From Chara braunii (taxonomy: Eukaryota; Plantae; Charophyceae): a DNA stretch of 64,000 bases. Positions 1 to 64,000 of the stretch are shown one piece after another. The notes under the pieces were generated by a model. The model worked only from the letters and a program-made list of their open reading frames with translations. It ran no database searches and was not told where the DNA came from. Positions within the stretch are counted from its first letter, which is position 1. Every line of letters begins with the position of its first letter. Position numbers and translations under genes: made by a program. The stretch is taken from assembly GCA_003427395.1 (NCBI GenBank), contig BFEA01000007.1, forward strand, positions 1,217,285-1,281,284, in the 5' to 3' direction.

Positions 1-3000
1 GGGATTATATATCGATAGGCTTTCAGGGTTTCGTTACCGAAAGTACAGTACGGGGTATCCGGATTTTACTAAGTCTCTCTAGGGATTATCTCTCGTCAGG
101 CTTTCGGGGTTTCGTTAATGAAAATGCACTACGGAGTTTCGTGATTTTACTTAGTCTCTATAAGGATTATATCTTAATAGGCTTTTCGGGTTTCGTTACC
201 GAAAATACACTGCGGGGTTTCATGATTTTACTCTGTCTCTCTAGGGATTATATTTCAATAGACTTTCGGGGTTTCATTACCGAAAATGCACTACCGGGTT
301 TCGGGATTTTACTTAGTCTCTCTAGGAATTAAATCTCGATAGGTTTTCGGGGTTTCGATAGCGAAAATGCACTACAGGGTTTCATGATTTCACTTAGTCT
401 CTATATGGATTATATCTCGAAGGCTTTCAGGGTTTCGTTACCGAAACTACACTACTGGGTTTCGAGATTTTACTCAGTCTCTCTAGGGATTATATCTCGA
501 TAGGCTTTTGGGGTTTCGTTACCGAAAACACACTACGGGGTTTCGGGATTTTACTTAGCCTCTCTAGGGATTATATCTCGATAGGCGTTCGGGGTTTCGT
601 TACCGAAAATTCACTACAGGGTTTCGAGATTTTACTAAGTCTCTTCAGGGATTCTATAGGCTTTCGGGGTTTCGTTACCAAAAATACATTTCAGGGTTTC
701 AGAATTTTACTTAATCTTTCTATGGATTATGTCTTGATAGGCTTTCGGGGTTTCGTTACCAAAAATACACAACTGGGTTTCAGGATTTTACGTATTCTCT
801 ATAAGGATTAAATCTCGATAGGCTTTCGGGGTTTTGATAGCGGAAATGCACTACGGGGTGTCGGGATTTTACTTAGTCTCTCTAGGGATTATATTTCATT
901 AGGCTTTCGGGGTTTTGTTACCGAAAATACACTACGGGGTTTCAGAATTTTTCTTAGTCTACGGGGTTTCGGGATTTTACTAAGTCTCTCTAGGGATTAT
1001 ATCTCGATAGGCTTTCGGGTTTTCGTTACCGAAAATACACTTCGGGGTTTTGGGATTTTACTCAGTCTCTCTAGGGATTATATCTTGATAGACTTTCAAT
1101 GTTTCGTTACCGAAAATACAGTACGGGGTTTTTGGATTTTACTTGGTCTTTGTAGGGATTATATCTCGATTGGCTTTCGGAGTTTCGTTACTGAAAATGC
1201 ACTACGGAGTTTCGTGATTTTACTTAGTCTCTTAAATGATTATATCTTAATAGGCTTTCAGGGTTTCGTTACCGAAAATACAGTACGGGTTTCATGATTT
1301 TACTAATTCTCTCTAGGGATTGTATCTCGATAGGATTTCGGGGTTTCATGACCGAAAATGCACTACCGGGTTTCGGGATTTTACTTAGTCTCTCTAGGTA
1401 TTAAATCTCGATAGTTTTTCGGGGTTTCGATAGCGAAAATGCACTACGGGATTTCAGGATTTCACTTAGTCTCTCTAGGGATTATATCTCGAAGACTTTC
1501 GGGGTTTCGTTACCGAAAATACACTACGGGGTTTCGAGATTTTACTCTGAGTCTCTAAGGATTATATCTCGATAGGGTTTCGTTACCGAAAACAGACTAC
1601 GGGGTTTCGGGATTATACTTAGCCTCTCTAAGGATTATATCTCGATAGGCTTTCAGGGTTTCGTTACCGAAAATGCGCTACGAGGTTTCGAGATTTGACG
1701 AAGTCTCTCTAGGGATTCTATAGGCTTTCGGGGTTTCGTGACCAAAAGTACATTTAGGGGTTTCTAGATTTTACTCAGTGTCTCTAGGGAATATGTCTTG
1801 ATAGGCTTTCGGGGTTTCGTTACCGAAAATACACTACGGGGTTCCGGGATTTTACTTAGTCTCTTTTCGGTAACGAAGCCCCCAAAGCCTATCGAAATAT
1901 AATCCTTAAAGAGACTGAGTAAAATCCCGAAACCCCGAAGTGTATTTTCAGTAACAAAATCCCGAAAGCCTATCGAGATATAATTCATAGAGAGACGGAG
2001 TAAATCCCGAAACCCCATGGACTAAGTAAAATTATGAAACCCCGTAGTGTATTTTCAATAACAAAACCCCGAAAACCTATAAAAATATAATCCCGAGAGA
2101 GACTGAGTAAACTCCCGAAACCCCGTAGTGCATTTTTGAATTTTACTTAGTCTCTCTATGGATTATACCTCGATAGACTTTCGGGGGTTCGATAGCGAAA
2201 ATGCACTACAGGGTTTCGGGATTTTACTTAGTCTCTCGAGGGATTCTATCTTGATAGGCTTTCGGGGTTTCGTTACCGAAAATTTACTACGGGGTTTCGG
2301 GATCTTACTCGGTCTCTCTAGGGCTTATATCTCGATAGACTTTCGGGGTTCCATTAATGAAAATGCACTACGGGGTTTCGGGATTTTACTTAGTCTCTCT
2401 AGAGATTAAATCTCGATAGGCTATCGGAGTTTCGATAGTGAAAATGCACCACAGGGTTTTGAGATTTTACTTAGTCTCTCTAGGGATTATATCTCGATAG
2501 GCTTTCGGGTTTTCGTTACGGAAAATACACTACGGGGTTTCGAGATTTTACTCAGTCTCTCTCGGGATTATATCTCGATAGGCTTTCGGGGTTTCTTTAC
2601 CGAAAACACACTACGGGGTTTCGGGATTTTAGTTAGCCTCTCTAGGGATTATATCTCGATACGCATTCGGGGTTTCGTTACCCAAAATGCACTACGGGGT
2701 TTCATAATTTTACTTAGTCTACGGGGTTTCGAGATTTTACTTAGTCTCTCTAGGGATTATATCTCGATAGGGTTTCGGTGTTTCGTTACTGAAAATACAC
2801 TACGGGGTTTCGGGATCTTACTAAGTCTCTCTTTGGATTATATCTTGATAGGCGTTCGGGCTTTCGTTACCGAAAATACACTACGGGGTTTCTGAATTTT
2901 ACTTAGTCGTTTGAAGAATGATATCTCGATAGGCTTTCGAGGTTTCGTTACCGAAAATACACTACGGGGTTTCGGGATTTTACTTAGTTTCTCTAGGGAT

Positions 3001-3430
3001 TATATCTCAATAGGCTTTGGGGGTTTCGTTAGCGAAAATGCAGTACGGGGTTTTGGGATTTTACTTGGTCTCTCTAGGGATTATATCTCGATAGGCTTTC
3101 GGGGTTTCGTTACTGAAAATACACTACGGGGTTTCGGGATTTTACTTAGTCGCTCTAGGGATTATATCTCGATAGGCGTTCGGGGTTTCATTACCGAAAA
3201 TACATTAAGGATTTCAAAATTTTATTTAACCTATCTATGAATTATATGTCGATAGATATTCGTGGTTTGGTTAGCAAAAATACATTTTGGGATTTTAGGA
3301 ATTTACTAAGCCTCGATAAAAATTATATCTTGATCGGTATTGGGGGTTTCGTTAGCAAGAATATACTATGGGATTTTTAGACTTTAATGAGTATATTTAG
3401 GATTAATAGCTCTTTGGGTATTAAGGGTTT
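1..3430 (+). repeat. Tandem satellite, 81-bp monomer (GGGATTATATCTCGATAGGCTTTCGGGGTTTCGTTACCGAAAATACACTACGGGGTTTCGGGATTTTACTTAGTCTCTCTA); runs off the left edge and decays after ~3200
   Basis: GGGATTAT-type starts recur at 1, 82, 163, 244, etc. The 27-aa periodic ORFs in the track are a by-product of the 81-bp unit. Confidence 0.97.
1864..2137 (-). repeat. Inverted block of ~3 satellite monomers inside the array
   Basis: Sequence reads as the reverse complement of the monomer (GAGACTGAGTAAAATCCCGAAACCCCG...). Confidence 0.9.
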
Positions 3431-3950
3431 CGTTATGGAAAATACCTTCAATTCTTCTGGGGATACTGGCCTCAGTGAGACCCCCAAAACAATTTTTTCT
3501 TATTGGGTGGACTTTTGATTTAATGAAAACATACTGTTGAATTTTGGAACATTGCGTAGTGTCTTTAGAAAAAACTTGATAGACAATTTTTAAAATGTTA
3601 AACTGAAATTGGTTCAAGAAAAATAATTTGAAAAAAAATATTAGAAGATCCAGATAGAGGCTGTTTTAATTATGTAAACTAAAACATGTTGAAAAAAATA
3701 AATACAAATATAATATATATATATATATATAAACCGACAGTCTGTAGAGTTTTCCATCTGGTGTGGGTGAGTGATAGTCTACTTTGATTTTGGTTAAGGT
3801 AGATTATCANNNNNNNNNNNNNNNNNNNNNNNNNNNNNNNNNNNNNNNNNNNNNNNNNNNNNNNNNNNNNNNNNNNNNNNNNNNNNNNNNNNNNNNNNNN
3901 NNNNNNNNNNNNNNNNNNNNNNNNNNNNNNNNNNNNNNNNNNNNNNNNNN

Positions 3951-4019
<69 letters not shown>

Positions 4020-4119
4020 GTTACAAACAGATATATATATACATATATATATATATACATACATATATATATACACATATATATATATCGTCACATAGAA
4101 CTATGTATATATATATATG
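3951..4119. repeat. (TA)n microsatellite next to an assembly gap
   Basis: Read directly from the sequence. Confidence 0.95.
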
Positions 4120-4854
4120 CAGGGTAACCGGTGGTCGGGACGGGCCGAACGCCCGAACCCGAACGCCCGACCGTATGGGAGCCTTTGGGGATGCGTTCGG
4201 CCGTTCGAGCCGAACGCGGACCCAAAAAAAAAGTCATTAAAAAAACCTGAAACAAATATACGTTATGGAGAAAAATACATTAAACAAGATTTGTATGAGC
4301 ATAACATCCAAATTCCATACCAAATTTAAAATACAAATAAAATAAGAAAAATAATACTAATAATAAAATAAAAAAAAATAATAAATTTAGTGAGTGCGCG
4401 AGCATGTTTTTGACACCGCCATCTTTGGAGATTTGTTATTTTGTTTTGACATAGCTAAATGCCCTGAAAATTTAAAGATGTATACTTCACATAATACAAA
4501 ACACACTAAAAAAGTTTCAAAAAATAATAAAATTGTTTAGACCCCGGACTAAAGTGAAAACAAAAAGTAAAAAGTAAAAAGATACGTGGGCGAGCACATT
4601 TTGACACCGCCATCTTTGGCGATTTTTAATTCTTATTTGGCTTAGCCAAATGACTTGCGAAGGTACAGGCATGTACCTCACATCATAGAGAACTCATAAA
4701 AAGCAGTTTCTAAAAAACTAATTATCTTTATGCCCTGAAATATTTTTTGGCGGGGGCCGAACACCGTCGGGTTTGGACCCCGTACGAAACCCCGAACGCC
4801 CGTACTTACGGAGGTCTGCGCGGGGACCTCCGTACGTACGGGCTGGTGACCCTG
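4120..4854. mobile_element. Non-autonomous hAT-type DNA transposon (MITE), 735 bp
   Basis: TIRs CAGGGTAACCGG and CTGGTGACCCTG. 8-bp TSD TATATATG at 4112-4119 and 4855-4862. Subterminal CCGAAC/GTTCGG repeats. CAGGG termini with an 8-bp TSD are typical of hAT. Confidence 0.85.
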
Positions 4855-7031
4855 TATATATGTATATTCTTTAGTCGGAGAAAAAAATTACTGAGCTAAT
4901 ACGAGATTCTATAGAGCGATATATCCAACCTCATAAAACATTTGATAGAGAGTATTCTAATTCTTAAACTGAAACAGGTTAAAGGGAAGAGAAAAAAAAA
5001 ATCATAGAAAATATTCAAATTGTTGAACTAAAACGTACAACGAAAAAAAGAAAATAAAAAACAATTGTTTTGGTGGTTGGGCTAAGGTGTGACCTACATG
5101 AATGTTTTGTTGTTTTTGACTTTGCTTTCCATTTTAAGAGTGAAAAAGTGAAAAAACAAAACTAGTGCGAGATTCTTTAAAGCGACATGTCCGGCCTCTT
5201 CACGATCGGTTTGAAAGACTCACCTATGTGGCCTGCTTTTCATTCGCCTTAGCCAAGTGACTGGTAGAGTACCGATAATATTATAGTTGTTCAATCGAGA
5301 TAGATAGATCTAAGAAAAAACTGAAAAAAAAGATAAAAACGAACTGGCGCCAGGGTCGGGGTGCAACTCTATTAAATGTCGTCCCTCGCGTGAGTTTGCT
5401 TTCCACTTGGGAGAGTGAGAAAGTAGAAAAAAAATAGTTAATTTTTAGGACTTGTAGAATTGGAGGGCCACTTTAGACCAGGTCTGGTTGGAGGCCCCAA
5501 CTTTGCGGCCTGACCTGCCCTTACCCAAGCCAAGTGGCCGGTAGCATATTGAGAAATTCATAATTCTTGAAGTGAAAGAAAGAAAATTTAAAAACAAAAA
5601 AAAACACAAGTCTATTAATTAAGCGGCCCCGCCAGGGCGTGACCCATTTACATTTTCTTTAGTGGTCGATAAGTAATCACCCAACCATAATTCTGAAACC
5701 ACCAATACTTGGCCCATACATCGGCCGCAGGCGTAAAACGTATGTGCTCCTCAACTTTCGGGCTTCAGCACTACCGAGTCACAATAGCTGGCGACGCCTA
5801 CCAAAAGAAAAAAAGTTGGTCGCGATGTGGGTTAGCCGACTTTGGCGCATATGACACTTTTGCCCTCGTACAAAAGTTCATCGGGAAGTACCACCCATGT
5901 CGCCCGGGTCCCCAAGGCGGGCATGAGACCTGAGCGGAATGATTTGCCGAGCAACCGAGCCAGACGGGGTCCCTACTAGTAACCCGGAAAAAAACAATGT
6001 GCATAATAGCAATCGAAACAACTTTTGGCTGAGGGTCACTTTTATATTGTTTACAGAAATCGAAATAAAAATAAAAAACAGGAAGGAAAATTATTACCTC
6101 CTTTTGGAGGATCCTTCAACTCCTTTGAAACCACTATAAGACCCTTAACCACCCCTTCTCCCCTATCAAACTGACGTGCACCACGAACTAAAATTATGCC
6201 GAATTTGGGAAGCTCTCAGAGAGTGCAAAATACCCCTAGCATCTATTTTTTTTTCTTTTCTTTTGTTGTTTTTTTTACCTGCCTGGGTGACCCTGGCGGG
6301 AGGGTCTCAGGCGTACTGGCCCGGTCGCCCTGCAGGGCAATTGGGCTCGTGCGAGTCTGGTAGCCCGGGTTGCTAATCAATTCAGAACGTTGTTACAACT
6401 TTCATTAAAAGTAAAAAAAAACAACAATAGTCCGAGATACATATGGACAGCAATGGAGCAAGCCAACTATCTCGATTTGTTGGCATTGAGTGCCCCTGTT
6501 GCATACTAGTGCAAATAAACACAAGTGCAGCACCAAGAACTGATCAATTATAAAAGATGATTACGATGTAGTGGAAGAATGAAATCATAGACTGACTCAC
6601 AAATGACTAGACTGCATACAGACACACACACATATCAATCAGTGGGTTATGGTCTGGCGCTCATACATAGAAAGTACGCCAGCCTGTACAACCATACACA
6701 TATGAAGTGGGGGAGAAGAGATGAAGTGGAGGAGGGAGATGAAGTCAATAGCCATGGACACTGATATGGAATACAAAAAATGTTATCAATATAGAATTTC
6801 AAATGTCACCGAGCAAAATTCAAAATGTTGTTCACATAGAGCCCCAATGTCGACGATACAGAATCTCAAGTGTCGATGATACTTAATCTACATGTCGTTG
6901 AATACCAATCCGAAAATAACCTCTAGAGTCTCTGTTCGGTAACTGGTCCAATGTTGATGTCACTAACATCTACCACTGATTTCTACCCCTAATCATTACT
7001 TGAGAATATAGAGGAGTTTAAGAAGGTGAAG

Positions 7032-7075
<44 letters not shown>

Positions 7076-7257
7076 AGAAGAAGAAGAAGAAGAGGAATAA
7101 CCGAAAGGGGCAGAGGAGGAGATGAAGGTGGAAGGTTGGAGCAAGGAAGATTGACTCTCTCGCTCCATCCTGACCGAGGCCCAGATGTGTAAGGTGTCGT
7201 CTTGGAGTTCCTAGACACTGCTAGCCTGAAGTTGGAGCTGTGATGTCAACAAGTCAT

Positions 7258-7260
<3 letters not shown>

Positions 7261-7342
<82 letters not shown>
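7261..7342. repeat. (CT)n microsatellite
   Basis: Read directly from the sequence. Confidence 0.95.
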
Positions 7343-7346
<4 letters not shown>

Positions 7347-8039
7347 AGTGCTGCATGACACTCAACTTAGTGCTGGGTGTAGCAGCGCTGCGCTGAAGCA
7401 AAACTGGCACAGCACAAAGTCTCAATGTGTCCTCTGGTACTACCTGGTAAATAGTGTTGGTTTGACCTGTTCAACCTAGGTCTAGTACGAGCACTCAGAT
7501 GTGGACCGTCGGATCGTCGATCCGATCTGCAGTCCAGCATTGGGCCGTAAGGGGAAGTGTCGTATGAAAGTGAGATCCTCAAAAGCGACTGTGGTGATGC
7601 CCTACCTACAATATGGTCTTATCAGAGTTACCACTGTGACTTCACACTCGATATATAGAAGTCTCATTAAGCCACATGGTGAGTAGGCACATGTGATGAC
7701 CTCACACTGCAACATGGCCGTATAAGAGTTACCACATGGTGGGGCACTGAGCTCCTCCAAGAAAGGGCCAGAAGAGAATCCCGATGACTAATACGATCAT
7801 TATTTATGTCATCACCGTTGATTACCCTAAGGCGCATCATGGGGCACTTAGTCTTCTACCGCTTTTGTATGGCTTTGTTCTTGATTTCACTTGCGTCAAA
7901 CAAAATGTAGCAAAGAGGATCCTTCATACTTGCAAACATATCAATAATTTTTTCATTTTGTAGCATTCGAGACAGAAATGAAAGGAGACATACCTTCCAA
8001 ATGGGCAAACACAACAAAATGACAAAGAAAATATCAGGG

Positions 8040-10260
8040 TGAACGACTAAGCGAAATCCCGAAATCCGGAAGTGCGATTTCAGTAACGAAATCCCAAACA
8101 ACGTGCAGATAAGACTTACAAAAAACGACTAAGTAAAATCCCGAAATCCCGAAGTGCGATTTCAATGACGAAATCCTTAATGTCGTGTGGATAAGACTCG
8201 AAAACGACTAAGTAAGATCTTGAGATCCCGAAGTGCGATTTCGGTAACCAAATCCTGAATGTCGTGCGGATATGTCTTCGAAAAAACGACTAAGTAAAAT
8301 CCCAAAATCCCGAAGTGCGATTTCGGTGACGAAATCACGAACGCATGTGCGGATATGACTTCGAAAACCGACTCAGTAAAATCCTGAAATCCCGAAGTGC
8401 GATTTCGGTAACGAAACCCCGAATGCCGTGCAGATATGACTTTAAAAAACGACCTGGTAAAATCCCGAAATCCCGAAGTGCGATTTCGGTGACGAAATCC
8501 CGAACATCATGCAGATAAGACTCACGAAAAATGACTAAGTAAAATCCCGAAACCTCGAAGTGCGATTTCGGTGACGAAATCCAGAATGTTGTGCGGATAT
8601 GTCTTCGAAAAAACGACTAAGTAAAATCATGAAATCCCGAAGTGCAATTTCGGTGACGAAATCCCGAACCGCACGTGCGGATATGACATTGATATGACTT
8701 CGAAAACTGACTAAGTAAAATCCTGAAATCCTGAAGTGTGATTTCGGTAACGAAATCCCAAACGCCGTGCGGATATAACTTTAAAAAACGACTTAGTAAA
8801 ATCCCGAAACCCCGAAGTGCGATTTCGGTGACGAAATCCCGAATGTTGTGCGGATAAGACTCACAAAAAACGCCTAAGTAAAATCTCGAAATCCCGAAGT
8901 GCGATTTCAGTAACGAAATCCCGAATGTCGTATGGATAAAACTTCGAAGAACGACTAAGCGAAATCCCAAAATCCGGAAGTGCGATTTCGGTAATGAAAT
9001 CCCGAACAACGTGCGGATAAGACTCACGAAAAACGACTAAGTAAAATCCCGAAATCCCAACGTGCGATTTCGGTGACGAAATCCCGAATGTCGTGCGCAT
9101 AAGACTCGAAAACAACTAAGTAAGATCCCGAAATCCCGAAGTGCGGTTTTGGTAACCAAATCTCGAATGTTGTGCGGATATGTCTTCGAAAAAATGACCA
9201 AGTAAAATCCCGAAATCCCAAATTGCGATTTCGGTGACAAAATCCCGAACGCATGTGCGGATATGACTTCGAAAACCGACTAAGTAAAATCCCGAAGTGC
9301 GATTTTGGTAACGAAATCCCGAACGTCGTGCGGATATGAGTTCCAAAAACGACCTGGTAAAATCCCGAAATCCCGAAGTGCGATTTCGGTGAGGAAATCC
9401 CGAAAAACGACTAAGTAAAATCTCGAAATCACGAAGTGCGATTTCGGTAACGAAATCCCGAATGCCGTACGGATAAAACTTCGAAGAACGACTAAGCGAA
9501 ATCCCGAAATCCAGAAGTGCGATTTCGGTAACGAAATCCCGAACAACGTGCAGATAAAACTCACGAAAAACGACTAAGTAAAATCCCAAAATCCCGAAGT
9601 GCGATTTCGGTGACGAAATCCCCAATGTCGTGCGGATAAGACTCGAAAACGACTAAGTAAGATCCCAAAATCGCACTCCCGAAGTGCGATTTCGGTAACC
9701 AAATATCGAATGTCGTGCAGATATGTCTTCGAAAAAATGACTAAGTAAAATCTTGAAATCCCAAAGTGCGATTTCGGTGACGAAATCCCGAACGCATGTG
9801 CGGACATGACTTCGAAAACCGACTAAATAAAATTATGAAACCCCAAAGTGCGATTTCAGTAATGAAATCCCGAACGCCGTGCGCATATGACTTGCAAAAA
9901 CGACCTGGTAAACCCCAAAATCCCGAAGTGCGATTTCGGTGACGAAATTCCGAACGCCATGCGGATAAGACTCGCGAAAAATGACTAAGTAAAATCTCAA
10001 AACCCCAAAGTGTGATTTCGGTCACGAAATCCCGAATGTCGTGCGGATATATCTTCGAAAAAACGACTAGGTAAAATCCCGAAATCCCGAAGTGCAATTT
10101 CGGTAACGAAATCCCTAACTGCACGTTCGGATATGACTTCGAAAAAACGACTAAGTAAAATGCTGAAATCCCAAAGTGCGAATTCGGTAATGAAATCCCC
10201 AATACGCGTAACGAAATCCCGAACGACATGTGGAGAAAATGACTAAGAAAAATCCCGAAG
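8040..10260 (-). repeat. Second ~81-82-bp satellite array, homologous to the first but inverted, with higher-order structure
   Basis: Monomer core GACTAAGTAAAATCCCGAAATCCCGAAGTGCGATTTCGGTGACGAAATCCCGAA aligns with the reverse complement of array 1 (GACTAAGTAAAATCCCGAAACCCCGTAGTGTATTTTCGGTAACGAAACCCCGAA). Confidence 0.93.
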
Positions 10261-10299
10261 TCCTGATGCACGAGTCGATATCACTTCAAATATCGGTAA

Positions 10300-11747
10300 C
10301 TTATGGCTTCAATAAAAACTTTATAGACTTAGTTGTTATCCTATTATTGGAACTGTATGAAAGAACCCTGAGTTGTTTCTAGAATATCGAATGACTGATG
10401 ACTTACTCTTGTTGCTGGATAAAACCGAAGAACGATTGTGTGTTCCTCACTTAGAAACAATCAAAAGTTTAATTATCGAGAAATGTCATGATGTGGAAGG
10501 TCACTTTGGTTTTAAGAAGACGTATGTCGATGTGCGAGAACGTTTTAAGTGGAAAGAAATGAAAGAAGATGTACTAACATATGTGCGGACTTGTCTTGTC
10601 TGTCAAAGGAATAAACCCTTACACGGGAATCCAATGAGACTATTGTGACCACTCCCTATCCCTAGTGAGCCAGGTGAGTCTATTTCTATTCATTTTATGA
10701 GTCTCACTAAGAGTCGAAATGGTAACAGTCAGATAATGGTTATTGTCAATAGATTACCTAAGTATGCTATGTTCATTTTTTTGCCTGCGGAAGCTAGAAC
10801 CAAACTAGTCATTCAAAAATTTCAAATGTGATGAGTCTCTAAATATGGATTTATCAAAACCATCGTATCAGACAAAGATATTCGGTTACCAGTGTACAAT
10901 GACAAAAGTTGATGGAAGTCTATGGAACCAGGTTGACCATGTCGTCAGGCACATATCCTGAAACGAATGGCCAAACTTAGTGAATGAATCGTCTTTGCCA
11001 ACAACTTTTGTAAATGTATGTCCGTCCCGATTAGATTGATTGGGATGAGAACTTGCCTAAAATTGTTAATGCTTATAATAACAGTATACATACTGTTACA
11101 TGTAGAACGCCTAACGTACTGCATAAAGGATGGAAGCCTAGGCGTCCTATTGATGCGTTAACAAAGGGACCAGATTCAGAGGTTACCTTCAGGTACGCGT
11201 GAATTCGCAGTTTTGTATGAAGAAAACATTAAGAAGGTGAAGGAAAACATAAAGAAAGTCCAACTCCACATGATCGAACAAGCTAATAAACATTGTCGTC
11301 CTTCAAAATTCCAAGAAGGGGACTTTGTCTTGGTTAAGTCTGAAGGGTTTTCCTTTAAAAAAAAATGTGTCTCAGAAACTGCTACTTGTCTATAATGGAC
11401 ACTGGGAAGTTCTCAAAATAATTGGAGATGAAGATGGACATTCCTATCATATAGATATACCTCCACACCTCAGAACATACCCTGTCTTCCATGCGTCTAA
11501 GTTGCGACCTTATGTAGAAAGTGATAATTTTTCAAATAGGTCATCTATGATTCCACCTTCTATGAAGGGAGGTTATGAAGTTGAGAAACTATTGGAACAT
11601 GGTTATTTTTCTACAGGTGGCAGAGAACGACCTCAGAAGCAGTACAAGGTAATGTTTAAGTCTCAACCTTCACCCGAAGCCAGATGGTTTAGTAGGAAAG
11701 AACTCCTACCCACTGCTCTTGATATTGTTGCTGCATATAAAACGTGA
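10300..11747 (+). pseudogene. Degenerate Ty3/Gypsy (chromovirus-like) integrase with C-terminal chromodomain
   Basis: HHCC zinc finger (CHDVEGHFG...CLVC), an rve core broken by stops and frameshifts, a GPY/F-region motif (PVFHASKLRPY) and a chromodomain-like tail (YEVEKLLEH...QYKVMFK...ARWF). Confidence 0.9.
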
Positions 11748-11805
11748 TTTAACTTACAATTGATATATTTTTTGCGATGAAACTCGAAAACTGAGCCGGT
11801 AGGAA

Positions 11806-13060
11806 TGCAATAACCCATGCCATATGTCTCGTGGAAAACTAAGGGTCAGTTCGGCCGCCCTTAACCCTAGTCGAAACGGGGGCAAAAGACCCCACACGAG
11901 GACTCAGGGCCTGGACGTGCAGCAGTTGACTTTGGTCAACTATCGGGATCCCAACAGTCAAAGTCGAAAGGTACCTAGCCCAGACCGCTGGTCAAGCACA
12001 CACACTTGTTTGTATGCAGGTACTCAGATAGCCTCAGGTCCAAGGGAGAAGTCTGCAATTGCACAATCTGGGCCCTCAGTTGTGGGCCCTCCGTTGTGAG
12101 TCGATCTGGACGACTGTGGGAAAGGCACCCGAGGCCGGATAACCTTGACCAATGATATTTAAGGTTGGCCTCGAGTGAGTCAAGCATTCAGTCCTGCTAT
12201 GCTGCTTTGACGCTGGCTCGAGTTTGAATAGACGCTGGCTACGAGCTGACAGTGCTCAAGCGTTGCGGACGACAACACGAGGAGGAGGCAGCATGTTGGC
12301 GCTTTCTTGCATTATGCGCCAGGCTTGCTGAGGTGGCATGCTGACGTGGCGCTACCTATGGTTTACATTACATGATGACGTGGCGCTACCTAGGTCTCCA
12401 TTGCATGATGACATGGCGCTACCTATGGTCTACATTGCATTATGATGTGGCGCTACCTCTGGTCTACATTGCATGTTGATGTGGCGCTACCTCTGTCTAC
12501 ATTGCATGCTGATGTGGCGCTGCCTCTCGTTTACAGTGCATATTGATGTGGTGCTGCTGGTCTACATTGCATGCTGATATGGCGCTACCACTGGTCTTCA
12601 TTGTTGATGTGGCATATGCCACCTATCTCAACTACTGACGTGGCAGTGTTCACGTTGTCTACATGAGGTGACTGGTTGCGAGGAAGAGGAAGATCGGGAT
12701 CTGTGGATGAAGGAGGTCAGGTACTCACCTGAGGTTGACCTCGACACTGGAATCTACTATGTCTTCATGGTCTTCACGAGATAAAGTGTCATGTGGCACT
12801 ATTGTGTGTGATCAGAGATATACTTATTATCATTGTTGACGTGGAGAGGGAAGAAGCCCGGAGAAGGAGAGGGATCTGAAGGGTTTATTACGGTGTGATC
12901 TCTCTTCCTCTCCTTTGTCTATCCCCCCTTCACTCTATCCTTTTGATGGTAATGAGATATTGTTTGAGATTTCACTTCAGGATTTAGAGACTTTGATGCA
13001 GATAATGAGACTACTGATGTTTGATGGCTTCTGAGTATCTGCCATACTAGGTTCATTACA
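11806..13060 (+). mobile_element. Probable 3' LTR of the chromovirus remnant
   Basis: Follows the purine-rich GAGCCGGTAGGAA. Starts TGCAATAACC and ends GGTTCATTACA, an imperfect TG...CA terminal inverted repeat. Confidence 0.6.
12328..12645 (+). repeat. ~34-35-bp minisatellite (TGA[C/T]GTGGCGCTACCTCTGGTCTACATTGCATGC), ~8-9 copies
   Basis: Read directly from the sequence. Confidence 0.9.
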
Positions 13061-13170
13061 CTTCTTCTTACAAAGATGGGCCTCCCTGCACTACGCTTCA
13101 AATGTCCAAAATGAGACTCAATCCAAACCTAGAACATAGATAGATACATTGCCATTTTTTTTGTCTTTTG

Positions 13171-13426
13171 TTCGCAACCCGCTAGGGGTGCGTTTTATGC
13201 CCCCCATAACATTTTTCGTCGTCGTTTGTTAGACGGTCGTTGGAAGGGTGGAAAAACAAGGCACGACAGTTTAGGGGGTGGTGGCATCTTATTTGAAACT
13301 GCAAGACCGGTAGCTGCTTGTGGGACAACACGGGTTTTGGTCGAAAAATAGAAACGGGGCCAAAGCAGCGGCGGGCGCACCCGTTGGCTCACTTTCGCAC
13401 CCGTTCCCTCTCGGTAAGTCAAATGT
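13171..13426 (-). repeat. ~255-bp repeat; inverted paralog of the sequence interrupted by the large Gypsy element (15928-16072 plus 30287-30400)
   Basis: Its reverse complement aligns to both flanks and reproduces the empty site GATGCCACCACCC[C/A]CTAAACTG. Confidence 0.85.
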
Positions 13427-13544
13427 TCGCAGCCCGTCAGGGGTGCCCTCAGACATTTTCGTCCTCCTTCGTTAAACTGGTCGTTGATTCAGGCTCGGTT
13501 GGTCATTCGAAGGCTTGAAAAATGCAAGCAGGTGCAGGCATGAC

Positions 13545-13765
13545 ACTTTGGGGGGTGGTGGGAGTTTCTTTAAAAACTGCGGGATCGATAGCTGCCCGTG
13601 GGACCGCTCGCTGGGTTTTGGTCCAAACAGTGGCAAAGCAGCAGCAGGGTGGAACTTTGGGAGGGGGTAGCAGTTTCTTTGAAAAATGAGGGACCGGTAG
13701 CTGCCCGTGGGACCGTGCGCTGGGTTTTGGTCGAAACGGTGGCAAGGCAGCAGCAGGGTGAAAAA
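13545..13765 (+). repeat. ~110-bp tandem duplication related to 13270-13350
   Basis: TAGCTGCCCGTGGGACC...CTGGGTTTTGGTC...GCAGCAGCAGGGTG occurs twice. Confidence 0.8.
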
Positions 13766-13938
13766 CAGGAAAAGTCTGAATCGGAAAAAACGTGGCCTTG
13801 GCCGCAGGTTGAACCAACACACCTGCATTGCATTTGCAAGTGGAAACAGATGTGTCTGAACGTGGACGTATTCAACGTCCCACACGTTCAGCACCCGATT
13901 GAGTGAGTTACATATGCCCATTTTGCTCGTTGTCTGCA

Positions 13939-13943
<5 letters not shown>

Positions 13944-14030
<87 letters not shown>
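13944..14030. repeat. (CT)n(GT)n compound microsatellite
   Basis: Read directly from the sequence. Confidence 0.95.
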
Positions 14031-14034
<4 letters not shown>

Positions 14035-15218
14035 CCAGAAAAATACCTAGATTCATCATTGTGACCCACTTTACAGAACAACAGTGAACCACATAGGCTG
14101 CCCCAATGCATAACACTACTATTCCTCTTGCGCTGCCTAATGGCGAATTTGTAGCGCAACTGAAATGACAATCCCCGCGTGGCAGCCATATTTACGGAAT
14201 TCATACATATTGGGATCGCTAATTACTCGTGACAAATTAAGATCACCAATTACACGTGGCAAACAGATAAGCAAGCCTATACCCAAGGCATGGTTATTCT
14301 GTTGTCATGTGGCCAAACCTTGTGGCCACATCCCATCTTTCTGACTAGCGTTCTCTAACATATACAAACTACGGGTTGTGCACCCGTGTGTGTGTGTTTA
14401 TCCTTCAAGCATATACAAACTACGGGTCGCGCACCCGTGCCCTCACATTAAGTCAATTCGCAGCCCTAAGGCTGTGGTCTATTGGGGTTCGGCGTCTGTG
14501 TCAAGGTGTTGCATTTTTGGCGGCGGGCAACCATGACCCAAAGTGGGTTCTTAGGGGGCAAAAAAATTTGGGGAACCGGTCCTTGCCAAAATTGGGGACT
14601 ACCTACAGCTAGCTCTGGTAGAACCGAGACTTTTGGAAAAAGGAAGGGCCAGTTCTGGGGTGGAAGTGGACCCCAAAAAGAAGTGGGGGGCGTTGGACGG
14701 GTCCACAGGTGGAAGCGGACCCCAAAACAAAGTGAGGGCATGTGAACTGCAAAAGGGCCCTCAGGCCGAGGTGTTGAGGCCCTTCTTCACAAAACAGGGA
14801 GGTCAGGCGCAACAAAACAGGCGTTTTGCAAGAGACACCTTTGGCGTTTTTCTGTGCTCGGAGGAACCCACAGAAAAATCTGAAATTTTGAGAATCCATT
14901 GATGAGGTCGTGTTCTTTCTAGGAAAAATATTAGAACATTTAAAAAAAATCATTTAGACCGAGAAATAATCGTCACGCCGAATCGGCACATTTTCTATTT
15001 TTGCCGCTTAGCCATGTGTGGGCCAACTTAAGAAGTACTCCAAATTCAGTGAGTTTTCACTCTCAGAAGAATGCGTGAAAAAACCCAAAAATTCGAGTAC
15101 TCGTAGATTCTGTTGTGATCTTTCCAGAAAAAAACGCTAAATAAATTTAAAAAAATTATTCCAACTGCGAAATAGATCGTGGCCGCAATTTGACTTATAT
15201 TTCAATTTTGTTATTCAG

Positions 15219-15293
<75 letters not shown>

Positions 15294-16072
15294 NNNNNNN
15301 NNNNNNNNNNNNNNNNNNNNNNNNNNNNNNNNNNNNNNNNNNNNNNNNNNNNNNNNNNNNNNNNNNTAGCCCCTCCCCCCTCCCTCTCTCTCTTTCTCTC
15401 TCTCACTCTCGGTCTCTCTCAGAGTCTCTCTCACTCTCTGTGTCTCTCTCACACTCGTAATTGACTTACCGTAAGGGCACGGGTGCGCAGCCCGTAGTTT
15501 GTTTGTCGATGCCCCTTGACGGGGTGTGAACGGTGGTGAGGCTCAGAGGCATTTGCTGGACCTGTTTTTTTGCAGGCCCAGTCCCCCACCAATAGTTCGG
15601 AGTTATCCATATTGGGTGAGTCTACTTTGATAGGGGACTCATATCACGCCTTGAAAAAAAGTTGGACTGTTGGAGATGATTCAGCGAAAAATAAATCAAT
15701 TGGAAAGTAAAGACACAGAAAACAAAAAGAACAGAGAGACACGGTTTTCAGTGCATTGCAATTGGCCATGGTCATCACCCTCACTTGTTCGTGTTTTTAG
15801 TCGTTGCCCATTCGGGATCGAAGTCGCTACTTGTCGTTGATATCGTGATCGTAAAAGTAGCGCATGCATCTGGTCAGGGTGAGGGCCGGGTGCAGTGAAC
15901 TGAAAACAGAGGGAAGAAGAAGAGAGACATTTGACTTATCGAGAGGGAACGGGTGCGAAAGCTAGGCAACGGGTGCGCCCGCCACTTCTTTGGCCCCATC
16001 TCGATTTTTCAACCAAAACCCGTGCGGTCCAATGGGCAGCTACCAGTCCTGCAGTTTCAAATAAGATGCCAC

Positions 16073-18766
16073 TGTGACGCCCAACCTCATGCCCAGCGCA
16101 ACTTCCTGATCGGAGTGGGATGGGGGCCTGGAAGTGCGAAAAAGGGGTGTGCCAAGGATTTTTGGGGATTTGGGGTGGAGTCCCAGGTCGGAACTTAGAT
16201 CTCCTGTGGCCAGTCTTAAGGGTAGGAGTGCAAGTGCCTTCTCAAGCTGGCTCAGAGTTGGGGCGATGATCGATCGTGCTGCCTGGGCCGGGGTGGGGTG
16301 TCATGGGCGTCTCTGTGGGAATGTTCGTACCGTTGCCGGCCGTCGCAAGTTTCGGGGTCCGACGAAGACGAGTTGGGTTCTCGTCGCTCGGTCCTGGGAT
16401 GGGCTCGTTATGCAACCCTCGCCTGTCGATGCTCGTCGGGCTGCCAACACTCCAAGCATGGCGGTCGGGGCCAGAACCGGGCTACGGAATCCCAGGGGAC
16501 CACGAGAAACCGGTGGTAAGGGAGGACGGTATAGTAGGGAGGGAAGTCAGTGGTGATGACAACAAAGCCTAGGGTTGGAAGATATTGCTGTTTTTGGCTG
16601 TCAGGATAATCGGGAATCCGTGGGTCTCGGTTGATTGCCAGCTGGAAGTCGCCCCTGCACAGTCGCTCGTTTTCATTCCGGCAGGGGTACTCAAGGTACC
16701 CGGGGTTCCGTAGGTGGCGATGTTGTCGGATCCGCTATCGGCGGATCTGTTCCCTCTCCCAATACGCTCGGTATTCGGGGTCCCTCAGGCTTTCGCGATC
16801 GGTGATCCAAAAAGGGGAATCTGTCGCCATATCTTGTTCACACACATCTTCCTACTGGGCGAGGTCGTAGCTGGCTTTCGCGGGCGCGCGTATAGATGGC
16901 AAGTCCGTGGACGGCTGTTATCTTATACGCACGTGCGCACTGCCCAGTTAGTCAGATCTTAAGACGTGCAAATAATCAAGGACGATCCACCCGCGTACCG
17001 GCTCAACCATGCAGCTAGTTCCCTCAGGCTATCAATCTGTTTCGTTCTGGACATTCGCACAGTATGCACACCCAATGGTCCCCGTGTGGCGTCGGGCCTT
17101 AACTTGTCCCGACCCGTACCGCGGATGAAGACTCCGTTATTTACGTCAAGATCTGTCGTGCTAAGCCCATTCGGGGTTGCGGGCTGGCCTCGCCGGTGCG
17201 CGTGTAAGTCGCGCTTATCAAATCGCGCTTACACGGGGACTCACGGGGTTGGTCCGTTGTGGATCGATCCATCAGTCAATCATCCATGCAAAAGAAGGTT
17301 TATGTGGTCATGCAATAATCTCTCAGTCATTCTTGTTCGAGCAAAAAACAGTTACATGGCCATCAGAGGGATATCTCATCGCCATCCAGACATACATCGA
17401 AGCACCACAACAATATCAAACTCCCTTCACCTACCAATCATCCGGGTGAGAATAGATCGACGCTGCGGGCGCGGGATGATTCAGGATTACACGCAAAACA
17501 TCACGTATTACAAGATCCAACAAATGCAAAACGAAAGAGGGAGGACAAAGATTGAGCTGTACATCACACGAAGCCGAAAGAAATGTCAAAATGCAAAACA
17601 AGGGCGTCTCGCCCGGAGCGAAAATTTTATATACAAGGACTGAGAAATGACAAAGAAGATTGCAATCCCACATCCGCCTATTTCCCCCCTCTCTCTCTCT
17701 AATGAGGGCAGTCCGTCGTCTCGCACCCACCCACGAAGTTGTCACCCCGCTTAGTCCGCATGCGCCCGTCAGGTTCGCTCGTGCGCCACAGTCCGTCGTG
17801 GCCTACAGGTTAACCCCGCACACTTGGCACCAGCTCGTCGGGTCGCCCAACTCCCACATCAACTCACCTCTTACTTTGCTCATTAGCCGATCCTTACTGA
17901 TCGCGCTAACCTCGAGCCTCCAAAAATTTTAAGAGAGCTATCTAATAGCGCCCGGCGAAATTTATAGCATGCATGCGTGCTCGAAGATGCGAGGTTGTAG
18001 GGATTGGAAAGAGGAGCAGAGAATGAAGTGCCTACACTTGGCATGGCCAGATCGCAGCGTGGGGGACGTAGCCACTCTCCACGCATCGACCTAGGCATGC
18101 AGCGCTCAGGCCAATCAGATGCAGCAAAAAGAAGGGGAGAAGGGCGGAAAAAAGGCGAGAGAACAAGAAGAAAGATACAGTTACAATGGCGCCCGCCCAA
18201 CGATTACAGTTGGATGCAAGACTATGGGCGCCGCTTAGTCAGAACTTCGCTCTCGCCGCAGGAAGATGCGAGCAAGAAAGAGGCGCCGCTCGACAAGAAA
18301 TTCAAAAAGTCCTAAATTCCTATCTGATCTCAAAATTGCAAATGAAAAAATCCGAAAAGACGAAAAAAAAGAGCAAAAAGAAATAAAAAAATTCCAAGAG
18401 ACCTCGGGGGCTCGTCCTTAGTTGAAAGGAAACTTTAAAAAGAAAAACCGAAAAGCTCCCGCACGATCATCGCGCCAAAAATCTCCGTTCCCTCCTTTTG
18501 CTCCCAGCAGAGCAAAAAAGAATCACCGTCAACCATTATTGATCGCACCAAACGGGGCGCGCACACTCAACCGTCTGTCCCGGGCCTGTCCCATCACCGC
18601 CGAAGGGGAAGGAGTGAAGCGAAGGAAAAGAAAGAAGCGAGGACACTAACGCAATTTACCCGTCGATCCCACCTCCCACAATTTGCCCATCCCTCCCATC
18701 TCAGGACCCCTCCGAGTCATTGTCATTGCACAGAAACTCGCGTGGCACAAAAAGTGGTTCGTCACA
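16073..18766 (-). repeat. 3' LTR of E1 (2694 bp), including an extra terminal segment at 16073-16083
   Basis: Colinear with 27610-30286. Confidence 0.95.
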
Positions 18767-18780
18767 TATGTGATGCCCAA
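18760..18780. other. Palindromic end-to-end junction CGTCACA-TA-TGTGATGCCCAA where the PPT should be
   Basis: TCACATATGTGA (18762-18773) is a perfect palindrome. 18769-18780 matches the element terminus 16073-16084 at 11 of 12 positions. Confidence 0.85.
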
Positions 18781-19068
18781 GGGGTTCCAATCTTGAGTAG
18801 GCTCCTGCTTGCTCGATGTTGCGACATGTGTCGATCTCTCTAATTGATCGACGATGCGGAACTCTCTACGTGCCACTTACCGTGCGATAATAGTGTGGAA
18901 GTCATCCAACGTGGCATACGCGGGCTCTATCCTACAAGTTTCTCGGGAAGGGCAATCTAACCAGGAAAGGAGGAGGTGGGGGGGGATCTTGCCAATTTAC
19001 ACGTGTCGTTACCACAGGATATGAATGTGGAATCATCCTGTTGACATGTCATTAGATCCGATGGTGCA

Positions 19069-19872
19069 CTAGTGACCCGCAGGGAGAGGATAAAGGAGCC
19101 GGTACATCGGGGGATCACTTGGGAGTAGGGGTAAGAAAGTCTCCATCCCCGCTACCGTCTCTGGCAGTTCTTGATATCTCACAATGCGATGTATGTGGGG
19201 GAATCGGCGACCACTATGGGGGAGAGACGTGAGATAGTCGAGATAGAGGGTCGGAAAGGTGTGGAGCAGGGCCGTGCGGAACTGATCATAGTCCACGCAC
19301 ACGGGGATAGTTCCCGTGATCATGCAGTAGACTTCGACCATGTTATGTCCCCGCCATGCGGCAATGAAGAGAAGAACGTGGAGGGAGAAAGAGGAGGAGG
19401 CGCATCTCGTGGTGGAATGCGGATACACCGTGACAGCGAGGCGAGTGGAGTAGAAGTGATGGAAGGTGGAAGTCGGGAAGGGAATACGAGGGAAGGAGAG
19501 TGGGGTATCGATCTGCCGGAGGGTCAGAAAATCAAGGGGGCGACGGGATAACGACCGGGGACGTAGCCCGATGCCCTGCATCGCCACATGTTCGAACTGA
19601 GGAACGGGGGGAAGGGGAGGGGGATTGGCTTCGTCACCTCCGCGCCGGCGCGCTCGAAGTCTCTGTAGGAGGGAGCTCATCCTCAATCGCGGGCGGCTCA
19701 GGATCTTTGGTCGGGTCATCTGGGATTGGCAAATTAGTGTCGCTGGAATGCTCCAAGGGTCGCGTCCCCGCCGCTATCTCTTCCCTCCTTGCGGCTGCTA
19801 CATGATCCTCTTCTCGAACTTCCGCCTGGTCGGCCTCTCCTCCCAAACTTTCCCACTTGGACTCCTCTCTTT

Positions 19873-19905
<33 letters not shown>

Positions 19906-21109
19906 CTTCTTCTTCTTCTTCTTCTTCTTCTTCTTCTTCTTCTTCACTCACCGCCCCCGGCTCTTCTTCGTTGTACTCGCTATAGCTTCCCTCTTCTTCA
20001 GAGGTCTCTTCCTCCTCATCCTCCTCTGCCGCTTCTTCCTCTACCGCTTCCTCCTCCGATGCCATTTGGGGCTGAAAGCAAAGGACATCGATTATCCACC
20101 GGGGGTTCAGGTACTCCGCTCGCGATGGGTAGCTACCTCTTCCCCAACGATCCTCCAGACAGGCCGACCATTGCAAGTACGGTGTTAAACTTGAACTCCG
20201 TGAAAGCACGTGCGGCGCCGGATTCTCGTCTCGATGTAAGATGATCTCGGTTGGAAGATTGTCGAGCAACTGAGCGAAGAGGACCAAGAGCTCCCACACG
20301 AACGTTTGCCGATGTCTTGGGTCTATTGTTCCGAGGCGAATCCGAGAAGGTCTCCCTCCACCTCCGACCTCCAGGCTTGGATAATAAGCAGCTCCACACC
20401 CTCACTCACGGCACGGTGCTCACGGTCCTGAGTCCATGTCAGCTTGATCCCGACTAGGCACAAAGAAAGGGTGAAGTAATTCTCACACCATATCTCCCAC
20501 TGCGATGGCTTGATGAGCGACACTGTAAGGGGCCGCACGCAGAAGGGGAGGCGGGGATGTAGGACTGACCGCCAGAAATTGGGAAAGAAAGAGGGGAGGG
20601 TGAAGGTAGAGAATTGGGAACGTTCATTGAGGGCGAGAGAAAGGGACGAGCGCAGGGAGAGCAACTGTCAGCTCGTGCCGGAGAGTGCGGATGTTGCCAG
20701 TGTCAACACTGTTGGTATTGGCGACGTTCTCCCCTCACCGCGCCAATAACTGGCTCCAAGCCTGCGCCAACTACTCGCCCCACTCCCTCAACGAGGTACG
20801 GATGGTCGTATGTGCTCTAGGATCCACCGTACTAAGATCCCCGCTGAAGAAGACAATTGTCGAAACGTGACTGATTCCCGGCGCCGAGAGTCGTCGATAA
20901 GCCGATGCTTCGGCCAGCACCTGCGTCTGGCTGTTGGGGACCACAAAGTGAAACTCCACCGCCGCGTGCACACCTGCAGTGCTGAAGAACTGCGCGAAAT
21001 TGAGAACGTCGGGGTTGATGCGCGGATGATGGACTTGCCGGATCGTTGAGATGTTCCCTCGTGGCGCCAACATACGTTCACTGAGGACCTGCTCCGTGGA
21101 AAAACTCAT
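19069..21109 (-). pseudogene. Additional ORF region of E1 between integrase and the 3' LTR (several disrupted ORFs, one with poly-Glu); function unknown
   Basis: Sense-strand ORF pieces 20771-21109, 20323-20664, 19634-20299 and 19069-19719 with protein-like composition. No domain recognised. Confidence 0.5.
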
Positions 21110-22782
21110 GGCGACGAGGATGGAGAAGATGAGTGGGGAGAAGAAGCGGAATGGGGATTGTCACTCTCCCACTCGGATTCCGAGATCGACCCTGTTGGGG
21201 AAGGGGGAGAAGAAGTTGAGAGATGGCGGAGGTAGGACACGTGGCGGACGATCGGGCGAGCCAATTGGCGGCCTGAGGCTTCGGGCACCAGTCGCACTGT
21301 GTTCACCCCGTTGGGACTGAGCTCGATCACGCGAAATCTCCCGAAGAATCGTGGCGCTAGCTTACCCTGGCGAGCACATTTCCTCACTTGCACCATGTCC
21401 CCTAATTTGTACTAGGGCCGTGGTCCTGGTTTCCGTTTCAGGCCTCGTAGCTACGGATTTGTCGTCCGTGGGCCAATTCAGTCATCCACTGTCGTTTCCA
21501 GGCCAACCTAGGAAGGGACCATTCCATTAATTCCAAGTGTCGCTTGGCCTTGTCCCGGGCCGTGGCCCTCGTGGGTCATCGACCCAAGGCAAATTCATCG
21601 TTAAGGCTTGGTATCGGGACACAATCAAGCTATTGGTGCGGAGCTGGAAGGGGCTCAGGCCTGTCGATTCGTGGGGCGTTCCTCGATGGACCGCCAGAAT
21701 ATATCGGGCCAAGGCCTCGTGTCCCTGGCCGCGATATTGTGTCGAAGGGCGGTCTTAATTGCTCGATTCGTGTTTTCTACTAGTCCGTTCGATTGCCACA
21801 TGTGAGGTGCGGCGGTACGAATGGTGACCCTATGTATGACCGGATTCCTCAAAACTTCTCCCCTAAACTCTGCCCTGTTATCCGTCAAAATTTCCTCGGT
21901 GTCTTGATGCATCCCGAGAAAACGGTTGACATACCGCGCGATTTCAGCCGCCTGTCGCGTTCAGCATGGATACGCCTCGATCCATTTGGAAAAATGATCC
22001 ACGAATACCAAAAAAATTGAATATTCGCAGCTATTCGGTCCAGGGGGCACCATTATATCGGTCATGTCCACGTTCGACTACTGTGGGCACTATTGATCTT
22101 GGCAGCTGAATCGGCGCCTTGTCAGCGGCACAGACCTGACAGCTTCGGACGATGAATTTGACATCGTCACGAATATTGGACCAATGCCATTCATTTTTGT
22201 CGATCGCCGTTTCAGTGATCCGGACGACAAAGTGAGCTGCAGTATCTTCGTGGGCTGACTTAACCCAGTCATACCTCATGAACGGGTGTGGTACAGTCAT
22301 CCAAATCCCACTACCATTCGTCTCCGTTTTTCCAACCGTCCCTCGTTCCATCGATAATCTCGAGCCCTTTCATTGGCCCTCCTCTGGTCTTCCCTAGTGA
22401 AGTCTCGGAGGGGGTTCCCTACTACGGTTGCTATCAGGGCGACATCAGTCCAAACCTCAGCCCTTCTAAACCTTTGAGTTTTTTCTAATCCTTCTGACAT
22501 GGTGTCGAGGAATCGAGCTTCGATCGGGATTTTATCGGTCGGACACAGGGGGCACAACCAAGGCTTATTGCTGCTTCGGTATTGGATACAAGCGCCAAGG
22601 GCTCTGGACACACACTGCCAATAATCTACCCATTCGACATACCCATCCTCACTAGGATGCATAGGGACCGAGTAGACCCGCGAGATCACTTTATAGAAAT
22701 AACAAAATTTGTTGGGTAAAGAGAGAAAAGACAAAGACGAGAGGGAAGAGAGAGGAGTGTTGGAGTTACCTTCGTCACCCAT
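21106..22782 (-). pseudogene. E1 DDE integrase with a ~150-aa N-terminal extension; frameshifted
   Basis: HHCC motif (AHEDTAAHF...CQVC), rve core (ILTDNRAEF...QSNGLVENTN) and GPY/F region (KLAPRFFGRFRVI). Confidence 0.88.
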
Positions 22783-24510
22783 CGCCACGTGCTTGTCCCA
22801 CGGTGCGTGGGAGAAATGCCACCTGTCCGTAACGGGGCCCGCTGTTGGCTCCGGTTTCTTCCACGGGATGATTTCTTCACCCTTGGCGACCTTCGTTGGA
22901 CGATGCAGTCGCGTCAACCCGTCCACGTTTTCGTGCCTTTCTGTCTTCCGATGGATGATGTCGAAATCGTATTCTTGTAGCTGCACCGCCCACCGTCCAA
23001 TCATGCCCGTGTAATTTGTGAACCTTTTGAGGGCCAATAGCGGCTCATGATCCATAACAAGGAAAAACTTATGTCCGTACAGATACAGATGGAAATGTTG
23101 GATTCCCCAAACCACCACGTAGCACTCTCCTTGCAAGGCCGAATCGTTCCTTCGTTCGTCTTGTACAGTACGGAAGGCGTACTCGATGACGTGCTCGCGT
23201 CTTTCGTTCCCTTTCTGTGCTAGAATATCGGAGATTGCCTCGGGCTGCCAGTCCGTAATAAGTATGAACTGCTTTGTTGGGTCCGACTGGATCAAAATCG
23301 GTGTTGTAGCCAGGGCCTCCTTGAGAGTGACAAAGGCCCGTTCGCACTCTGCGTCCCAACTGAGGGGCTGGTCCTTCCGTAGCAGGTTTGTTAAAGGTCG
23401 TGCGGTAGCGGCGAACCCTTTAATAAATCGTCGATAATACGAAGCCAGTCCGAGGAACGATCGAACCTGCGTCAGCGACATGGGAGTCGGGGCGTCTCGA
23501 ACAGCCTCGACCTTCCTCGAATCGGGCCTCAAACCAGCCTGAGTCAACACGTATCCCAGGAACGAAATCTCTGGGAGAAAGAGCTCGCTTTTCTCCAACA
23601 CGATCTTGAATCCGGCATCCCTCAAGGCTCTTAGTGTCCACTCGATGTGCTGCGCGTGCCCGTGGTAGGATTCCCAATAAACCAGGATATCGTCCATGTA
23701 CACAATGACGCAGAAATTGATCATCCCCTGCGTCAGTCGAGTCTTGTTGACAAAATTATGAAATGTCACATTCATCGCTCGCTGGAACGTGGCCAGTGCG
23801 TTGAAAATCCCCATCGGGCATCGAACCCACTGCCACAAGCCTTCAAACAGAACAAAGGCCGTCTTAGGCCGATCCTCCTCCTTGACCAGAATATGGTGAA
23901 ACCCGTGACAGATATCGAACTTACTGAAGTAGTTAGCACACCCAATCGCATCCAACAATCCAGGGAATGGGGTATACATCTTTAATCGTGATATCATTCA
24001 GTTTTCGATAATCGATGAAAATACGGACTGACCCATTCTTCTTCGGTACGAGAACTACTGGGAACGACCACGGTCCCGTAGCCGGCTCAATCCATCCGTT
24101 AGCCTCGAACTCTCTAATCTATTGTAAGGCCGTTTTCCGTTCAGCGAGGGAATATCGATACGGTTTGCAGTGGATTGGGGGGTGATTTCCAGTCTGAATC
24201 TCGTGTTGGATGATAAGTGACAGTTCAATGTTTGTGTCTGTTACGCTAACTGCTCCCTGATATTCCCTTAGGATTTCCGCAATCAAGCGGTGTATGGCAT
24301 CGGGTACGTATTGTGGCACGTGTAACTCGTAAGGGTGTCTGTGGATAACGACCGCCACATGTTTCCTGCCCATCATCTTCGCGTTCAGTGGAGGCGGGGA
24401 GGAGATAAAGGAGTTATTCGACCGCCACGAGAACACGGTGGCGACCATTTGAGCTTCCTCCTCTCGAATGGCCACGTATTCTTCAGGGGTTATCCCATCC
24501 TCGACTTCAA
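22775..24510 (-). pseudogene. E1 reverse transcriptase and RNase H
   Basis: VYMDDILV, FSKFDICHGFHHI, SFLGLASYYRRFI and RNase H motifs (ITDW...ECY...DHEPL). Confidence 0.95.
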
Positions 24511-24511
24511 T

Positions 24512-24745
24512 ATTGTTTTTTGTCATTTTCTAAACAAAATTAAAAAATATATATATAAAAAAACAGAATTTTTTTTTTGTCATTTTTTATCATGAGATAT
24601 ATGGTCCCCGAGATGACCTGTGTTTTTTTTTAATGAATTTCTGTTTTTTGCAGGGAAATGAGGTGTTTAAAAAAAAATGCAGATGCAAAATTTAAAAACA
24701 AATAAACAAAAAAAGGGTTTGATTGATTGATTGATTGATTGATTG

Positions 24746-24810
<65 letters not shown>

Positions 24811-24960
24811 AATCAGACTCCTCTTCCACACTTTACATGCATGCAAACAGGTGCGCAGCAAACCGGCAACATGCGCCCACTCAGAACTTAGAGATATGGT
24901 ACCGAGAACACAGTTCAGATTCAAGTTCACTTCGAATGGCTATGTGTGTGTGTGTGTGTG

Positions 24961-25014
<54 letters not shown>

Positions 25015-25372
25015 NNNNNNNNNNNNNNNNNNNNNNNNNNNNNNNNNNNNNNNNNNNNNNNNNNNNNNNNNNNNNNNNNNNNNNNNNNNNNNNNNNNNNN
25101 NNNNNNNNNNNNNNNNNNNNNNNNNNNNNNNNNNNNNNNNNNNNNNNNNNNNNNNNNNNNNNNNNNNNNNNNNNNNNNNNNNNNNNNTGTGTGATGTGTG
25201 TGTGTGTGTGTGTGTGTGTGAGCGCGTGTGGGTGTGTGTGTGTGCGCGACCCTCCCCGCGAGCCGGGCAGGTCCCGCGCGACGGCAACTGCGACCCTCCC
25301 TGCGGGCGCGGGCGCGGGGGCTGCGCGGCTCGCGGGGAGGGTCCCAGTTGCGCGAGCGGGCGTGAGAGCGAG

Positions 25373-25436
<64 letters not shown>

Positions 25437-25488
25437 GTCACGGTGTGTGTGCGTGTGCCGGGGGAAGGGGAGGGAGGACCCTTCCCCC

Positions 25489-25530
<42 letters not shown>

Positions 25531-25828
25531 CAATCAATCAATCAATCAGTCAACAAAAAAACAATCTGTCAATCGATTTTTTTTTTTTTTTCTATTTTGT
25601 TTTTTTTTCACACATCAAAAAACGCCCCCCCCAAATTTTTGATTTTTTTTTTTCTTCCGCATATGCCGATAGCGGCCGACGTGCGCAGGCCGAGCGCGCG
25701 CCCCCGCATGGGCGTGGCTCGGCCGCGTGCAGACTCAGCCGCGAGGCCTACGCCGCGCGCCTGCGGCCTAGGAGGTCGGCCGCGGATTAGGCCGCAGGAT
25801 CCGCAGCCGACGATGCCACATAGGCTTT
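24512..25828. other. Microsatellite-rich foreign segment with an N gap, replacing the protease region of E1
   Basis: (TTGA)n, (GT)n, (GA)n and (CAAT)n tracts plus a GC-rich CGGCCG-repeat tail. The ~850-bp protease segment present in E2 is missing here. Confidence 0.75.
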
Positions 25829-27546
25829 AGGGTTTTCCCCAAACTTCCACGTCGCATTCTGTGGATTTCCATGGAAGAGCCCGGATTCGTATAAACTGAT
25901 CGTCTTTCTGGATTAGGACCATTCGGATAGGCTCTGAAGTGCTCGGTATGTCAGATTTTGGCTCCTTGGTGGGGGTCTTTGCTTTCGCCGTCGTTAGTCT
26001 GGCAACTTGAAGGGCGAACCGGTTTCGGTTCGCCTTGCAATGTTGTAGCATCCGATCGTTAGCTTGTTCAGAAATGGACAACAGGTGTCCGATTGGTAGG
26101 GGAATACGGTTGTCTAACGCTCGGACGATGTCTAGAACGTCGATTTCTCCTGTGACGAACACGGGTCCTCCCGTTTCCATCTCGTTCAAGGAGGATCTCC
26201 ATTTCGATACTTCGTTATGGTCGGGGGCAGGCTGAATGGCCCCGATCATACCGAGGCCTAGATATCCTAGTGATAGGTATTGATCAAGCGGGATAAGTTC
26301 GGCTGCTTCCTTCGTAGCCCCCGACGGGTTCACACCATTGTCTGTTTCTTCCGTGGCCACTCGACCAAGTTCATTAGTGATCGGGGCGGCCGCCACTTGC
26401 GCGGCTCCGATTCTGGGTTGTGCAGGTCGGTGGAGGCAGTTCCGAGCTATATGTCCTAGCTGGTGACACGTGTAACAAACACTTGTGTTGGTTGTTGCCC
26501 CTTCTATTGCTGGGGCAGGGGCTGCTCTTGGCATTCCTGGGGCTGCCCTAACAGTAATGGGTCGCGTCGACCTCATCATCGATGCGATTTGTGCGTTGTG
26601 CTCACGCTGCTTTTTCTTAGTACTTTCTTTCCTACATCAAATTAAATAACGTTCGAGTTAATTCTAATATGGCATTGGATTCGTTAGGCTTTGCGAGGGC
26701 GCTTGGGGGAGGCGATGGTGTGGTCGCGGTGGGTAGTCCTGCGACTGTATCGGGTACCGGCCTTTTGGCTGCGACCTATTCCTAGGTAGGTGATGCGTCC
26801 GAAGATGAAATCCATATTTTCGAATTTGTTCTAAAGCGCTGCCATCTCGGTTTTCGCCCGGGCCAGCTCCGAGGAGTCTCCTTCCTTGGCGTGATCTTCG
26901 CTTTCTAAGAAGCTGGCGGCGAACTTTCTTTCCATCTCCTCGACTCCATCCATAATCTGCTGCATGGTATGGTTGATGGGGGAGAAGTTGCCCTCATCGC
27001 CCGACTTCGAAGCCCATGGATAAACAAGTCTCTACCTACCTTTTCGTCTCTCTCGGACTTGACAAACAACCTATAGAACCTACTACGATATTCTGTAACG
27101 GATTCAAGCGGTTTCTTTACACGATCTCTGATCATAAAGAACGTCTCTTCGGGGTGGATGTAGTCGGACCGATTTAGGAAGTCTCTCTCCAAGGTCGGGA
27201 GATCGATACAGGCATAGGTACTAAACCAATGGTGCGCATCTCCTCCCAGTCGGGCGGGGATGTTGATCCGGGCTTCATCGTTATCGTACTTTTGAGCCCG
27301 TAAGGTGGCCAGCCATGCCCCGACCAGGTGATGCGTAGGGTCGAAGAAAAACAAATCAAGGGGAGCCGCAGGTGCGCGAACTCGGATGGGTGGTGCGGGG
27401 ACAGGTGCCCCGCCCAACTGTACATTAACGTTTGGCGCTTGATTGACTTTCATATTGACGACCTGTCTTCCGATCGATTGACTCCTAAGTACAATAGGAT
27501 CGCGTCAAGGCGCGTTCCGCTGTCTAGGCCGTCTTCTATTCGCCAG
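25827..27546 (-). pseudogene. E1 gag (capsid-like region and CCHC zinc knuckle), disrupted
   Basis: CYTCHQLGHIARNC; homologous to E2 gag. Confidence 0.88.
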
Positions 27547-27596
27547 ATCGTCTGAACGTCTTTCCTGCTTACTTCCCCGTGAGTTCGCCACGTGTC

Positions 27597-27609
27597 GGCT
27601 CCGATACCA
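27597..27609 (-). promoter_or_regulatory. Primer binding site TGGTATCGGAGCC (tRNA-iMet type)
   Basis: One difference (G:U compatible) from the canonical TGGTATCAGAGCC; directly adjacent to the 5' LTR. Confidence 0.88.
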
Positions 27610-30286
27610 ACCTCACGCCCAACACGACCTCCTGATCGGAGTGGGATGGGGGCCCGGAAGTGCGAAAAAGGGGTGTGCCAAGGATTTTTGGGGATTTGGG
27701 GTGGAGTCCCATGTCGGAACTGAGATCTCCTGTGGCAAGTCTCAGGGGTAGGAGTGCAAGTGTCTTCTGGCTCAAAGTTGGGGCGATGATCGATCGTGCT
27801 GCTTGGGCCGGGGTGCGGTGTCACGGGCGTCTCTGTGGGAGTGTTCGTACCGCTGCCGGCCGTCGCAAGTTTCGGGGCGCGATGAAGACGAGCTGGGTTC
27901 TCGTCGCTCGGTCCTGGGATGGGCTCGTTGCGCAACCCTCGCCTGCCAATGCTCGTCGGGCCGCCGACACTCTGAGCACGGCGGTCGGGGCCAGAACCGG
28001 GCTACGAAATTGCAGGGGACCACGAGTAACCGGTGGAAAGGGAGGACGGTATAGTATGGAGGGAAGTGAGTGGTGATCATAATGGCAACGAAGCTTGGGG
28101 TTAGAAGATATTTATGGTTTCGGCTATCGGGATAATCAGGAATCCATGGGTCTCGGTTGATTGCCAGCTGGAAGTCGCCCCTGCACAGTCGCTAGTTTTC
28201 AGTCCGGCAAGGGTACTCACGGTACCCGGGGTTCCGTAGGTGGCGATGTTGTCGGATCCACTGCCGACAGATCTGTTCCCTCTCCCAATACGCTCGGTAT
28301 TCGGGGTCCCTCAGGCTTGCACGATCAGTGATCCAGAAAGGGGAATCTGTCGCCATATCTCGTTCACACAAATCTTCCTACGGGGCGAGGTGGTAGCTGG
28401 TTTTTGCAAGTGCGTGTACAAATGGCAAGTCCGTGGATGACTGCTGTCTTATATGAGCATGCGCACTGGCGAGTTAGTCAGATCTTAAAACGCGCAAATA
28501 ATCAAGGACGATCCGCCCGCGTACCGGCTCAACCATGCAGCTAGTTCCCTCAGGCTATCAATCTGTTCCGTTCTGGACATTCGCACAGTATGCACACCCA
28601 GTGGTTCCCGTGTGACGTCCGGCCTTAACTTGTCCCGACCCGTACCGCGGATGAAGACTCCGTTATTTACGTCGAGATCTGTCGTGCTACGCCCATTCGG
28701 GGTTGAGGGCCAGCCTCGCGGGTGCGAGTGTAAGTCACGCTCGTCAGATCGTGCTTACACGGGGACTCGCGGGGTTGGTCCGTTGTGGATCGATCCATCA
28801 GCCAATCATCCATGCAAAAGAAGGTTTATGTGGTCATGCAATAGTCTCTCAGCCATTCTTGTTCGAGCGAAAAACAGTAACGTGGCCATCAGAGGGATAT
28901 CTCATCGTCATCCAAACATACATCGAAGCACCACAACAATATGAAACTCCCTTCACCTACCAATCATCCGGGTGAGAATAGATCGGCGCTGCGGGTGCGG
29001 AATGATTAAGGATTGCACGCAAAACATTACGTATTACAAGATCCAACAAATGCAAAACGAAAGAGGGAGGACAGAGATCGAGCCGTACATCACACGAAGC
29101 CGAAAGAAATGTCAAAATGCAAAACAAGGGCGTCTCGCCCGGAGCCAAAAATTTATATACAAGGACTGAGAAAGGACAAAGAATATTGCAATCCCACCTC
29201 CGCCTATTTCCCCTCTCTCTCTCTCTCTGATGCGGACAGTCCGTCATCTCGCACCCACCCACGAAGTTGTCACCCCGCTTAGTCCGCATGTGCCCGTCAG
29301 GTTCGCCCGTGCGCCACAGTCCGCCGTGGCCTACACGCCAACCCCGCGCACTTGGCACCAGCTCGTTGGGTCGCCCAACTCCCACATCAACTCACCTCTT
29401 ACTTTGCTCATTAGCCGACCCTCACTGATCGCGCTAACCTCGAGCTTCCAAAATTTTTAAGAGAGCTAGCTAATCGCGCCGAAGAAATTTATAACATGCA
29501 TGCGTGCGTGAAGATGGGAGGTTGCAGGGATTGGAAAGAGGCGCAGAGAAGGAAGTGCCTACGCTTGGCATGGCCAGATCGCCGCGTGGGGGATGTAGCC
29601 ACTCTCCACGCATCGATCTAGGCATGCAGCGTTCAGGCCAAGCAGATGCAGCAAAAAGAAGGGGAGACGGGCGGGAAGAAGGCGAGGGAACAAGAAGAAT
29701 GATACAGTTACAATGGCGCCCGCCCAACTACTACAGTTGCATGCAAGATTATGGGCGCCACTTAGTCAGAACTTCGTTCCCGCCGCAGGAAGATGCGTGC
29801 AAGAAATAGGCGCCGCTCGACAAGAAATTCAAAAAGTCCTAAATTCCTATTTGAGCTCAAAATTGCAACAGAAAAATTCCGACGAGACGGAAAAAAAGAG
29901 CAAAAAGAAATAAAAAAATTATGAGCGCCCTCGGGGGCTCGTCCTTAGTTGAAAGGAAAATTTAAAAAGAAAAAATGAAAAGCTCCCGCACGATCATCGC
30001 GCCAAAAATCTCCGTTCCCTCCTTTTACTCCCAGCAGAGCAAGAAAGAACCATCGTCAACCGTTATAGATCGCGCCCAACGGGGCGCGCACACTCAACCG
30101 TCTGTCCCGGGCCTGTCCCATCACCGCTGAAGGGGAAGGAGCGAAGCGAAGGAAAAGAAAGAAGCAAGGACACTGACGCCATTTACCGCCGATCCCACCT
30201 CCCGCAATTTGCCCATCCCTCCCATCTCAGGACGCCTCATTGTCATCGCGCAGAAAGTCGCGCGGCACAGAAAGTGGTTCGTCACA
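27610..30286 (-). repeat. 5' LTR of E1 (2677 bp); ends ...GGGCGTGAGGT with no terminal CA
   Basis: Colinear with the 3' LTR up to GAGGTTGG. Confidence 0.93.
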
Positions 30287-30418
30287 CCACCACCCACTAA
30301 ACTGCCATGCCTTTCTTTTCCAGCCTTCCAACGACCCTATAACGAACGATGACGAAAAATGTTCTCATGGGCATAAAAAGCACCCTTGATGGGCTGCGAT
30401 CAATAAATGGAACAAAAC

Positions 30419-30450
<32 letters not shown>

Positions 30451-31934
30451 ATGCGAGCTCTTAGTCTCACTTATTTGGCTACCATAGGGCTGAGTTCCCC
30501 GCGCCCACGCGGTAGACAATTTGGCAGGCTGTTTTCTTCATCGACGATTTTTGGCAATAAGGTAAGATGGGAAAAAAAAATCGAAAGGTCATTTGAGAGC
30601 ACCTCTGGAGGTGATCTCAAAAAGGGTCCTCCGGCGGCCCCACAGGCTGCTGATAGAAGGTTCACCATTTGAGGCATTTGCAGCCAGCCTCTCCAGTGCG
30701 ACCCGAAAACTGATTTAAGGTCATAGGTCCCCGTGTGAGTATGCCCTCAGTTGAAACCGACGTGGGGTACTGGTCACATGACTTTCCAGGTTTGTGTGAG
30801 GTCCGGGGCCTCATTACATCACATGAAATGACGGCCTGACGTATCCACAGTCATGTGTGAACATGTTCATAGCGATACTGACGCAAAACTTTCATTCCAC
30901 CGTATGCATTACATCCTGAGGCGGGCTATCGGATGCGCGTATCGCCCGCCTCTCCAGTTATCCGTACGGCCTCACGTCAAAAGATATTTTTTCACCCTAC
31001 AGCTGCGTTCGACGGTGCTCTGGTCGTTTCCCTCTCAGCCGTTCGTTCCTTCCCAATCAGCAGCCTACGTCAGTCTGCAGGGAATTGGTCTTGCCATTTG
31101 GCATTGCTCGGCCATCAAAGGAAAAAAGTGCACTTTCCTGCCTGCCTGTTTGCCAGTCGCCAGCCGGCGGTCGCAATTTGCGGCCGAGGGCTGCATCCCG
31201 CCTTTCAAGGTACCTACCGCCTGAACAGGAAAACCTCCACCACTGCCGTCCAACGTGGGAAAAAAGGAAAAAGGAAAACTACCATTGTCGTCCAAAAAGC
31301 GTACGTTGTACATAGAACCGTCCCTTTGTTTTTTTTTGTTGTTGTTTTGTTTTTGTTTTCTAGAAACCTCCGTTTTTTTTGTCTTTTTTTTTCCCCCTCG
31401 AAGGACAGGGAAAGTGCGAAACAGAAAAAGGCAAAAAAAAAGAAAAAGAAAAAGAAAGAAAAGGCGGCCAAAATGGAGTTCCCATCCAGTGACTCGGGGC
31501 TGAGTACGACCACTCCCCATTCGTCAAGATTCTAAATGCATCTGGACATACCACTGTCCAAATGCGCTCAAAAGTTTGGCTTTCTCTCTTTCAATTTTTG
31601 GCCTTGGAGCGCGATAGCCGCGTGGCGCGGGTCCCAGAGAGGGAGTGAGCGTCCCAGAAAGTGGGGCCAACTTTCGGGTGCCCTGCGGGGAAAAGGGAGG
31701 GCAAGCTCAACAACTGGGGGGAGAGAGGGCAAGGGACGAGCCAAACAACCACCTAACGCGGTCGCAATTACGTCTATATTCATAGCGAAGAGTCATATTC
31801 AATGGACTTTCCTACGTGCGCACCGCTTGGCGCGCGGCCCGAAGAGGGAGGACCGTCCCAAAAAGTGGGCCACCTTTCTGGTGTCCTCTTGTGCCGTACG
31901 GAAAGGGAAAGGCAACCGGCGGCCAAGTCCAACC

Positions 31935-32054
31935 GGTAGCAGCGTTGAGTTTCCTCAACTCCTGAATCTGGGCGTGACTATAAGATTGTGCAGAAATAGC
32001 GTTGAGTTTTCCCAAGAGCAAACACACAACTTGAGGAAACTCAACGCTGCTACC
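31935..32054. mobile_element. 120-bp MITE-like inverted repeat
   Basis: Perfect 24-bp inverted repeat GGTAGCAGCGTTGAGTTTCCTCAA / TTGAGGAAACTCAACGCTGCTACC. TSD unclear. Confidence 0.6.
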
Positions 32055-32835
32055 CCCCCTCCCCCGGAACATAACTTGTATGAGTTGTATTCGAGTTTCC
32101 ATAACATTAGGGCGGTTCTGATAGACCCGGGTATACGTTGTGTTCGAATAAAAAGAAGTCTGTACGTCGTTTTCGCTTACAACGTGTAATTGTAAGTGGA
32201 GGGGGAAGATGCCCGATAATATTCATCATTCATATATATTCATATATTCCATTCAATAGGCTTCCCTCCGGTCCTATCTGATACCCCCCTCTCCCGAAAA
32301 GCGCACTCGACGACAAGTGGCGGGGAAATGATGGAAAGTGAAGGCCTCGTCTTTTCACTCGTCGCTTCCGCCGGTGCCTCCCACCACCCACGCAAAACAA
32401 AAAACAAAAAAGAGGGAAAAAGCGTTCAAAAAGGGCAAAAAAAAGAGAGGCTCAACCGCACGCCCAAGCCTTCTCCTGGCGACTCCGCCGTCCTACGCAA
32501 CTGCGAAGTGCCACCGTAGGCGTATCTAGTAGCTCTCGTGTCTCTTTGCGGGCGTCTATATATTCAGCCAGAGGGACGGTGGTGATCGTTGAAACGCAAG
32601 AGGCGATGCGAACTGTCAAGAGCTATCTGAAGAACTGATGAAGCGATATTATAAACTGTAGAGGTTTTGTGCGTTCTGAAGCAGTGAAGTGATACGACTT
32701 CGTATAAACTGAGTGTGCGAAAACGAGGGTTGAGCGAACAAAAGACGAACGAGAGCTTCGGAGAGCTTGAAGTGTGTCTCGATTGTGTTGTGTAGAGGGA
32801 GGAGGCTTTGTAGAGACTCGTTCGCGATCGCGAGT

Positions 32836-32879
<44 letters not shown>

Positions 32880-33215
32880 AGAGAGAGAGGGAGAGAGAGA
32901 ACCGTGCGTGCGAGTTTACCTTGTCCGTATCTTCTTTGTGTGTTTCGGTCAGTTAACGATCTGCAGGATTGTCGCCATTGCAAATATCTGTTGAAATTGC
33001 GAAAAGCGTGGTGAACCCGAGAGTTGTTTCGGAGTTTTGGAACGCTATTGAGTGGCTGTGCAGCACGCAAGTGCAGTTGGTCGAGTGGTGAAGTCCAGTG
33101 GCATAGTTCGTTCGAGTCCGTGACCAGGTGTGAAGGAGCGGAAGAGCTTCTGCAGCGCTTAGCACTTGGTAGTGGTGGTTGTGAGAGAAAGCGGCGGCGT
33201 TATTTGAGAGCGAAA

Positions 33216-33479
33216 ATGAGTGGGATCGCGCTAGTGGATGACATGCACAGCATGAAGCCTATCAACTGGAAGGCCGTGGTTGGTGTGAGTAAGGGTGCGC
33301 AGAAGACTACCTCGTCGTCATCTCAGAGAGCTGCTGCGTCTACAAAGCATGTTGACACGAAGGTGCAGAAGAACAAGTCGGTCAACGCTACGAAGGCGGT
33401 GGCGGCGCAAGCAGATTATCGCAGGCGGGGGGTCTCGTCGGAGACGGACAAGTGGTTGATGACTCATATTGATTTCTAG
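33216..33479 (+). CDS. Possible small hypothetical protein, 87 aa (MSGIALVDDMHSMKPINWKAVVG...KWLMTHIDF)
   Basis: ATG in AAAATG context, protein-like composition, TATA-like CTATATA at ~32556, and GT/GA microsatellites in the putative leader. No homology recognised. Confidence 0.3.
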   Translation: MSGIALVDDMHSMKPINWKAVVGVSKGAQKTTSSSSQRAAASTKHVDTKVQKNKSVNATKAVAAQADYRRRGVSSETDKWLMTHIDF

Positions 33480-35257
33480 TGGGGGGTGTTGGGTTGGGCG
33501 ATGGTGGTTTCGATGTCGATTTAGGTTTTTTATTATCAGTACGTAATTAACGACACGACAGGATGGGGAGAGAGGGCGGTGATCTCCGGGATATTGGGCG
33601 ATTCTGTCCTTGCGAACGAATGCGTGTCCAACGTGTCCGAAGAACAGGAAAATATCTGGATGTCGTGCGCATACGGACTCGTGACCGCTACATCTTCATA
33701 ACATGATGATGATGATTATGATTATGCTTATGAAGATGATTATGATGAGGGTGATTATGGCCTCGACGCTGTTCGAGGCTCGTTTTCTGCCGTCCTAACT
33801 GATGTCCATTCCATTGCTTGCCCTGTGGAATAGGCAGTGCGAAGGGCCATGGCTTATCAAGAAGTTATCATTCGCGTGAAGATTTCTACGTGGTCCGTGG
33901 AAGGAATTAGATAGGAGGGATTAAGGATGAGAGGAGGGTTGAGGAGTGTAATGTGCTGCTGTGTTTGATAAATTGTCAAACGTGGGGAAAGGGTGGAGGT
34001 ATTGTTGAGTAAGTCTGAGATGGGAGGAGGGAAGAGGGAGGTGGTCTGAAGTGATTCTTGTGAATGAGCTTTTCGTGGTTTGTGTTTGGCTTCTTAGATG
34101 ATGGTCCAATGACTAGATAAGTAGCTGGTAGGACGTAGCTAGGCGGTAGATACACTCGTTCACTTCGATTTTTTTTTTTCCCCGTTTTTCGTTGTTAATT
34201 CTTTACTTCGGAACTGTGCAGGCCTTAGGATATGTCTGTTGGTCGACAGATTCTTTTGCTACACTGTAAAAGTGTAGTCATCAATTTCGTTTCATTCATT
34301 TGTGCAAGTTGGCAGTTCTCTTCTGCAGTTCCATTTTGACGGGATGCGGGAGTTGGGCTGTTGTCGTCTTTGTTAATAATGTGACTTGACCGTGTGCTAA
34401 GAAGCGATTCGATCGTTCAACGCTGTCCCATCCGATGATCGGTCTCGTTGTTTCTCATTTTGATTGTTTTTGTTGGAACGAGTTCCGAGTCTGTTAATGG
34501 TATCGTGTCGTCGAAATTTGACGGAAAGCATTTTAGCACTTGATGATGATGATGATGATGATGATGACGATGTTAGACGAGTTAATCTGAAGTGATGCAG
34601 ATGTCGATTTTCGACGATCCAATTTTGCCGTTCTTTTCGTGGATGTAAATCTGAGCATTCCAGCGAATTTCATCGAATAAGCGATTGCCGGTGTCGTCGA
34701 TGACATGGGGAATGATTTGAGGAGAGGGAGGGAGTGAGGGAGTGTCGCTGGCTTCCCAGCGAGAAATCGTCGAGTTGGGGAGTTCGGTCTGCAGGTGGGT
34801 CTGCTGGAGGTAGTAAAACTAGGCCCCACAGAAATACGGTACTCTTCCCAAAGAAGTGCGGTTCATGTGAACGGAATTAGGGAGGGAGGGAGGGAGTCTG
34901 CATATTCGCCTCAAGCATGTGAGCAGCGGTAGTAAGGAGGGCAGTCTGCATATTCTTCGCTGGGTTTTCAGCGAGAAATCGAGGTGGAGATTTCGCACTA
35001 CATATGCTGTCTGGTGAAGGTCGTAAAAAGTAGATCGCAATCAAGTGTGCGTCTCTGCCCAAAGAAGTACGGTACAGTTCTCTTCTTCTTCCGTATAATG
35101 CTTGTGGAGTAAGGGAGTACCAGCCTCAAGCTTGTGAAAATTTTGAAGCTGAGCCAGTTGGATATCGGAGAGAATGGTTACGTCATCGACTGATTTTCGG
35201 CTTTTGAGCGGGAGGAGAAATCGTTAGCGCGATCACTGAAGAATATCCAAGTTGCAC

Positions 35258-35420
35258 AGGTTAGTGAGTGCCTTACGCTCTTTAATTCTTTTGAGGATGT
35301 GCATGAGCGGTCTATGCTCTTTAATTCTGTCGAGGATTTCAGGTTAGTGAGTGCCTTACGCTCTTTAATTCTTATGAGGATTTGCATGAGCGGTCTATGC
35401 TCTTTAATTCTGAGGATTTC
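35258..35420 (+). repeat. ~83-bp tandem duplication
   Basis: CAGGTTAGTGAGTGCCTTACGCTCTTTAATTC occurs twice. Confidence 0.85.
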
Positions 35421-35497
35421 CATGAGCTGTCAAACTCTGCCATTTTTTACTTCCGTCATGAAACCTCCTTTTCGCGATCCTGTGGCTCCGGTACTCT

Positions 35498-36035
35498 TGA
35501 AATGTGCAAAACGAGAGTGAATATTCCGTTAGAACATGGCAAGATACACCTCCATGAAATGTGCAAAACGAGAGTGAATATACCGCTAGAACATGGCAAC
35601 ATACACCGCCATGATTTGTCTTTTGTGCATGTCGAGTTTCTCTCTTCCCTGTCTTTGAACTGCACTCGGGCGCATTATGGACCCCTGATTGACGACTTTC
35701 TACCTTCCCTTTGGCCTTGCCGTCTCGACGTTGGCGGCGTGCGATTCTCTGTATGTCCATGGGCCTCGCTCCGCTACACAACACTCTGCGTGCATTTGGA
35801 TCCATTTCTGGACCCGATGCTTTCAAAATGTTGAACTCGTCCGAATTCACCTGGTCCAGAGGGATCCAGTTGCATGTTGAGTTGTCGACGTATTGGAGGC
35901 GTGCGCTCCTGTGTGTGTCCATCGGCGCCTGCTGCATAACACTCTACGTGCGTTTGGATCCACTTCTGGACCCGATCCTTTGAAAATGTTGGACTCGTCC
36001 GAATGCACCTGGTCCAGAAGGCGTCCAAATGCATG
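35498..36035 (+). repeat. Dispersed repeat family copy with internal 57-bp and ~158-bp duplications; related to 42680-43160 and 43490-43560
   Basis: Shared AAATGTGCAAAACGAGAGTGAAT and CTGGTCC...GCGTCCAAATGCATG motifs. Confidence 0.7.
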
Positions 36036-39000
36036 TGAAGTATATAGTGGAGCGAGGCCCCATGTTCAATGTGTGTCCAGGGTAAATGATGTGTGTCGTG
36101 TAGTCGAAGGTTCTCTCTCTCGGTACTGGTTGATTGAAGTGTCGCACGTAAATCCGAATTGGCCCCAGTGTGACATATTATGTATGTCGATTTCCATCGT
36201 CATTCGGGGATTTGAGTTCTTATTAGATGGTATGATAATTATGTGCTTCGCTACTGGATGGGTTTAGCGGCCAACGCTGAGTCGGGCAGGTGTATAGTAA
36301 CTCGGTCACGCCGTGGGGAATCGTCATGCGAGGACTTAACGGCATGAATGTAACTGCATTTCGGGGAGATGTACAGGGAGGGGGAAACGTTTCCGTGTGG
36401 ATATGCTGTCTTATTCGATCGTGAGGGAGGCAATCACGAGTATATGGTGAGATTCGCTCAAGTGCGTGGCGTTGCACATAGCACATACAAGTGCCTTGCG
36501 CTATTGTTCCTACATCTGCACTAATTTGGGGATATGTATATTGAATATATGTGCTTATGTTCATTGGTGATAGAGGTATGATGGTGGGGAGTTGAGTGAG
36601 GCAATCGCGAATGGATGGTGAGATTCGAGTATGAGCCTGGACGTATCATGTATACAAGTGCCCTCCGCTATTGTTGCTGTGCTTTGCACTGTTTTGTTGT
36701 GATAGGTGTATTGAATATCTCAGATAATGTTGATGATCGACAGATTATGAGAGTTTTAAGGTGCGGCTCCCGACCAATAGATTGGTGCCGCCAGCGAGAG
36801 CACACTAGAGGGGGCTGCTCTTACGACCCCCTCTAGTGGACCTAGAGGGGGCTGCTTTTACCACCCTCCCTAGTGGACCCGTGGCTGGTTTTTGTTCCAA
36901 AAAAAAAAAAGAGGGACAGGAGCAGGAATAGTTTTGGGTGGAAAACTGGTCATCCTTGGAAAGTTGGAATTGAAACGAATGCAATTCTATCAGATTGAGT
37001 AAAATAAACGGATTAGGTGTTGGAATGGAAATGAATGCAATTCTATATATCAGATTGAGTAAAATAAACGGACTAGGTTACGACTTGTATGGAGTGATGA
37101 AAACGATTGTTTCAGACGAGACCTCATCAAACTGGAATGTTTTTGAGGGCAAATCTTGAACGGTTCACCTTTTCCAGCTCTGCTGAGGAGTATGCTCATT
37201 GCGTATTCGTTTTTTTTAATCGTTTGCTAAGCACTTTCTGTCCCGGCCGTGGAAACGAACATCGAGGATTATGGAAATCGGTAATTCATGAGAGAGAGAG
37301 AGCGAAGGTGTGCGCATAAACTGAAATGCTGAGTAATGCAAATTCTTGGCAAGATTAAAATCAGGAGGACACCCAAGAGCCTAGGTCAGTGTGTACACCG
37401 ATGAACTGTTGAAATACAGACCAGGTGCTGTGTTCGAAGCCACATGATGGAACTTGACAAGTAAAACCAACCAACTACTAATGAATTGTTTGGGGCCGGT
37501 CGGCTCAATGATAATATCTCAAGGCCGTCGCCCTTTTAGAATTTAAAAACAAATAACAAATAAAAAAATAAGGAGCAGCCCAAATCACCCGAGAGGTGAG
37601 GCCTTAGCGAGGAAGGGATGATCATTTTCTTGACCATTCCCGCATGCGGGGCCGGGCATGTGGTCGACCCACGCGGAATGTTCGACCCGCTGCTGTTGTC
37701 TGATCTGCCTCGAAGTTAATCTCCCTAACGATAGTATAGGGGCTCGCTTTTCACTCACCGAAAGGACGAATGAAAATGAATCTTGTGAAAATGACTCTTG
37801 CGGTAGAACGTGGAAATAAACACCCTCAATTTTGTAGTTTGTGCGTGTGGTGAGGGCTGGTGCGCGGCCCGTACGCGTATGAATGACGTACGTCTGCCGA
37901 CCCCACGGAGACGGTATCAGCTGCTTATGTCACATCTCTACCTATCTTGCTATCGCGATGGGGGAAGTGCGCCTCGCTCATGTGTCGCGCTACCTTCATC
38001 ATAAACTTGGGGAGATAGCGGACCTTCTCCAATGTTCCATCACGGTGTCTTCCTTACACGTTTCTGTGTTGAACTCTTTTGAGTATTCCTCCCTTACAAG
38101 AACCCCCGTCGTTGCGTGAATATGGTCATCCTCCTTTACAAGAACCCTCGTCGTTGCGCGAATATGGTCGCCACGCTCATCATGATCATGATTTGCGGGG
38201 GATGGCAGAACATGTCTAACCTCCCATCACCCTGTCTTCCTAAGACGATTGCGTGCTGAACTCGTATTCCTCCCTTACAACGAACCCGTTGTTGCGCGGA
38301 TTTGGTCTATACCTTCACCTCCCATCTCCCTGTCGTGGTCTCTACATTTACCTCACACCACCCTGCTGATCATCAACATTAAACTCTTCGCGTATTCCTC
38401 CCGTGCGATGAACCTGGTCGTTGCGCGAATTCGGTTTTTTTCGTGTGCGTTGGTCGGTCGTTGGGCAAACACAATGCAGGTTTTCGTATCTGACCGTGTT
38501 CCCTCCTCTTTCTGTGCACGATCTGAGATTGGCCTTCTGTATTTTACTACCGTCTGTGTACCCGAATAAAACGTACTGTCATTACTATAGCTGTTTTCGA
38601 GGATATCAGAAGTTTTGCTAACCTCCCATCAGCAGCTTGGTTTCCTTGCACGTTTGCGTGCTGAACGCTTCAAGCATTTCTCCTCTGTTCCCTCTTTCCG
38701 TGCACGATCTGAAGTCGGCCTTTCTTTATTACCCGAATAAAGGCTTTGTCATTATAGGTGTATTTAGGGCAACTTTTGAGTCTACCCTTCTTGTATAAGA
38801 GGTCTATAAAGAAGGGTAAAGCGTACAAGCACGTCGTGAGGAACTTAACCCTCAGGCGATTGTTGCGCCGCCGTCGAATGGCTGCGCTCTTCGACCAGGA
38901 TCTGAGCGAGGAGTATACGTTTTTCATTCCAGCCGTGAAACGCCCTGGATGTTGACATCTCCCTCTTCCTTGGCAGTTGACAGTACGTGTCGTCTTTGAA

Positions 39001-39119
39001 TTGTGTGATCGACTGATTGAAAAGAACGTTCTCTGAAAGAAGCTGTTCCATTGCACTTAGCTGACGGTAAATTGTTGTTCGGCCTTTTTTTGTGAATGTG
39101 CGTGCAGTTGTTTCGAGTT

Positions 39120-39600
39120 TCAGCGCGCTGTGAATGGGGAAGCGCACGTTCATTCTTGGAGCCGAAGGGGAGTCTTATTCTGTTTGCGTTGCCCTAGGAG
39201 TTGAGGGCGCGGCGGGATTTCGGTGTGAGACGACGATAATCAGGTGATGGGGGATCCTTGGTCTAGGACTTGCGCCGATTTGCGCTCAGCGCGCTGTGAA
39301 TGGGGAAGCGGGGCATTCATTCGTGCGGCCTAAGTGGAGTGCTTCCTGTTTGTCTTGCTCCAGGAGATGAGGGCACGGCGGCGTTTTCGACGATCATGAT
39401 GTGATTGGGGCCTCTTGGTCGAGGACTTGCGCGGATTGCGTGGGGAAAAATCGTGTCGGCGTGCTGTGATTGGGGAAGCGGGCATTCATGGTTGCAGCGC
39501 AAGTGAAGTCCTTCCTGTTCGCCTTGCTCTAGTAGGACACGGCGACATTTTCGTGTGAGACGACGGACTCTTCGTCGAGGACTTGCGCGGATTCGCGTGG
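39120..39600 (+). repeat. ~167-bp diverged tandem repeat, ~3 copies
   Basis: GCTGTGA[A/T]TGGGGAAGCG...AGGACTTGCGC recurs. Confidence 0.75.
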
Positions 39601-40585
39601 TGGGGAAAGTTGTCTTGGCGCGTTGTGAAGGAGGAAGTGTGCACTCACGTAAAGCGAAGGGAAGTTGATCTGCTTGCCTGGCTCTATAGGAGGGGTGAGG
39701 GAACGTTGGAGATTTGCGGGACGGAGATGGAGGTGGGGGAATGGGGACTCTGCACTCGGACTCTGGCGGATGTGCTTGCAGGAGCATGTGCGGATGCAGT
39801 TTTCCCTTTGACTGTTTGGACATGGGAAACTGCTGTGATGTTGAGGAACGCGTACGACCTCGTGACGAGTCGTTTTGCTCGGTTGTTGCTCCCTTCTTTT
39901 TCTGTTGATGGCCTCAGTTAACGTCGCAGTTCGCTCGCTGTTGTCCTCGTTATCTTTCCTTAGAGATTAGGTGGCGGTCTTGAGAACCTCGTTGTCTTTC
40001 CAAACGGAGAACTCTATTTGTTCCAAATGATGTATTATTAGGTTACAACGAGGTTTTGCGCTTTCGCATCGCCAACTACTGTTTGAAACAGTCGGAATCC
40101 AAAAAAAAAATTCGAGAGAGAAATCCAAATTTTTAATCTGTTTGCGCTGTCAATCTGAAATGATGCTTTCTGGATGGACACCTCAGGACGTGTTCAGCGC
40201 GAACGGAAATGGTTTTCGTCGACACGCTGGAAGGACGTGCTGCTTCCATCGGAAGCAACGGCCTGAAGAAGATCGGCAGACGCTTTGTGAAAAGAGCCCT
40301 TTATGTCCAAGGGCGCGCCACCGCAGGATGTGTTGTATTTGAGACCATGAGGCCTTTACTATTGTTGGAGTCGATAAAAAGCCTACGTGGCTGTGCGTGT
40401 CAAGCAGCGTTCTGTTGTTTTCCCCGTCCGGTACAGTCGTGCGTTGGGTTGTTTGGGGGAACTTGAAGAGAGTACCGAAGTCTTGTTTTTTGGCATTGTG
40501 TTCCTTTAGGCACGGAAGTCGCAAGCCGATTCAACTCGTAAGACTCTGATGGCAAATGAACTCCGCGTTAAAACCACCAGGGAAT

Positions 40586-40767
40586 CATGTCAATACCTTT
40601 CTCGGCCTCTAGGCTAATAAGAGATAAAGTGTAAGTGTTTCTGATGTGTATTCGGACCTCAGCAAAAAAACACACACATGTCAATACCTTTCTCGGCCTC
40701 TAGGCTAATAAGATAGTGTTAAGTGTTTATGATGTGTATCCGGACCTGAGCAAAAAAACACACACAC
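40586..40767 (+). repeat. ~91-bp tandem duplication
   Basis: CATGTCAATACCTTTCTCGGCCTCTAGGCTAATAAGA occurs twice. Confidence 0.85.
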
Positions 40768-42679
40768 TGCGCGTGAAATCAATGAAAGTGGGAAGCTGAA
40801 ATATCACTGTGGAAAAAGAAAGGCAGTGATCTTATGTGCTGTGCGTCGCAGCTCAAGCAAGTGCCTATGCTGTTCTTGATCAGTTTAATATCCGATCCGT
40901 GGTCCGTCGGGCCATATTAAAAAAGCAGTTATGTCCATCAATAAATTATTCCACATGTGAGTCGTGAGCATGCTTTCGTTTGAATTTGAACACACTCCTT
41001 GCCAAATTTGGGAAAGACAAAATTCAAATTGGCCATATTGACATTTGAATTTGCCTTGCCCAATCGTTGTCGCAGATGATTTTCTCTCATAGTCACACCC
41101 GGGCAAACAGTTGAGGAGAGTAGCGAACGACGTGTTCGAAGAAGAGAGATGGGGGTCGCGCCACTAACTCACCGAACGTGCAAATTTAGAATGAATCTCC
41201 TTCCAGAACATGGAAAGATGCACCGTCGTATTCTCGTCTTTTCTGGATGTGGAGAGTAATGGAGCGAAGCCCATGGACAGTGCATGGCACACGGAGGAGC
41301 GTGTTGGTAGATCGATGCAGTTGGCCATTCACGCCCGGGCATTCGGGAAATACGGAAAACTCACGTGAGCTACGTACTTGCGCTCAGCACAAGTACGTAT
41401 TGTTTAGTGAAAGGCGAAAGCATAGTACGCCCACCCAGCCGGGCACGCAGCCATTGTGATTCGTGCGTAAAATATCAGTTTTTGGAGTTTTGTGCGCATG
41501 GCATCTGGTACCGGATGTCGCGAAGCAACTGGGAACGTCAGTAGTCTGGTACCGGATGTCGCGAAGCAACTGGGAACGTCAGTACAGATGAGAACGGAAG
41601 TCCGCGTGATACCTGTGCTGATCGAGTGCGAGTGTGAGTGGGTTGTGTGTGGTGTGTGGGAGGGTGTTGGCCTTAGACACTGCTGTTATGCGGGCTGTTG
41701 GGGGTTGGGGACGATGAAAAGGGAGGCGCAGCTACTTTAGGAAAAATGATGGGTCTTTGCGTTAGCCGGACCCCCACCGGCGGAGCCACACCCCATCCTT
41801 GACCACCATGGTTGAGCCGGGGGGGCAACAGGCATCCCGTCTGACGGCTGGGGGGAGAGGAGACACCAAAGCTATGTTCGCAGGGGTGCCCTGTATAAGC
41901 CTTAGGAGTGGTGGTAGGCAGGTTGTCAAGATGAATAGAAAGAATTTGGAAGGTGATGAAAGATTTGGGAGAGAACGTAGCGTAGTTATAAAACTAACGA
42001 ACGAAAAACGAGTCTAAAGATAGACGGAATTCACCTCTACTCTATTTTCTAATCACAACGTTATTCGATTGCAAAGTAGCCAAAGTCACCAAGACGTCCC
42101 GGTCCCTCCCTTAATTGCGAGAGGTGGCTACGCTCGCAGAGGTCCCCTGTAAAGGCTTAGGAATTGTGGATGGTAGGTAGGTAGTGAAAGCTGGAATTGA
42201 GAGAGAGAGAGAAGAAAAAAGAGCTGAGCACATTCCGGCTGCAACTCGAACAACATTGTTTGTCTATTGGCCCCTTCATGTCGTGTAGCAAGTAAACCAA
42301 TCGCATCGCAGCCTGGTAGCTGTTGTGTGTCATTTTTTTCTGTCTGTTGGACCCTTGGGCTTTGTAGCAAACAGGGTGCTCACAAGCGTTCACTTAGAAA
42401 GTCGGTTGGTGAGGGAGGGCCTTGCCAAAGTCGGTGATGGCGTTCTGGACATCGCAGGTACAGGACGTCGGCAACGTCAGTGCAAAATTGCAAATGATGT
42501 ACAGACGGGCGTAGCTGCATTGACTACTCGCAAAATGTGCGAAATGAGAACGAGGGTCACATCACAGTGGAAAAGAAGAAATAACGAAAGTATCTTCCCA
42601 AGAAAGTGGTGAGATGCATCCGTTGCTTTTGCCAGTAACGGATGCATCTAGCCATTGGGCCTATCTCTGCACTAGTCTC

Positions 42680-43160
42680 TAAATGTGCAAAACGAGAGTG
42701 AATCTTCCGGTAGAATATGGAAAAATACACGGCAATGATTTTTGTCTTTTGTGCATTTCAAGAGCAGTGCAGCGAGGGCCATCTCAGGGGGAAGAAGGGG
42801 CACTCGTACGTCTTTCGTTTCGACAGTGGTGTGGCGAGGTCCTGAGGCGCTCGCTGCGCTACAGAACACCAGGCCATCTCGGGACGCTTTCTTGACCGGA
42901 CACATGCACAACGTCGGAATCTTCCGAATGCATCTGGTCCCTAAAGCGTCCAAATGCATGTCCAGTGTTGTGCAGTGGAGGGAGGCGCCGAGTCGTCTCA
43001 GTCTGTCTGTCACTCTTGTCAGAGGGGTCGCTATGGCGAGTTTTGGTATAGGGCCGCCGCGCTCCACTATTCACGACATGCACAAAAGACAAAACAATAT
43101 GGCGGTGGATGTCTCTTCCCAGGTTTTTGCGGAAGATTCATTCTCATTTCGTGCATTTTG
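42680..43160. mobile_element. MITE-like element with ~80-bp imperfect terminal inverted repeats
   Basis: 42680-42760 matches the reverse complement of 43075-43160. Confidence 0.5.
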
Positions 43161-43361
43161 GTGAGTAGCGGAGCGAATGATATGCAATGACAAACAACTG
43201 CGTGACGTTGCCGACGTCCTGTTCTGCGAGGTCTGCAACGCCATCGCCGGCTTTTTGAGGTCCGCAAGTCCTCGCCGATTTTCATGAGAAAAGAAGTGGC
43301 CGGCCGGAAGGCGTATGGTGTGTATGAACAGAATCGACGAAGTAGACAGAGAGCCTCGCTC

Positions 43362-43478
43362 GACTACCTTCTTCCCCCGAATACAACGTACGGTCATTAT
43401 AGCTGTATTTGAGGCATCTTTCAGTCTAGATACAGCTATAAAATGACCGTACGTTGTATTCGGGGGAAGAAGGTAGTC
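43362..43478. repeat. Long hairpin with perfect 37-bp arms plus an inner stem
   Basis: GACTACCTTCTTCCCCCGAATACAACGTACGGTCATT pairs with 43442-43478. A partial copy lies at ~43877-43950. Confidence 0.9.
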
Positions 43479-44143
43479 TCGATATGCAAGGGAAGACCAG
43501 AAACGAAACCATGGCGGTGTATCTTTTCATGCTCTAGGGGAAGATACACTCTCGTTCGTTTTCAAAAAAAAGGAAAAGAAAAAACAAGGAGGAAAACAAA
43601 TGGAACATTTTGTTTTGACTGTTTAGAACAGTTAAATACGATTCGTCCCGACTGCATATACAGCGTTTAAGCGCCCTCCGCTGTTGTTGCAGGCATCTCC
43701 AGAAACAACCCTTGAAATGTATCTGGACGGAAAGACCGCTATTATACGTTTCATACCTGCTCATGCCGGCGGATGTGAATGCGCCACAAATGTTTTTCTC
43801 CTTACATTCTTTTCCAGCGACGTTTCAGTGTCCTACAGCTCTGGCGCGGGTAGACCGACATCTTATCCCACGGTGGCTACCTTCTTTCCCCGAATACAAC
43901 GTACGGGCTTTATAGCTGTGCGGGAGCCATCTTTCCGTCTCGATACAGCTCTATTCACCGTAGTGGGAGCGAGCTCCCCTGAAGGAGAAATGTGAGTATC
44001 ATGGCAGCCCTTTGCTTATTCCACATGCATTTGTAAAAAAAATGAAAAAAAACAGAACAGTCGCACGGTTATACAAATCAAGTCAAGGCAAGAAGGCCGT
44101 TTTCCCAACTACCGGTAGTTGCAGAAAGAGTACCCAGGGGTGA

Positions 44144-44272
44144 GGTCCCACTAGCAAAAAGGATTGGATTGAAAGCCTGAATCTGGCCGCGTTTGTGGAC
44201 AAGTGCAGAAAATCGAGATTGAACTCCGCCCAGATTCAGGATCTTAATCCCATCCCCGTTGCTAGTGGGACC
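44144..44272. mobile_element. 129-bp MITE-like inverted repeat
   Basis: GGTCCCACTAGCAA...TTGCTAGTGGGACC with an inner CCTGAATCTGG/CCAGATTCAGG pair. Confidence 0.6.
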
Positions 44273-44458
44273 GTGCTCTAGGAGGCGCTACTCACACTCG
44301 GGAGTTTTCAAAATGAAACTGACCGCGATTACGGCGAGATGCAAAGCACGGCAATCACGTCCAACCGTGCTCTAGGAGGCGCTACTCACACTCGGGAGTT
44401 TTCAAAATGAATCTGACGGCGATTACGGCGAGATGCATAGCACGGCAATCACGTCCAA
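44270..44458 (+). repeat. 94-bp tandem duplication
   Basis: ACCGTGCTCTAGGAGGCGCTACTCACAC occurs twice. Confidence 0.88.
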
Positions 44459-44627
44459 GAATAAGCAAGAAGGTTCTAGTGCGAGCATTTGCCCCAAGGA
44501 GGATCTACGCGTAGCGTGTTGGGCGCGCTATGTCGTCCAGTTGTCGACCGATGCACTGCGCTTTTTTTTTACGTCCCGAACCAGCCAGCTATCAGAATTG
44601 TTTTCTTTCGTTTTGTTGGGGAAAAAA

Positions 44628-44662
<35 letters not shown>

Positions 44663-45399
44663 GAGAAGAATTGTTTTCTTTCTTTTTTTCATAATGTAAG
44701 TTTTTTTTCTTGCTTCAATTTTGTACAAAGCATCTGGTCATTTCGCAGAAAAAGAAGTTAACGCGGTTCTAGGGCTCAACTAGACCACGCCGAGAAGCAG
44801 TGTGCGACGGGGGGAAAAAAAGAAAAAATTCGTGCACGACGGGGGGAAGGGGGGCTGTCACATCTACGGTGCGAAGTTCGCGGAAGGGTCGCACATGCCT
44901 GACCGTCTTCCACGAAGATAACGCACCCTGAAAATGAAATCATACGAGGTAAGTTTCCGTCCTCCTTCCGTGAAAACGAGGGTGCGTTTGTGATCGAGGG
45001 AAAACGGTAGTCGGTGTGTGTGGGTAGGAAGAGGAGAATAAGAAGGCAAAAGAAGAGAGGAAGAAGATAGAAGCCGAACGAAGAAGGTAGCAACTGGAAG
45101 AGGAGAGGCGGGAAGAGAAGATTCAAAGGATGTTTGCCGAATCCGAATAAAGAATGATCGAGGAATGGGATAGAAGAGACAAAAAGATTGAAGCAGCGCA
45201 GCTACGAATGATAGTGGCGGTTTCAAGGGATCTCACTGCGTAACTTCAGAGCAGAGATGAGAACCGAAATCCAAATGGCACTGGCGGTGAGCTCTAAGAC
45301 GCCGAAAAGGGACAGAGAAGTATAAGCGTGCGGGCTGGATGCTACGGACGATGGATCAAAGTTACCATCGAAAAGCGCAAAGGGGGAGCGAACAAGGAA

Positions 45400-47745
45400 G
45401 TCCTACGCAATAATGGATGATTGGGAGGAGGAAGCGAGAGTCATGTCAAGGGCAGATTATGATAAAAGATTGAGGAGAAAGATTGGCATGCCGTTGAAGA
45501 ATGCTCCTGGTGCAAGGGAAACTCCTGTTTTTGGTATCAAAGGGAATATAGTGCAGAATGTCGTGGATACTAGAGCTAAGCTCATGGTGAAGGAATGGCG
45601 GGAAATCAAGAAGTTACGTGAGGCGAGGGACATCACCTACATCTCGAAGGAGCAAGGTGTTCGTGAGATACTGAACAGATCGGCGTGGGGTAATGACGAC
45701 GGGTTCTCGGAAGAGACATGAGAGTGCAAAGACATCCAAGGCCAATGACGGTTTGTGCCCCCGGTACAACTCATCAAGGCTTACATCGTCATTCTTTTTC
45801 TTTGGGAACAACGATTTGGGGGCACACAAGAGTATCAAAACTGAGAATGATAACTGAGAAAGCCTCTACTGCTTGCAAAGTGTTGATAGCATTATTAGGC
45901 CATGTCCCGAGGGCGAGGAAGTTCCTAGACTTAGTGTGACAAAATTGGAAATGGTATGATTTTAAGCAACCGGTAGTGTACTGTCATGTCTCGCCATGGT
46001 GCAAGAGTATCAAAACTGAGAATGATAACTGAGAAAGCCTCTACTGCTTGCAAAGTGTTGATAGCATTATTAGGCCATGTCCCGAGGGCGAGGAAGTTCC
46101 TAGACTTAGTGTGACAAAATTGGAAATGGTATGATTTTAAGCAACCGGTAGTGTACTGTCATGTCTCGCCATGGTGCATGAAAGCGTATATTGGTAGGTC
46201 CATTAGAGTTGTGGCCGAAAGATGGTGGGAACAAGTCGTTAGGTGCACGACATCAAGAACGGAGGATAGAGCGTCTTTGCTTTACAAGTGGCTGGGAAAA
46301 TCCAGTTGGAGAAGATATGTTGTTATTCCTATTGCTACTTCGGAAGTCAGTGGACTAGGGTACTTAGAGAAGAAACTCATAAAAAGGTTTTCCCCGTCAC
46401 TTAACATGGTAGGTGCAAGACATAAAGGGAACGCGACGAAGATACCGGGAAGAAGGGAAAGACAATCGCCGGTAGCTAAAGGCAAGGAAAAGGATGTGGC
46501 GAAGCGGACACGCATTATTGTTTTTCGGAAGAAATAGTAGTTCCCTTGGTAATACTAGCTTACATGTGTTTGGACTCACACTACAGAGAGGGAAAAAAAC
46601 AGATTCAGATCGTTAGCGAAGTTGGCAAAATCTGGGGAGAGGACTGGTCGTTAGTAAAGAGATTGTTTGGTACCTCGACAGTTGTAACATAGGCAGGAAA
46701 GATAGCTCTATCCCACACAAAAACTTGGTTTGAGGATAGGGTTTACTTTTGGATTGCCCCCATCGTCCTCACAAAAAACTCGAGGGACCGAGGGAAAGGG
46801 TATCTACGACAACTATTAGAAATGCCTTTCAAGCGGAAGGAATTGTCGATTTTGTCTGTGGATAGACTTATGTATCTCTAACACTGTGCTAGTTCGTTCA
46901 AGGAAAAGGAAAAGAGGAGAACGATCAAAGACTTCCTAGGAAAGGTAGTGGGTAAGAAAGCTTGTGTAAATATCCGGAAGCGGATCACTGTTTGGACTAG
47001 GTTCAGTAGCGAGGTAACATGAATGTAGCTGAGAAGCCGGAATTAACATGTACGTGCAAACACTATGATCTGCCCGTCCTTAGTGGCCACATACTCGCAA
47101 GGATAGCAGATATCCAAGGGTTGTCAGCCCTGACTCTCAACGGTAAGATCGTCGTCCGTCCCAGATTCGATACGATGGAGGAAGAAGTCAACGAGCTCCA
47201 GACTGATAGTTGCTTCACGTCAGAGCGGAACGAGCGCGGCGATTCGGATGAAGGGTTGGTCTTCGCCGTCAAAAGACAGTTCAAGAACCTGCTGCAAGTT
47301 GATAGGAATGCAAGTGACCAGGTGCTGATGTGTCCCTCCAAGTACCATCACGGCCTGGATAAGATGTTTTCCTGGAGCGTGACATACGATGAGGTTAACA
47401 ACAGCGAGTCAAAAACGTTGAAGAAGATGAAGCGGGAGTTTGTAACTCGGGACCTGCACAAGTTGGTGAAATGGGACTCAAGAGAGAAGATGGGTAAACC
47501 GTACGTGTTGCCCAAGCACAAGGACCTTACAAGGACCTTGAGCGATGGCGGACCATTGCCCCTACTTGTAGCGAACCCACAATGACCGCGAGCCGATGGG
47601 TTGTGAGAGCTCTCAACCACCTTTTGAAGAAGTTATCCGGGGCTTGGCATTTCAACGTTACTGCAACGACCATGCTCAAGCAAGACTTGGAGAGAGCGGA
47701 GAAGTCACATATGTTTAACGAAGTGACGATGACGCTGTGTGGTCA
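45400..47745 (+). mobile_element. Penelope-like retroelement remnant: GIY-YIG endonuclease upstream of a truncated RT
   Basis: VVY...KAYIGRS..R..E...LEKKLIKRFSPSLN at 46150-46405. PLE RT N-terminal motif PYVLPKHKD...RWRPI at ~47500-47560. Contains a 175-bp duplication (45827-46176). Confidence 0.8.
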
Positions 47746-48377
47746 CATTCTTGAATCGTTCTTGATTCCGTTCTTGAATCCGTTCTCGATCCCGTTTAAC
47801 ATGCCCACGGTCTTGATCTTGTTCATGATCACACACCTTCTTCTTTTTTTTCCTTCTTCGAAACCCGAACAGTGGCGCAAAGAGGATCAATTTCCTTGAC
47901 TACGGCTCCTCACCTTCTCCCATCGGTAAAATTCTCTACGTTTTCTAGGGCTGCCGTTTGTTCGCACTTTACTAGATCCACCCTTTCTCGATCGGTCATC
48001 CCAACAGAACTGCGGCCCCTCTGCTACTCCGACCCTCCTTGTGCCCCCATCTATTCACTCGATGTAGCGGACCTCTGGTTGGCCTATGAGACCAACCCCT
48101 TGGCCTGTTCACACATGCCTGTGTTGTATTCGGGGTAGTGCAGTGCAGTCCAGTCCAGTACCTCTGTCGATACCAGCCAGTCCAGTCTAGTCCCGTCAGT
48201 CCGCTGGGGTATACCCCAAATGTTGTCTGTTTTCTGATTCATTCTGCATTCGCACAGTTTGGAGTATGTGCGTTGGAGTCAGGCGTGGGAGCTGCGCTGT
48301 GCCATCTCGCTCCCCCTTCTTCCTCCATCTCCATCTTTGTCCCAGGCGGAGCACCACACCTGGTGGGTCCGCCACAC

Positions 48378-48390
48378 TGGTATCGGAGCC
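48378..48390 (+). promoter_or_regulatory. PBS TGGTATCGGAGCC after ...GCCACA; LTR end of an unrelated, truncated retroelement
   Basis: Canonical CA-N-TGG arrangement; no coding region follows. Confidence 0.5.
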
Positions 48391-49809
48391 GGAACGCTCC
48401 TCGCTCCCACCCACCACCCCGCATAGCAGGGAAAACCGCCCCGCACAACAGGGAAAATAGCAAAACCCGATACCAGGGTTTTTGGCTGTTTTCCGGGCGG
48501 CTTTTGATGAAAACGAGGGAAAACAAACGCTGTAGCAGGAGAGCGACACGTGGCGAAAAAAACACGTGCCGTCACGATCGCGTGCGCACAAGCGCCAAGG
48601 CCAAGGCCGCCGTACGCGCGCGCCACGTGCCCACGCTGCCTCGCCCCGCCCTGCTCCTGGACTATGCCAAAGTCGCCGCACGAGCGCGTCACGCGCTCAC
48701 GCTTCCCCGCTGCCCCGCCTCGCCCCGCTCCCGGATTATATTATAAAGATCCGAGATTTTGCTGCTGTCGGGGTTTGAACCCGGGCAGCTGTTGGGCTTG
48801 CGCGTGCGTAGCTGTCGTGGTAACACACTCGCCATACTGTTTGTATGGCTTGGTAGCGTGACACACTGCTGTTGAAGAGGTGCGTGGTAGNNNNNNNNNN
48901 NNNNNNNNNNNNNNNNNNNNNNNNNNNNNNNNNNNNNNNNNNNNNNNNNNNNNNNNNNNNNNNNNNNNNNNNNNNNNNNNNNNNNNNNNNNNNNNNNNNN
49001 NNNNNNNNNNNNNNNNNNNNNNNNNNNNNNNNNNNNNNNNNNNNNNNNNNNNNNNNNNNNNNNNNNNNNNNNNNNNNNNNNNNNNNNNNNNNNNNNNNNN
49101 NNNNNNNNNNNNNNNCAGCTTGCTCTGAAGACTGAAGACCCCCCTCGCTAGGGGGCTGCACCACATTATTTTTTTACTATTTTTGTACTGCTGTTGCAGC
49201 AGCTCGAGATTCCCCCCCTGGCTAGGGGGCTGTGTGACTGTGGCAGTAGGGTGGTTGATTAAGATCTCAGCCAACCCTAGATCATCATCATCATCCTTTT
49301 TATTGCTGCGGCATCAGGCCAGCAACACCTTGAAGGCGCACAGGATCTTGGTAGTGCTTTGCTCTTGGCCAATCAAGAGTCTGGTATTATTTCTCTCCAC
49401 TAACCTACTCTCCCCCAATCCCTTTTCTCTTTCCCCCCATCATCTAATTATCCCTTCTCACTCTACCACTACCCTCCTCCCACCTTCCTCTTCATTCATC
49501 TCCCACCTCCCTACTAATCTCATTTTCCCCATTTCCCACTTCACTCTTTCTCTCTCTCCCACCTATTTCTCTCTTCTTCATCACTTTTTCATCCCCTTGG
49601 CCCCCCCTACTTCGAATTTTTCTGTTTTTTTGTTTTTCTCTTTCTTTTTGATTTAAATCTTTTCATTTCTCCAAAAGTTCGAATCATCTTATTTCCCTCC
49701 CTCCTCTCTCATTTTTTGATTTATTTTATTTTCTTTTTATTTATTCTGAAAATTTGAATTTCTTTGCTGCACCCTTAAATCTGATTAGGAGTTGGTCATT
49801 CTTGCTTTT

Positions 49810-50200
49810 CGGCACACAATTTGGACCCCGTGGGGGTAACGAAGTGCTGCTGAAATTTTCTGTTTTTCTTTCACTTAGTATTTTTCACCACATTTTGACC
49901 CCTTGGGGGTAGCGAAGTGCTGTCAAAATCTCCTCATTTTACTTAGTTTTTTTTTCTTGACGGTACACTTCGACCCCATCGGGGTAACGAAATGCTGCCA
50001 AAATATTTGAAAAATCAGACACTTCATTTCTCTCCACCTGGTCATCTACTTATTTACTTATTTATTTATTTATTTATTATTTATTTTTTAAAATTTTGAA
50101 TTTGCGGCATTTTGAAAATTTGTGTGCTTATCTTGGTCTCTCATTTCCCTTGGCACATTCTTGACCCCATGGGGGGTAGAGAAATGCTGCCGAAAATTCT
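49810..50200 (+). repeat. Four dispersed copies of the structured motif GACCCC-N2-4-GGGGTA[A/G]CGAA[G/A]TGCTG[C/T] in AT-rich DNA; possibly a retroelement 5' UTR
   Basis: Copies at ~49825, 49897, 49972 and 50163. Confidence 0.7.
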
Positions 50201-51168
50201 AAAAAAATAAATATTATTTATCTCTTCGTATTTTATTTTCTTATTTTTTAAATTATTTTTATTATTTATTTATTTCCTTATTTATTTTTATTTTTCTCCA
50301 GAATTTTTGTTGGTTATTTATTTTTCCTCCCGCATTTCCCCCCTATGCTTGCTATTTTATTCTCTTGATTAGGTAGCCGGTACCGTACCCTAACCACTCA
50401 AACTCCGGTTAGGGTTTTCTTAGGGTTTTTCTAGGGCATAGGGTTTTCCTAACCCCCCTACGTTCCCTTCTCATTCGACCACCCTGGATCCGAACTACTC
50501 CTCCCCCTTTGACGGCGCCCGCGCTTGATTTACTAGCGCCGCCTGTCGACTTCTATCGCAGAACTCCCCCCACGCCCTCCGCTCATGTGGACCTCCCCCG
50601 GGCCTCTTTAGACCGGCCCGTTACCTCCCTATGGCCGACGAAGTGTCACAAGCCGCCGAGGCGGCGACAACCTCGGCATCGGGCTCCACACCCGTGCCGA
50701 CGGACCAGGGCCATCAGCCCCAGGGGGATCTGCACACCCTCATCACCTCCCTCCTTGCGCCCTTACAGGCGCAGATGGCGACTCTTGTCGCTGGCTTGCG
50801 GCAACTCTAGGACGTTGGTCGTCCTTCCTCTTCTCACTCCCTCTCTTCTCCTGGTTCCCAGTCCGGGTCCCCCGTCCTCCGATATGGTGGCCACGACGGA
50901 GCTTCCTCCTCTGCCGCCCCCGACCCGGCCATCCTGGTGACCGTCCCCCTACTGGATATATCTGGATACGGCTTCCGTCCACATAAGGTTGACGACATCA
51001 GAAAAACACCATGTCCAACTTATTTTCAGGAAATTTCAGCATCGAGTAGCCCGAACATGCCTTACCGCAGGGGATCAACCTCGATTACAGCCACGAGCTT
51101 CACCCTGTGCTTATGAGCAAAATGAGGATGAATCCCCCCCTAGAATGCAGGCTCATGTCTCTCTCTTT

Positions 51169-51223
<55 letters not shown>

Positions 51224-51602
51224 TTCTCTCCTGCGCACTCGCGTTCTCCCACTCGCTTGGTCTGTCCGCTCAGTTTCNGAATGACGCGGTCCGAAGGGTC
51301 CCACCCTCACATTTCAAGTCACCTCCGACGGCTCCCTAGAGATTTCCGTCATTTTGCTTAGGCCGCCCTTATTTTTTAAGGGCGGATCCTACAAGTGAAG
51401 TGAAGTGAAAGAACTGACCAGCAAAATCAGTTTCTGCGTGAGAATAGTATAGCAAGATACACCCATGAAAGCCAACTATTACGCACGTTATATTTTGAGG
51501 AAAAAAACAAACCAGAGGAATCGACCGAAAGATACACCAAGTAAAAACAGGATTGATCCAACACTCGCGAGAACAAACTCGCACCACACATCACGCGGTC
51601 TC

Positions 51603-51648
51603 TCCTCAACGCATTTCGCCTACCCCGCACGTAGTCTCATCAGGAGGA
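51603..51648 (-). ncRNA. Minimal type I hammerhead ribozyme (Penelope pLTR type), slightly decayed
   Basis: Minus strand reads TCCTC-CTGATGA-GACTAC-gtgcggg-GTAGGC-GAAA-TGCG-TT-GAGGA: stem I, the catalytic core, stem II and a minimal stem III. A TATATAAG motif lies ~55 nt upstream. Confidence 0.75.
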
Positions 51649-52319
51649 TTCTACCCAACAAACCAAGTGCTCAAAGCATGGAGGTTAATCCTGCAGCCTA
51701 CCTCCTTATATAGAACATCATCCTACACCTACCCTCGACCGATTACAAATACATCGAACACCCTGCGTCAAGGAAGAAGTGGAGAAGTGAGCACCCGCGT
51801 GGAGAACCCGAGGGTGATGACAAAGCAACGGCGATCTCAACCGTGCAAAGAGCACGTTCAGTCCCAAATCCGCCATTGGCCTCATGCCTTCAGGTTCCTG
51901 TACACAAAAAAAAATGAAGATCAACAAAAAAAGACCAAAATCTGGAAACATTTCGAAGTTCGTTTTCATCGTGATTAGAGTGTGGTGGAATGATAATTTT
52001 CTAAGAATCCTTACATTTCAAGTGGTGTCGAACGAGGCCCTAAGTTAAGACAAAAACCTTTTTTTTTTTTTTTTTTTTTTTTTTGAGGTGTTTTGAGGTC
52101 ATTTGAGATACCGGGGCCATTACTCGGCTTCGACTAAGAACAATTTGTGAACACGATGAGATTCAGAAACATGGGCAGGATCCTGAGTATGTAATGACCT
52201 ATTAGGGAATTACTCATGCAATAACCTGCCACAAAGGTCCTACGAATGCTCACTACCTTCAGGTTCCCTAACAAACCCTTTTAAGACTTCCCAACACCGT
52301 CTTACTCCTTGCTAAGGTC

Positions 52320-53030
52320 TTCCAGGCCTCATGCCCCCACCCTGCTAGGTTACAGGGCAACACAACTCGCCCCAACTCCGAGCAGCATCATCCCAGCAGC
52401 AACCCTTGGTCGTCCCTTGGGATGCCCACCCCAAAGCATCCCCAGATCTCTCTACTAGGCCTTATGCTCCTGCATCAACAGGTTACAGGGCAACACCCCA
52501 GCACCGGCCAGCGTCGTTCTGACATCGAACGACCATAGATCACTGAGTATAACAGCATCGAAACCGCCTAAGATGGATTGCTAAGGAAACCTAAAGTCCT
52601 AAGACATTCATAAGAACAACCGGCTTTTTTTTTTTTTTTTTCATTCAGACTCTACCAAGTCAATAGAATATCTGTGTCAAAAAGTCTTCCCATCACAAAT
52701 CAGATAGGTGAAACCTATTCAATCCACCTACGACCACCACCAGCATGGCTAATTTCAGCACGAACCGAAGCTTTTCCAGGCCTCATGCTCCTATCAGGTT
52801 AGGTTACAGAGTTGCACCACCTTGCTACAACACCAGCCAGCATTGCTCTAGTTACGACCCCCAATAACCACTGGGATTGCCCTTGCAAACAGCCCCCCAG
52901 AGCTCCCTACCAGGCCTCACGCCCCCACTAAGGTAGGTCATCGAGTTGCGCCACCTGGCTCCGGCTCGGACCAGCGTTGCTCGAGCATCGGTCTTCGAGG
53001 GCCACCGACTTTTCAACCACCCCTCGCAGG
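52320..53030 (+). repeat. Four diverged ~134-bp modules (AGGCCT[C/T]A[T/C]GC...AGGT[T/C]A), arranged as two pairs
   Basis: Copies start at ~52322, 52455, 52776 and 52910. Confidence 0.6.
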
Positions 53031-53529
53031 ATCACAGATGGCTTGCCAGATAACACCTATTCCTACAACCTCCTCGAGAGGCAACCAAATGGTAAGCTAT
53101 AGTAAACTGGATGATAGATTTCTTCGAGAGAGATGGTCCCTCCCTCCCCCTACCCCTTCCCCCTCAGCCCTACACTGCCTCCGCCGAGGAGAGTCACCCA
53201 CTCTCCCTCGGCCCCAATATAGGACCAATCCTCTCCCTCCCTTTTCTCAAGAGCACGCAGTTCCCACCTAAAGCATGCCCCCCCGCACCTTGCCCATTTC
53301 CGCCTCTGCAGGGACTGATGTTGACCCACACACATTCCCTGCCCCAGAATAAGGCAACCCCCTACTCCGCCCCTACCCTCTTTGAGACATTCACCCCCCA
53401 CCTTGCGATGCCCCTGCAGGGTAGAGCTCCCCCCACCCCCTTCCCGCCGTTCAGCCCTCCGGGAACAATCCGATCCAGCCGACTACAATTATTGATGACA
53501 CACTTACCAAAATATCATTCACTTGGATT

Positions 53530-53723
53530 TTGTTGATGACGATGGACAACACCCTGAAGACGATGATAATGAGAATGATGGTGGCAACCAACTCACCTGC
53601 TGATACAGAGCAACATCTAATGAAAACAAGCTGATGATGATGATGAAAATGATGAGAATGAAAACGGAATGATGATGCTGATCATACCAAAGAGCAGCAC
53701 CAACAGCCCCTATGATTACAAAC

Positions 53724-53760
<37 letters not shown>

Positions 53761-53932
53761 GATGATGTTGATGATATTGATGACGCAGTGATGATGATGA
53801 TGATGGTGATGTAAGTAATGATGATGATGATGATGATGATGATGATGCTGATGAAGATGATGACGCACAACGCCCTATGATGGCTACAAGATGATGATGT
53901 GTGATGATGAGCACCTTGGATGATAACCTAAA

Positions 53933-53981
<49 letters not shown>

Positions 53982-53992
53982 ATGATGATGAC

Positions 53993-54034
<42 letters not shown>

Positions 54035-54050
54035 CAACGCCCTATGATGA
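53530..54050. repeat. (GAT)n microsatellite region
   Basis: Read directly from the sequence. Confidence 0.95.
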
Positions 54051-54457
54051 CGTCAAGCTTTGCCAACCGTGCCGTATGATGGAGAGATATTTGATGATGG
54101 TGATACAACAATGAGTGACGAGCAGCACCCCTGATTCACGGCCCCTCGATAATAGTGATGATATACGCTTGCTCCCGCCCTGCAGGAGGTCGGGCCCAGC
54201 ATCGGTCAGAATGTATCTTCCGCTAAGACACGGAAAGATACATCGCCTGATGCAGTGATTCGTAGGTGTCACTCGCCCTTTGTTTCACCCTCTACTACTT
54301 ACCTGCCTGCTGCTACCATGAAGGTGCAACTACTGCCAGAAGCACCGCTTAACAAGAGCTCGCACCATCGAGATGGAGAGCACAACCAGGCGATGAGCGG
54401 GAGATGGCGACTTTTGAATCCCGAAGAACTAGTCATGTAAGATTGATATGTCGAGAC

Positions 54458-54804
54458 CTGCGTACACGACGAACGTGTTCGCGCCCCTTCACGTTCGCGT
54501 GAACGTGTTCGCGCTTTTGCGTGAACAACTCGCAAACATGTTCGGGCAAACATTTGTTTTTCGTAAAAAAAAAAAAAAAAAGTTCGGTTTTTTATTTTTA
54601 ACTCATGATTGGTTACGAATTGGAACATGACTCCAAAGCAGAAGTTGCTTGTATTTTTATTTTACCTAACATATATTGTTTTCAGATTTTCTTGAGACCT
54701 TTTTTTTTTTTTTTATGTTCGCGTTCGGAGGGTTTTGGGCGCTTGTTCGCGTTCGTGCGAACATGTTCGTGTTCGCCTCCGAACGCGAACACGGTGCTAC
54801 GTAG
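54458..54804. mobile_element. 347-bp MITE with 8-bp TSD (hAT-like)
   Basis: TSD GTCGAGAC at 54450-54457 and 54805-54812. Imperfect TIRs CTGCGTACAC and GTGCTACGTAG. Many GTTCGC/GCGAAC subterminal repeats. Confidence 0.75.
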
Positions 54805-57308
54805 GTCGAGACCATGAGGGAACCAGACACATGCATGATGAACGATAACTATCATCTAGCAATCTGATCATGACAAGGTAACCGCCCTACCCTAGGGGTT
54901 GCGAGATGTGAAGAAAGAGAAAGAATCTATCGATAGAACGCAGAAAGGCACATTGCCTATCTAACCTTTGTGCAGCTCCCATCTTCCACGCAACAAAAAC
55001 TATTAATGAAACGCCAAAACTATCCCTTCCATCATGTTCATCTCGCGTCAAAACCCCAGTTTCGACCCGTCTCTTGCCCAATCACATTAAGAAACGAGTG
55101 GGCTACGCAACTTACACTCTCGCTCTTTCTTTTTTTTCTCCCTCCTCGGCTCTGCCTCGCAAACTCTTTGTCTCCCATCTCCTTTTTTATCCTCTCATCA
55201 GCCAATCCGATTTCACCATGCAGGTCGCCCTCCTTCAAAAGTCGTTTTGCACTTTACCCCGCTTGTTTCTGTTAGGAATTGTGCACGCTATAAGTTCTTC
55301 CCTCCGCCTTCGTCATTGCCAAGTTTTCTCCACGGCCCATCTTCTCGTTTCCTTCCTCCTCTACTCTGGCGGCACTTAGCGCAGTCCGACCCTTTCGATA
55401 ACTCCAACTACCTTCAGGGGACTTTCAGAGGGAACCAACTACTCGATGGTTCGATAGTCCTTCGCCCCTATACCCAAGTCTGATGAAAGAACTGCATGTC
55501 AGTTCAGGTGCACGCGACTTCAGAAGGAACCAACTGCTTTGTGGCTCTGCACATCACACAGGGCATACTCACACTAGGACCTTCTGGGCTAAGCTTCGGA
55601 TCATGGGACCGGATGTAAGTGCAGTCAGATACATCCAAAAAAGTCCCAGTGTAAGTACGACTTGTATGTTAGTTTTGCTATGAGCCCTTACAAGGATACC
55701 GCCTGGTTGTGCCCTTCCCAAGCATAGGTCACCATCTTTCGGGCCCCAATGGGCAGGCTCACACTTAAACCTTCTCATAGCAGATCGTGGTTGGCGTGTG
55801 GTGCACTTACAGAGTGCCCCCGCGCTTCTGTTTCTTCTGCCGATAGAGGAATTTCGTCAGCATCCCGACTACGGAGGAAGCCGAAAGGGCCCGCCCAAAG
55901 AGGCGTGTGCTCAAGGTCCTCGACTGCCATGAAAGCCATCCGTGGGGAGGGTTTCAATTGCTCCCCACGGTAAAGCTGGTTACAGCAGCCCATGGTGGCC
56001 TGCACCCCACGTACAGTCGAGGAGGGTGGTGACGCTGTCATCGTCCACCCCCATTGACGGGGGATACACGACTTCCCCCCATCCCCTTTTTCGATCAGCA
56101 ATTTCAAGCATTCTTTAACTCTCTTTCCAAACTCTCTTCATCCCCTCTGCGGTACTCCTTTGTCGTCGGTCTTAGAACCAGTTTCTTGCCTGGTCAACAG
56201 ACGAGACCTTAAGAAAGGAAAAAAAAAAATAAAAAAAATAATAATAAAATTAGTAGAACTGAAGAGGACGAGGACCCACCGGCACCCTCTTGGTCTCGAA
56301 CCCCCTTATGAATAGTCCCAGAACTGTGATTGGGGTTATCAGCATAAAACGACTCTTCGTCTTGGCCTTCCAGCAACCCCCGATCGCTGGATAACGCCGT
56401 TTGTGCCAATGTTCTCGCCGCCTGACACTATGGTCATCGGACACACTATATGCGTTGCTGAAAACTCTCGACTTACCCCTATGCTAGATTCAATAGCGTC
56501 GTGCCTTTCAACGAGTCGCCAAACACAATCTTCCCGCGCATACAAAGGTAAGGTCTTTATCCCCTTTGCGTTAAGCCCTGCCTGAGGCCGAGCCAGTCTA
56601 CAAAGCAAAACTAGTCTTTATAAGATGCAAAAAAAAAAAAAAAAAAAAACCCTACAGAGATGGGGATTTAACCAGGCCTTATGGTTTTGGCGACTTCCGC
56701 CGGCCTGGTATAGTCGTCGACTAAACGGTCATCTCACTGTGCTACGCAATAATGCGGGCCACACACACTCTCTAAGTCAATCATATTAGGTTTGGGCTAT
56801 TGCCAAAAGTCAGGTTGCCGAGATGAGCTCCCCGACGGGATCTGTCCCATCAATGCGTTATGTTTATCAAGGACGCACCCAGTGCGACCTTTAAAAACGA
56901 CGACAAATACCCTTGCAAGGGTGTTTGCTACAAGAACGCTGTGAAAGGGATGGGCCGCAAAATTTTAGTTACTCGTACCACGGGCTTTGGTGTCGTGTGT
57001 GAGGTACGAAACTCTTACATCCTAGCCTACGTGGCATGACAACCATTGGATGGACAGAGGGAGGTTATCCTTGGGACGGGCGAGGCAGGCAGGGGCTGCC
57101 AGACCCACGAATCGATAACCTGTTGGGCACAGAGCTCTTCATAAAGAAGATTTGTTCCTGCTTGATGTGAAATGGGCTAGCTCCTTTTTGATGGAGCATC
57201 CCTGGTTGAGATAATATGGCGCAGTCCATTCCGACCGCGCGAAATCGCTCGGGCGCCATTGTAGACCATGTGCAACAGTGCAACGATGACACGCTTAAAT
57301 CGGAAAAA

Positions 57309-57339
<31 letters not shown>

Positions 57340-57514
57340 TTCGGAATCGTATGGATCCGAATTTAGGTCTGTATTTCAACAGTTCGTGGATCATCCATGA
57401 CTGAAGAGTGACCGTTGGTTTCAACCAACGAGAAAAAACAAAAAAAATAAAAAAAAAACGAAGCGTTTGTTGGCGCACGCCGCACTTAGGGGGAAGGCGA
57501 AGTGGAAGGTGCCC

Positions 57515-59495
57515 TGTGACGAACCGATTTCTGTTCCTCGCGATCTTCCGCGCGAGGACAATGAGGGGTCCTAAGACAGGAAGGTTGGGCCAATTATGGG
57601 AGATCGAGATCGAAGAGAAAATTGCATCGGTGTCCTCGCTTCTTCGTCTTTTTACGTCGCTTCTTTTTGGACGACTGGGTTCAGGGATGGGCAAGTCCCA
57701 GGATGATCGGTTGACTAGCGCGGCGACAGAGGCGCGATTAATAATGTTGGACGTCGCTTCTTTCTTGCTCTATTGTCGGGTTCTTGGCGCGGTGATCGCG
57801 CGGGATGTTTTGCTTCGTTTTGAATTTCTTTTTGAATCTTGTCGAGCCCTCGATGACTCTCGGAATTTCGGACTTCCTTTTCGGATCTGTGCTTTTTGCA
57901 TTTTTGCAGTAGTAGGAATTTAGGAATTTAGAAATTCGGGACTTCTTTTGTCGCGCGTTGCTTTTGCTTGCACGCTTATTTTTGTGGCTGCAGCGGAACT
58001 ATGATTAATCGACGCCTTTAATCTTGTGTGTAACTGTAATTTTTGAGCAGGCGCCATTATAACTGTATCTTTCTTCTTGGGCTTCGTCTTTCCCACCCTC
58101 TCTTTTCCATTTGCTGTGACTGGTTAGCCGCGGACTGCATGCTAGGATCAATGAGTGGAGAGTGGCTTCGTCCCCTACGCCGCGGTCTGGTCAAGCAGAA
58201 CGTAGGCAATCCCTTCACTTCTCTCTTCCAAGTCCTAGCAATTCTGTGTCCTTTGCGCAGGCATGCACGCTATAAATCTCAACTGCACAATTAGATAACT
58301 CTCTTAACTAGTCACCGAAAGGTCGGGGTAGTGCGATCACTGAGGGTCGGCTCATGAGCGAAGTAAGAGGTGAGTTGAAGTGGGAGTTGGGCGACCCGAC
58401 GAGCTGGTGCCGAATGTGCGAGATTGACGTGTGGGGCTACGACGGACTGTAGCGCGCAGGCAAATCCGACGGGCACAGAAGGGTTAAGTGGGGTGATAAC
58501 TTCGTGGGTTGGTGCGTGACGACGTCTTTTGCGTAAGCGTCAGCTGACAGACTCGGGTGTGAGCGAACACCTCGTGTGGATACGTGTAAGCGCGATCTGA
58601 ATTGCGCGGCCTACACGTGTCCACGCGCCGCGAGTCGCGATCGTTTACAAGCCTGGCACCCCCAATACCGGGATAGGTGAGGAATTTTCCTCCTTTCAAT
58701 CACCAGAGCTGGCAGGAATTTCCGACACCATATCTGGAGATCCCCCTGTCAGTCAGAAGCGTGCGGAAGGATTCCACCATACTGCAATGACAAGATGGCG
58801 TACACATGGGACCCAGGGTACTTAGAGCAGTGGGAGGGGGAATATCTTAGACCGAGTTATCCAGAATTTCCCTGTCTAACCGAAAACCGACTGTGTGCCT
58901 GAAACTTTCACCGTGCCATAACCAGCGACCCAAGGTGCCCCCGACTACCCGACCACTTATAACACGCAATATTTCATATCCCTCGGCTTCGTCGTCATCG
59001 CCACAAATTTCCCTCGCTTCCACATCCTCCTCCCATACCACCAGCTCGCAGTGGTTCCGTGGAATTCCATAGTCCCGTATTAGCCCCACACGCCTTGCAG
59101 AAATTGTAGACGACGCGGCAACCGTCGAACTTCTGGAATTACGGAACCTACTCATAATATGCGACGACAATCGACACGCGTCTGCCCCCAGAGGTCCGAC
59201 TCATAGGAAACGCGACCCTCACGAACGGACCTCTAACCGAACCGCCGGGTCGGATGACCCAGAATGCACTGCGCATGTCATCTGCCTTATGCTACACGAC
59301 ATCGACTGCCATCAGACCGGAAGCAGCCCGTCCCTTAGCCTTATTGCACCTATGCCCCCGAAACCGCGTCACAGGAGATCTCAGTTCTGACCTGGGACTC
59401 CACCCCTACTTTCCCAAAAATCCTTGGCACACCCATTTTCGCACTTCCAGGCTCATATCCCACTCCGAACAGGAAGTCGCTACCGGGCGTGAGGT
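57515..59495 (+). repeat. 5' LTR of E2 (~1.98 kb); ends GGGCGTGAGGT
   Basis: The first ~1 kb and last ~130 bp align with the E1 LTR; the middle has diverged. Confidence 0.85.
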
Positions 59496-59508
59496 TGGTA
59501 TCGGAGCC
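59496..59508 (+). promoter_or_regulatory. PBS TGGTATCGGAGCC (tRNA-iMet type)
   Basis: Same sequence as the E1 PBS. Confidence 0.88.
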
Positions 59509-59562
59509 TGACACGTGGTGGGGTTTTATAATTTGTGTGGTGATAACGAAGATCGAAGCGAT

Positions 59563-62500
59563 CTGGCTAACAGAGGGCGACCTCGACCTCGGAACGCGCA
59601 TCGACGCGACCTCGTCATTACCAGAAGCCGGTTTGCGGCTCGACGGGCGGTCAACATAAACGCTAATCAACAGAACCCGAACCCCCAACAAAACCTCAAT
59701 CCACAACATAATCCTAATCAACACGTACCACGAGCACGGACTCCCATGACGCCACCTGATCTATATCTATTCGACCCTGCACATCACCTTGCTGGAGCAT
59801 GGTTGGCCACGCTCCGAGCTCAACAATACGATGACAACGAAGCACATGTGAACTTTTCCACTTGATTTGGGGGGGACACTCATTATTGGTTTAACACCTA
59901 TGTGTGGGTTGATCTCCCGACACTTGAGCGCGACTTCCTGAACCGATTCGATTATATCCATCCTGAACAGACTCTTTTCATAATTAAAGACCGAGTTCAA
60001 AAACCCCTCGAGTCCGTCACCGAGTATCGAAACCGATTTTACAGGATGTTTGTGAAAACAGAACGGGGTGAACAGGTAGGAAAAAAATTGTTTATCGATG
60101 GGCTTCGCAGTAGAACGATGAGGGCGAAACTGCGAAAACAGTTGTCCCCCATCAATCATGCACTACAACAAATCATGGCGGTCGCAGAGGAAATGGAACG
60201 AAAGTTCGCCACGAGTTTCCTAGAAGGAGAGGATTATCCTAGGGAGGGAGACTCGTCCGAGCTAGCAAGGGCCAAAGTTGAGCTGGCTGGGTTACAAAAT
60301 AAGTTCGAAAACATGGGGTTTGTATCTGGCCCTGTCACCTATCTGGAACAGATTACCCCCAAACGACCAGCCCCGAGTGTGATTACGAGCATGCCCGTTC
60401 CCGTGATGACGGCACCCCCACCTCCGATCGAAAGTCCCGCACGACCGAATGAATCTTCCGCCTTATTGGAACTAACTAAAACACTGGTCAATCTGATTCC
60501 GGAAAGCAAAAAGGAACAGGGGGAACCCAATGCTCGAATAGAGGTGATGATGAGGTTGATGCGACCACTAGCGGTGCGTGCCGCCCTGATTCAACACGGA
60601 CTGGCCCCGGCACCCCCTCCCTCATGGATCCTTGGCAATCTGAACATCTGTTACACGTGTCATCAACCAGGGCACATAGCCCGAGATTGCCCCCACCGAC
60701 CTCCGCAACCACGGGTCGGGGCGGCGCCTGTAGCGGCAACTCCGATCGCAAACGGACCTGGACGAGTAGGAGCATTAATGGAAGAAATGGAAGTGGGTGG
60801 AAACGCGTTAGCCACAAGGGAAGAAGTCGCTGAGCTTATTCTGTTGGATCAATATGTAACACTTGGTTATCCGGGGCTTGGGATGACTGGAACGATTAGA
60901 CCAGCGCCAGAACAGAGGGCAGTAGTGGAGTGGCGACCTTACACAGGGGAGATGGAGTCGGGAGGACCTACCTTCGTTACCAGAGAAATCGATGTTTTAA
61001 ACATCGTGCGAACTTTAGATCATCGGATTCCTCTTCCGATCGGTCATCTACTATCAATATCGGAACAGACCAATGAACGCATGCCGCAACACTGCAAGGC
61101 GAATCGAAAACGATTCGCCCTCGCCCGGACAGCAAACACGAAAACAAAAAATCCAACACAAGACGAAAATGCTGCTGGCACTTCCGACCCAATAAGGTTA
61201 GGATTAATTTAGAAGGATGATCACGTCCTACGGATTAAACCAATCCCATGGAAATCCGCCGAATCCGATATCAAGGTATGGGGAACCCCATACAACGCTA
61301 TTATTGATTCTGGAGCTGCTGTCTTGGCTATCTCATTACGGGTAGCTGAAATGGCAGAAAAAAAGAATGATCTGATTATGCTTGCGGAAAAAGATCAGCT
61401 CGTTTTAGCAGATGAAGAGAAGATTAAAATGGTAGGGCGGATGACCAATGTTGCTTTTCGATTGGGAAAGGTGCATACTCTGGGAGATGTCGTAGTCTTG
61501 GACGTGAACGCTTACGACGTCCTCTTTGGCCTTCCCGCTCTTGTGGCCTTGCGAGCCAATCTGGACTTCGAGAGGCGATCGATTGTCCTCTGAAATATGG
61601 GAGGAAAGCCCTATGTTGTACCTATGAGGCTAACCCTTCTTACCACTGCTAACGTAACCCCGCGATTTTCTCAAATAATGACGGGAACTCTTCACGTGAT
61701 CATCTGGGATAACTCTGCCAACGGTGAATAATCCTGAAAAGATGCGGACAATAGTGATGAGGACGATCCAGTAATTCTGAAGATTGTGCAACAGCGTATC
61801 GATTACCATGTGCAACGAGTGAATGCGAAACCATTGAGCCTGACTGACCAAAATCTACAAAGAACGCAAGCAACGATTATGGGTGAACCTCTCGTGCAGA
61901 TTTCGAGAATGGTTGATTCTTTGGAACCCCGTCGAACCCTGTACGAAGGTATCTCCCCTCTCCTTGCACGATATAACGACAAAAGACACTTCTGCGACAT
62001 TACAAATCTCCCCCGATCTCTTTTGTCAAAAGAGATACGATTGTTACGCTTAGGGGTGGAGACCAATTCTTTGGAACCCCCTAAGCGCCTCGAAACTGGA
62101 CTCGGATCAGAATCACAACCAAGCCCGTGCCATGGCAGGATATTCGCGACGGAGTAACGTCGGAAGAACACGTGGCCATTCGGGAGCAGGATGCGCAAAT
62201 GATGGCTACGGTATTTTCCTGGCGATCGGACAATTCTTTCATCTCCGCACCCCCGCCTGAATCCACTAAACGGGTAAGCATGAAACAAGTCGACGTACGA
62301 ATATGGGACCAGTTGTACGAGCTACACGTGCCCCATTACGTACCCGATGAAATTCATTACCTCATCGCGGATATTCTGAAAGAATGCCAGGGTGCGATTA
62401 GTGTGACGGACGTAGACATTGGACTGTTGCTAGTCATACAACATGAAATTCAGACCGCGAACCATCCCCCGATCCATTGTAAGCCCTACAGATACTCCCT

Positions 62501-63955
62501 GGTAGAACGAAAGATGGTTTTTCAGCGGATCATGGAGTTCGAAGCCAATGGATGGATCGACTACAGATACTCCCTGGTAGAACGAAAGATGGTTTTTCAG
62601 CGGATCATGGAGTTCGAAGCCAATGGATGGATCGAACCTGCAACTGGGCCCTCGTCATTTCCGGTAGTGTTAGTTCCGAAGAAGAACGGGTCGATTCGCA
62701 TATGCATCGATTATCGCAAGCTGAATGACATCACAATCAAAAATGTCTATCCCCTTCCCCGGATCGATGATTTGTTGGATGCGATTGAATGTGCTAATTG
62801 TTTTAGTAAATTTGATATTCGCCATGGCTTCCAACACATTCTGGTTAAGGAGGAAGATCGACAAAAAACGGCCTTCGTATTGTTTGAAGGCACGTGGCAG
62901 TGGGTTCGGTGTCCGATGGGAATTTGCAACGTGCCTGCCACGTTTCAGCGAGCTATGAACGTGACGTTCCAGAACTTCGTTAACAAGACACGGCTAACTC
63001 AGGGGATGATCAACTTTTGCGCCATCGTGTACATGGACGACATCTTGGTCTACTTTGAAACCTATCACAGGCATGCACAGCACATCGAGTGGACGCTGGG
63101 AGCTCTGAGAGATGTTGGGTTCAAAATCGCGCTCGAGAAGAGCGAAATTTTCCTCTCGGAAATCTTGTTCTTGGGTTACGTGGTGACACGTGGAGGACTG
63201 CAGCCAGATTCGAGGAAGGTCGCGGCGGTGAAAGACGCCCTTGTTCCTACGTCACTAACGCAGGTTCGAGCTTTCTTGGGACTAGCATCGTACTACCGTC
63301 GCTTCTTCAAGGGCTTCGCCGCAATAGCACGACCCCTGACGAAATTGCTAGGGAAGGACCAACCCCTCAGTTGGGACGCAGAGTGCGAACATGCTTTCGC
63401 CACCCTCAAGGACGGCCTGGTTACGACACCTATTTTGATCTGGCCTGACCCTACGAAGCAGTTCATTCTTATCACCGACTGGCAGCCAGAGGCGATTTCC
63501 GCTATTTTAGCGCAGAAGGGGAACGACGGTTGAGAACACGTTATCGAGTATGCATCTCGTACAGTGCCAAACGAGCGAAGGAACGACTCAGCCCCGCAGG
63601 GTGAATGCTACGCAGTGGTCTAGGGGATTCAACACTTCCATCCGTATCTCTATGGACATAAGTTCCTCCTCGTGACAGACCACGAGCCATTGCTGGTACT
63701 AAAGAGACTCACTAATTACACGGGTATGATTGAACGATGGGCTGTGCGCCTATAGGAGTACGATTTCGACATCATTCATTGAAAGACAAAGAGGCACTGC
63801 AACGCAGACGGGCTGACACGTATACATCGACCAGCTAAGGTACCTAAAGGGGAATAATCATTCCGTGGAAGGAACCAGAATCGGCGAACGGACCCAAGTA
63901 CGGACAGGTGGCAGTCCTTCCACGTGGCAAGAAGCAGACAAGTGGCAATGGGTGA
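59563..63955 (+). pseudogene. E2 gag-protease-RT-RNase H polyprotein with premature stops and frameshifts
   Basis: CYTCHQPGHIARDC, protease AIIDSGAA (~61295-61320), VYMDDILV and RNase H. Contains an in-frame 75-bp duplication at ~62485-62635. Confidence 0.93.
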
Positions 63956-64000
63956 TGGAGGTAATCCTGCAACTCCTCTCTCTTCCCTCTCACCTTCGTC

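Follow-up and report, generated by a model that had tools for sequence, protein, structure and literature searches.

The question raised by this locus is how a retrotransposon with a DDE integrase can renew an integrase end that its own 5' LTR does not carry. In textbook LTR replication two strand transfers make the LTRs identical, and the primer sites set the integrase ends. In the window analyzed, a stretch of 64,000 nucleotides of the Chara braunii contig BFEA01000007.1, an element (E1) running on the minus strand at 16069-30290 was found to be arranged as A-internal-B-A-B, where A is the LTR body and B a short end segment (Table 1). E1 is an old, defective or dead copy of a large Ty3/Gypsy clade of C. 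braunii.

In a preliminary description of this DNA it was claimed that the 5' LTR of E1 passes into the primer binding site (PBS) without a CA, and the coordinates of E1, as well as 11 further copies, bear this out. The 3' LTR does extend past the 5' LTR, as was also reported, and carries an extra end segment of 11 bases; the length of 12 nt first given for this segment has to be corrected, the extra T at 18780 being private to E1. The segment at the terminus (B2) is the CA-ending integrase end that is missing from the 5' LTR. As had been recognized, a second copy (B1) is fused to the 3' LTR as B-TA-TGTGACG, and B1, the spacer and the LTR start together read CATCACA-TA-TGTGACG, a near-palindrome with one CpG-type change; B1 and B2 of E1 differ by a single C>T-type change. 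The repeats are 2.7 kb long and the two LTR bodies (3' vs 5', BLAST) share 91.2% identity across 2694 aligned positions. The statement that no polypurine tract (PPT) lies upstream of the 3' LTR stands in that none abuts it, but a short purine run is present 34-35 nt upstream. The 4-bp target site duplication (TSD), previously argued from an empty-site paralog, was confirmed by the lone GTGG at 13281-13284 between the homologues of both flanks. RNA reads from an uninterrupted paralog pass straight over the E1 insertion point at 16072, and at position 16073 about 100 contigs per DNA run branch off into unrelated flanks. RNA reads also span the boundary at 18780 between B1 and the motif preceding it (pre-B1), and at 18780 itself an A>G change is seen in about 95% of the family contig depth. 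The "shared TTGG" homology that had been proposed is thus an E1-specific mutation, and in general B and the PBS overlap only by TGG, in two families, or by TG, in the other two.

Table 1. Positions in the window of the parts of E1, its empty-site paralog and the 5' side of E2
Feature	Position	Strand	Remarks
Empty-site paralog of the E1 insertion site	13171-13426	-	lone GTGG between both flank homologues
TSD, 3' side of E1	16069-16072	-	CCAC on +, GTGG in element sense; identical 4 bp at 30287-30290
B2, last 11 nt of E1 3' LTR	16073-16083	-	TGTGACGCCCA on +, TGGGCGTCACA in element sense
3' LTR body A of E1	16084-18766	-	element sense, starts TGTGACGAACC, ends GGGCATGAGGT
TA spacer, palindrome center in E1	18767-18768	-	
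B1, internal end-segment copy in E1	18769-18779	-	TGTGATGCCCA on +, TGGGCATCACA in element sense
Pre-B1 motif of E1	18780-18790	-	element sense TTGGAACCCCT; family form AACCCCC
Internal region of E1	18780-27596	-	many frameshifts
Short purine run of E1	18802-18813	-	element sense AGCAAGCAGGAG; 3' end 34-35 nt upstream of LTR start
Integrase core	21658-22077	-	E1 internal region; Pfam and frame translations
Integrase zinc finger	22031-22351	-	E1 internal region; Pfam and frame translations
RT/RNase H	22297-23997	-	E1 internal region; Pfam and frame translations
Assembly gap	25015-25187	.	within (CA)n tract of E1 microsatellite block
CCHC	25827-26579	-	E1 internal region; Pfam and frame translations
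gag	26905-27453	-	E1 internal region; Pfam and frame translations
PBS of E1	27597-27609	-	element sense TGGTATCGGAGCC, tRNA-iMet type; abuts LTR body
5' LTR body A of E1	27610-30286	-	ends GGGCGTGAGGT, without B and without CA
TSD, 5' side of E1	30287-30290	-	CCAC on +
E2 5' flank	57511-57514	+	GCCC
E2 5' LTR body	57515-59495	+	starts TGTGACGAACC, ends GGGCGTGAGGT; related family, about 75% DNA identity to E1
E2 PBS	59496-59508	+	TGGTATCGGAGCC directly after GGGCGTGAGGT

The coding content upholds the earlier assignment to the DDE-integrase Gypsy elements. Pfam domains in E1 and in the copy L002 follow the order Retrotrans_gag, zf-CCHC, RVT_1, RT_RNaseH, Integrase_H2C2 and rve, and no Pfam match to a tyrosine recombinase was found in the scanned ORFs, all of at least 100-120 aa. 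After the integrase core of E1 about 2.3 kb hold no recognized domain, and comparison with the copies L001 and L002 shows that its protease-coding stretch is replaced by a microsatellite block (E1 25835..24490 vs L002 9665..10532); the assembly gap in this block is more than 2 kb away from all boundaries at issue, and the ends are unaffected by it. Like canonical Ty3/Gypsy elements (Metaviridae; Ty3 and plant chromoviruses), those of Chara have gag with a CCHC motif upstream of RT, RNase H and the DDE integrase in that order, a tRNA-iMet-type PBS beside the 5' LTR, long terminal direct repeats starting with TG, integrated TG...CA ends and a 4-bp TSD. Unlike them, they do not have equal LTRs that both read TG...CA, as in every copy the 5' LTR ends GAGGT without a CA-ending U5 terminus and B stands on the 3' LTR only, which leaves an 11-nt difference in LTR length; where a PPT should abut U3, AACCCCC-B-TA is found instead, and the internal copy of the terminus and the LTR start together make up a palindrome of 16 bp. 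The topology A1-internal-B1-A2-B2, in which an internal B-A templates a terminus that is not contiguous in the RNA, is that of the split repeats of PAT and Ngaro, which together with DIRS and its internal complementary region are tyrosine-recombinase retroelements (PMC7192593, PMC4157794). Those elements have a tyrosine recombinase in place of a DDE integrase, insert without a TSD and carry long B segments, whereas the Chara elements have a B of just 11 nt with a TA spacer, a DDE integrase and TSDs, and no recombinase domain was found in them.

The split-end layout is a property of the whole clade and is not private to E1. Eleven further copies with the layout of E1 were found, in four families with RT identities to E1 from 86% down to about 51%, and the 12 elements considered (E1, E2, L001-L006, L008, L009 with two copies, and L010) are spread over ten scaffolds, namely the window and nine BFEA01 records, with differing flanks. 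E2, which contributes its 5' side only as its 3' end falls beyond the window, has the CA-less 5' LTR end ascribed to it earlier, with GGGCGTGAGGT reaching 59495 and the PBS following at 59496-59508. The A/PBS junction is without CA in all 12 elements, the PBS being TGGTATCGGAGCC or TGGTATCAGAG, and all readable 3' halves show an internal B-TA-A and a terminal A-B, the terminal B being found as in E1 in 10 other copies. In every copy the two LTRs of an element differ in length by the 11 nt. The spacer between B1 and the LTR start could be read in nine copies, of which eight have TA and one, a decayed copy, has GA. L002, L003, L006, L008, L009 and L010 show the family form CGTCACA-TA-TGTGACG, in which the palindrome is perfect over its 16 bp. 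A CA-ending 5' LTR with a normal PPT, or a junction private to E1, either of which had been named beforehand as evidence against the proposed layout, was encountered in none of the 11 further copies. Perfect 4-bp TSDs were seen for E1, L001, L002, L008, the plus-strand copy of L009 and L010 (GTGG, GTAG, CCGT, CTCG, TCAG and AGCC), and since these are perfect but different, the integrations were independent.

B differs among the families (TGGGCGTCACA, TGCGCGTCACA or TGCGYATCACA), starts with TGG in two of them and TGC in the other two, and each time matches the copy inside the element; it changes in step with the LTR start (TGTGACG vs TGTGATA), so that a 7-bp terminal inverted repeat is preserved. 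All four families share the pre-B1 motif, in its AACCCCC form, which is a candidate signal for the start of the plus strand. The purine run also keeps its position, GGAG or GGAGA lying at an equal distance upstream in the four families, and may possibly be a displaced PPT. At the B1 boundary the contig depth reaches about 130,000, and where the LTR body ends about 306,000, compared with 10-20 for single-copy pieces, which suggests that the clade has thousands of copies. The copies examined are all old, with LTR pairs 91-97% identical. Coverage in the RNA-seq runs is low and falls on both strands, with most reads less than 95% alike; positions at which molecules start or stop in large numbers were not reported from these runs. 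ARAGORN found no tRNA genes in the window or the loci, and the primer tRNA was read from the PBS alone. A metagenome scan with the 22-nt B-TA-A junction gave no match. The nearest relative outside Chara is a Closterium protein with 42% RT identity, the locus of which (L007) has just a 98-bp repeat without TG/CA and no usable boundaries.

A new observation of this analysis concerns the joint between A and B. Of 11 copies, three have inserted bases exactly at the A/B joint, namely tccc in L008, tt in the L009 copy on the minus strand and a in L010, whereas none of the 12 A/PBS joints or nine B-TA-A joints has any; in L008 the ccc of the insertion matches the bases just before its own B1. The confinement of the insertions to this joint indicates that it is made afresh in each cycle. 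These insertions, and the equality of B1 and B2 within families in spite of the differences in B from one family to the next, support the earlier proposal that the terminal B is copied from the internal B in every cycle. The logic of the argument that canonical strong-stop replication is unable to yield a terminal B absent from the 5' U5 holds, since B is kept once internally and not in both LTRs, so that normal reverse transcription cannot rebuild the right end. It was also considered that B could be target sequence, which was rejected because the empty site has no B, or be supplied by read-through of the 3' LTR, which was rejected because the minus strand begins at the primer.

The reading that we favor, and to which we give about an even chance, is that the end B is not in the duplicated repeat, and that the right end is joined to the B-bearing left end before integrase cuts the complete junction. 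The genomic RNA would hold B once, directly upstream of U3, as pre-B1(AACCCCC)-B-TA-U3. Minus-strand synthesis would be primed by tRNA-iMet directly at the LTR-body end, and the plus strand would begin not at the LTR start but at B itself or a few bases before it, with the consequence that the full-length cDNA would be B-TA-A-PBS-internal-B-TA-A. Such a cDNA would have an extra B-TA on its left end and a right end stopping at ...GAGGT, which would be unusable for integrase. Joining of the right end to the left, either by an end-to-end template jump of RT with an overlap of 0-3 nt (TG/TGG) or by ligation, would yield a complete LTR-LTR-type junction A-B-TA-A, and cleavage by integrase after CA on both strands of CA/TA/TG would give overhangs of 2 nt beside recessed CA-OH ends and, as the integrated product, A-PBS-internal-B-TA-A-B with a 4-bp TSD. 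Against this route, it is a C-run and not purines that lies upstream of B, the purine run being 34-35 nt upstream, and a start there would separate B from the LTR body by about 22 additional bases, which are not observed; furthermore, a templated jump would have a weak basis in an overlap of only 2-3 nt. The mechanism suggested in the preliminary description, in which the cDNA ends are joined and integrase opens the CA/TA/TG palindrome, would fit these sequence data, and its interpretation is overall partly supported.

It is also possible, although we hold it only tentatively, that an end-to-end junction, whether a circle or its jump-made equivalent, is obligatory and is opened by the DDE integrase at the hard-wired CA/TA/TG palindrome. 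Retroviral integrases can cleave palindromic LTR-LTR junctions internally, and cutting of the two-LTR circle junction is described for PFV in cells and for HIV-1 in vitro and after inhibitor wash-out (PMC1180852, PMC1905944, PMC4372172). The circles resemble the Chara elements in the palindromic ...CA-NN-TG... of their U5/U3 ends, cutting of which gives integration-competent ends. In retroviruses, however, the junction is confined to a circle that arises as a by-product, and the two LTRs are complete, whereas in Chara a half-junction is hard-wired in the genome, the 5' LTR is without the end and some junction step would be obligatory. Random cutting of closed two-LTR circles at either palindrome would be expected to produce permuted copies (A-B-TA-A-PBS...), and since there are none among the 12 elements, some feature would have to confine the cutting to the complete junction. 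An A-B-TA-A junction was not found in the 363 kb of Chara sequence examined.

The lack of permuted copies would fit a route that does without a circle and in which no choice between two palindromes arises, and which we nevertheless think unlikely. Integrase would cut the extended left end at CA/TA and free the bottom-strand complement of B-TA; the right-end top strand would copy this freed piece as a splint to become A-B-TA, and integrase would trim the two extra bases. The integrated product would be identical, the TA spacer would be accounted for as the normal 2-nt processing overhang, and junctional extras like ccc would be permitted if the left end begins a few bases early. Nonetheless, synthesis would have to be primed on a free piece of 13 nt with 0-3 nt paired, a step that is without precedent.

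Hepadnaviruses with their DR1/DR2, and caulimoviruses, which use tRNA-iMet, have direct repeats of about 11 nt or a terminal redundancy that guide strand translocation and circularization. With this precedent for an 11-nt repeat it could be imagined that minus-strand DNA begins on the internal B, stalls on reaching the C-run and moves to the 5' LTR-body end, so that the complement of B comes first in the minus strand. The C-run would then be the source of junctional extras, as in L008, but there is no primer site downstream of B1, and the tRNA-type PBS, whose junction with the LTR-body end does not vary in 12 of 12 copies, speaks for ordinary priming by tRNA; we regard this translocation as improbable. 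Unlike the Chara elements, these viruses have no integrase, LTRs or TSD, and their repeats guide primers and carry no integrase end. That the terminal B is copied from a retained tRNA or other RNA at the right end, and not from the internal B, is very improbable: in two families B does start with TGG as in the PBS, its complement ending CCA, but the other two start with TGC and the implied tRNA would begin with C, B varies with the LTR start, unlike a fixed host tRNA, and each element holds an identical internal B. Least probable of all, and already contradicted, is that genomic duplication has spread a structure that is defective or rearranged (by mis-assembly, private deletion, or nested or tandem insertion), for although E1 is degraded and includes an assembly gap, the 12 elements lie on ten scaffolds in different flanks with perfect 4-bp TSDs, the four families reach down to about 51% RT identity with compensatory changes that tie B to the LTR start, the contig depth implies thousands of copies, and mis-assembly, nesting and private deletion are excluded.

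Several sequence features were dropped as they are not conserved over the four families. These are the heptamer TGGGCGT (LTR-body end and B) as transfer homology, the extended inverted repeat AACCAC/AACCTCAC, a pairing of the pre-B1 motif with the tRNA T-arm, and the hairpin AGCAAGC-AGGA-GCTTGCT upstream of B1. An inverted repeat that is strongly conserved, sits exactly where the internal region meets the 3' LTR and is set off from the TG by a constant 2 nt is known from the Sireviruses of the Ty1/copia group (PMC2829016); unlike those of Chara, its arms flank a true PPT and include no duplicate of the U5 terminus, and both LTRs are complete.

In full-text searches of the literature no account of such a layout in integrase-bearing elements was found, nor any paper pairing Chara braunii with "primer binding site". 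The layout connects the split repeats of recombinase retroelements with integrase elements. For annotation it means that LTR finders requiring TG...CA in both LTRs and a PPT at U3 will mis-call the boundaries, which would touch a major repeat fraction of charophyte genomes. The clade has apparently reached thousands of copies in a 2-Gb genome although the textbook model cannot rebuild one of its integrase ends, and a DDE-integrase element of this kind must have an extra step, be it the joining of cDNA ends, a non-homologous jump of RT or a splint. It therefore offers a natural test of productive use of LTR-LTR junctions by integrases, a question that is still open for foamy viruses and for the two-LTR circles of HIV. 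If the junction is indeed obligatory, the long-abandoned circle-junction route of retroviruses would be the normal route in a natural system.

The minus-strand Ty3/Gypsy element E1 carries two LTR bodies (A) and two copies of an 11-nt segment ending in CA (B), one internal, before the 3' LTR (B1), and one terminal (B2); its tRNA-iMet-type primer-binding site (PBS) directly follows the 5' LTR body. The LTR bodies share 91.2% identity across 2694 aligned positions, and their alignment stops where the preliminary description had ended it. The coding content comprises gag, a CCHC knuckle, RT, RNase H and a DDE integrase (H2C2 zinc finger and core), with numerous frameshifts across the internal region. 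Where intact relatives encode the protease, E1 has microsatellites of the types (CT)n, (CA)n and (TCAA)n over ~1.3 kb (24490-25835), including an assembly gap (25015-25187) that lies within the (CA)n tract and leaves the four boundaries unaffected. Similar tracts occur at 7261-7346, 13972-14030, 15219-15293 and 51171-51223. In the ~2-3 kb between integrase and B1 (18781-21100; L002:13343-16280; L009:20900-24040), where a possible extra ORF had been suggested, ORF fragments are indeed present and none has a Pfam match; in E1 a long acidic, E-rich tract lies at ~19700-20000.

Features of E1, in element order (window coordinates)
Feature	Position	Strand
5'-side TSD GTGG (element sense)	30290-30287	-
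5' LTR body A, start TGTGACGAACC, end GGGCGTGAGGT	30286-27610	-
PBS TGGTATCGGAGCC	27609-27597	-
Internal region, between PBS and pre-B1		-
Pre-B1 motif TTGGAACCCCT	18790-18780	-
B1 TGGGCATCACA	18779-18769	-
TA spacer	18768-18767	-
3' LTR body A	18766-16084	-
B2 TGGGCGTCACA	16083-16073	-
3'-side TSD GTGG	16072-16069	-

E1 was inserted in another repeat (15950-16068 and 30291-30330), and the claim that an empty-site paralog at 13171-13426 proves a 4-bp TSD held, as a single GTGG (13281-13284) stands there between homologues of both flanks. RNA reads of an uninterrupted paralog pass 16072 directly into the sequence after 30290, which together with the single GTGG shows that B2 belongs to the inserted DNA and not to the target. 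The flanking repeat has a contig depth of ~4,600 against 10-20 for single-copy sequence, and its uninterrupted copies are transcribed, because RNA reads cross the empty site.

As far as it could be read, the A-internal-B-A-B layout first noticed in E1 was also found in eleven further elements, in a comparison that covered ten Chara braunii loci, each surrounding an RT gene and together spanning a range of similarity, and E2, a related element with only its 5' half in the window. E2 has the CA-less 5' LTR end that had been reported for it. Across the 363 kb of Chara sequence surveyed, the LTR-body end always runs on into the PBS (12) or into B (11), apart from a mismatched 13-mer at window 32465 that is expected by chance and was set aside; neither tandem A-B-TA-A nor permuted elements were detected. 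No copy examined showed a CA-ending 5' LTR with a normal polypurine tract, and the junction was not unique to E1. As explanations, mis-assembly, nesting and a private deletion are ruled out, because the twelve elements lie on ten scaffolds, one being the window and nine coming from other records, and differ in their TSDs.

Boundaries in the eleven further elements (identities are to E1; lower case in the A/B2 column, extra joint bases or base changes)
Element	RT identity	A/PBS	Internal junction	A/B2	TSD or flanks
L001	86%	GAGGT/TGGTATCGGAGCC	CCCCC-TGGGCGCGTCACA-TA-TGTGACG	GAGGT-TGGGCGTCACA	TSD GTAG/GTAG
L002	84%	GAGGT/TGGTATCGGAGCC	CCCCC-TGGGCGTCACA-TA	TGGGCGTCACg	TSD CCGT/CCGT
L003	80%	GAGGT/TGGTATCGGAGCC	CCCCC-TGGGCGTCACA-TA	TGGGCGTCACA	no 5' LTR start recovered; locus gapped
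L010	84%	GAGGT/TGGTATCGGAGCC	CCCCC-TGGGCGTCACA-TA	T-a-GGGCGTCACA	TSD AGCC/AGCC
L006	69%	GAGGT/TGGTATCGGAGCC	CCACC-TGGGCGTCACA-TA	TGGGCGTCACA	flanks GCCC/GGCT
L009, minus strand		GAGGT/TGGTATCGGAGCC	B1 segment gone, 27-nt deletion	GAGGT-tt-TGGGCGTCgCA	TSD no match
L004	~60%	GAGGT/TGGTATCAGAG	CCCCC-TGCCCATCAaA-gA-TGTGATAAGC	TGCGCATCACA	5' LTR truncated
L005	62%	GAGGT/TGaTATCAGAGC	in gap	TGCGTATCACA	flanks AGCA/AGCC
L008	51%	GAGGT/TGGTATCGGAGCC	CCCCC-TGCGCGTCACA-TA-TGTGACG	GAGGT-tccc-TGCGCGTCACA	TSD TCAG/TCAG
L009, plus strand	52%	GAGGT/TGGTATCGGAGCC	CCCCC-TGCGCGTCACA-TA-TGTGACG	TGCGCGTCACA	TSD CTCG/CTCG
E2 (5' half only)	~75% (DNA)	GGGCGTGAGGT/TGGTATCGGAGCC at 59495/59496			

In the minus-strand element of L009 (45970-46080) the whole pre-B1/B1/TA segment is absent (GCTTGCTTA/TGTGACG) by a deletion between TA repeats, and the terminal B is kept; the palindrome was likely lost after insertion. 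Since no TSD flanks this element, its LTRs may derive from two separate insertions. The standard plant tRNA-iMet PBS TGGTATCAGAG is used in one family (L004:9449, L005:6695) and TGGTATCGGAGCC in the other three, reflecting either two initiator tRNA variants in Chara or one PBS with G-U wobble pairing; the Chara sequence examined contained no tRNA genes.

All four families share GGGCGTGAGGT closing the LTR body and AACCCCC directly before B1, and each has a short purine run (GCAGGAG, GGGAGA or AAGGAGA) whose 3' end lies 34-35 nt before the LTR start. B itself differs, being TGGGCGTCACA in two families, TGCGCGTCACA in the third and TGCGYATCACA in the fourth, where the LTR starts with TGTGATA instead of TGTGACG. 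Through these paired changes the terminal inverted repeat of 7 bp stays intact, as does the palindrome that it forms with TA. Internal and terminal B match within each family, which together with the co-variation suggests that B is the integrase-end sequence, copied from the internal B. For the same reasons, and since B varies by family, an origin of B as a tRNA copy was rejected.

In the strong-stop model of LTR replication, both new LTRs receive their U5 from that at the 5' end of the RNA, where copying begins at the base adjoining the tRNA primer. Since B is missing from the 5' LTR DNA, within which transcription begins, the RNA would lack B beside the PBS, and the canonical right end would be GGGCGTGAGGT, perhaps with one tRNA base, leaving no CA for integrase. 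The integrated copies nevertheless end in B-CA, with 4-bp TSDs. Read-through of the 3' LTR as the source of B is ruled out, as the minus strand is unable to copy 3' of the primer position. Judged from the sequence, the sole B in the RNA would be B1, contiguous with TA and U3, so that on any route from B1 to B2 the end of the LTR body and the start of B must be joined with no template spanning both.

Length variation at the joints is confined to A/B2, where 3 of 11 copies have extra bases exactly at the joint (tccc, tt, a); no insertion or deletion was found at A/PBS (0/12) or at B-TA-A (0/9), the CG duplication in the B1 of L001 being inside B1. The extra ccc of L008 equals the bases preceding its own B1, and the perfect TSD of L010 argues that its extra base does not come from a damaged end. 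Such a pattern would be the trace of a joint made anew in each replication, by a jump or by ligation; it would not be left by an A/B2 passed on as one block. L008 is odd at both ends (L008:12100-12200, L008:26440-26480), the right being GAGGT-tccc-B and the left TSD TCAG, then C(C)TG, then AACTACC. The latter is expected if an unprocessed left end (CCCCC-TG...B-TA-TGTGACG-AACTACC) lost its palindrome by an 18-nt deletion, and this single case may preserve the trace of a cDNA whose left end was extended.

The most likely route, in our reading of these boundaries, is that plus-strand DNA would start at the boundary between the C-run and B, so that the duplicated unit would be B-TA-A and the linear cDNA B-TA-A-PBS-internal-B-TA-A. 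An end-to-end jump of reverse transcriptase, or a ligation, would next connect its right end with the left end carrying B, giving a full junction with two integrase ends facing across TA. Cutting after CA on both strands would leave 3'-recessed ends in CA, each with a 2-nt overhang, which is the form that integration normally uses, and the integrated product would be A-PBS-internal-B-TA-A-B. Internal cutting of palindromic LTR-LTR junctions has been documented for retroviral integrases (PMC1905944, PMC1180852, PMC4372172). Had a closed two-LTR circle been cut at random at either palindrome, permuted copies would be expected, and their absence among the twelve elements speaks against this; under a closed-circle route the cut would have to be directed by a feature of the complete junction, presumably the conserved LTR-body end beside B. 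In a circle-free variant, the piece freed by processing of the left end would act as the right end's splint. A less favoured rival is that a short minus-strand start is translocated, as in hepadnaviruses. The layout of the preliminary description is confirmed and generalised, and its interpretation is partly supported; the shared TTGG at which it had the ends meet did not hold, as B and PBS overlap by TGG in two families and by TG only in two, and the TTGG of E1 stems from a private change at 18780.

The Chara elements resemble Ty3/Gypsy elements in gene content, PBS, TSD and integrated termini, but lack the identical TG...CA LTRs and the polypurine tract abutting U3 of the textbook form. They have their topology in common with the split direct repeats of PAT/Ngaro; unlike these they make TSDs, and the ORFs scanned encode no recombinase. 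In Sireviruses the arrangement differs, a conserved inverted repeat there surrounding a genuine polypurine tract. Full-text literature searches returned no report of the A-internal-B-A-B layout in an integrase element and nothing on the ends of Chara LTR elements.

With the RT/RNase H ORF of E1 as query, hundreds of Chara braunii proteins were found at 59-86% identity and nothing else close; against a 50%-clustered library identity falls from ~50% to ~42% (Closterium) and 41% (an arachnid). The nearest non-Chara relative, in Closterium sp. NIES-54 (L007:7600-15450; 42% RT identity), is nested in a copia-type element and showed just a 98-bp direct repeat without TG/CA ends in that interval. All Chara copies examined are old, their LTR pairs being at 91-97% identity, and the RNA evidence is sparse. 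Within the 2.7-kb LTR a few short blocks (16064-16177, 17660-18229) are strongly conserved across families, with depths of 40,000-230,000 against <2,000 over most of the LTR, and may mark cis-acting signals, for instance promoter, R or primer-adjacent region. Summed contig depth (DNA, two runs of the species) was ~306,000 at the LTR-body end and ~130,000 at the pre-B1/B1 boundary which, set against 10-20 for single-copy pieces, places these boundary motifs in thousands of copies; the ratio of ~2:1 is that expected from two LTR ends and a single B1 per element.
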